Notes under the pieces: generated by a model
Databases searched by the model: none
Told to the model about the DNA's origin: nothing
Seen by the model: the letters and a program-made list of their open reading frames with translations, nothing else
In this document: positions 1 through 32,000 of the stretch, one piece after another
Layout of the letters: every line of letters starts with the position of its first letter
Numbering within the stretch: the first letter of the stretch is position 1
Program-made: the position numbers and the translations under genes
Source of the DNA: Nostoc punctiforme PCC 73102
GTDB lineage: Bacteria > Cyanobacteriota > Cyanobacteriia > Cyanobacteriales > Nostocaceae
Direction: 5' to 3'
DNA length: 32,000 bases
NCBI RefSeq assembly: GCF_000020025.1
Contig: NC_010628.1
Span: 7,080,001 to 7,112,000, forward strand

Positions 1-1266
<1,266 letters not shown>

Positions 1267-1343
1267 TTATGCAGATAAGCCGAATATTTGCATACCATTT
1301 TGGGTGCTAATACTTGCTGTTGCCAAGACCGTCATAAGTACTT

Positions 1344-1583
1344 TTAGCGCTCTTTAGGGGCACACCACTGAGCTATTGGTTCAATTCGTGCTTGCTGGAT
1401 CAATTCCAAAACTTGTGATTTATTACAACCATAGGTAGATGCTAATAATTCCTCACCTTGTTTTTTTGCATCGTCGGCTGATATACCAAAGGTCATAATT
1501 TCTTCGTCTTGGTTAACTGTAATTCTCTCAACTGGAATAATACAGATATATTGCGGTTCATTCTGTCTTATTTGCTGGACCAT
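1344..1583 (-). CDS. hypothetical small protein (79 aa)
   Basis: ORF on the same strand, 92 bp upstream of the lyase gene. No motif recognised, so coding status is unproven. Confidence 0.35.
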   Translation of the reverse strand: MVQQIRQNEPQYICIIPVERITVNQDEEIMTFGISADDAKKQGEELLASTYGCNKSQVLELIQQARIEPIAQWCAPKER

Positions 1584-2012
1584 TATTTACCTACCATTTC
1601 ATTCTTAATTGTGTCTATTTTCAAGTCTAGATAAATCACGAGTGAAAGTGAAACATAATCAGTATTTAAGTAGTTTTTGATTAAAAAACACTAGTTTTTA
1701 CACATGGTTAAGGAAATGTTAAGAATTCTCTCAAAATTGCCAAATTTCTAAGTGTAAACAGTTACGTATGGGAAAATAAAGTTAAGCATCAACAAATCTC
1801 TTTTTGTAAATTTTTGTTTATTAGATCGGTAATGCGTTAAGACACACGCATTATCGTAAACATCCCTGAACGGATTAATTTAAATCTCTGTTGATTAGTC
1901 TTTGGGAATCAGTAAATAAAGGCTGATACTCCTAAAGATGAACTTTTCTTTGCTCAATACAGGCTTCATACCTTGAGTAAGTGCAAGTTTAATAAAAATT
2001 GGAGGTTATAAA

Positions 2013-2150
2013 ATGGCAATTCGGAATAACTTAGTTAACAATTTCTGGCAAAGAGTACAAAAAGATTCAGTTAGTTGGGGTTCGTTAGCTCTTTGGATCA
2101 GTGGATTAGTTGTTCTATTAGTAATGCTTACCATGTTTTCTAACGCTTAG
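2013..2150 (+). CDS. small hydrophobic protein (45 aa), below the ORF-track size cutoff
   Basis: ATG at 2013 is preceded by GGAGG (2001-2005). Translation is MAIRNNLVNNFWQRVQKDSVSWGSLALWISGLVVLLVMLTMFSNA, with one clear hydrophobic helix. TAG stop at 2148-2150. Confidence 0.4.
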   Translation: MAIRNNLVNNFWQRVQKDSVSWGSLALWISGLVVLLVMLTMFSNA

Positions 2151-2222
2151 GTTATTCTAGTTCCTGGGCAACAGCCTGGGAACTAACATAGGGTAGACTT
2201 TCATCCCTATAAAACTCAAATT

Positions 2223-2537
2223 ATGAACTACAAACTTTTGGTAACAGTCGTAGTGCTAGCTACTACTAGCTTTGTTACTCCGGTTAAATCTCAAGAACCT
2301 ACTACCGACACACCAGCAAAATCAAATCAAGTTTTGAATGCTTGTATCCAAAATCAAGCAGAAACTTTACCGAATCCCTTTAGTGATGTGCCAAAAGACC
2401 ATTGGGCTTTTAAAGCAGTTATGACTATGCACTACTGCGGTGCATTCCGTAAAGCTACGCCACCAGCTTTATTTCAGAAATTGGAACCAACAAATAGGCA
2501 GCAGCAACCGCAGAAAGGACCGCAGTTTGAAAAATAA
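2223..2537 (+). CDS. secreted protein with a lone SLH-like motif
   Basis: N-terminal signal-peptide-like segment (LLVTVVVLATTSFVTPVKSQ). FSDVPKDHWAFKAV resembles the start of an S-layer-homology domain. The C-terminus is Q/P-rich. Confidence 0.5.
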   Translation: MNYKLLVTVVVLATTSFVTPVKSQEPTTDTPAKSNQVLNACIQNQAETLPNPFSDVPKDHWAFKAVMTMHYCGAFRKATPPALFQKLEPTNRQQQPQKGPQFEK

Positions 2538-2580
2538 AATAGGAGTCTTATAACTATATTAAATAGCAGAAATTAAGCCA

Positions 2581-3102
2581 ATGAGTGAGCAGGATTGCAG
2601 AAAGACTGTCATCCAAACAGGCCAAAAAGTCAATTTTGTAGATATTGGCAGTTCATTTTTGCCTGCCTTTGAAAAAATAACGAGTGTTCTAGTCGTACCT
2701 TTTACCAAGGATGGTTTAATTGTATGCCCTCTCCTTGACCGTGGTATTGACCTCCCTGGGGGACATGTGCAGATAGGCGAATTTACTTGTGAGGAAACTG
2801 CAAGACGAGAAGTTATGGAGGAGGTAAAAGTAACTCTAGGAGAATTAAAACTTGTGAAATTTATCCAGTCTGATTTTTACGGTAGTCAACCTGAGCAGCT
2901 TACATACCTTGTGGTCATGACTGGCTTTGTTGAGGAAATAATCTCTAACAATAGCTATGACTGTCTAAGCTTATGTACACATGAAAGTATGGGAAGAAAC
3001 ATTATGGATATTGATGAATTCATTTCTCAATATCAAGCAGGCAATAAAAATGATATGCGTCAAATTGTGCTAGACGCAAAAAGTGTGCTATTCAACATTT
3101 AA
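2581..3102 (+). CDS. NUDIX hydrolase
   Basis: Near-canonical Nudix box GGHVQIGEFTCEETARREVMEEVKV. It follows GX5E..REUXEEXXU, but the middle spacer has one extra residue. Confidence 0.75.
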   Translation: MSEQDCRKTVIQTGQKVNFVDIGSSFLPAFEKITSVLVVPFTKDGLIVCPLLDRGIDLPGGHVQIGEFTCEETARREVMEEVKVTLGELKLVKFIQSDFYGSQPEQLTYLVVMTGFVEEIISNNSYDCLSLCTHESMGRNIMDIDEFISQYQAGNKNDMRQIVLDAKSVLFNI

Positions 3103-3666
3103 TGGTATTTTCGCCTTTTGAAACACCTGCTCAACAGTAAATTTGAGTCCCTCGAATAGGGAATCTGTGAGTAATTCGTCTCCCATATAAGTTTGTGGTG
3201 CTGCATCTGGATAAAAAACAGTAATACTTCTGGCTTTACTATCTACCACCCACACCCGCAGCACTTTAGCATCCAAATAGTTTTTGGCTTTAGCTACCAT
3301 TTTTCCAAAGGTTTGTCCGGGTGAAATAATTTCAATCACTAAATCGGGAGGAACAGGACAAGCTTCGTTTTCATCCCAGTTAGTGGGTAAACGTTCATAA
3401 GAGATGTACAAAATATCTGGTGTTGGTACCCAATCTCGCCCCCGACGAGTTAATGTAACAGACCATTCCGGGCAGACTTCTCCTTTACCTTCACATGATT
3501 GCTCAATCAAGTTGAGAAGAACACGCGTAAGTTTGGCGTGAAAAAATTTTGGTGACATTTTAGGAATTGCTTGACCATCAACAAGTTCATAAGTTATATC
3601 TCCTTCACCTGGTGAAAGATTTAAGAACTCTTGCAAGGTTAATTGGTTTTTGGCTTGGAGTATCAT
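3088..3666 (-). CDS. Uma2-family (DUF820) putative endonuclease
   Basis: LTLQEFLNL..YELVDGQAIPKMSP..H..L, then PDLVIEIISPG and the RVWVVD tail, are typical of the cyanobacterial Uma2 family. Its 3' end overlaps the convergent NUDIX gene by 15 nt. Confidence 0.8.
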   Translation of the reverse strand: MILQAKNQLTLQEFLNLSPGEGDITYELVDGQAIPKMSPKFFHAKLTRVLLNLIEQSCEGKGEVCPEWSVTLTRRGRDWVPTPDILYISYERLPTNWDENEACPVPPDLVIEIISPGQTFGKMVAKAKNYLDAKVLRVWVVDSKARSITVFYPDAAPQTYMGDELLTDSLFEGLKFTVEQVFQKAKIPLNVE

Positions 3667-3714
3667 GGCTCAGTAATTCGTAATGACGCTCGTTCCTCGC
3701 TACCGCTACGCTAA

Positions 3715-3735
3715 CGTAATTCGTAATTCGTAATT
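3715..3735. repeat. STRR-type heptamer tandem repeat (CGTAATT x3; a further partial copy near 3674-3683)
   Basis: Read directly: cgtaatt cgtaatt cgtaatt. This is the reverse complement of the AATTACG repeat at 24744-24771. Confidence 0.8.
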
Positions 3736-3809
3736 GAAGGACAGAGAAACTAATTTAAATTCTGACTTCTATTAGCCCATTATGACTTCTGAATTCTTTT
3801 TCAAATTCT

Positions 3810-4901
3810 TCACATTCCCTGCAAGACTTGCCGAATGATATCTGATGGCACTTCATCGGTAACTGTAACTACACCAATCTCTGTTGGTAAAACAAACCGT
3901 ACTTTTCCTGCTTTGACTTTTTTATCTAGTTGCAACGCATCAATAATTGCTTCAATATCTACCCCAGATGGTAACTGAGTCGGTAAACCCGTTTTTTGAA
4001 TTAAAGCATTTTGACGTTCTGTATCTTCTTTTTGCCACATTCCCAATTCCACAGCAATTTGGCCGGCTGCTACCATACCAATGGCTACGGCTTCACCGTG
4101 ATTCACTAAACGATAACCAGTCAAGCTTTCCACTGCATGACCGATGGTATGTCCATAGTTGAGAATTGCGCGTAATCCGCCTTCTTTCTCATCTTTGCCA
4201 ACAACGTCAGCTTTGGCTTGACAAGAGCGCGTTAAGATGCTGTCTATTAGCTCAGGTTTTACATAGCGGAGTTGGTCGAGCCGTTTACTTGCTTCCAACT
4301 GGGCAAACAATTCAGCATCCCAAATTACACCGTACTTAATAACTTCTGCCATTCCTGCCCGAAATTCGCGCATCGGAAGGGTTTTTAAAACATCTGGGTC
4401 AATCAAAACCAAGCGCGGCTGATGGAATGCCCCAATCAAGTTTTTACCGTGGGGATGATTTACGCCAGTTTTGCCACCAATTGCCGAATCTACCATCGCC
4501 AAGAGAGTTGTAGGTACTTGGACAACATTAATGCCGCGCAGCCAGGTTGCGGCGGCAAAGCCAGTCATATCGCCAATTACACCTCCGCCCAAAGCCACCA
4601 TAGTAGCAGAACGTTCTAAGCGGTTTTCTAAGGCGACATCGTAGAGTTTTTGGATGGAATTAAGGTTTTTGTAGCGTTCACCAGGTGGTAAGGTGCAGCT
4701 AGCAACTTCAAATCCCGCAGATTTCAGGGATGTAATTGCTCTTTCCCCATAATGCTTAAAAATCGTCGGATTAGAAACTAGCAATACCTTCTTGCCTAGC
4801 TTCAGATTGGCCATCTGTTGACCCAGTTGATCTAAATTTGATGGTGCGATCGCAATCTCATAAGACTGCTCTGGTAAATTTACATTAATTAAAGAAGTCA
4901 T
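3810..4901 (-). CDS. aroB: 3-dehydroquinate synthase
   Basis: 363 aa carrying [44 protein letters not shown] and the HG..IGHA metal-site motifs characteristic of AroB. Confidence 0.95.
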
Positions 4902-4961
4902 TGCTCAACCCCAAACAAGCGCCCGTGGGCTGTATTCTATCGCAATCTGGGGGATTGAAGT

Positions 4962-4982
4962 CTGGGGACTGGGTACTGGGGA
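4962..4982. repeat. STRR1-like heptamer tandem repeat (CTGGGGA/CTGGGTA x3)
   Basis: ctgggga ctgggta ctgggga read directly. It matches the CCCCAGT/ACTGGGG STRR family of heterocystous cyanobacteria. Confidence 0.7.
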
Positions 4983-5054
4983 AGAGTTTTCCAATGCCTA
5001 ATGCCCAACAACTAATGATTCAATATATTTAGGAAGTATTGTGGAGAAAAATAA

Positions 5055-5150
5055 ATGTTTGCAATTGCAGCTTACATGGGCTTTTTAGCTTTGTTCTTCG
5101 GTTTATCTGTCGGTCTGTTGTTCGGTCTGCGGACTGCGAAGATAATTTAA
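5055..5150 (+). CDS. petL: cytochrome b6-f complex subunit PetL (31 aa)
   Basis: Not in the ORF track because it is too short. Translation [31 protein letters not shown] is, from memory, near-identical to Nostoc PetL. TAA stop at 5148-5150. Confidence 0.8.
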
Positions 5151-5158
5151 CTAAAACT

Positions 5159-5220
5159 CTTGTGGGGCTGGCATCTTGCCTGCCCTTAGTTAGGGGCGGG
5201 TGAGACACCCATCCCACAAG
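5159..5220. terminator. long imperfect stem-loop between convergent petL and bioB (dispersed-repeat hairpin, probable bidirectional terminator)
   Basis: cttgtggggctggcatcttgcctgccc / loop ttagtta / ggggcgggtgagacacccatcccacaag. The outer 8 bp (CTTGTGGG/CCCACAAG) pair perfectly and the inner part is mostly complementary. Confidence 0.5.
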
Positions 5221-5227
5221 AAGATAT

Positions 5228-6235
5228 TTATCCTACAACTGCTGGACTTGCTACCTTCTCCTGTCTTTGGGAAGGTGGACGCATCCCCAAACCAAGTAAA
5301 TTGAGCATTTCTCGGTCAGTATCGTAATCTGGACAGGGAGTTGTCACCGTCAACATTTTGTTGTCGTCGCTAGAAAAGATAGAATTGGCTCCTGCCATAA
5401 AGCAGAAAGCTTGTTCAACTTGAGAAAGTCTAGCCCTACCAGCACTAAGACGCACATCAGAAGCTGGCATTAAAATTCTGGCTGTGGCAATCATCCGCAC
5501 GATATCCCAAATGGGGACATCAGGTTGATTTTCTAAGGGTGTGCCCGGCACTTGTGAAAGAATATTAATTGGTACTGACTCTGGATGCGGATGTAAGTTT
5601 GCCAGAGTTTGTAACATCCCAACTCGGTCATCGACAGTTTCGCCTAAACCCAGGATACCGCCGGAACATACAGTAACATTTGTCTGACGGACATTCTCAA
5701 TTGTATTCAAGCGATCGCTATAAGTTCTTGTGGTAATAATTGTGCTGTAATATTCCTGCGAGGTATCTAAGTTATGGTTGTAGGCGTAAAGTCCCGCTTC
5801 TTCTAATTTCCTGGCCTGATTCGCCGTCAGCATACCCAAAGTGCAGCACACTTCTAAACCCATTGCGGTTATATCCTTGACCATTTCCAGGACTTCCTCA
5901 AATTGTGAGTTATCCCGGACTTCGCGCCAAGCAGCACCCATGCAAATGCGACTCACACCAGTTTCTTTAGCTTTCTGGGCGATGTTAACAACGGTTTCCT
6001 TTTCTAGGAGTGCTTCCGCCTTTACCTCTGTTTTATAGCGGGAAGATTGGGCGCAGTAGCTACAATCTTCTGGACAACCTCCCGTTTTAATGGATATAAG
6101 CTTACAAACTTGTATTTTTGTTGGGTCATGATATTGGCGATGCACGCTAGCAGCTTGATAAATAAGCTCTAGCAATGGCGTGTTGTATATCGCCCGAATC
6201 TCTAATTCCTGCCAATCGTAGCGTATTCCCACCAC
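5228..6235 (-). CDS. bioB: biotin synthase (radical SAM)
   Basis: [11 protein letters not shown] radical-SAM CxxxCxxC motif, plus a collinear BioB-like sequence ([16 protein letters not shown]). Confidence 0.95.
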
Positions 6236-6530
6236 ATCACTATCCTTCTTGTAGACTGGGCTAAATCTTGAGCTTTCTTTTGGTTGAATTTCCTGCGGTA
6301 CAGTGTTTAGGCAAAGCGATTTTATCGAAGTTATGCCGCGTACTGTGCTTTATCACCCATTGGCTCTCAATCCTTCCGCTCTAGATATTAGACATCAGCT
6401 TATCAAGATTTTGGTGGAATGGCAGATTACCAGCAAAAATACTTACTCTATTTTTTGTACAGGATATTGAGTAAAGCAGTTCTAACTGCTGCTAAACCGT
6501 AGGTATGAGAGAATTTATACAATTTAGAGT

Positions 6531-7133
6531 ATGTGCTGGGAAGAGATCCCGTCGATTATGATATCAGAACTGCCACTAATTACTAGCGATCGCCTATTAT
6601 TACGAGCGGCGATTCATGAAGATATACCCCAAATTCTTAAATACTTCATTTATAACAAAACTTATCTCACCCCATTCTATCCTCTATGGGCTGATGGTTT
6701 TTTCACTGAAGAATATTGGCAATATCAGATAGAGAATAGTTTTCTCGAATTTATTAATGGGCAATCGTTAAAGCTATTTATTTTTACAAAAAAAAATCCT
6801 ACTGTAGTTATTGGAACGGTCAATTTTAGCAATTTTGTCCGAGGAGCCGCTCATTTTTGTTACGTGGGATATAGCCTGGCTGAAAGTAAACAAGGTAAAG
6901 GATATATGACAGAAGGGCTAAAAGCCGCAACTAAATATCTCTTTCAAGAATTAAATTTTCATCGAGTTATGGCTAATTATATGCCTCACAATCGGCGCAG
7001 TGGCAATGTCTTAAAAAGACTCGGATTTGTCATTGAAGGATACGCTAGAGACTATTTGTTAATTAATGGACAATGGGAAGATCATATTATGACAAGTCTT
7101 ACAAATACTAATTGGCAAGCACCAAAATTTTAA
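6531..7133 (+). CDS. GNAT-family N-acetyltransferase (RimJ/RimL-like)
   Basis: LLLR..HEDI N-terminal pattern and the QGKGYMTEGLKAATKYLFQELNFHRVMANYMPHNRRSGNVLKRLGFVIEG acetyl-CoA-binding core. The true start may be the ATG at 6558. Confidence 0.8.
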   Translation: MCWEEIPSIMISELPLITSDRLLLRAAIHEDIPQILKYFIYNKTYLTPFYPLWADGFFTEEYWQYQIENSFLEFINGQSLKLFIFTKKNPTVVIGTVNFSNFVRGAAHFCYVGYSLAESKQGKGYMTEGLKAATKYLFQELNFHRVMANYMPHNRRSGNVLKRLGFVIEGYARDYLLINGQWEDHIMTSLTNTNWQAPKF

Positions 7134-7156
7134 GCAGCTATTTTCTAGCAGTGTAG

Positions 7157-7195
7157 AGATATCGAACTTATTAAATAAGTTCGATATCTTTGTAT
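7157..7195 (+). terminator. rho-independent terminator downstream of the GNAT gene
   Basis: Perfect 16-bp palindrome arms agatatcgaacttatt / aataagttcgatatct (7157-7172 and 7174-7189), followed by a T-rich run. Confidence 0.6.
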
Positions 7196-7360
7196 TAGGT
7201 TTATTTATACACAGCTAACTAACAAAACCGAGATATTAACTTGCAATATATATAAATTCATAGTAAATCCATAATAAATACACAACAACTCCACAAGCAA
7301 ATGCAAGAGTAATATTTGTTCACCATCTGACTAATCAGCCAATAGGTGAATTTCTTTTAG

Positions 7361-7867
7361 ATGATTGAGGAGTTTTTCAAAATGCCTATTAATTCCATAA
7401 AGCGCTTATCTGTATTTTCTACTATCTTCGCTTTTGCTACCATATTGCACGGAGTGGTTTTGGCAGCACCAGTTCCAACTTCTCCGGCTACACCAGGTTT
7501 AACAACTCAGAATAGTCCTGCCACACACCAAAAAATCAAACTTACAAACCAACAGCGTCAACAAATCCAAGTGGCTCGCCAGCAAAGAGATAAGGATATT
7601 GAAGCTTTATTAAACCCGTCTCAAGCCACTAAATTTAAGGCAGCGTTGCAATCCCGTCAGAGAATTAGAATAGTGTTAAAATCTTTGGATCTGAATCAAG
7701 ATCAACAAAAACAGGTTCAATCAATTTTGCAAACTTATAATCAACAAGTAAAACAAATTCTATCTCCACAGGCATCACAACCAACACCAAACTCAGTAGG
7801 AGTTACTTCACCAACATCAAATCCAGTAGGAACTACTCAACCAGTATCGCAACCAATTAAAAAGTAA
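7361..7867 (+). CDS. secreted Q-rich protein with LTxxQ-like (Spy/CpxP-type) repeats
   Basis: Signal peptide (LSVFSTIFAFATILHGVVLAAP), then LTNQQRQQIQ and other Q-rich helical segments. GAGGAG precedes the ATG at 7382, so the real start is probably there. Confidence 0.5.
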   Translation: MIEEFFKMPINSIKRLSVFSTIFAFATILHGVVLAAPVPTSPATPGLTTQNSPATHQKIKLTNQQRQQIQVARQQRDKDIEALLNPSQATKFKAALQSRQRIRIVLKSLDLNQDQQKQVQSILQTYNQQVKQILSPQASQPTPNSVGVTSPTSNPVGTTQPVSQPIKK

Positions 7868-7892
7868 AAAACTCAGTTTGATTTAGTTAAGG

Positions 7893-8552
7893 TTAAGTTT
7901 CCGAAGACTGGCGGATTTGATGCAAACTTCGGTTAAGCCAGTCTTCATACCAATCATAAAAACTTAAAGGCTGCCCCTGGTCGCTATTTGGATGAGAATC
8001 ATCAGGGTCGGTATCATGGAAAAAACTACAAAAATCCAAAGAAGCAGGATATATTCCATTATCATTAGTACGGTCATCTATCCAGATTTTTCCTGACTGC
8101 TCCCCGGTAATGACTAATATCGCATCAATTCCACAACCATAAGTTGTAATAGTGAGAGTACCCTGGATAAACTTATTGTCAAAGTAAGCATCATTTCTAT
8201 TGTTGACAATTAAATCTAAATCATTCCATGCTTCCGTTAAAGGAAATGGTTTAGAGAGAATTTCGTACTTCTCTTGGTATAGTTTTTCTGCGATGACATC
8301 TTCATCTTCAATTCCTGATAGTCCAAATAAGCCGTATCCTGGCCCCGCACCACCATTGCCAATTTCTAACAGAAAGTTTTTATATTCACTTGGTAAACTA
8401 ATATTGTATCTAGATTCAAAAACTTGAATATCTTTGTTACTCAAGCAAGGTTTTAATTGATATTGGTGTGATTCTGAGCCAAAAACCTCAAATGTAGCAT
8501 CTAAAATAGCTAATTGAGTTAATTTTTTCTTTAATTGCAAAACTTTATTCAT
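7893..8552 (-). CDS. SMI1/KNR4-family (SUKH-1) protein
   Basis: The segment ..FESRYNISLPSEYKNFLLEIGNGGAGPGYGLFGL.. is the characteristic SUKH/SMI1-KNR4 N-terminal core. Confidence 0.7.
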   Translation of the reverse strand: MNKVLQLKKKLTQLAILDATFEVFGSESHQYQLKPCLSNKDIQVFESRYNISLPSEYKNFLLEIGNGGAGPGYGLFGLSGIEDEDVIAEKLYQEKYEILSKPFPLTEAWNDLDLIVNNRNDAYFDNKFIQGTLTITTYGCGIDAILVITGEQSGKIWIDDRTNDNGIYPASLDFCSFFHDTDPDDSHPNSDQGQPLSFYDWYEDWLNRSLHQIRQSSET

Positions 8553-8664
8553 TATGCACTCTAGATTTTGATGGTGGCGCTGCCATATTTTAGATATGGT
8601 CGCTTTTTGCGTCTATGCTGATGTTGAAGCCAGAGGTAGTATTAAGGGAAGAATGAATTAAGCT

Positions 8665-10131
8665 TTGCTCGTAATGACTCTGGCTGAAACTCCAAACTAC
8701 AAAAATTCTAGCAATCCTCTTCTCTCCCTCAACTACGAAAGCGCCTTAGAATCTCTAGGTGATGACTACTATGATGAGGTGGCAGCTGCTGAATTTCCCC
8801 AACACATCTTGCGTTGGCGTAACGATGCACTACTACCTCGTTTGGGTTTAGACCCCCAAGTAGTCAAAGACGAAGATTTCATCACAGCTTTTGGCCAGTT
8901 TCAGGGGCGCAAACCCTTGTTAGCACTACGTTACCACGGCTATCAATTTGGTGAATATAACGGACAGTTGGGTGATGGTAGAGGCTTTCTCTATGGACAA
9001 GTCCGCGCCACTGATGGCGAATTATACGATTTTGGCACAAAAGGCTCTGGGAGAACGCCCTACTCCCGTGGGGGCGATGGTATGCTCACGCTCAAAGGTG
9101 GGGTGCGGGAAGTTCTAGCTGCGGAAGCACTACACCACTTGGGTGTACGTACCTCGCGCTGTTTGACCATGATTGAAACAGGTTTACCACTTTGGCGGGG
9201 CGATGAACCTTCACCTACCCGCTCATCTGTGATGATTAGAATGAGCAGTTCTCATATTCGGTTTGGCACTTTTGAGCGACTGCACTATTTTCAGCGTCCA
9301 GATTTAACTAAGAAGCTGTTAGACCACGTAATTGAGCAGTATTATCGACACTTAAGTAGTGAACAAGATAAATATGTCTTGTTTTACGCCGAATTAGTTA
9401 AACGAGTTGCAGAACTAGTAGCGCAGTGGATGGCGGCGGGCTTTTGTCATGCAGTCCTGAATACTGACAATATGTCGATTACTGGAGAGAGTTTTGACTA
9501 TGGCCCTTACGCGTTTATCCCAACTTATAACCCATCCTTTATAGCTGCATATTTTGATTATTATGGACGCTATTGTTACGGTAATCAACCAAGTATTTGT
9601 AAGTTGAATTTACAAATGCTCCAAGAACCTTTAAAGGCGATTCTCGATAAAGACGAAATGGAAGCGGCATTAGAAAGGTTTGATGAATATTATCAAGCTG
9701 AATACAGTTCTTTGATGTTGAAAAGGTTAGGTTTTGTGGAATTGTCATACCCACAAGCTGCGGAACTGTTGAATCTAACGGTTGAATTTTTGAAGGATAG
9801 CCAAGTTGGTTATCACCAGTTTTTTTATGAGATGGCTCGAACTTTTTCATCAAAATGGCGAGATGAGCCAGGTTTTGTGATGAATAATTCAGATATTGTG
9901 CCAGTACCGGGTGCGTCAGGAATTTTTGATGATTGGTGCATACTATACCATAAAATCTTGAATGATTTTGATAGCGACCGCATCGATGTAATTGCCCAAA
10001 CACTAGCTGTTCATAATCCTAAAACGGCACTATTAAGACCTGTGATTGAGTCTACTTGGAAAGCAATTGCTCAAGAAGATAATTGGCAACCTTTTTATGA
10101 GTTAATCCAGGCAATTCAGTCTAGAAAATAG
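8665..10131 (+). CDS. selO: protein adenylyltransferase SelO (YdiU/UPF0061 family)
   Basis: [87 protein letters not shown] are hallmark SelO pseudokinase-fold motifs. The track start is TTG; the ATG at 8674 is more likely. Confidence 0.9.
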
Positions 10132-10215
10132 TAAAATCACACCTATTTTCTTTTTCATGTAGACAGACTTATTGAGATTATATCTGGTGTAATTTACACG
10201 ACGAGTAATCTAATA

Positions 10216-10240
10216 AGAGACGTTGCATTGCAACGTCTCT
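10216..10240. repeat. palindromic small dispersed-repeat hairpin (variant of the GTAGAGACG..CGTCTCTAC family)
   Basis: agagacgttgca t tgcaacgtctct forms perfect 12-bp arms, followed by acaaaaattttt. It could double as the selO terminator. Confidence 0.7.
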
Positions 10241-10457
10241 ACAAAAATTTTTAACTAAATTGTATAGATATAGCAATCCGAGTTGAATTGAATTGCGAGA
10301 AAATACCTAGGTCGGTTATCAAATATAAAAGTAAAATTTTATTCAGCCTTGCTAATTAGAAATCACGGCTACACAGACTAAACCCAAAGTTCTGATGCTC
10401 TAAAACCTACCTCAGAATTATTTTTGCCTGCGTGGGTTATTTTTTCAATCCACGTAC

Positions 10458-11735
10458 ATGGACGATAGTTTATGTAGCAACGAATTTTTTTCACCTATTG
10501 GTTCCAAATTTCTCTATCGCATCTTAGAAAACCTTAAAAAAATGAATCAGATATATATATCATACGCATGGAAAGATAACAAGAGTGAATTAGGTAGTCA
10601 ACGCGAAGAATTAGTCGATAAAATTTGCACCGCACTTATTTCTGAACGTTACAACTTAATTCGCGATCGCAACTATTTAACGCTAGGTAAGAGTATACAC
10701 GACTTCATGCAGGAAATCGGGCGCGGAAACTATGTAATTGTCGTTGTCAGCGACAAATATTTGCGATCGGAATACTGTATGTTTGAAGCTATTGAAATCA
10801 TGAAGCGCAAGGATTATGAACAAAAAGTTTTTCCTGTGGTTTTACAGGATGCTAATGTCTATACCAAAGAAGGCAAGACTGAGTATATAAAATATTGGAA
10901 GCAACAGAGTGAAAAACTAAAACAACTTATGGGTTCAGAACTATCTGCTCATCAAGATTCTGCAATGTATAATGTTGCTGAAAAAATTATGGAAATTTCC
11001 CAGAAGATTGACGAATTCATGTTTTTTATCTCAGATAAATTAAGCATTGATCCGTCTCAAAACTTTAATGGATTTATCAATCAGCTTACTGATGCTATTA
11101 AAAATGATGCTGTTAAACTCAGAAGCAAAAAGAGTATTTTAGTTGCAGGAACAGGATTTTTTGAAATTCCTAATGAAATCAATTGGTGCGCTCAACAACT
11201 TGGTGAAAAAATAGCAGAATATAACTATAACTTGATAACAGGTGGATGGGAAGGAGTAGATTATGTTGTCGCTGATAATTTTGCCGAAAAAATCGCGCAA
11301 AAAGATATACGCCTAACTGATAAGTTAACTCACGTTGTTCCGCGAGGAAAACAACCTGTATTTAAGGGTGGAAAAGTCGAATACACCGAGTCAGGTATTA
11401 ATGAGTGGCTTGATTGTTTGCGACATTCAGATTTGGTGATTCTTGTGGGAGGCGTTGGTGGAACTTATGAAACTTATCTATATGCTAAACAAGAGAAAAT
11501 TCCGGTGATTCCTATTGTCTGTACTAATGGCGATGCCAAAAAAGTATTCGACGAAATGCTGGCAAATTGGGATAGTAAATTAATGGGAAATATCTCACCG
11601 GAAAAATTTAAATCACTGAATCAATATATCAATGACGAATCAACAGCAGAAGATGTAGTCAATGATGTTATGGATATCGTTAACGAAATTATTTTTGCAA
11701 AAACCATGCTAAATACCCAGGGTCAGCTCATCTAA
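10458..11735 (+). CDS. TIR-domain / SLOG (LOG-like Rossmann) fusion protein
   Basis: N-terminal half: IYISYAWKD..GKSIHDFMQEIGRGNYVIVVVSDKYLRSEYCMFEAIEI is a TIR-like flavodoxin-fold pattern with an S-x-x-C-x-x-E glutamate at codon 10785-10787. C-terminal half: ILVAGTG..LITGGWEGVD..DLVILVGGVGGTYETY..IPVIPI matches the LOG/SLOG GGxxGxM and PGGxGTxxE motifs. The probable true start is ATG 10542 (MNQIYISY). Confidence 0.75.
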   Translation: MDDSLCSNEFFSPIGSKFLYRILENLKKMNQIYISYAWKDNKSELGSQREELVDKICTALISERYNLIRDRNYLTLGKSIHDFMQEIGRGNYVIVVVSDKYLRSEYCMFEAIEIMKRKDYEQKVFPVVLQDANVYTKEGKTEYIKYWKQQSEKLKQLMGSELSAHQDSAMYNVAEKIMEISQKIDEFMFFISDKLSIDPSQNFNGFINQLTDAIKNDAVKLRSKKSILVAGTGFFEIPNEINWCAQQLGEKIAEYNYNLITGGWEGVDYVVADNFAEKIAQKDIRLTDKLTHVVPRGKQPVFKGGKVEYTESGINEWLDCLRHSDLVILVGGVGGTYETYLYAKQEKIPVIPIVCTNGDAKKVFDEMLANWDSKLMGNISPEKFKSLNQYINDESTAEDVVNDVMDIVNEIIFAKTMLNTQGQLI

Positions 11736-11926
11736 TTTGGTATAAGGCATCTGCGAGTTAATAGTATCCCAACCCTCAGCCATCGAGAGTTGAGCGCAGC
11801 GATGCACTGAGCGCAGTCGAAGTGTCGAAACTCGGTTTACTGGTACTTTATTTTCACGCAATTCCCTAAACTTAACTTGAAAAATCAAAGAAGATAGGGA
11901 GGCATCATAACAAAACTTTTTGCCAA

Positions 11927-12565
11927 TTATGTTCCCGGACGAGAGCGAATATGATCGGGTATATGATGACGATCGCCTAATATTTCTAACAAAGGGCCAT
12001 TAACGTCAAATTTAACCATACTTACCGACGCGACCAAAATATTCACCCGATAGCGATAGCGTCCCAAATCAATACCCAGTAAACTGCAAAGCATAATCCG
12101 AATCGTGGCTTTATGGGAAACCACTAAAACATTACCTTGGTGATGTTTTTCTTGAATTTCAGCAATTACAGGCATAGAACGGTTAGCAATATCTACCGCA
12201 GTTTCTCCACCTTTGGGAGCATTCCAAGCGGGTTCTGTCATCCAATTTACATAGTTTTGGGCGTAATTCTCTTGGGCAAACGATTTACTCTTCCTTTCCC
12301 ATTCGCCGTAACTACCTTCTCTAAGTCCGTCACGCAACTGCATATCCATACCGATAGCATCACAAAATGGCTTGGCAGTTGCAATTGTGCGCTTCATCGG
12401 GCTAACGTAAACAGCTTCCCACTTCAATTTTTGATAAACATCGGCAAAACCGGATGCCATCTGCATCCCCTCTGTTGTCAACTCCGCATCAGTTTCACCG
12501 CAGAAATTACCACTTTGACTAAAAGTAGTTTCTCCATGTCGCAGTAAATATAAATTGAGTGTCAT
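11927..12565 (-). CDS. histidine phosphatase family protein (phosphoglycerate-mutase-like)
   Basis: LYLLRHGETTFS (RHG catalytic motif) together with VVSHKATIR (the second catalytic His). Confidence 0.85.
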   Translation of the reverse strand: MTLNLYLLRHGETTFSQSGNFCGETDAELTTEGMQMASGFADVYQKLKWEAVYVSPMKRTIATAKPFCDAIGMDMQLRDGLREGSYGEWERKSKSFAQENYAQNYVNWMTEPAWNAPKGGETAVDIANRSMPVIAEIQEKHHQGNVLVVSHKATIRIMLCSLLGIDLGRYRYRVNILVASVSMVKFDVNGPLLEILGDRHHIPDHIRSRPGT

Positions 12566-12731
12566 AGCTTATATCACGATTGGGATAAAGGAGTTGGTGC
12601 AAAAACAAAGTACCATCAATCTCGGAATCGATTATGTGACACCAGGACAAAGTAATCAACCAAAAAAGTCAATCCAACACAGACTTTTGAAAAGTTCTCC
12701 TTTTCTCTAACTCTCTGTGTCTTTTCCACTG

Positions 12732-14456
12732 CTAACTAAATTGCTGGGCATAAAACCGCGCGTAGCGATGCTCTAGGGCTAATAATTCTTCATGGGTTCC
12801 TGATTCAACAATTTGTCCCTGTTCGAGAACTAAAATGCGATCGCACCGTCTCACGGTTGATAAACGGTGAGCAATAATAAATACTGTGCGTTTTTGCATC
12901 AGTCTTTCTAGCGCTTCCTGTACCAGTGCTTCTGATTCCGAGTCTAATGCTGATGTCGCCTCATCAAGAATCAATATTTGGGGATTGAGGAGAACCGCAC
13001 GAGCGATCGCAATTCTTTGTCTTTGTCCTCCTGATAAGTTTACCCCACGTTCGCCCACCCAGGTCTGATAACCCTCTGGCAGTTGGCTAATGAACTGATG
13101 AGCATTAGCAATCTTCGCCGCCTCTTTAACTGCTTCCATGTCAAAAACATCTTGTCCAAAGGCGATATTTTGGGCAATTGTCCCCGAAAACATGATGGTT
13201 TCTTGAGGAACGATCCCAATTTGCCGCCGCAGACTATGCAGTTTCACATCCCGAATATCAACATCGTCAATGAAAATTTGACCAACTTCGGGGTCGTAAA
13301 AACGGGGGAGGAGATTGACAAATGTGGTTTTACCAGCACCAGAAGCACCCACAAGAGCGATCGCTTCACCTGGTGATACCAATAAACTGATATTTTTCAA
13401 TACGGGTTCACCAGGCTTATAGGCAAAGGAAATATGACGATATTCTATTTTGCCTTTGACTGGAGCCAGAGCGATCGCATTGATCTTTTCGATTACCGTC
13501 GGCTGAATTGCCATCAATTCAAAAACGCGGTCAACAGATGCTTCACCCTGCTTAAATTCGTTGTAGTTGTTAGTAGTATGACCAATGGGATCAATTAACA
13601 GTGCCGCCGCCGCCAGATAGCTGAAAAAATTCGCCACTGTCAAGTTATTCTGGGAAATTTGCCACGCTCCCACAATCAGTAACGATAACGCACTTAAAGC
13701 TTCTAGAAATCCCACAATGGGAATCTGAATCGCTTTCAGGCGTTCGGCTGAGTATTTTGCTTTCAGACTGCGTTCTGCTTCATGGCCAAAGCGGGCGATT
13801 TCATAATTTTCAGCAGCAAAAGCCTGTACTAAACGAATACCATTGAAAACTTCCGCAAGGATGGCTGATAAACCCGACACGCGATTTTGACTTTTTAAGG
13901 AATATTTGCGTAAACGTTCACCAAACCAGCCAACTAAAATACCCATCAGTGGCGCAACAATCACCGTTGCTAATGTCAGTTGCCAATTCAGATAAATCAT
14001 GTAAATCGGAATTGCCAACAACTGCAAAATGCAGGGGATAAAGTCGTGAAATCCTTTATTTACAACTTCGCCAACCCGGTCAACATCTTCGGTGAGGCGG
14101 TAAGATAAATCACCTGCTTTTGCGGTTTCAAAATAGCTGAGATTTAGCTTTTGCAGATGGGCGTAGACTTGCTGACGGAGATAAAAAGCAACTCTCAAAG
14201 AAGCCTTGGCCATGTACATATCTTGTATAGACTGAAACAAGCCTCTGACAAGAAAGACTAAGGCACAGCTGCCAGTTATTTGAGCGATCGCTACTACATT
14301 ACCCTGTGCAAAGGGAATTGCCAATTTACCGGCAAGATTTATCAACACTAATGTCGCCAGAACGTATCCCAAGATACCAATAAGTCCCTTGGTGATGGTT
14401 TTCCACTGGAGTCGGATATAAGGCAGTAGTTGCCAGTAATTAGAACGCGTTTTCAA
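12732..14456 (-). CDS. ABC exporter, fused permease/ATPase (MsbA-like type I exporter)
   Basis: Six-helix N-terminal transmembrane domain, Walker A GASGAGKTT, signature LSGGQRQRIAIARA and Walker B ILILDEATSALD. The track start is TTG and no upstream ATG is in frame. Confidence 0.9.
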   Translation of the reverse strand: MKTRSNYWQLLPYIRLQWKTITKGLIGILGYVLATLVLINLAGKLAIPFAQGNVVAIAQITGSCALVFLVRGLFQSIQDMYMAKASLRVAFYLRQQVYAHLQKLNLSYFETAKAGDLSYRLTEDVDRVGEVVNKGFHDFIPCILQLLAIPIYMIYLNWQLTLATVIVAPLMGILVGWFGERLRKYSLKSQNRVSGLSAILAEVFNGIRLVQAFAAENYEIARFGHEAERSLKAKYSAERLKAIQIPIVGFLEALSALSLLIVGAWQISQNNLTVANFFSYLAAAALLIDPIGHTTNNYNEFKQGEASVDRVFELMAIQPTVIEKINAIALAPVKGKIEYRHISFAYKPGEPVLKNISLLVSPGEAIALVGASGAGKTTFVNLLPRFYDPEVGQIFIDDVDIRDVKLHSLRRQIGIVPQETIMFSGTIAQNIAFGQDVFDMEAVKEAAKIANAHQFISQLPEGYQTWVGERGVNLSGGQRQRIAIARAVLLNPQILILDEATSALDSESEALVQEALERLMQKRTVFIIAHRLSTVRRCDRILVLEQGQIVESGTHEELLALEHRYARFYAQQFS

Positions 14457-14583
14457 GCTCGAAAGTCCACAACGATATTTTTCCTTTGTTTGACGCTAGC
14501 AGCTTTTGGGGAGTTTCTGAACAGTTCACTAATTAGTTACAACCTGTTTTAGCGTTCATAATAGAGTTTCCCGGTGTTCTTCT

Positions 14584-14958
14584 ATGATTGAAATGGAATA
14601 TTCATTCGAGGGGTATTGCTTTATGAAATTGGAAGAGTATTTCAACGCCCTTGCACCAGATGATATCCGGCTCAAAGGAACCCGGATTGGGATTGAGAGC
14701 ATTCTTTACGAGTATATCTATCGCTCTAAAACACCAGAAGAAATTGCCGAACAATTTCATACAGTGACGTTAGAACAGGTTTACGCCACGATTTTGTATT
14801 ACTTGCATAATCGTTCAGAGGTTGATGCCTATCTGGTAAATTGGTTGAAATTTTCCCGAACCATACGCGAAGAACAACAGCGAAATCCGTCTCCTGCTAG
14901 GATGAGGTTTCGGCAGATGCAGGAAGAAAACGCTGGAAAACAGTTACAGGAAAGCTAA
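14584..14958 (+). CDS. DUF433-domain protein (putative antitoxin/DNA-binding partner)
   Basis: IRLKGTRIGIESILYEY..TPEEIAEQFHTVTLEQVYATILYY fits the DUF433 pattern. ATG 14623 (MKLEEYF) is the likelier start. Confidence 0.7.
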   Translation: MIEMEYSFEGYCFMKLEEYFNALAPDDIRLKGTRIGIESILYEYIYRSKTPEEIAEQFHTVTLEQVYATILYYLHNRSEVDAYLVNWLKFSRTIREEQQRNPSPARMRFRQMQEENAGKQLQES

Positions 14959-15323
14959 TGGCAATTCAGTATCTGTTGGATGAACATTTGAGTCCTACAT
15001 ATCGTTCTCAACTTGTGCGGCGCAACCCTGAATTGGTCGTGCGAATCATTGGGGATTTAGATGTGCCACCCAAGGGTACTTCAGATCCAGAGATTTTGAT
15101 TTGGTGCGAAACCAATGGATTTATTTTGGTTACAAATAACCGTAAATCGATGCCCAGACATTTGGCTGACCATTTAGCTTCAGGTCGCCATATTCCTGGA
15201 ATTTTCACCATCGATGCAAACCAAAGCATTGGACAAACTGTTGAAGAATTAATCTTCATAGTTGAAGCTTCGTTTGAGGATGAATACCAGGATCGAATTG
15301 AATATCTACCTCTAAGCCAATAG
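14958..15323 (+). CDS. DUF5615-family PIN-like protein (putative toxin)
   Basis: YLLDEHLSP..SDPEILIWCETNGFILVTNNRKSM fits the DUF5615/Mut7-C PIN-like pattern. Its ATG overlaps the upstream TAA by 1 nt (TAATG). Confidence 0.65.
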   Translation: MAIQYLLDEHLSPTYRSQLVRRNPELVVRIIGDLDVPPKGTSDPEILIWCETNGFILVTNNRKSMPRHLADHLASGRHIPGIFTIDANQSIGQTVEELIFIVEASFEDEYQDRIEYLPLSQ

Positions 15324-15332
15324 GTTAAGACA

Positions 15333-15400
15333 AGAGACACGATGAATCGCAGTCTCTACAATAGTCAGTCCGTTTGTAGAGACGGCGATTTATCGCGTCT
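15333..15400. repeat. two degenerate copies of the GAGACGCGATGAATCGCGTCTC-type palindromic mini-repeat
   Basis: agagacacgatgaatcgcagtctctaca and gtagagacggcgatttatcgcgtctttgc were read directly. They belong to the same family as the copies at 17537 and 19067. Confidence 0.7.
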
Positions 15401-15546
15401 TTGCGATCTAGAATTTTCATCAAAAAATCTTAGCTGAACCAACGTATTGCTTCCACCCCTGACTTATCCTAAAAAATTAGCCCCCTCCTTACTTGTAAGG
15501 AAAGAGCTAGACTAATCTTGAAATTTAATTACGAACTACGAATTAA

Positions 15547-16596
15547 TTAATATCCGCCTTCTTCTTCGTATTCCGGCTGTCTTTCCTTTACTTTTTTCGG
15601 AATATTCACAGGCTTCGGCTCATCTTCCCAAGCATCACCTTCTACATCATCATAATCATCGTATTCATCAACATAAGGCTTGCTGTAAGGCTTGGCTTCA
15701 TACTTTAGCGGCTGCGGTTGTTGATACCTGTCGTTGCCTGTTGCTTCACTCCAGTTATCTTCTTCTTCGTCTTCTTCGTATTGAATAGATTCATACTGTC
15801 GCGCCTTCATTACCTGACGCTGTGGCCTTTCCTCTTCCACATAGTCTTCATTCCATTCCTCTTCCCGCGCTACGGGTTCGGGGGCGCGAACTTTTTGCCT
15901 GGGTGGCTGCAATGGCACTCCACTAGGCAGTTGATTACCTGGTGCAACTTGGCGTGGTGGAGTATAGCCGTATTCTTCTTCTGCATCCCTTTCCCAAGGT
16001 GCTTTGCCAATACCCAAACGCTCTAGTAAACCGGTTGTCAACTGGTTCACACGTTCTTCGGCTCCTTCAAACACAATCAACCGATTGGGGCCAGTGCTGA
16101 CAATTTCATCTACCGAGAACTCGTAAGTACTCAGAAATTGATCGGGAATTTGGGGTAATCCTAAAGAAGCGATGACTATAGAGTTAAGCTTCCCGGTTTC
16201 GCCGTTGAACTTGAAGCCCCGGACTTTGCCTAATACTTCACCTGTTTCTGTAATTACTTCCCAGTTAATCAGATTGCTGAGAGATTCAACTTCGATATCT
16301 TCAATGACATCTTCGTTATCAACCAGGATGACATCACCAATCTGGCTGATGTTGTTGAGGTACATGTAGCGCGGTATGCCCGAAATGGAGATCAGGCTGT
16401 CTCGCAAACCAAGAGCCACAACCTCTCGTTGATCAATATCAACCCAGACTTGACTGATGATGCCTAGCCGCTTGCCGTTGTCGCGGGTAATCACCTGAGT
16501 GTTTAATATATCGGAACGTCTAATTATCTGTTCGGAGGTCATTCTATACCGAGTCCTGATCTCGAATCCGGTTTGTCTATACACTATTATTAACAA
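15547..16596 (-). CDS. PRC-barrel domain protein with a long acidic/aromatic C-terminal tail
   Basis: ILNTQVITRDNGKRLGIISQVWVDIDQREVVALGL and a second, similar barrel segment (WEVITETGEVLGKVRGFKFNGETGKLNSIVI). The tail is E/D/Y/P-rich. The probable start is ATG 16542 (MTSEQII), 58 nt after the smc stop. Confidence 0.75.
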   Translation of the reverse strand: MLIIVYRQTGFEIRTRYRMTSEQIIRRSDILNTQVITRDNGKRLGIISQVWVDIDQREVVALGLRDSLISISGIPRYMYLNNISQIGDVILVDNEDVIEDIEVESLSNLINWEVITETGEVLGKVRGFKFNGETGKLNSIVIASLGLPQIPDQFLSTYEFSVDEIVSTGPNRLIVFEGAEERVNQLTTGLLERLGIGKAPWERDAEEEYGYTPPRQVAPGNQLPSGVPLQPPRQKVRAPEPVAREEEWNEDYVEEERPQRQVMKARQYESIQYEEDEEEDNWSEATGNDRYQQPQPLKYEAKPYSKPYVDEYDDYDDVEGDAWEDEPKPVNIPKKVKERQPEYEEEGGY

Positions 16597-16600
16597 AAAC

Positions 16601-19600
16601 TCAAGCAGATGTATTGGATGATTGTAATTTAATCCCCAAAACTTGAGTGTAAGCTCCCCGTGCTTGAGTAACGCCGATTGTGCGTTCGGCTGATTCTATC
16701 ATCGGACGACGCAAACTCACAACTATAAATTGCGCTTGTTGTGACTGTTGCTTAATCATTTTAGCTAATCGTTCTACGTTTGCTCCATCTAGGAACATAT
16801 CTACTTCGTCAAAGGCGTAAAATGGCGATGGACGGTAGCGTTGCAGGGCAAAGATAAAGCTCAAAGCTGTAAGTGATTTTTCTCCCCCAGACATGGAAGC
16901 TAGGCGCTGTACGGGTTTACCTTTGGGATGTGCAACTAAATTAAGTCCACTGCTAAAGGGATCTTCGGGATTTTCGAGTTGTAGGTAGCCGTCACCGTCT
17001 GAAAGAATGGCAAAAATTGATTGAAAGTTTTCGTTGACAGCATCAAACGCTTCTTTAAAGGCAAGTTGCCGCAATGTGGTAAAGTTTTCGATCCGCAAAA
17101 GTAGCTCGGTGCGTTCCCCTTCTAGTGTCTCTAATTTTTGCGTCAGTTCTTGGAGACGGTTTTGGGTGCGTTCGTATTCTTCCAACGCCAGCATATTAAC
17201 AGGTTCCATTGCTTGTAAGCGTTTGGTGAGCGATCGCAATTCTTTCTGTAATTCCTCCAAATCTACCTTATCTGGAACTTCCGGCAAGGGATTTGGTAAT
17301 TCTGCTCCCATATCTCGCAACTGGCTTTGCAGTGCAATTAGTTCCTCCCGCCGCTTCTCTTGAGTTTCTTTGAGTTTTTCGATTTCCCATTGCAATTGTT
17401 GTTGGCGCAAAAGGTGCGATCGCACTTCCAATTCTGTAGCGTCGCGTTTTTGTTTCTCTTCTCCCAAATTTTGCTCCATTTGAGCCAACGATAAACGGGT
17501 TTGGGTAATTTGCTCGTTTATCGTTGTGATTTGTGAAAAGACGTGATGAATCGCGTCTTTACAAGAGATTTGTTGGGTTTCGTATTCGGTGATTCGCGTT
17601 TCTGCTTCTTGGATTTTTTCTTGCAAACGTTGTTGCTGATTTTCTAAATTTTTTAATCTTTGTTCAGCTTCGCGTAATGCTGTCTCTCGTTGTTGCAAGT
17701 GTTGCTCTTGAATTTTAATTGTCGCCTGGATTTGCTGCCATTCACTGGGGGTTTGAGATGCTTCCAACTCTGCTAAAGCGTGTCGCAATTGTTGCAATTC
17801 ATTTTCTTTCCCAGGTAATTCCCGCTCCAAAATTTCTAATCGGGATTGAGCAGTGGCTAACTTTTCGCTGTTTTGGGCTAGTTGCGATCGCGTCCCCTCT
17901 AATTGCGCTGTTAAATTCTTAATGTCTTTTTGCAACTGTTCCAATTGCAACTGCTGTTCGCGCCGCGCCTGACGCGTTTCTGTGAGTTCTTGGGTGAGTT
18001 TTTTACTTCTGGCTGACAAAGTTGCGATCGCTTCTGTACAACGCTCTAAAACTCGCTCAATATCCACCAAACGAGTTTTTAAAGCGATCGCTTCATCAGA
18101 TTCTGCCGCTTCACCCGTACCAAACCGCAACGCTGAACGATTGCTGTTACTACCACCAGTCATTGCACCGCTAGTTTCTAACAACTCCCCGTCTAAGGTG
18201 ACGATGCGATATAAACCTAAATTTTTCCGCGCCGCCTCCAGGTTGGCAAATACTACTGTGTTACCAAAAACGTAGCTAAATACATCTTTGTAACGGCGAT
18301 CGCAATCGACTAAGTTAACAGCATAGTTAACGAAGCCGCTAGCGAAACGCAGCGTTGCATCTTGAGTAAATTTAGGAGCATGAATTTTATTTAGTGGTAA
18401 AAAAGTCGCTCTCCCGGCACGTTTCTGTTTGAGCAATTCAATCCCGGCTGCGGCTACACCATCATCTTCCACCACAATATGTCCCAATCGTCCACCGGCA
18501 GCCATTTCCAAAGCTAGCTGATGGCGGGGTTCCACCTTTCCCAACTGCACAACCAAGCCACAAAGTCCAGGCATTCCCGATTGTAAAATAACTTTACTCG
18601 CTTGGGTTCCTTGGACTTCTTGCTGTGCTTGCGTTTGCGCCTCTATTTTATCCAACTGGCGTTGTTTTTCCCGTTGTTCAAAAAGTAACCGCTTTTGGGT
18701 TTCCTGTTGGATTTGCAGTTCTTGTTCTGTAGCTGAGAGATTTTGGGCTAAATTCTGGATGGGTTCGCTAGAGGCGTTAAATTCCGTTTCAACTTGATTA
18801 CAGTCAGTTTGTTTTTGGGCTAATAGCGGTTCGTCGCGTTCAATTAACTGGGTTTGTTCTGAAATTAATTGCTGTAATTGATTATTCCGTTCTGTGAGTT
18901 GTGCTTTTTCTGTGCGTTGCGGTTCTAGAGTTTGCAACAGAGTTTCAATTTGACGATTGAATGCCGTTTGTTGCTGTACCCATGCTTCCGAAGCTGAGGC
19001 GATTTCTGCGGCTGCTTCGCGGGAGGTTTCTAGAGATTGGTGGGCTTCATTCCTTTGGTGTTGGGAAGACGCGATGAATCGCGTCTCTACAATTTGGGTT
19101 TCGTCAATTTCTTCTAGGGAATGACGATGTTTTTGAATTTCTTGCTGAGTTTGAGTGAGACGTTTAGCAGTTTCTTGGGAAGCTGTTTGTAATTCCGTTA
19201 GCTGACGCTGGAGTTGTTTACGTTCTGCTTCTTGGGTGGCGAGGGTAGATTGTACCGCCAAAAGTTCATCTTCTCCCAATGCTTTGACATGGGCATTGAG
19301 TTGTTCAAGTTCAGCAGTTTTTTGGACGATTTCGGAATTTAGATTTGTGAGTTGAGTTGAGAGTTCACTAGAATTGCGATCGCCTGTTTGAATTTCGTGA
19401 ACTAACTTTTCTTGTTGTGCTTGTAGCGATCGCCATGATAAAACCGCTTCCCAGGATTGTTTAGCCAGAAATTCCGTGCGAAGTTTTTGATATCTCTCAG
19501 CTTTAGCACGATCTTGAGAAAGGCGATCGCGTTGTGCAGTTAATTCCGTTTCAATAATCCGACAGCTATCTTCCTTCTCCTTCACCTCATCTAAAGTTGA

Positions 19601-20272
19601 TTTGGCTTGAATGATTTTGCGATCGAACGCCGCCACCCCAGCCAATTCATCAATAATTTCCCGCCGTTCCCGCGCATTCATCGAGATAATGCTGGTGACA
19701 TCCCCTTGCAGCACCACGTTGTAGCCTTCAGGATAAACCCGCAGATTACTTAGTTGCTGATGCAACTCCGTCAGCGTGCAAGCTTCACCATTTATATAGT
19801 AATTCGACGTGTAACTTCCTTGGTGAGTGACTCGCAGCCTTCTAGTAACACTCCACTCTGCCGATTTTGGCTTTTGGACTTCGGCTTCGCTCAGTCGAAC
19901 GATTTTGGATTTTGGTTCTTCCTCCGCTTCCCCTGCATCCCCTGCATCCCCTGCCTCCTCTACTTCCTCCTTTTGCGCCTTTGTGTCTTTGTGTGAGATT
20001 TCATCTGACAAATCAAACGTCACAGTGACGCTAGCTTCAATAGAAGCGCGTCCTTTAGACGTTTGGGTGTTATTTACCAAATCTGGTAAGCGATCGGCTC
20101 GCATTCCCTTAGAACTGGAGAGTCCGAGGCAAAATAGCAGTGCATCGAGAATATTAGATTTACCCGAACCATTTGGCCCAGATATGACAGTACACCCCGG
20201 CAGCAAAGGGACTGAAGTAGTACCGCCGAAGGATTTGAAGTTGGTAAGTTCCACGCGCTTGATATGAACCAT
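16601..20272 (-). CDS. smc: chromosome segregation protein SMC
   Basis: 1223 aa. N-terminal head FKSFGG..ISGPNGSGKSNILDALLFCLG (Walker A), long Q/E-rich coiled coils, a hinge (GLCGLVVQLG..), and C-terminal LSGGEKSLTALSFIFALQ plus FYAFDEVD (signature and Walker B). Confidence 0.95.
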   Translation of the reverse strand: MVHIKRVELTNFKSFGGTTSVPLLPGCTVISGPNGSGKSNILDALLFCLGLSSSKGMRADRLPDLVNNTQTSKGRASIEASVTVTFDLSDEISHKDTKAQKEEVEEAGDAGDAGEAEEEPKSKIVRLSEAEVQKPKSAEWSVTRRLRVTHQGSYTSNYYINGEACTLTELHQQLSNLRVYPEGYNVVLQGDVTSIISMNARERREIIDELAGVAAFDRKIIQAKSTLDEVKEKEDSCRIIETELTAQRDRLSQDRAKAERYQKLRTEFLAKQSWEAVLSWRSLQAQQEKLVHEIQTGDRNSSELSTQLTNLNSEIVQKTAELEQLNAHVKALGEDELLAVQSTLATQEAERKQLQRQLTELQTASQETAKRLTQTQQEIQKHRHSLEEIDETQIVETRFIASSQHQRNEAHQSLETSREAAAEIASASEAWVQQQTAFNRQIETLLQTLEPQRTEKAQLTERNNQLQQLISEQTQLIERDEPLLAQKQTDCNQVETEFNASSEPIQNLAQNLSATEQELQIQQETQKRLLFEQREKQRQLDKIEAQTQAQQEVQGTQASKVILQSGMPGLCGLVVQLGKVEPRHQLALEMAAGGRLGHIVVEDDGVAAAGIELLKQKRAGRATFLPLNKIHAPKFTQDATLRFASGFVNYAVNLVDCDRRYKDVFSYVFGNTVVFANLEAARKNLGLYRIVTLDGELLETSGAMTGGSNSNRSALRFGTGEAAESDEAIALKTRLVDIERVLERCTEAIATLSARSKKLTQELTETRQARREQQLQLEQLQKDIKNLTAQLEGTRSQLAQNSEKLATAQSRLEILERELPGKENELQQLRHALAELEASQTPSEWQQIQATIKIQEQHLQQRETALREAEQRLKNLENQQQRLQEKIQEAETRITEYETQQISCKDAIHHVFSQITTINEQITQTRLSLAQMEQNLGEEKQKRDATELEVRSHLLRQQQLQWEIEKLKETQEKRREELIALQSQLRDMGAELPNPLPEVPDKVDLEELQKELRSLTKRLQAMEPVNMLALEEYERTQNRLQELTQKLETLEGERTELLLRIENFTTLRQLAFKEAFDAVNENFQSIFAILSDGDGYLQLENPEDPFSSGLNLVAHPKGKPVQRLASMSGGEKSLTALSFIFALQRYRPSPFYAFDEVDMFLDGANVERLAKMIKQQSQQAQFIVVSLRRPMIESAERTIGVTQARGAYTQVLGIKLQSSNTSA
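17537..17560. repeat. palindromic mini-repeat embedded in the smc CDS (translated KDAIHHVF)
   Basis: aaagacgtgat ga atcgcgtcttt. The arms are complementary apart from one T/G position. Confidence 0.75.
19067..19090. repeat. palindromic mini-repeat embedded in the smc CDS (translated VETRFIASS)
   Basis: agacgcgat ga atcgcgtct followed by ctac, with perfect 9-bp arms. This is the same element as at 17537, read in a different frame. Confidence 0.8.
19931..19957. repeat. 9-bp tandem repeat inside the smc head region (encodes DAG-DAG-EAG)
   Basis: ccctgcatc ccctgcatc ccctgcctc read directly. It lies within the acidic segment KEEVEEAGDAGDAGEAEEEP. Confidence 0.8.
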
Positions 20273-20520
20273 AGGCGCTGGTTAACTGGGCTAATGAAGA
20301 ACAAGTGTATCAACTAATTAAAAATTCGCAAGAGGGTAGGGGAAAGAATTCAGGATTATCGTAAACGAGCAGCTTGTCGCAAGCTACCACAGAGGCGCAA
20401 AGAACGCAGAGGGGGTAAGGAAAATCTTATTTCAAAGAAAAGCACAATATTCGAAGGAGTTTAGTCTTTACTACGAACTTCCTTGACAAACTAATAGAGT
20501 GGTGTGACTTAAAATTGAGC

Positions 20521-20559
20521 AAATAAAAAACAGGAACTTACACAGATGTAAGTCCCTGT
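20521..20559 (-). terminator. rho-independent terminator of the BON-domain gene
   Basis: Hairpin caggaacttaca..tgtaagtccctg with one mismatch. On the minus strand it is followed by TTTTTTATTT (complement of 20521-20530). Confidence 0.6.
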
Positions 20560-20602
20560 TTGGCTTTCATGCCGATGTTAACTGAGAACTTCAGTTATTC
20601 TT

Positions 20603-21061
20603 TTATGGCTTTTTCACAGCTTCAACTTTTGCTTCCACCTTCACAGTCTTCACACCTTGAACTTCCTTAGCCAAAGTTTCAGCTTTCTTGAGTTCTTCAG
20701 CAGAAGTCGCTGTGCCTTTGAGGATAATTTCACCCTCTTTGTTCTCAACCTGTAACTTATTGCCTGGTAAGCCTTTGTTCAACTTGGCGCTAACTTCAGT
20801 TTTTAAGTCGCTTTTAACTTTTGTTGCTGCCGTTTTTTCAGAACCGGTTTTAACTTTAGTATCTGTGCTAGTTGCTAAAGGAGTTGTTTGTATTCCTGGA
20901 ACTTTGGCAGTTTCATTTGTCTGAGAAGCAGGTTTTGCTGGTACTTGAGCAGCTTCGTTAGTAGTACTAGGAGTTTCCGAACCAGTTTTAGGAGCCTCTT
21001 GGCAGCCAAAAGTACCAACTACCAAAATGCTACTAACGATTAATAGAATTAGCTTTTTCAT
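20603..21061 (-). CDS. BON-domain protein, probable lipoprotein
   Basis: Signal peptide ending in VVGTFGC (possible lipobox), a T/S/K/A-rich linker, and a C-terminal BON-like segment LQVENKEGEIILKGTATSAEELKKAETLAKEVQGVKTVKV. Confidence 0.65.
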   Translation of the reverse strand: MKKLILLIVSSILVVGTFGCQEAPKTGSETPSTTNEAAQVPAKPASQTNETAKVPGIQTTPLATSTDTKVKTGSEKTAATKVKSDLKTEVSAKLNKGLPGNKLQVENKEGEIILKGTATSAEELKKAETLAKEVQGVKTVKVEAKVEAVKKP

Positions 21062-21527
21062 TATCTATCTCCGAATTGATTACTGAAAGCAATTAATTTG
21101 TGTGTCATGGTGAGGAGCAGATGTTAAAAAGCAATTAAATGTGAAGTAGCAAAAGTGTCCAAGCAATTACTCAGATTACTGGAAATTGAAACTTGAACGA
21201 TTTGTTTAGGCTAAGATTTTGCAGCCATCTTTGAGAAGCACCAATTCAATTTTATTGACGGTTGCTAACCAAGATACCTGTATATACGGACTATAGCTCC
21301 TATGAATTTAATGTAGATGCTGAGGAACTTTTCCAATGATAAACTATGCAACCTTAAAGTAGTGAATCGATGTTATCAGATTTGGGTCAGTTTGGCGATG
21401 TCTACGCCTATGCAGCTCAAAACTTCATGTTTTTGCAATACTGTGCCAGCAAAATTACCAACAAAATGTTACTTTAGAAAACTATGGCTTACTTACAATG
21501 CCCTAAATATTCAGGAAATATCAGCCA

Positions 21528-22448
21528 ATGCCCTACCTCACTTCTGCCAGCGAAATTAGTGCTATTGTCGCTGAATACACCAATATCAAAACACTGTGGA
21601 TCGATACAGAAGTAGCTGACTATAAAAGTCGTAATCCTAGACTATCGCTGATTCAGGTGTTAGATAATCCTCAAGATATGAGTGGCGATCGCGTCTATCT
21701 TTTAGATGTGCTAGACCAACCTAATATCATAGCTGAGTTTATTGAAAAAATTATGATAAATTCTGCCATTGAAAAAGTTTTTCACAATGCCAGTTACGAT
21801 CTAAAATTTCTCGGTAACAAGAAAGCTAAAAATATTACCTGCACTTTAGAAATGGTAAAAAAAATTCCCTACCATATTTTGCCATTACCTAACTATCAAC
21901 TCAAAACCATAGCTACAGCACTTTGTAGCTTTAACAATATCGATAAACAAGAGCAAACCAGCGATTGGGGAAAACGCCCCCTGACTGAAGAACAGATAGA
22001 GTATGCTTATCTAGATTGTATTTATCTTGCTCAAATCCACTCAAATTTATTAAGTTTACAAGCCAAAGCCAACCCCGAACCCGCAACGGAAGATTTAACA
22101 TCACTAAGTACTCGATACTCACAACTTGAACAACAATGGAAGTTGTTGAATTCAGAATTTGAGCATTTGCAAGAACGTATGAAAAAAGCGATGCAAGCTC
22201 AGAATATATCTGAAACTTCTTATCATAAGCTTACTAGTTACGATCGCACTACAGTCAAAGCGACTTTTTCAGAATTGGCTAGGCTAGCACAAACCCAAGA
22301 TATTGATTTAGATTTTCCCATCACGCTAACTCAGAAACTCCAAAAAGATTTAGGCCCAAATCTAGAACAATTGTCTGTAGATATTGAAAAAACTACTTCT
22401 TGGCGGCTAACTCCCAAAGCTCAAGAGACTGAAACAGAAGATGAGTAA
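21528..22448 (+). CDS. 3'-5' exonuclease domain protein (RNase D / DEDDy family) with a coiled-coil C-terminus
   Basis: Exo motifs WIDTEVADY (ExoI DxE), FHNASYDLKFL (ExoII) and YAYLDCIYL (ExoIII YxxxD). Confidence 0.8.
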   Translation: MPYLTSASEISAIVAEYTNIKTLWIDTEVADYKSRNPRLSLIQVLDNPQDMSGDRVYLLDVLDQPNIIAEFIEKIMINSAIEKVFHNASYDLKFLGNKKAKNITCTLEMVKKIPYHILPLPNYQLKTIATALCSFNNIDKQEQTSDWGKRPLTEEQIEYAYLDCIYLAQIHSNLLSLQAKANPEPATEDLTSLSTRYSQLEQQWKLLNSEFEHLQERMKKAMQAQNISETSYHKLTSYDRTTVKATFSELARLAQTQDIDLDFPITLTQKLQKDLGPNLEQLSVDIEKTTSWRLTPKAQETETEDE

Positions 22449-22815
22449 ATTATCCATAAGGCTACAAATGTCAGAATTTATGGAGTTATCGTTTATAGCA
22501 AATCTTAAGATTTCAAATATATTTTTTTCAAAAAGTATCTTAAAAAACATGAGACACAGTAGCTTTCTACTCAGAAATCCATTGTCAAGAAGTAGAGAGA
22601 TGACAATAACAAAGAGCAGAATTGACAATTTTTATACTTTATAATTGATGTTTTTCCCTTAATATAACTATTAAATAAATATATTAAATATCTGGTAAAT
22701 TTGTTAATTGGCTTGAAACGTCTATCCAAAGTTAGAATAACCATTGAGTTAAAGAATTAAAATCTAGATTTTGGTACTAATTGCGTTCAGGTGTTATGGC
22801 AGTTTATATTAAATT

Positions 22816-23658
22816 ATGAGACGGCGTTTATTTAGACAAAAGCGAACAAGGGTAAATCAAGTATTTACTATAGCTATTTTTACTACATTGACAGCAATTA
22901 GCAGTGTTTCTTGTAGCAAGAATGACAGTGTTTTGGTAACAGAAATAGGAGTTAGTACACCTAGCCGTCGTTCAGCTACAGCATCCAGAGGTGGGGAATT
23001 CTATCTTCAAGGAAAGAATCAGCATTTAAACGGCGATTTACAAGCTGCGATCGCTTCCTATAGTAAGGCAATTAGTCAAAACTCTCAATATGGCGCAGCT
23101 TACAACGGACGGGGATTAGCCTACTTTGATTTGGGAGACAAAGAAAAAGCGATCGCAGATTACAATCAAGCCCTCCGCATTAACCCTAACGACGCTGAAG
23201 CTTACAATAACCTGGGCAATGCCCGCGCCTCACTAGAAGGTAACAGAGAAGCAGTTAAAGATTACAGTGAAGCGATTCGCCTGAATCCCAACTACGCCGA
23301 AGCCTACAACAACCGAGGAAATGCCCGCGCCGCCAATGGAGACAGAAAAGGGGCAATAGACGATCTCGGTCAAGCGATTCGCCTGAATCCCAGATATGCG
23401 ATCGCTTACAATAACCGAGGAAATGCTCGTGCTGCCAATGGAGATCCAAAGGGTGCGATCGCAGATTACAATCAAGCCATTCGCCTCAACCCTAACTTTG
23501 CCCCTGCCTACAATAACCGAGGAAATGCCCGCGCCACCAATGGAGATAGACAGGGGGCACTCAAAGATTTAGAAAAAGCAGCGAGCATTTTTCAAAGTCA
23601 GGGTAACAACGACTTATACCAACAAGTGATGAAAAACATCAAAGAACTGAGACAGTAG
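22816..23658 (+). CDS. TPR-repeat protein, probable lipoprotein
   Basis: Signal peptide with ..SSVSCSK, then about six classical 34-aa TPR units (AYNNRGNARAANGD.KGAI.DYNQAIRLNPN). Confidence 0.85.
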   Translation: MRRRLFRQKRTRVNQVFTIAIFTTLTAISSVSCSKNDSVLVTEIGVSTPSRRSATASRGGEFYLQGKNQHLNGDLQAAIASYSKAISQNSQYGAAYNGRGLAYFDLGDKEKAIADYNQALRINPNDAEAYNNLGNARASLEGNREAVKDYSEAIRLNPNYAEAYNNRGNARAANGDRKGAIDDLGQAIRLNPRYAIAYNNRGNARAANGDPKGAIADYNQAIRLNPNFAPAYNNRGNARATNGDRQGALKDLEKAASIFQSQGNNDLYQQVMKNIKELRQ

Positions 23659-23824
23659 GCAAAAGAACAGGGAGCAGGTGTTGGTTTTTAACACCAGAAG
23701 CAAAGATGAAATACGCTCAACAACCCCAGCAAAACAAACAACATGTTGCGATCGCTCGGCATAGATCCTGATTTAACCTAAGAGGATGTTTTAAAAGTCC
23801 TCTGGTCGGTAGCAAAACGTTTTA

Positions 23825-23864
23825 GATCCCCCTAAATCCCCCTTAAAAAGGGGGACTTTAAGAA
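23825..23864. repeat. 40-bp inverted-repeat arm (left) flanking the DUF559 gene
   Basis: gatccccctaaatcccccttaaaaagggggactttaagaa is the exact reverse complement of 24308-24347. It contains the internal palindrome cccccttaaaaaggggg. A degenerate inverted copy follows at 23870-23896. Confidence 0.9.
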
Positions 23865-24259
23865 TTTTTCCCCTTAAAAGGGAGTTTAGGAGGGATTAAA
23901 CCCTGTATCTGCTCACACACACTATCAAATTGATTTAAAACTTGACTATTTGTAAACCTAATAATCTTTAAACCATAGCCTTCTAGAATATGTGTTCTCT
24001 CTATGTCATAATCTTGACCTTCATCTGTAAAATGGCTATCCCCATCAATTTTAACTACTTGTAAAGTAGGACAGTAGAAATCAACTATAAAATGATTAAT
24101 TGGTCTTTGTCTTAAAACCCGAAATTGAAAATCACTCAGATATTCACACCACAGCTTTTTTTCTGCTGGGGTCATATTTTTGCGAAGTTCTTTTGCTCTT
24201 TCTACAAGCTTTGGATTGTAAGGTAAATGGAAATTGCTACTGTTGAGGTTGTTCATCAT
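23858..24259 (-). CDS. DUF559 (Vsr-like) endonuclease-domain protein
   Basis: MTPAEKKLWCEYL..FRVLRQRPINHFIVDFYCPTLQVVKIDGDSHF..D..R..L...G..IIRFTNSQV is the typical DUF559 core. Confidence 0.8.
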   Translation of the reverse strand: MMNNLNSSNFHLPYNPKLVERAKELRKNMTPAEKKLWCEYLSDFQFRVLRQRPINHFIVDFYCPTLQVVKIDGDSHFTDEGQDYDIERTHILEGYGLKIIRFTNSQVLNQFDSVCEQIQGLIPPKLPFKGKNS

Positions 24260-24307
24260 AGTTTCTAGTGTTTATCCCTTTACACTCCTTGAAAAGGTGG
24301 GAAAAAG

Positions 24308-24347
24308 TTCTTAAAGTCCCCCTTTTTAAGGGGGATTTAGGGGGATC
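24308..24347. repeat. 40-bp inverted-repeat arm (right) flanking the DUF559 gene
   Basis: ttcttaaagtccccctttttaagggggatttagggggatc is the exact reverse complement of 23825-23864. Confidence 0.9.
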
Positions 24348-24454
24348 AAACCACATTCTACACAGCATCTAGATGTGTGTACACGATAGCGTCCCTTGTA
24401 GGTAAGAGATTGGGGGTTAAGTTTGAGAGAAAGAAGTTGCACAGTACATTAATC

Positions 24455-24664
24455 AGTATCAAAGACTCGTCCACGAGTATCAAAGACTCGTCCATGAGTA
24501 TAAAAGACTCGTCCGCGAGTATCAAAGGCTCGTCCGCGAGTATCAAAGACTCGTCCGCGAGTATCAAAGACTCATTCACGAGTATCAAAGACTCATCCAC
24601 GAGTATCAAAGACTCTCGCGCGAGTATAAAAGACTCGTCCACGAGTATTAAAGACTCATTACAG
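24455..24664. repeat. tandem repeat, 10 copies of a 21-bp unit (consensus AGTATCAAAGACTCGTCCACG)
   Basis: Read copy by copy at exact 21-bp spacing. Positions 1-15 are nearly invariant and positions 12-21 vary (gtccacg, gtccatg, gtccgcg, attcacg, atccacg, tcgcgcg, attacag). Confidence 0.95.
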
Positions 24665-24743
24665 CAATATTTCATTGATTTAGAAAACACTCTCGCGTTC
24701 TTCTTTGCGTCTTTGCGTGAGATAAAAAATCTTTTGGTGCTGT

Positions 24744-24771
24744 AATTACGAATTACGAATTACGAATTATG
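24744..24771. repeat. STRR-type heptamer tandem repeat (AATTACG x3, plus a degenerate AATTATG)
   Basis: aattacg aattacg aattacg aattatg. It overlaps the stop codon and the last codons (VMHNS*) of the TPR reading frame. Confidence 0.85.
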
Positions 24772-25287
24772 CATTACTCTATCAAGACTTGCACTCACAC
24801 TTTCAGCATACGGTGACTTCAATCGCTGCAAAATCTTTAAAGCTGGTTGCAAATAGGATATCGCTTTAGTATATTCACCCTGCTGTTCTGCCAAATCTCC
24901 TAAGCACCACAGAGTTATTGCTTTACCTTGGACATCACCAATGCGTTCATTTATTTCCAAAGACTGATTGAAAAGTGCGATCGCTTGCTCCACTTCCCCT
25001 TTGTTCGCGTAGATACCTGCCAGATTGTTCAACGTCGCCGCTTTGCCTTGGACATCCCCAATGCGTTCTTCTATTTCTAAAGACTGATTGTAGAGTGCGA
25101 TCGCTTCATCCACTTCCCCTTTGTTGACGTAGATCAGTCCCAGACAGTGCAACGTCGCTGCTTTGCCTTGGACATTACCAATGCGTTCATTTATTTCCAA
25201 AGACTGATTGAAAAGTGCGATCGCTTGCTCCACTTCCCCTTTGTTCGCGTAGATAGATCCCAGTTCTTGCAAGGTTACCGCTTTGCC
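24760..25287 (-). pseudogene. TPR-repeat continuation of the CHAT-STAND gene downstream of an in-frame TGA (detached tail, readthrough extension or pseudogenised C-terminus)
   Basis: Same frame as 25288-28227. The codons just after the TGA read GKAVTLQELGSIYANKGEVEQAIALFNQSLEINERIGNV.., continuing the 40-aa repeat in register. The track ORF 24760-25272 (TTG start) covers most of it. Confidence 0.55.
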
Positions 25288-25740
25288 TCAGACATTTCCA
25301 ATGCGTTCAAATATTTCCAAAGACTGATTATAGAGTGCGAGCGCTTCATCCACTTCCCCTTTGTCGGCGTAGATATTTCCCAGTTGGATCAACGTCGCTG
25401 CTTTGCTTTGGACATTACCAATGCGTTCATTTATTTCCAAAGACTGATTGAAAAGTGCGATCGCTTCATCCACTTCCCCTTTGCCGGCGTAGATATTTCC
25501 CAGACAGCTCAACGTCACCGCTTTGCTTTGGACATCTCCAATGCGTTCACTTATTTCCAAAGACTGATTGTAGAGTGCGAGCGCTTCATCCACTTCCCCT
25601 TTGCCGGCGTAGATATTTCCCAGACAGCCCAACGCTTCCGCTTTGCATTGGACATTTCCAATGCGTTCAAATATTTCTAAAGACTGATTGCAGAGTGCGA
25701 GCGCTTCATCCACATCCCCTTTGTCGTCTTTAAGCATACA
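24921..25740. repeat. about 7 tandem 120-bp units (coding; 40-aa TPR-like repeats) with very high internal identity
   Basis: Unit starts (ctttgccttggacat..) recur at 24921, 25041, 25161, 25281, 25401, 25521 and 25641. For example, 24941-25015 is identical to 25181-25255 (75 bp). Confidence 0.9.
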
Positions 25741-28227
25741 TAAATGTTGATAAATTGATGCTAATTCTCTTTCGTCTTCTGCGGGACAAAAATTTAAAGC
25801 TTGTTGGTAATAGCTTAATGCTTGATCAACCTCACCCATTTGGTGTTTAGAATAAGCCATTTCTTTGAGAACACTATGATTTTTAGTAATTTCTAATGTT
25901 GATTTGCACAGATGTATTGCTTCCCGAAAACGGCTTTGATGCAACAAGTGGTTCGCCAATGAACTAGCTATTTTCCCCACAATTTCTTCATCCTTCCCCA
26001 ACAAAGCCAAGCGATGAATTTCTAACTTTTGTGACTCCGTAGCAGTTTCCTCTTCCCACCACAGACGATACAAAATTTGTGCAGCTTGTTTATACAACTC
26101 TTCACCCTTGGGGTTTTCTGGAAACTCTAGCAACGGTGACAAAATCCGGGGAACACGATACAACCTCTCTGTGTTGTTAGTCAGCGTAACTTCCAACAAA
26201 CCCAAAATTTCAGCGCGTTGAATATGACTTTCCCAACTTGAGATATCCTCACAAATCGGCTTAATAGCAGCTTGAGGAACAGGTAACTCATACACCAACA
26301 ACTTCCCCAGCATAAGACGCAAAGCTGGAGTTTGCTGCTTCAGCAATTCCTGTGCCAAAATATCCTCACGAAATTCCTTTTCCTTATCTGCCATCTTTTG
26401 CAGAATCATCTCAACTCCCCTCTCCGCTTCTGCCGACTTCGGGGAATTTTGCAAAATCTTATCTAACCATTCCAACAGCCGAGGATTTCCATTTGCTGCT
26501 TGTTTGGCACGTTCCGGCAAATCTGGCTGAAATTGCCAACTGCCATTAAACGAATCCAGACGATTACACTTTTTAATTAAATCTGCCCCACCCAAAGCCC
26601 CCAGAGGTTCGCGGTACAGACGATGATTCAGTTCCGACAATGTGAAATCGTAGCGACAGGTAATAATTACCTTGTGGGGAAGTTGGGAATTTTGCATCGC
26701 CTTCAGCAACGCCAGCAGTACATCTACAACTTGTGGTTGCAACAAATAAACCCCATTGCGTAATTCCAAATTCGCCTCAAAGTCATCCAGCACAAAAACA
26801 AAGCGCTGTTCTTTGGTATTGAGTCCTTCAGTGAAAAACTTGGTGAGGCGCTGCATCAACGGTAATTTGCCATTGAGAATTTCATGCCCCCGTTCCGAGG
26901 TACATTGTTCAGCAAGGGTTTTGAGCAATTTGTCCTCATCTAGTTGCCGAAAGTTCACCAGCCTGTGATAGCCAACCATCCTTTCTAGAAGTCGCGCCGT
27001 CACAGTACTCTTACCCACACCCCCCATTCCGTGGATGAGTACCCCCAATGAAGTGCGAATAGCTTTGAGACAACGTTGCAAAGTCCGCCGTCTGCCAACA
27101 AATTCATACGGTTTCGCCACCCGCACCTGTTGGGTATCGGGATCTAAAAACTGTTGGTATGCAGGTTCCGGCGCTGAGGGTGGCAAATCTCCCCACACTT
27201 CCACGAACGCACCCGGACATTCTCCCTGAATATATAACCGTAATAAATGCCAGTCACGCACTTTCTGTTTAAACAACTGCTGGTAAGTGCTAGCGAGTGC
27301 TTGGGCTAATTGATATCCGGCTGCCAATTTGCCGTAGAGATGCGCGGCGGCGGCTGTAGCAGTCCGGTCTTCCACAGGTCGCCCCCAACTTAAAACAGCG
27401 ATCGCCCCTTGTTCAATAAGTGCCTCAGCCATAGAAGGGACAGCGCCTTTATCTGGTGCTTGTCCAGTCCGACACCCAGACAAAAACACCAACTTGGGAA
27501 ACCGAAACCGGAAGACTTCGGCGAGTTCTGCGGCTGTGGTTTCGTGGCGTTCTCCAACTTCCGTCTCAGTGATAAAGTAAGGCGTGTAAGGTGCTTCACT
27601 TTTAATTGAGGCGTGTCCTGTGAGGTGAAACACATCAAAGTCATTAAAATACCGACTCCACACCTTACCCAACTCGCTAACGCAACCGCTTTCTTCCACC
27701 CGCAAATCTACAGCAAAATCTCGCGTATCAGCCAGAATTCTCGCCTCTTCCTGTTCAAACTCTAACTTTGGTTCCACGTCTTCCGGGTCGGTTGCCATAA
27801 ACAATACTCGCAATTGTCGTGGTTCCACGAGAAACCCTGCCGTTTCTTTCTCAATCCAGCGCAGAGGCAAAACCACCGGATTAACCCGCTTGACCAAAAA
27901 ATCCTCACCATCATGCAGAACTTCCCAAGGTAGATGTGCCAATTTTTTATCAGTATCAATGGCAATTACCAACCCCTCACCGCGACAGTCAGCAATTCCC
28001 CGACTCAACCAGCGTCCATCGCTATCTAACCAAAAAAATAACTGGTGCCCGATTCCTGGTAAATTAGGCAGCAGTTTATAGTAATCTCGTTCTCCTTGCT
28101 TGAGGAAATTAGCGATTTCTGCCAATTTCAGACGACGTGATTCATAGTGATTTTTTTGAGGTAGCCAATACCTGAGTTCAACTGTTTCCTGCGTACTTTC
28201 CCGAAGTTGAATGCGGATAGTTTGCAC
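25288..28227 (-). CDS. CHAT (caspase-like protease) - P-loop STAND NTPase (NACHT/NB-ARC-like) - TPR repeat protein
   Basis: CHAT: LRVLFMATDPEDV, DVFHLTGHA (His205, nt 27613-27615), KLVFLSGCRTGQ (Cys252, nt 27472-27474). NTPase: VLIHGMGGVGKSTV Walker A (Lys406, nt 27010-27012) and RFVFVLDDFE Walker B. The C-terminal 40-aa TPR units start around residue 750. The frame ends at TGA 25288-25290 inside the repeat array. The GTG start directly abuts the upstream TAA. Confidence 0.85.
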   Translation of the reverse strand: MQTIRIQLRESTQETVELRYWLPQKNHYESRRLKLAEIANFLKQGERDYYKLLPNLPGIGHQLFFWLDSDGRWLSRGIADCRGEGLVIAIDTDKKLAHLPWEVLHDGEDFLVKRVNPVVLPLRWIEKETAGFLVEPRQLRVLFMATDPEDVEPKLEFEQEEARILADTRDFAVDLRVEESGCVSELGKVWSRYFNDFDVFHLTGHASIKSEAPYTPYFITETEVGERHETTAAELAEVFRFRFPKLVFLSGCRTGQAPDKGAVPSMAEALIEQGAIAVLSWGRPVEDRTATAAAAHLYGKLAAGYQLAQALASTYQQLFKQKVRDWHLLRLYIQGECPGAFVEVWGDLPPSAPEPAYQQFLDPDTQQVRVAKPYEFVGRRRTLQRCLKAIRTSLGVLIHGMGGVGKSTVTARLLERMVGYHRLVNFRQLDEDKLLKTLAEQCTSERGHEILNGKLPLMQRLTKFFTEGLNTKEQRFVFVLDDFEANLELRNGVYLLQPQVVDVLLALLKAMQNSQLPHKVIITCRYDFTLSELNHRLYREPLGALGGADLIKKCNRLDSFNGSWQFQPDLPERAKQAANGNPRLLEWLDKILQNSPKSAEAERGVEMILQKMADKEKEFREDILAQELLKQQTPALRLMLGKLLVYELPVPQAAIKPICEDISSWESHIQRAEILGLLEVTLTNNTERLYRVPRILSPLLEFPENPKGEELYKQAAQILYRLWWEEETATESQKLEIHRLALLGKDEEIVGKIASSLANHLLHQSRFREAIHLCKSTLEITKNHSVLKEMAYSKHQMGEVDQALSYYQQALNFCPAEDERELASIYQHLCMLKDDKGDVDEALALCNQSLEIFERIGNVQCKAEALGCLGNIYAGKGEVDEALALYNQSLEISERIGDVQSKAVTLSCLGNIYAGKGEVDEAIALFNQSLEINERIGNVQSKAATLIQLGNIYADKGEVDEALALYNQSLEIFERIGNV

Positions 28228-28554
28228 TTATTTGCTGAGAGATTTGAGGATTTCCGTGATTTCCTCTAGAGTAGCATCTTCGAGTAAAATCCTGTTTCCA
28301 GTATCAGGGTCAAGAATTACCACATCAAATTGCTTACCTGGATGAGATTTATGCCATTCTTGATACCATTTGCGAATTTGTTCAGCTAAAGCCGCAGCAC
28401 CACCGACAATGCCAATAATAGTAGCAATGGCGGCGAGAGTTCCCTCTCTTTGCGTCGGAACTTCATAGCTTCCCGATATTTCAGGAATTTCTAACAAAGC
28501 CTCGGCTGCTGCTGGTGCGCCTTCACCCTCAATACCGACTTGAATTCCTGCCAT
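28228..28554 (-). CDS. small protein (108 aa) with a central hydrophobic helix, translationally coupled to the CHAT-STAND gene
   Basis: MAGIQVGIEGEG.., then the hydrophobic stretch TLAAIATIIGIVGGAAALA (residues 39-57), then a charged C-terminal part. Its TAA (28228-28230) is immediately followed by the GTG (28227-28225) of the next gene. Confidence 0.6.
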   Translation of the reverse strand: MAGIQVGIEGEGAPAAAEALLEIPEISGSYEVPTQREGTLAAIATIIGIVGGAAALAEQIRKWYQEWHKSHPGKQFDVVILDPDTGNRILLEDATLEEITEILKSLSK

Positions 28555-28738
28555 TAAATACCTACGAATTTATACAAGATTCTGTATATTATCCGTTGAA
28601 TTGGGGATAACATTCCCGCTCATACACAGAGAGAATTGCAAAATATTTACTTAGTGTTGTACCAATTGTCTAAAATAAAACAACAGACCCAAACCTGGAA
28701 ACCCAGATTAAATCTGACTTTTTTAATTTTTAATTGAT

Positions 28739-29323
28739 ATGTCTCTTGCTCCTTGGCGAGGTGCGATCGCTCATGCGCTCCATCGCAACCGCAGCCTTGT
28801 TTATGCCCGTTACCTGCAACTAGCAACAGTGCAACCTAATGGCCGTCCCGCTAATCGTACCCTAGTCTTTCGCGGCTTCCTGGAAGATACAAACCAGCTA
28901 AGATTTATCACCGATACTCGTAGCGCCAAAGCCGACCAGATACAGCAACAACCTTGGGCAGAAATTTGCTGGTACTTTCCCAATACACGAGAACAATTCC
29001 GCATGGCTGGCGATTTGACCCTAATCAGCAGTGATGATTCTCACCAGGATTTACAGCCAGCCCGGATCGCAATGTGGCAAGAATTAAGTGATGCGGCGCG
29101 TTTACAGTTTGGTTGGCCCTATCCTGGTAAACCCAGAATCAAAGAATCAGGGGCCTTTGAGCCATCACCACCCGATCCTATTGAGCCAGTACCTAATTTT
29201 TGTCTCCTGCTACTCGATCCGGTGCAAGTAGACCATTTAGAATTACGCGGCGAACCACAAAATAGATGGCTTTACCACCGTAATGACCAGCAAGAGTGGT
29301 CTAGCGAAGCAATTAATCCGTGA
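28739..29323 (+). CDS. PPOX-class FMN-dependent flavoprotein (alr4036-type pyridoxamine 5'-phosphate oxidase-related)
   Basis: YLQLATVQPNGRPANRTLVFRGF..LRFITDTRSAKADQI..AEICWYFPNTREQFRMAG fits the PNPOx-like split-barrel pattern of the cyanobacterial alr4036 family. Confidence 0.75.
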   Translation: MSLAPWRGAIAHALHRNRSLVYARYLQLATVQPNGRPANRTLVFRGFLEDTNQLRFITDTRSAKADQIQQQPWAEICWYFPNTREQFRMAGDLTLISSDDSHQDLQPARIAMWQELSDAARLQFGWPYPGKPRIKESGAFEPSPPDPIEPVPNFCLLLLDPVQVDHLELRGEPQNRWLYHRNDQQEWSSEAINP

Positions 29324-29416
29324 TTTAGTCAAGAGTCAAAAGATTGACCCTACGCCTTCCAAGGTGCGTAAAAATTTTGCTAAATAGATTCCTCTATAAG
29401 CTCTATACTCTGTGTA

Positions 29417-29468
29417 CTCTGTGCCTCTGTGGTTAGAAAAAATACTTTTAAACCACAGAGGCACAGAG
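29417..29468. terminator. 18-bp perfect-stem hairpin between convergent PPOX and cysE genes (dispersed-repeat type, probable bidirectional terminator)
   Basis: ctctgtgcctctgtggtt (29417-29434) / 16-nt loop / aaccacagaggcacagag (29451-29468). Confidence 0.6.
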
Positions 29469-29545
29469 ATCGCTGAGAAAAAATAAGAGATTTTACGAGT
29501 CACTTTGAAAGGGCTAAACATTGACCCTTAACCCTTGACTTTTAA

Positions 29546-30310
29546 CTAAATGCCAGCACCATCTAGAAATTGCTGGATGGTCTTATCTTTGAGGTTGCAC
29601 CAGCGAGGATCGTGGGTTGGCTCATCCTCTTTGGTGGCTAAACAACCCACTAAAACAGGAGTTTTTTCTGAAGAATTGGTGCGCTGAAGAGTTTGTATTT
29701 GTTCTTCCAACGCCTCAATCCGGTCTACTAAAGCACGAATTACTTGAGCTTCTGAATCTGGTAAGTTATTGTGTTCAAGAGGTGAAACCCGAACTCCAGA
29801 ACGATACATGATGCGCCCAGGCACCCCTACCACAGTACAGTCTGAAGGTACATCCCTTAGAACAACAGACCCAGCGCCAATACGAACATTATTACCAATT
29901 TGGATATTGCCCAGTACCTTTGCTCCAGCCCCAACTACGACGTTTTCACCAACAGTTGGATGGCGTTTGCCACATTCTTTACCAGTACCTCCAAGGGTAA
30001 CACCTTGATAAATTAGGGCATAGTCTCCCACGATCGTAGTTTCACCAATTACTACACCCATACCGTGGTCAATAAACACACTTTTTCCAATTACTGCACC
30101 AGGGTGGATTTCAATTCCAGTCAAAAACCGAGCCAAGTGAGAAATTAAACGAGGAATAAAGGGAAGACCAACCGTATACAGCCAGTGAGCCAGCCTATGG
30201 AATAGCAGGGCTTGCAAACCAGGGTAACAAAATAAAACTTCCAACCAGTTACGGGCAGCTGGGTCACGTTCAAATATGATACGAAAGTCAGCACGCAGTA
30301 TAGATAGCAC
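29546..30310 (-). CDS. cysE: serine O-acetyltransferase
   Basis: N-terminal SATase helix region ([30 protein letters not shown]) and a hexapeptide left-handed beta-helix region ([43 protein letters not shown]). It also has a cyanobacterial-type C-terminal extension. Confidence 0.9.
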
Positions 30311-30380
30311 GAGATAGCACCCTCGGAAAGCACAACAAGCTACTCTCCCATATTATCGTCTCAGGTGTTACACATAAAAA

Positions 30381-30410
30381 TTGGGAATGAGGAATTGGGA
30401 ATTGGGAATT
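30381..30410. repeat. heptamer tandem repeat (TTGGGAA x4, one copy degenerate)
   Basis: ttgggaa tgaggaa ttgggaa ttgggaa tt read directly, in the cysE upstream region. Confidence 0.7.
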
Positions 30411-30447
30411 AGTTATTCATTCTTCACTCCTAACTTCCCACTCCCTA

Positions 30448-30939
30448 TTACTGCTGCTCCACTGCCAGAGTATAATCACGCTTGACCCCAGAATTAAATG
30501 TACCTACCCAAATCCGATAAGTACCTCTTTTCCAGTTGCGATCGCTAACGCTAGCATCTTTTCTTTTGCCAGTATCATCGCCGCAGCGAATCGTATTTTG
30601 ATCTGGGCCTTGAATGAGTAAAGTTGTGTCGGTATTGTTGCTATCGACTTTGATTGTTAGCTGGGAAAAGTCATTTTCCAAAACCATAATGTGATCTGGA
30701 TTAGGATCGGCAAAACCAATACAGGCTTTTTGGTCGCGATCGCGGTTACTTATGGCAGACAATGAGTAAGAACCACCTGTAAACCCCTGCACTGTTCCTT
30801 GTGCTGGATTAGATGTTGACACGGTAAAAGTACCAAAATTCGCTGCTGTCTCTGCAATTACAGGTGTAGCGGTGATGGTGGCAAGTATAGCCAACAACCA
30901 GCCGCCGCTAAACTGAAGTCGGGGGCGACAAAATTTCAT
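30448..30939 (-). CDS. secreted hypothetical protein
   Basis: Signal peptide (GGWLLAILATITATPVIAETA). The mature part looks beta-rich, and no family was recognised. Confidence 0.5.
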   Translation of the reverse strand: MKFCRPRLQFSGGWLLAILATITATPVIAETAANFGTFTVSTSNPAQGTVQGFTGGSYSLSAISNRDRDQKACIGFADPNPDHIMVLENDFSQLTIKVDSNNTDTTLLIQGPDQNTIRCGDDTGKRKDASVSDRNWKRGTYRIWVGTFNSGVKRDYTLAVEQQ

Positions 30940-31295
30940 AGTAGCCCTCCAACAGGCTGTTAAATTAGTAATGATATATACATATTCTAATGAAAAAATT
31001 CCAGTGAAATTTTCGTTGGTTGTGCCACATTAAAATGTACCACAATAAAGGGTTTTTAAAGCAAACAGCTAATTGCTAGGCTGTCTCTTGATATAAGCAG
31101 CAGCGACCATTCTTCAACTGATGATTTGGATGTGATTACCTCTGTTGGACGCAGGATCTTGCCTCCTAAAGAAAACCCTTAACGGACGATTTAAATAGCA
31201 AATAATACAGTAAATTTACGAAAATCTTACGGTACAGAAAAAGGCAGAAGATAAAATAATTTTTAACCTTCTGCACTTGAGCTTTTATGAAAATC

Positions 31296-32000
31296 TCATG
31301 AATTCTTGAGTTGGAAGAAAACGCCACCTTTGACCGATCGCGTGTCAGTTCCATAACTGCTAACTGTGAGCGATCGCAAATTATCAAAAAACGGTTTCCC
31401 TAAAACTTCCGCTAGCTTGAGAATCGGTACTTGACGCTCTAATAAATTCTGGCTCTTTGTCCAGTCAAGATATATATAGCCTTGGTTTGGTAAGGGAATT
31501 GCAGCAATACTATCTTGGAAATTGGGATTGTCAATTAAGGAATTATCCTTAGTTGTGAGAATTTCATTCATCGTTTCTAAGTCAGAAGTGAAAATTTCGT
31601 AATTTCCTAAAGTTGTATACAATCCCCGCACTTTTGTTTCAATACTGAAAGATGCTCCTTCTTTAGCATCACTTTTTTTAGCCGCCGTAGTTAACTCTGT
31701 CCAAGCGGAGACTTTTTGCTTATCTATAGTCAGAGGATTAATGCTGAGTCCATTGGATGATGCGATCGCATCCAAACGAGCAATACCTTGTTCTACACTC
31801 TCGGATTTTTCCACCACAAAAATCCAATGAGGGGTTGTTTGCTCTTTCTCAGGTAACAATGCTATGGCATATTCTCCCTGTACCCAACTAAAAATATCCT
31901 CTGGTAAGTTTATTCCCCAGCGTTTTTGAACATCCACTAAAGGTTTGGCTAACCGAGAAACCACATCTTCCCCAGAACCATATATAGTAGCTGTTGCTTG
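31296..32000 (-). CDS. hypothetical protein, partial (N-terminus beyond the right window edge)
   Basis: The track ORF 31296-31964 starts at an internal GTG. The same frame stays open to position 32000 (..QATATIYGSGEDVVSRLAK..), so the gene continues outside the window. No motif was confidently recognised. Confidence 0.55.
   Translation of the reverse strand, partial: QATATIYGSGEDVVSRLAKPLVDVQKRWGINLPEDIFSWVQGEYAIALLPEKEQTTPHWIFVVEKSESVEQGIARLDAIASSNGLSINPLTIDKQKVSAWTELTTAAKKSDAKEGASFSIETKVRGLYTTLGNYEIFTSDLETMNEILTTKDNSLIDNPNFQDSIAAIPLPNQGYIYLDWTKSQNLLERQVPILKLAEVLGKPFFDNLRSLTVSSYGTDTRSVKGGVFFQLKNS

Follow-up and report, generated by a model that had tools for sequence, protein, structure and literature searches.

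A stand-alone TIR–SLOG fusion in Nostoc punctiforme is a candidate self-sufficient conflict protein

Within a 32-kb window of the Nostoc punctiforme PCC 73102 genome (the whole 32,000-nucleotide stretch analysed here, contig NC_010628.1), a single gene encodes an N-terminal TIR domain joined through a helical linker to a C-terminal SLOG domain. The protein has recognizable TIR and SLOG folds, a conserved glutamate at the TIR catalytic position and conserved SLOG glycine loops; its gene stands alone and is distributed like an accessory gene. We give about an even chance to the reading that it is a self-sufficient, single-polypeptide conflict protein, probably acting in anti-phage defence or abortive infection, in which the SLOG domain would be the sensor and the TIR domain the NAD+-cleaving effector. 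These two roles, as well as oligomerization, NADase activity and a function in defence, are proposed by analogy with ThsA, TIR-SAVED and TIR-STING.

A preliminary description of this locus placed the gene at 10458..11735. The ORF listing has an open reading frame (ORF) of 425 aa there on the plus strand, but its start lies most likely further downstream. The sequence MNQIYISYAW forms the start in 38 of 40 homologues, and aa 1–28 are disordered in the AlphaFold2 model (pLDDT <50, compared with pLDDT 82 and pTM 0.77 for the whole protein). The real start is therefore almost certainly Met29 (position 10542). Residues are numbered below from the start of the 425-aa ORF, and the feature coordinates and the Glu110 codon were checked by translation.

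10542..11735, plus strand: most likely coding sequence, TIR–linker–SLOG of 397 aa beginning at Met29 (with the mechanical ORF reaching back to 10458)
10542..10865, plus strand: TIR domain, ORF aa 29–136 (Pfam TIR_2 and TIR, PDB profiles, Foldseek)
10785..10787, plus strand: codon of Glu110 (Glu82 counted from Met29) in SEYCMFEA, the predicted catalytic glutamate
10866..11129, plus strand: helical linker, aa 137–224 (AlphaFold2 secondary structure)
11130..11708, plus strand: SLOG domain, aa 225–417 (Pfam STALD and LDcluster4, PADLOC, PDB profiles, Foldseek)
11148..11156, plus strand: loop G231-T232-G233 after SLOG strand 1, family-invariant and equivalent to BcThsA G289-S290 in the hhalign register
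11241..11261, plus strand: glycine loop GGWEGVD, aa 262–268, which aligns with GGRDGVME of TM1055
11448..11474, plus strand: glycine loop and helix start GGVGGTYET, aa 331–339, aligned to TM1055 (GGEIGTAIE), EcThsA, SeThsA and BcThsA

The TIR-like character of the N terminus, noted earlier from the sequence pattern, was borne out by Pfam matches above the cutoffs to TIR_2 (aa 32–157, E = 1.2e-13, 52 bits with a cutoff of 28) and TIR PF01582 (E = 7e-10, 39 bits with a cutoff of 21). Foldseek with the N-terminal half recovered the TIR domains of Roq1 (TM 0.65) and RPP1, and a PDB profile search matched plant and bacterial TIR NADases, Cat1 included. In sequence, the domain is nearest to plant TIR NADases and not to ThsB, for which the PADLOC match was weak (E = 8e-4). 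The glutamate that had been assigned to the catalytic position is indeed retained there: Glu110 aligns with the glutamate of the plant TIR NADases Roq1, L6, RPV1 and RUN1, occupies the position of the CLxEL-motif glutamate in Roq1 and L6, and is invariant in 24 of 24 homologues. Of the TIR columns, 45% are invariant. [quoted passage not shown] The N-terminal domain is probably an NAD-cleaving enzyme. The BB-loop region (aa 71–90) is the lowest-confidence stretch of the TIR model, as would be expected if the loop became ordered upon assembly.

The helical linker postulated between the two domains is seen in the AlphaFold2 model as three long helices (aa 137–161, 169–193 and 203–224). It varies more than any other part of the protein, with 8% of columns invariant and a mean entropy of 1.49, and its first half (to about aa 190) accompanies the same TIR type in other architectures.

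The assignment of the C terminus to SLOG, with both glycine motifs, also held. Pfam STALD (PF18185, ‘Sir2- and TIR-associating SLOG’) matched aa 240–410 with 35.1 bits (cutoff 24) and LDcluster4 (PF18306) matched with 32.6 bits (cutoff 26.3); among the 60 nearest SLOG relatives, 56 matched LDcluster4 and only 5 matched STALD. By these profiles, the domain lies on the LDcluster4/STALD border. The ThsA STALD models of PADLOC matched the C-terminal half only. In the PDB profile search, the best match of the SLOG half was TM1055 (E = 2e-11), with further matches to the Moco carrier protein and to EcThsA and SeThsA (E ~ 1e-3), and the sole NCBIfam match, TIGR00725, was sub-threshold (26.8 against a cutoff of 106.9). 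By fold, ThsA was the closest among full-length PDB chains, and the C-terminal half matched the BcThsA SLOG with 3′cADPR at TM 0.72 (both Foldseek). Residues G262, G263, W264, G266, V267 and D268 of the first glycine loop are invariant in homologues, and this GGWEGVD loop is kept across the wider SLOG subfamily.

The preliminary description saw in this protein the two Thoeris domain types. TIR and SLOG are both there, but the description holds only loosely: most of the nearest relatives of the SLOG match LDcluster4, and its pocket is not ThsA-like, lacking three of four contact side chains for 3′cADPR. In BcThsA, the four are S290, R371, K388 and E403, and G289-S290 contact the diphosphate (Manik et al., preprint); the signature residues of ThsA are S288, F357, R371 and E403 (Ka et al.). 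Using hmmalign, ThsA could be aligned to the SLOG profile over the C-terminal third only, and the remainder was aligned by global hhalign; the N-terminal part of this hhalign comparison is of low confidence (probability 25%), and the C-terminal register is backed by independent HMM alignments. BcThsA R371 falls into a gap of the Nostoc SLOG (hhalign), K388 sits in a β-hairpin that is deleted from it, and E403 corresponds to the invariant Thr339, S288 to Ala230 and F357 to Val294. The equivalents of G289, S290 and G399 are kept (G231, T232 and G335), S290 as Thr232 being the only contact side chain retained. The lack of equivalents for R371, K388 and E403 suggests that the ligand, or at least its binding mode, probably differs from 3′cADPR as bound by ThsA.

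Two of the functions suggested in the preliminary description, an auto-regulated NADase and a self-contained signal producer and sensor, are still viable candidates. The SLOG pocket bears on an unlikely alternative, an autocrine Thoeris in a single protein, in which the TIR makes a cADPR-type or other ADPR-derived signal and the SLOG senses it, either within one molecule or between neighbours, giving cooperative activation by positive feedback with no separate ThsB. The TIR has the glutamate used by signal-producing and NAD-depleting TIRs alike; the gene is solitary in every clade, and nothing beside it is ThsB-like, a cyclase or another signal generator; and the strong preference of this SLOG subfamily for TIR as a partner hints at a chemical connection between TIR products and the SLOG. 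Yet the SLOG lacks the residues with which ThsA binds the known TIR product 3′cADPR, pure positive feedback would require both a trigger and a guard against self-activation, and the same SLOG subfamily occurs on caspase, CHAT, kinase and PNP domains that are incapable of synthesizing an ADPR-type ligand. We likewise consider unlikely, and slightly more so, a one-protein Thoeris-like circuit in which a TIR-made, ADPR-derived messenger would be recognized, within one oligomer, by the SLOG, whose pocket would differ chemically from that of ThsA. This would make the protein an autonomous, cooperative switch for NAD+ depletion that can do without a separate sensor gene. If true, the same logic may extend to many SLOG–TIR fusions, which account for about 40% of the SLOG subfamily.

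It had also been suggested that the SLOG domain might process TIR-derived nucleotides. Such a two-enzyme fusion, with SLOG acting as a LOG-like N-glycosidase or in other nucleotide processing to convert or degrade the ADPR-type product of the TIR, appears very doubtful to us, even though the SLOG half has its nearest sequence relatives in TM1055/TIGR00725 and LOG-like proteins, both LOG-type glycine loops are kept, EAD7/EAD11–SLOG proteins have SLOG as their sole candidate output domain, and some SLOGs have been proposed to cleave 1′-ribosyl N-glycosidic bonds (Aravind-lab papers). The LOG motif PGGxGTxxE is not matched: GGVGGTYET has Thr339 at T+3, where TM1055 has a glutamate. This threonine is invariant at the position of the glutamate, catalytic or ribose-binding, that LOG and STALD conserve, with Glu338 one residue before it. 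No arginine is found in the invariant INEWLDCL helix, the presumed equivalent of the helix that provides the LOG/ThsA arginine, and neither the glutamate nor the arginine position is conserved in the wider SLOG subfamily. A threonine in place of the glutamate and the missing arginine point to ligand binding and not to glycosidase activity, making a LOG-type enzymatic role unlikely and disfavouring a LOG-type mechanism for the suggested processing. LOG, TM1055 (TIGR00725) and Moco-carrier-protein SLOGs are the best profile matches of the SLOG half and share both glycine loops with it, and the Nostoc domain differs from them in Thr339 at the catalytic glutamate position, in apparently having no catalytic arginine and in its fusion to TIR.

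The fusion is not unusual. Among the fusion partners of this SLOG subfamily TIR ranks first, being found in 24–25 of the 60 nearest representatives (about 40%) and in both domain orders; other partners are SIR2, PNP, caspase, CHAT, trypsin and kinase domains. Conversely, the cassette of TIR and adjoining helices is elsewhere joined to a STAND-like region, to TM and SH3 segments or to an FGE-sulfatase domain. These alternative effectors on the SLOG and alternative modules on the TIR cassette support a modular sensor–effector logic. Against SLOG as the sensor stands the existence of EAD–SLOG (EAD7/EAD11) proteins, in which SLOG is the sole non-adaptor domain and this SLOG type may therefore be the output domain in some systems. 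We found no split-gene equivalents, that is, no TIR gene beside the SLOG-only relatives in Bacteroidota.

Literature searches for a characterized TIR–SLOG or SLOG–TIR protein returned computational mentions only, in agreement with the earlier statement that a fused TIR–SLOG is not known to have been functionally characterized. Burroughs and colleagues reportedly predicted fusions in both orders computationally in 2015. The architecture is not new: it is already catalogued computationally, and specialists, who expect modules to be exchanged in this way, would find no surprise in it. The catalogued fusions (PF18185, PF18306) have the same domain combination and the Nostoc protein passes both models, but most relatives are SLOG-first, about 350 aa long and equipped with another TIR, whereas the Nostoc family is TIR-first, with its own TIR subtype and a long helical linker. 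This family is tight: clustering at 50% identity reduces it to one of 1.84 billion representatives.

Compared with known systems, the protein resembles ThsA of type I Thoeris (SIR2–SLOG; BcThsA 6LHX, 7UXS and 8BTO; SeThsA 7UXT; EcThsA 8WC0) in combining an N-terminal NAD-cleaving domain, here predicted, with a C-terminal SLOG. ThsA also provided the best full-length Foldseek matches, and the likeness extends to the SLOG TM of 0.72, the passed STALD model and the G289/S290/G399 equivalents. By contrast, ThsA has a SIR2 effector where the Nostoc protein has a TIR, no thsB is adjacent here, the R371, K388 and E403 contacts and the K388 hairpin are absent, and the relatives are LDcluster4 rather than STALD. 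The locus belongs to neither Thoeris type I nor type II, having no adjacent thsB and an effector that is a TIR instead of SIR2–SLOG or TM–Macro. TIR-SAVED and TIR-STING of CBASS and Cat1 of type III CRISPR also fuse a TIR effector to a nucleotide sensor, as predicted here for SLOG, and ligand-induced oligomerization that activates the TIR would be the expected common logic; their sensors are SAVED, STING and CARF, whereas the Nostoc protein has SLOG and no cyclase or CRISPR partner nearby. In the conflict protein that we favour, the TIR domains would be held apart and inactive in the resting state. A nucleotide-derived ligand would enter the SLOG glycine-loop pocket, apparently built unlike the 3′cADPR pocket of ThsA, and alter SLOG-mediated oligomerization, a change relayed via the helical linker. 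The TIR domains would then meet to form a composite active site around Glu110, and NAD+ would be hydrolysed or converted, leading to NAD+ depletion and growth arrest.

The gene was found in 33 of about 185,000 species genomes from two phyla. Only a small share of the cyanobacterial species have it, as do a few Cytophagales; its occurrence is patchy in Leptolyngbyaceae and Cytophagales, and identity across orders is 57–70%. In one Nostoc clade it occupies a fixed site (selO→gene→ABC), at which a cassette is present or absent.

10216..10241, plus strand: perfect hairpin after selO (from the sequence), probably the selO terminator; left edge of the presence/absence cassette
10242..11904, plus strand: 1.66-kb segment (upstream region, gene and 3′ flank) present here; Nostoc sp. 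KVJ3 has about 350 bp of G-rich repeats in its place

Homology of the empty KVJ3 site (locus L046) to the window stops at 10241 in blastn, and tblastn detected no gene remnant in that locus. Two Nostoc genomes contain SLOG-deleted remnants, and many Nostocales have selO without the TIR–SLOG gene. Given the empty site and the two remnants, the gene is dispensable in Nostoc. The 33-genome spread, the empty site, the remnants and a SLOG–TIR relative on a phage-like element are typical of conflict genes and argue for the favoured reading. Against it, the gene diverges at the rate of selO and no faster in the Nostoc clade, and most of the protein surface is highly conserved, which is atypical of arms-race genes.

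As described earlier, housekeeping genes lie on both sides, with SelO encoded upstream and a His_Phos_1 phosphatase, together with an ABC exporter, downstream. The reported absence of an adjacent SIR2, Macro or other effector gene extends to the whole 32-kb window, where we found no other TIR, SIR2, Macro or cyclase gene. Neither a neighbouring TIR gene (in the window and 40 related loci) nor a cyclase or CRISPR signal generator (in the window and related loci) was detected, and neighbour clustering over 41 loci revealed no conserved partner gene outside the Nostoc synteny. In Leptothoe, the gene immediately upstream encodes a PRPP synthetase; it was considered as a partner and dropped, being limited to three closely related genomes. 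With no neighbour conserved across clades, the gene is autonomous, which speaks for the favoured reading; that no signal-generating partner able to supply a ligand is linked to it speaks against. Further points against this reading are that the gene has housekeeping neighbours in all clades examined and lies in no defence island; that PADLOC identified no complete system, only partial ThsA-STALD, bSEFIR and ThsB domain matches; and that no relatives were found in IMG/VR viral contigs and no full-length copy on PLSDB plasmids, where only single-domain matches below 45% identity occurred.

These observations would suit a domesticated physiological regulator, a switch in NAD+/nucleotide signalling or programmed cell death of filamentous cyanobacteria that serves, for example, dormancy or cell fate rather than anti-phage defence. 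The fixed chromosomal site in the Nostoc clade with divergence equal to selO, the housekeeping neighbourhoods, the absence from plasmids and viral contigs, an unremarkable GC3 and the 57–70% identity kept across orders all point this way. We nevertheless rate such a regulator as quite unlikely, given that the gene is confined to a small fraction of cyanobacterial species and to a few Cytophagales, that close Nostoc relatives have cleanly lost it or have truncated copies, that many Nostocales have selO but not this gene, and that relatives of both domains are found overwhelmingly in conflict-system architectures.

If the conflict-protein reading is correct, TIR plus SLOG, the architecture seen most often in the LDcluster4 SLOG subfamily, would here have its first worked example. 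It would reveal whether SLOG sensors beyond ThsA detect nucleotides made by TIR domains or other ligands, whether SLOG can gate a TIR effector as SAVED or STING does, and whether making and sensing a signal can be united in one polypeptide. At 397 aa, soluble-looking and well modelled, the protein is tractable, with E110, T232, W264, D268, W317 and T339 as targets for mutation.

Within the 410-bp spacer, candidate RNA or regulatory elements other than the selO hairpin were dropped: an Rfam search of 9900–12100 at a permissive threshold gave no RNA element, and promoter and terminator scans of the spacer region were at background level. The gene had further been described as AT-rich. Its GC content is lower than the gene mean (35.5% versus 42%), but only modestly so (z = −1.6, fourth lowest of 27), and its GC3 is ordinary (z = −0.8). 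AT-richness is therefore poor evidence of foreign origin, and we rejected an inference of such an origin from composition because GC3 is normal; the GC deficit sits in GC2 and reflects amino-acid composition.

An open reading frame at 10458–11735 on the forward strand (425 aa) encodes TIR and SLOG halves in a single polypeptide, as the preliminary description had proposed. Because 38 of 40 full-length homologues begin with MNQIYISYAW, the coding sequence most likely spans 10542–11735, starting at Met29 rather than at 10458, which would give a 397-aa product; residue numbers here count from the start of the 425-aa frame. The gene had also been described as AT-rich. This holds only mildly for overall composition (35.5% GC versus a mean of 42% for the 26 other genes, z = −1.6) and not for GC3, which is ordinary (z = −0.8); the deficit sits in second codon positions and thus mirrors amino-acid composition.

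The N-terminal half matched the Pfam families TIR_2 (aa 32–157, E = 1.2e-13, 52 bits against a cutoff of 28) and TIR (E = 7e-10), and the C-terminal half matched STALD ('Sir2- and TIR-associating SLOG'; aa 240–410, 35.1 bits against a cutoff of 24) and LDcluster4 (32.6 bits against 26.3). The ThsA STALD models of PADLOC matched the C-terminal half only, and the PADLOC run recognised no system for the gene. In single-sequence and profile searches of the PDB, SDKYLRSEYCMFEAIEI aligned with SKNYASSTWCLEELVKI of Roq1, and likewise with L6, RPV1 and RUN1, placing Glu110 on the catalytic Glu column, where a retained glutamate had already been noted. Glu110 is invariant or nearly so in the family, as are the SEYCMFEA block, GTG231–233, GGW(E/Q)GVDY, GGxGGT(Y/F)ET and PIVCTxGDAK. 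An AlphaFold2 model built from 24 homologues was confident (pLDDT 82, pTM 0.77) and bore out the helical linker between the two halves:

Residues 1–28, disordered N terminus
Residues 31–128, TIR domain
Residues 137–161, 169–193 and 203–224, three long linker helices
Residues 226–417, SLOG Rossmannoid domain

Foldseek searches of the PDB with this model agreed with the domain assignments. The top matches were full-length ThsA chains; others were the BcThsA SLOG·3'cADPR structure (TM 0.72), the Moco-carrier protein and TM1055 (TM ~0.7), LOG enzymes (TM 0.55–0.66), the Roq1 TIR (TM 0.65) and, distantly, DprA (TM ~0.5). In NCBI, the orthologue from Nostoc sp. ATCC 53789 (P0001, 96% identical) is annotated as 'DNA transporter', a label probably carried over in error from DprA/Smf, which also belongs to the SLOG superfamily.

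We then compared the SLOG pocket with that of ThsA by aligning the BcThsA SLOG reference (residues 281–476 of 6LHX_A, to which the query was 100% identical) to a 20-sequence profile of the SLOG subfamily. The C-terminal register was backed independently by HMM alignments to EcThsA, SeThsA and TM1055, and the N-terminal register came from a global hhalign alignment of low probability (25%), in which the K388-bearing hairpin of BcThsA is missing from this protein.

BcThsA residues and their counterparts in this protein
C-terminal register: G399, G335
C-terminal register: E403, T339
C-terminal register: P416, P352
C-terminal register: T420, T356
C-terminal register: K425, K361
N-terminal register (hhalign, 25%): S288, A230; G289, G231; S290, T232; F357, V294
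N-terminal register (hhalign, 25%): R371, gap between W317 and L318

In BcThsA, E403 binds the distal-ribose hydroxyls and S290, R371 and K388 bind the diphosphate, with the backbones of G289 and G399 adding to ligand binding (Manik et al.); S288, F357, R371 and E403 are STALD signatures (Ka et al.). The glycine-loop scaffold is thus conserved, but of the four ligand-binding side chains only one is. The protein scores above the cutoffs of both LDcluster4 and STALD but does not match ThsA in its ligand pocket; its description as a union of the two Thoeris domain types holds only loosely. The LOG Glu position (PGGxGTxxE, Thr +3) is Thr339 here and Glu in TM1055; neither this position nor that of the LOG/ThsA Arg is conserved across the wider SLOG subfamily. 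From the pocket comparison we conclude that this is a nucleotide-binding SLOG domain. Binding of 3'cADPR as in ThsA is unlikely, and so is LOG-type glycosidase activity, which disfavours a LOG-type mechanism for the nucleotide-processing enzyme suggested earlier.

The best-supported reading is a TIR NADase gated by a ligand. It draws on the domain identities, on a catalytic residue that is conserved in the TIR and LOG catalytic residues that are absent from the SLOG, on modular fusion patterns, and on analogy with ThsA (SLOG to SIR2) and with TIR-SAVED, TIR-STING and Cat1 (sensor to TIR). In this reading, a nucleotide-derived ligand would be sensed by the SLOG domain, the oligomeric state would shift and the change would be passed on through the helical linker, TIR active sites would assemble around Glu110, and NAD+ would then be consumed. 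We infer domain roles, oligomerisation, ligand and biological purpose alike. The ligand could be made by the protein's own TIR in an autocrine manner, could come from an unlinked TIR or other enzymes in the conflict-gene-rich genomes of carriers, or could be a metabolite building up under infection or stress. In its proposed mode of action the protein most resembles ThsA with the effector swapped, or TIR-SAVED and TIR-STING with the sensor swapped. The gene is not a Thoeris system, since thsB is missing and the effector is neither SIR2 nor Macro.

The family is tight (57–96% identity, typical length 391 aa). When 1.84 billion 50%-identity cluster representatives were scanned exhaustively, a single one had the full TIR–SLOG arrangement, against thousands of relatives for each half taken separately. 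Across 185,579 species, with one genome each, full-length copies occurred in ~33 genomes, from Nostocaceae, Leptolyngbyaceae/Alkalinema/Adonisia and three Cytophagales/Bacteroidota MAGs; none was found on viral contigs or plasmids. Invariant columns were most frequent in the TIR core (45%), followed by the SLOG domain (32%) and the linker (8%), a profile that agrees better with a conserved small molecule as the thing sensed than with a variable phage protein.

Pfam scans of the 60 nearest representatives of the SLOG half found LDcluster4 in 56, STALD in only 5 and TIR_2 in 24, with a CAP12-type TIR in one more; the remainder carried CHAT, caspase, trypsin, SIR2_2, PNP_UDP_1, protein kinase, FGE-sulfatase or the adaptor domains EAD1/7/11. 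Both domain orders were seen: SLOG-TIR (~350 aa) is common, and TIR-SLOG exists with other TIR subtypes too. The TIR and first helices of this protein recur elsewhere, joined to STAND-like, TM+SH3 and FGE-sulfatase C-terminal modules. One relative, P0061 (L050 1332–2441), combines SLOG with a CAP12/Pycsar-type TIR; its gene is part of a phage-like element, where the adjacent genes encode an HTH repressor, Amidase_2 and Prim-Pol but no signal-generating partner. A giant metagenomic relative of 2057 aa (P0066) has five tandem SLOG domains, then a TIR and an FGE-sulfatase domain. These companions show the effector/sensor module shuffling of conflict systems, and they mark TIR+SLOG as a recurrent architecture that is already catalogued. 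Its prior computational description is evident from the Pfam family names and the published wording 'SLOG-TIR systems', and reportedly goes back to Burroughs and colleagues in 2015. No functional work on a fused TIR-SLOG protein came up in our literature search, and the present one offers a clean, small and testable case of an architecture that is abundant yet uncharacterised.

Within Nostoc, the protein diverges at the rate of SelO (for example, 87.2% versus 87.3% and 81.8% versus 82.6% identity), indicating vertical inheritance in the clade. The gene can nonetheless be dispensed with. Nostoc sp. KVJ3, whose SelO is 92% identical, lacks it between matching flanks: homology ends at 10241, exactly at a probable selO terminator hairpin that KVJ3 retains, and resumes at 11905.

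10216–10241, perfect 12+12-nt hairpin (AGAGACGTTGCA/TGCAACGTCTCT) downstream of selO

In place of the 1.66-kb cassette, KVJ3 (L046 6568–6916) has ~350 bp of G-rich tandem GGGGAGGCA-type repeats, with no remnant of the gene at this site. Nostoc sp. LEGE 12447 (L029 8001–8912) has lost ~aa 250–356 in frame and Nostoc sp. NMS2 (L033 8001–8465) retains only aa 21–171; in both, deletion has removed the SLOG core and spared the TIR half. In other Nostocales, selO is present and the TIR-SLOG gene is not.

About 15 Nostoc genomes share one locus, in which selO is followed by the TIR-SLOG gene, (His_Phos_1) and an ABC exporter. The His_Phos_1 phosphatase gene (11927–12565, −) is itself accessory, occurring in only 8 of these loci, and is also present at the KVJ3 empty site. 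Outside this locus, neighbours are unrelated between clades, neighbourhood comparison found no partner gene common to different clades, and annotations in Leptothoe, a Cytophagales MAG and Oscillatoria are housekeeping or miscellaneous. A PRPP-synthetase gene just upstream was rejected as a partner, being limited to three near-identical genomes. The flanking genes in the window encode biotin synthase, GNAT, SUKH-1, SelO, His_Phos_1, the ABC exporter, a DUF433/DUF5615 pair and a PRC-barrel protein. No SIR2 or Macro gene is adjacent, as reported, and the whole 32 kb holds no further TIR, SIR2, Macro or cyclase gene. The SUKH-1/SMI1_KNR4 gene (7893–8552, −) adjoins selO, is variably present at syntenic Nostoc loci and diverges much faster (68–98% identity) than its neighbours. 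Other genes in the window were as follows:

2581–3102, +, NUDIX hydrolase
3088–3666, −, Uma2-family endonuclease, overlapping the NUDIX gene
14584–14958 and 14958–15323, +, abutting DUF433 and DUF5615 pair with the layout of a toxin–antitoxin module
23858–24259, −, DUF559 (Vsr-like endonuclease) gene
24760–25272, −, TPR-only ORF, 170 aa, directly after the CHAT/nSTAND1 gene
25288–28227, −, CHAT protease, AAA_16/nSTAND1 NTPase and TPR protein, 979 aa

The NUDIX, Uma2 and DUF559 genes in the window showed no connection with the TIR-SLOG gene. The CHAT/AAA_16/nSTAND1/TPR protein, a STAND-type conflict-system protein, is encoded ~13.5 kb from the TIR-SLOG gene and may form one interrupted gene with the TPR-only ORF.

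Follow-up and report, generated by a model that had tools for sequence, protein, structure and literature searches.

A divergent EACC1-caspase gene pair of Nostoc punctiforme as a likely cell-suicide immune module

Two abutting genes of Nostoc punctiforme PCC 73102 are likely, as judged from their homologies, to form an EACC1-caspase two-gene conflict system, a cell-suicide immune module in which a protease probably cuts and activates a latent pore-forming small protein. The locus represents a known system, in a divergent cyanobacterial version, and not a new one: EACC1-caspase pairs were predicted as 'System 4' by Kaur, Burroughs, Iyer & Aravind (2020, eLife; PMC7159879), and their mode of action was shown by Evans et al. 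(2025; bioRxiv 10.1101/2025.11.14.688446) on a pair from Ktedonobacter racemifer, composed of KrEACC1 and the caspase-Avs12 protein KrAvs12. A preliminary description of this DNA had appealed to the 2020 predictions, which the gene pair indeed matches, and had considered the two-gene arrangement as lacking experimental characterisation, a statement that is now out of date; because of these two studies, the mechanism that it proposed is supported by homology, while its novelty is not.

The window analysed is a stretch of 32,000 nt (assembly GCF_000020025.1, contig NC_010628.1, positions 7,080,001-7,112,000), to which all locus coordinates refer. Both genes are located on the minus strand, the small ORF at 28228-28554 and the large one at 25288-28227, and they are annotated in this strain as "hypothetical protein" (ACC84048.1) and "tetratricopeptide repeat protein" (ACC84047.1), respectively.

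28228..28554, minus strand: EACC1-family small protein, 108 aa, ATG start (ACC84048.1 / B2J932); predicted latent pore-forming effector
28225..28230, minus strand: TAA-GTG junction, in which the small-ORF stop TAA (28228-28230) abuts the protease GTG (28225-28227)

The two ORFs share one reading frame in this window and, as first described, the 108-aa ORF ends in a TAA directly followed by the GTG of the 979-aa protein; since the two codons abut, translation of the small gene and of the protease gene is probably coupled. Almost all of 80 related loci display TAAGTG, TAAAGTG or a 2-nt spacing at the junction, and a CHAT homologue is found directly downstream of the small ORF in about 76 of the 80, nearly always 0-2 nt apart, so that the pairing of small ORF and CHAT-STAND gene, whose conservation had been proposed as a check, is kept. 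The small ORF, with 82 homologues each about 107 aa long, is under purifying selection, with a median dN/dS of 0.167 (vs 72 orthologues); these data, together with the CHAT pairing, indicate that it is not a chance ORF.

By profile and transitive homology, the small protein is assigned to the EACC1 family (Pfam PF19953) as a divergent member, which bears out the earlier suggestion of an EACC1-like partner. The direct Pfam EACC1 score of the window protein (13.3 bits) is below the cut-off of 23.6, and precomputed Pfam domains are lacking in all 82 close homologues, which distinguishes this cyanobacterial subfamily from System 4. However, a profile of the close relatives (A1), used on 1.84 billion proteins, finds P0197 (E 2.1e-13) and P0214 (E 4.8e-12), both above the EACC1 cut-off, while a profile of the wider family (A3) leads to the PF19953-positive P0244 (E 7e-29), which BLASTP aligns with the window protein over its full length (37% identity, E 4e-18); P0214 and P0244 are also found upstream of a CHAT gene or of a large adjacent gene. 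EACC1 is the sole Pfam family recurring among distant relatives (14/69). The A3 HMM matches KrEACC1 with 21.2 bits (E 1.4e-8 as a single comparison) over Kr residues 13-103, nearly the full length, and KrEACC1 itself reaches only 28.2 bits with the Pfam EACC1 model; hhalign against the single Kr sequence counts against this assignment, giving only 40.6% probability. As in System 4, the 5' gene of the Nostoc pair is small and encodes a conserved hydrophobic Gly-rich core between short alpha+beta parts, the 3' gene opens with a caspase-superfamily (CHAT) peptidase followed by variable domains, including STAND NTPases and repeats, and the host is a multicellular bacterium. System 4 is prevalent in actinobacteria and sporadic in proteobacteria (PMC7159879), and nSTAND1 was previously noted in EACC1 systems (PMC8195603).

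The large protein comprises the following elements, all on the minus strand.

27193..28227, minus strand: CHAT (caspase-superfamily) protease module, residues 1-345; Pfam CHAT at 85-324 (27256-27975), E 4e-23
27613-27615, minus strand: codon of catalytic His205 (motif TGHA)
27472-27474, minus strand: codon of catalytic Cys252 (motif LSGC)
26608..27105, minus strand: STAND NTPase domain (nSTAND1 / AAA_16), residues 375-540, from Pfam and conserved Walker motifs
27004-27030, minus strand: Walker A motif GMGGVGKST, residues 400-408 (K406)
26782-26799, minus strand: Walker B motif VFVLDD, residues 477-482
25996..26607, minus strand: helical region between NTPase and TPR array, residues ~541-744, without a Pfam family in the Pfam search
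25291..25995, minus strand: TPR sensor array preceding the premature stop, residues ~745-979; Pfam TPR_12 (E 4.4e-33) and matches to further TPR families

The motifs listed in the preliminary description (H205, C252, K406, Walker A and B) are all at the positions it assigned, and profile searches recovered the CHAT, P-loop STAND and TPR families that it expected: besides CHAT, Pfam identified AAA_16 at residues 375-513 (E 1.3e-11), nSTAND1 at residues 376-535 (33.7 bits vs a cut-off of 27.1) and strong matches to TPR_12, TPR_1 and TPR_10, with a weak match to NB-ARC. The catalytic residues are highly conserved among orthologues (H205 in 72/72, C252 in 71/72), as are K406 and D481/D482 (70/72). 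In Foldseek searches the protease module, modelled by AF2 with a pLDDT of 88, has the TPR-CHAT protein Csx29 as its closest solved fold (8eey_B, E 2.3e-10, about 365 aligned columns), with further matches to SAVED-CHAT, separase and DdvA, while the NTPase domain matches the Sr35 NB-ARC (E 3e-4). Residues ~541-744 are conserved in the consensus of the homologues and, by analogy with other STAND architectures, presumably represent the helical/winged-helix arm of the STAND protein.

The C-terminal sensor is interrupted, and the sequence up to the native end is recognisable downstream.

25288..25290, minus strand: in-frame premature TGA, codon 980 (unit alignment GNV*GKA vs GNVQGKA)
24760..25287, minus strand: rest of the ancestral gene beyond the stop, 175 codons, same frame; Pfam TPR_12 E 5.6e-46; native stop at 24760-24762
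24920..25726, no strand: 120-bp tandem repeat, 6.7 copies, 85% matches (Tandem Repeats Finder), encoding the 40-aa TPR units

At codon 980 the other repeat units have CAA (Gln), the difference being a CA-to-TG dinucleotide change; the reference annotation gives the identical 979-aa product, and independent short-read contigs end before this site. The remainder encodes three more 40-aa TPR units and a C-terminal cap, and with read-through the protein ends in ...VSASLDRVMHNS, as intact orthologues natively do. Thus, the lengths of 979 aa, and 1155 aa with readthrough, reported at first are both seen, and comparison with orthologues indicates an ancestral protein of 1155 aa whose sensor is truncated in N. 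punctiforme. The array is likely to expand, contract and be disrupted through the 120-bp repeat: lengths of 814-1545 aa and 4-12 TPR units occur among orthologues. About 18-20 of 56 assessable orthologous loci, approximately one third, have TPR arrays interrupted by frameshifts or in-frame stops, and 34 are intact. Among 326 unique units, positions 5, 8, 11, 12, 15 and 37 are hypervariable; positions 5-15 are spaced as on a single helix face, and such focused variability is, at the level of the aligned units, sensor-like.

The truncation may impair the Nostoc system, and it is possible, although doubtful, that the pair is a decaying or disabled copy without current function, in which the loss of three TPR units and the cap yields a sensor that cannot be activated or marks a gene being lost. 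The presence of the TGA in the reference annotation, at codon 980 of an ancestral 1155-codon gene, and the proportion of interrupted orthologues, suggestive of frequent inactivation, favour such a decay; however, the small ORF, the CHAT and the NTPase are intact in N. punctiforme with all catalytic residues, the truncated protein retains four highly similar 40-aa units, and the disruptions are concentrated in the repeat array, the part most prone to sequencing and assembly errors and the one in which short-read contigs break. The codon-980 allele may still be active.

The genomic context bears on the kind of signal that would be sensed. Housekeeping genes make up most of the immediate surroundings of the pair, and its chromosomal position is shared by 30-34 of 80 Nostocales loci, unlike the usual picture of a mobile defence island. 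PADLOC, suggested in the preliminary description, matched the locus only with generic TPR models, and no fitting system model was found. The adjoining genes (PNPOx-like, CysE-like and DUF3352), the shared position, and the identity of about 92% of protease and NTPase across species, unusually high for a defence gene, would suit a module of filamentous cyanobacteria for programmed cell death or stress, lineage-conserved and not primarily antiviral, with a TPR that senses an endogenous signal. The link drawn by Kaur et al. between EACC1 systems and multicellular habit (650/671 organisms) and the EACC1-caspase fusions to DnaK-like chaperones noted by Evans et al., which suggest stress inputs, point in the same direction. 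This reading is nevertheless rather improbable: in the sole family member tested, phage tail connector proteins are the trigger (bioRxiv 10.1101/2025.11.14.688446), a paralogous pair, coding an EACC1-like protein and a CHAT-AAA_16-GUN4 protein, has Cas6/DevT and a type I restriction-modification system as companions in a clear defence island, and focused TPR hypervariability with copy-number change is seen more typically in receptors that follow variable foreign ligands.

The hydrophobic small-residue segment of the small protein, TLAAIATIIGIVGGAAALA, corresponds to residues 39-57, and its 19 residues average 2.09 on the Kyte-Doolittle scale. The AF2 model (pLDDT 87) predicts a compact alpha+beta fold, composed of a beta-alpha-beta unit (residues 1-31), an exposed loop (32-40), this Gly/Ala-rich segment, a conserved helix (EQIRKWYQE) and a C-terminal beta-beta-alpha; since residues 41-49 are modelled as a beta-strand and 53-70 as a helix, the hydrophobic stretch of 18-20 residues first described does exist, but not as a simple membrane-spanning helix. 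No significant structural match was found in the PDB, the best being PII/ACT-like folds (E 0.013, TM <0.5). Kaur et al. proposed that EACC1 is a membrane sensor rather than an effector (PMC7159879), permanently anchored by a single pass and activating the caspase, whose self-cleavage releases the C-terminal effectors of gene 2; although segment 39-57 has the length and hydrophobicity required of a membrane helix and carries the conserved small-residue/glycine patch that they noted, this model is very unlikely, as the structure model makes the segment part of a soluble alpha+beta domain, gene 2 beyond the protease (STAND NTPase and TPR) has a sensor and not an effector architecture, and KrEACC1 is a soluble monomer and protease substrate, membrane-active only after cleavage (bioRxiv 10.1101/2025.11.14.688446).

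In the K. racemifer pair, the inhibitory N-terminal part of EACC1, which shares a sheet with the C-terminal strands, is removed by the protease, and the experimentally supported cut is after Asp49; only the C-terminal fragment is toxic, and liposome leakage, through membrane pores, occurs only post-cleavage (bioRxiv 10.1101/2025.11.14.688446). The computed Kr fragment masses, 5.73 and 7.17 kDa, agree with the 5.7 and 7.1 kDa of the paper. The order modelled for the Nostoc protein, i.e., N-terminal strands, exposed loop, hydrophobic segment and C-terminal strands, fits the published EACC1 description, and Kr D49 corresponds to T39 (hhalign, hmmsearch) or R36 (pairwise alignment), within the equivalent loop just before the hydrophobic segment, where the model confidence is lowest (mean pLDDT 72, residues 31-40); the alignments thus place the putative Nostoc cut site in this loop.

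28437..28451, minus strand: predicted protease cleavage region, codons 35-39 (Q-R-E-G-T), within the exposed loop that immediately precedes the hydrophobic segment

BLASTP detected no similarity between KrAvs12 and the Nostoc CHAT-STAND protein; the former has no Pfam CHAT match and an nSTAND3/nSTAND5 NTPase, while the latter combines CHAT, nSTAND1 and a homogeneous TPR array. Given these differences, neither the substrate specificity nor the trigger of the Kr system, a phage tail connector, is transferable.

The proposed logic resembles that of bacterial gasdermin operons, in which a neighbouring protease frees a latent pore former of its inhibitory part, so that the membrane is permeabilised and the infection is aborted; the 'different effector logic' previously attributed to the small protein was therefore overstated, as only fold and size differ. 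The 108-aa protein has no sequence or fold relationship with gasdermins, and a Pfam search gave no match to this family. The inhibitory part of bacterial gasdermins is a short C-terminal peptide. In EACC1 it is N-terminal (bioRxiv 10.1101/2025.11.14.688446). Type III-E CRISPR Craspase (Csx29 TPR-CHAT) also has a sensor-switched CHAT protease that cuts a dedicated small partner. Craspase, however, is activated by the RNA-guided Cas7-11 complex, in place of the STAND NTPase of Nostoc, its TPR is N-terminal to the CHAT domain, and its substrate Csx30, unrelated to EACC1, acts via a sigma factor pathway. With Avs and other antiviral STAND receptors, such as Avs7, the large protein shares an N-terminal effector/transducer, a central STAND with intact Walker motifs and a C-terminal TPR-like sensor; in STAND sensors of the TPR type, which bind phage proteins, autoinhibition is relieved (PMC13581612), and a comparable ligand-induced release, followed by oligomerisation, would be expected in Nostoc. 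Its sensor, however, is a short array of near-identical 40-aa units, and not a large bilobed TPR domain, and the protein is not assigned to any numbered Avs family.

The sequence of events first suggested, from STAND/TPR sensor to CHAT protease to small membrane-acting partner, is supported by homology to the K. racemifer pair. Gene 2 would provide sensor and transducer, i.e., the TPR array, the nSTAND1-clade NTPase and the N-terminal CHAT protease, while gene 1, on the same message, would provide the effector as a soluble autoinhibited alpha+beta fold, whose N-terminal beta-alpha-beta would pack on the hydrophobic Gly-rich segment and the C-terminal strands. Binding of a ligand, most likely a phage protein, to the TPR array would relieve the autoinhibition of gene 2, and the NTPase would drive an oligomerisation that brings the CHAT domains together in active form. 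The protease would then cut the exposed EACC1 loop at about residues 36-40, and the C-terminal fragment (~7.6-7.9 kDa) would oligomerise in the membrane and form pores, with the consequent death of the infected Nostoc cell.

The two genes constitute a divergent member of the System 4 EACC1-caspase two-gene system. As described by Kaur et al. 2020 (PMC7159879), System 4 consists of a constant small EACC1 gene (Pfam PF19953) followed by a gene for a caspase-superfamily protease, whose variable C-terminal region can include STAND NTPases and repeats; nSTAND1 was later recorded in EACC1 systems (PMC8195603). The pair is arranged as follows, and a literature search by the two protein accessions returned nothing relevant.

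28228-28554, minus strand: small ORF, ATG start, 108 aa, TAA stop; ACC84048.1 / B2J932, annotated as "hypothetical protein"
25288-28227, minus strand: large ORF, GTG start, 979 aa, TGA stop; ACC84047.1 / B2J931, annotated as "tetratricopeptide repeat protein"

The Pfam EACC1 model is weak for this short, fast-evolving family, and the cyanobacterial branch lies just outside it: in a direct comparison the small protein reaches 13.3 bits, the cut-off being 23.6, with residues 35-106 aligned to positions 34-106 of the 107 in the profile. This match (E 0.087) is found among the sub-threshold Pfam matches together with Tail_P2_I (0.021) and Polyoma_coat2 (0.06), viral-protein families that were discarded as noise, EACC1 alone recurring among the relatives at E ≤0.01; nothing was retrieved from NCBIfam or PADLOC. 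The A1 profile, built from the close relatives only, gave 234 clusters in a search of 1.84 billion proteins and retrieved the proteins P0197 (E 2.1e-13) and P0214 (E 4.8e-12), while a wider family profile (A3) retrieved P0244 (E 7e-29); all three score above the Pfam EACC1 cut-off, and P0244 is 37% identical to the small protein over its full length (BLASTP, E 4e-18). Among 69 diverse relatives EACC1 is the sole recurrent Pfam family, with 14 members at E ≤0.01. KrEACC1, the EACC1 protein of Ktedonobacter racemifer, whose sequence comes from Table S1 in the preprint by Evans et al., matches A3 with 21.2 bits over residues 13-103 (hmmsearch, E 1.4e-8 for the single comparison), and scores 28.2 bits on Pfam's own EACC1 model; when hhalign was used to compare the family alignment with KrEACC1 alone, the probability was only 40.6%, hmmsearch with the same alignment being clearer. 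On these sequence comparisons, the small protein is homologous to the EACC1 domain, which characterizes the 5′ gene of System 4; the EACC1-like identity that the preliminary description had put forward for checking is thus borne out through P0197, P0214, P0244 and KrEACC1. Some retrieved proteins are longer, namely P0168 (368 aa), P0197 (241 aa), P0217 (224 aa), P0171 and P0184, and carry the EACC1-like domain at the C-terminus, their N-terminal regions having no Pfam match; they may correspond to the EAD fusions that Kaur et al. mention, or result from faulty gene calling.

The hydrophobic segment of the small protein spans residues 39-57 (TLAAIATIIGIVGGAAALA; Kyte-Doolittle 2.09). Seven of its positions, T45, I46, G48, I49, V50, G51 and G52, reach 90% conservation or more across 35 homologues, and the conserved core reads T-I-A-T-I-V-G-I-V-G-G ... 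A-E-Q-I-R-K-W-Y-Q-E. The protein was modelled with AF2 from a 64-sequence alignment (pLDDT 87, pTM 0.77), and the model contains the following elements.

Residues 4-10: strand
Residues 13-21: helix
Residues 26-31: strand
Residues 32-40: loop of lower confidence
Residues 41-49: strand
Residues 53-70: helix
Residues 76-81 and 88-90: strands
Residues 96-107: helix

Alpha/beta elements therefore flank the core on both sides in the model (residues 4-31 and 76-107). Because of strand 41-49 and helix 53-70, the segment 39-57 is modelled partly as strand and partly as helix, within a compact soluble fold, and not as a membrane helix. The predicted fold agrees with the published autoinhibited EACC1 monomer, in which the N-terminal part shares a sheet with the C-terminal strands. 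Foldseek comparison of the model with the PDB gave no match at E <0.01; matches to PII, ACT and ferredoxin-like folds (E 0.013 or worse, TM <0.5) were discounted as evidence of homology. Pfam, NCBIfam and PADLOC gave no gasdermin match for the small protein either, which sets it apart from the effectors of bacterial gasdermin systems.

In the large protein, a protease of the caspase superfamily is joined to a STAND NTPase and a TPR array. Pfam identifies CHAT at residues 85-324 (E 4e-23), AAA_16 at 375-513 (E 1.3e-11) and nSTAND1 at 376-535 (33.7 bits against a cut-off of 27.1), a weak NB-ARC match, and very strong TPR family matches from about residue 745 on. Sequence search of the PDB retrieved TPR proteins only and, once the TPR array was removed, nothing below E 0.5; the fold was established instead by structure prediction and Foldseek. 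Residues 1-560 were modelled from 39 homologues (pLDDT 88, pTM 0.87), and the best match of this model is Csx29 (8eey_B, E 2.3e-10, with about 365 columns aligned), the TPR-CHAT protease of Craspase, followed by the SAVED-CHAT filament, separase and DdvA; the NTPase part matches the NB-ARC of a plant NLR. The motifs quoted in the preliminary description are located where it had placed them, i.e., H205, C252, Walker A at 400-408 with K406 and Walker B at 477-482, and its reading of the protein as CHAT plus STAND plus TPR agrees with both the Pfam and the fold matches. Across 72 orthologues, H205 is conserved in all, C252 in 71, and K406 and D481/D482 in 70. Thus, the adjacent 3′ gene starts with a caspase-superfamily peptidase having an intact His-Cys dyad, as in System 4, and a STAND NTPase with intact Walker A and B motifs lies between an N-terminal effector/transducer and a C-terminal repeat sensor, a layout shared with the Avs-type STAND receptors. 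With the Type III-E Craspase (Cas7-11/gRAMP, Csx30) the CHAT fold alone is in common, and no CRISPR-associated genes occur among the scanned ORFs of the window. The PADLOC search suggested in the preliminary description yielded no fitting defence-system model, but only generic TPR models.

The small ORF is a real gene, with 82 homologues, about 107 aa in length, among Nostocales, Planktothrix, Coleofasciculus and Leptolyngbyaceae, and a median dN/dS of 0.167 against 72 orthologues. Its pairing with the protease, the conservation of which had been proposed as a test, was found to hold: the gene immediately downstream of the small one encodes a CHAT homologue in about 76 of 80 related loci, which were drawn from species-representative genomes. 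In the window no spacer separates the TAA of the small ORF from the GTG of the large one, and nearly all of the 80 junctions have TAAGTG, TAAAGTG or a 2-nt spacing. Among the relatives positive for PF19953, P0214 is followed by a CHAT-only protein of 547 aa, and in another case a large gene lies 4 nt away. The protease gene thus has several C-terminal variants, nSTAND1-TPR in the window, AAA_16-GUN4 in a paralogue and the CHAT-only form beside P0214, so that a constant EACC1-caspase pair with a variable C-terminal region and kept adjacency, as in System 4, is present.

At 28225-28230 the two ORFs of the window share the same frame with TAA alone between them, and read-through of this stop would yield a fusion. 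An EACC1-protease fusion formed in this way was rejected, since the 1-2 nt spacing in many orthologues puts the two genes in different frames; the shared frame in the window is probably incidental. A promoter and terminator scan of 24200-29000 gave promoter-like matches mostly within a 21-bp repeat, and fewer terminator-like matches than shuffled sequence.

The window neighbours are mostly housekeeping genes (PNPOx-like, hexapeptide acetyltransferase, DUF3352, 3′-5′ exonuclease, SMC, SelO, dehydroquinate synthase, and a protein with the Pfam domains Radical_SAM and BATS), and the genes upstream keep their synteny in 30-34 of the 80 related loci. Other features of the window are as follows.

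3088-3666, minus strand: PDC-S03 family protein, 192 aa; PADLOC candidate defence family, E 3.8e-25, nearly full length
10458-11735, plus strand: TIR and STALD/SLOG protein, 425 aa; Pfam TIR_2 1.2e-13, STALD 1.2e-8; PADLOC ThsA STALD 1.5e-9
23858-24259, minus strand: DUF559 (endonuclease-like) protein, 133 aa; Pfam E 1.9e-25; just downstream of the operon
24455-24657: 21-bp tandem repeat, 9.7 copies, consensus AGTATCAAAGACTCGTCCACG; begins downstream of the operon, its native stop being about 100 bp away
24744-24777: heptamer repeat AATTACG, 4.9 copies; overlapping the region of the native stop codon

The protein at 10458-11735, with TIR at the N-terminus and STALD/SLOG at the C-terminus, is a Thoeris-like single-protein candidate defence gene located about 13 kb from the EACC1 pair. 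The DUF559 protein probably lies outside the system, as a homologue occurs in only 3 of 80 related loci and never adjoins the pair there. The 21-bp and heptamer repeats are probably Nostoc-type short tandem repeats; the former yields two long spurious ORFs, at 24358-24690 (minus strand) and 24377-24745 (plus strand).

A paralogous pair was observed in Tolypothrix sp. PCC 7910 (L083, CP050440.1 4639271-4659600), comprising an EACC1-like gene at 10001-10330 of that locus (44% identical) and a CHAT-AAA_16-GUN4 gene at 10333-13164. It is flanked by Cas6/DevT genes, genes for an RHH protein and a Peptidase_M78 protein, and a type I restriction-modification system; these surroundings are a defence island. 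GUN4 (PF05419) replaces the TPR array in many protease homologues, of which it is the putative sensor domain.

A mechanism may be proposed from the K. racemifer pair, KrEACC1 and KrAvs12. Evans et al. 2025 (bioRxiv 10.1101/2025.11.14.688446) reported that its toxicity needs EACC1, the catalytic cysteine and a phage tail connector protein; that the purified protease splits KrEACC1 into fragments of 5.7 and 7.1 kDa, the predicted site being Asp49; that the C-terminal KrEACC1 fragment alone is toxic and that liposomes are permeabilised by cleaved EACC1 only; and that toxicity survives when the cut is shifted by a few residues. Kaur et al. 2020 (PMC7159879) had viewed EACC1 as a membrane sensor. 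The masses computed for a cut of KrEACC1 after D49, 5.73 and 7.17 kDa, agree with the preprint, and the equivalent position in the Nostoc protein is T39 by profile alignments or R36 by pairwise alignment, in the loop that immediately precedes the hydrophobic segment. By analogy with TPR-type STAND receptors, which bind phage proteins (PMC13581612), a ligand on the TPR array would relieve autoinhibition; NTP-dependent oligomerisation would then activate the CHAT domains, the protease may cut EACC1 around residues 36-40, as the homologue suggests, and a fragment of about 7.6-7.9 kDa would form membrane pores and cause cell death, a last step shown for the homologue only. The preliminary description had envisaged a TPR sensor acting through the CHAT protease on a small membrane-acting partner; this scheme is supported by homology to a system since characterised, but its claim of novelty is not, and the general picture is unchanged, the type of system having been predicted in 2020 and its mechanism shown in 2025.

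The trigger and the cleavage specificity are not transferable from K. racemifer, because the large proteins are dissimilar by BLASTP (best E 1.8 when the 979-aa protein was compared with residues 1-399 of KrAvs12) and their NTPases belong to different clades, that of K. racemifer matching nSTAND5/nSTAND3 and that of the window nSTAND1. The label "Avs12" was rejected for the large protein, given the absence of BLASTP similarity to these 399 residues. For a defence gene, the module shows unusual conservation and stability of position, which is why a non-viral role in cell death is retained as a minority view.

The large ORF of the window ends inside its TPR array.

25288-25290, minus strand: in-frame TGA; the codon is CAA (Gln) in other repeat units, a CA-to-TG dinucleotide change

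Past this TGA, 175 further TPR codons continue in the same frame, to 24760, and the read-through end ...VSASLDRVMHNS, followed by a stop, equals the natural C-terminal end in orthologues that are intact. This puts the ancestral gene at 1155 codons and makes the TGA a premature stop within the repeat array. Short-read assemblies of the same strain all end inside the TPR array, before codon 980. Array integrity was scored at 56 orthologous loci with both gene ends located: 34 carry an intact gene, and in about 18-20 the TPR array is broken. The tool called 13 frameshifts and 9 in-frame stops (window included), but a few of these calls are artefacts. The interrupted loci are L014, L016, L020, L026, L027, L030, L034, L037, L040, L044, L045, L048, L051, L057, L058, L066, L067, L070 and the window itself at 25288-25290; recurrent endings are "KGEVD" and the frame-shifted "YLRQQRGSG", each followed by a stop. 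The protease and NTPase parts of the orthologues are almost never interrupted. Assembly error in the 120-bp tandem repeats, decay or selected truncation could account for these interruptions. Programmed read-through or recoding at the TGA was rejected, since the interruptions of the orthologues vary in position and means (frameshifts, TAA/TAG-type stops), which argues against a conserved recoding signal.

Intact orthologues have 4-12 TPR units and are 814-1545 aa long. The units, surveyed in the window at 24920-25726 and in the arrays of 62 related loci, are 40 aa long and near-identical except at positions 5, 8, 11, 12, 15 and 37 (entropy >1.5 bits, 326 unique units); positions 5-15 are spaced as one face of a helix. 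This is the pattern expected for a diversifying ligand-binding surface, and the internally conserved, hypervariable repeats of fungal NLRs resemble it. A more ambitious reading, to which we attach little probability, is that the Nostocales EACC1/CHAT-nSTAND1-TPR module is a vertically inherited, positionally conserved NLR-like receptor, whose 40-aa units evolve by gain and loss and by hypervariability of one face, like fungal and plant NLR repeats, and whose interruptions, found in about one third of the orthologues, including the finished N. punctiforme genome, are selected rather than the result of error or decay. Selected interruptions could, for example, tune or disarm a death switch prone to autoimmunity, or split off a separate TPR fragment.

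Current tools overlook a whole cyanobacterial branch of EACC1, which comprises at least 234 sequence clusters (50% identity) and, among species-representative genomes, at least 276 loci; since it is below the Pfam cut-off and absent from PADLOC, surveys using those models undercount such cyanobacterial systems. For Nostoc punctiforme PCC 73102, a genetically tractable model cyanobacterium, the analysis provides a likely function for two poorly annotated genes. With a protease type (CHAT) and a STAND clade (nSTAND1) that differ from those of the one characterised example, and with a naturally truncated sensor allele, the pair represents a natural second test case for the proteolysis-gated pore mechanism.
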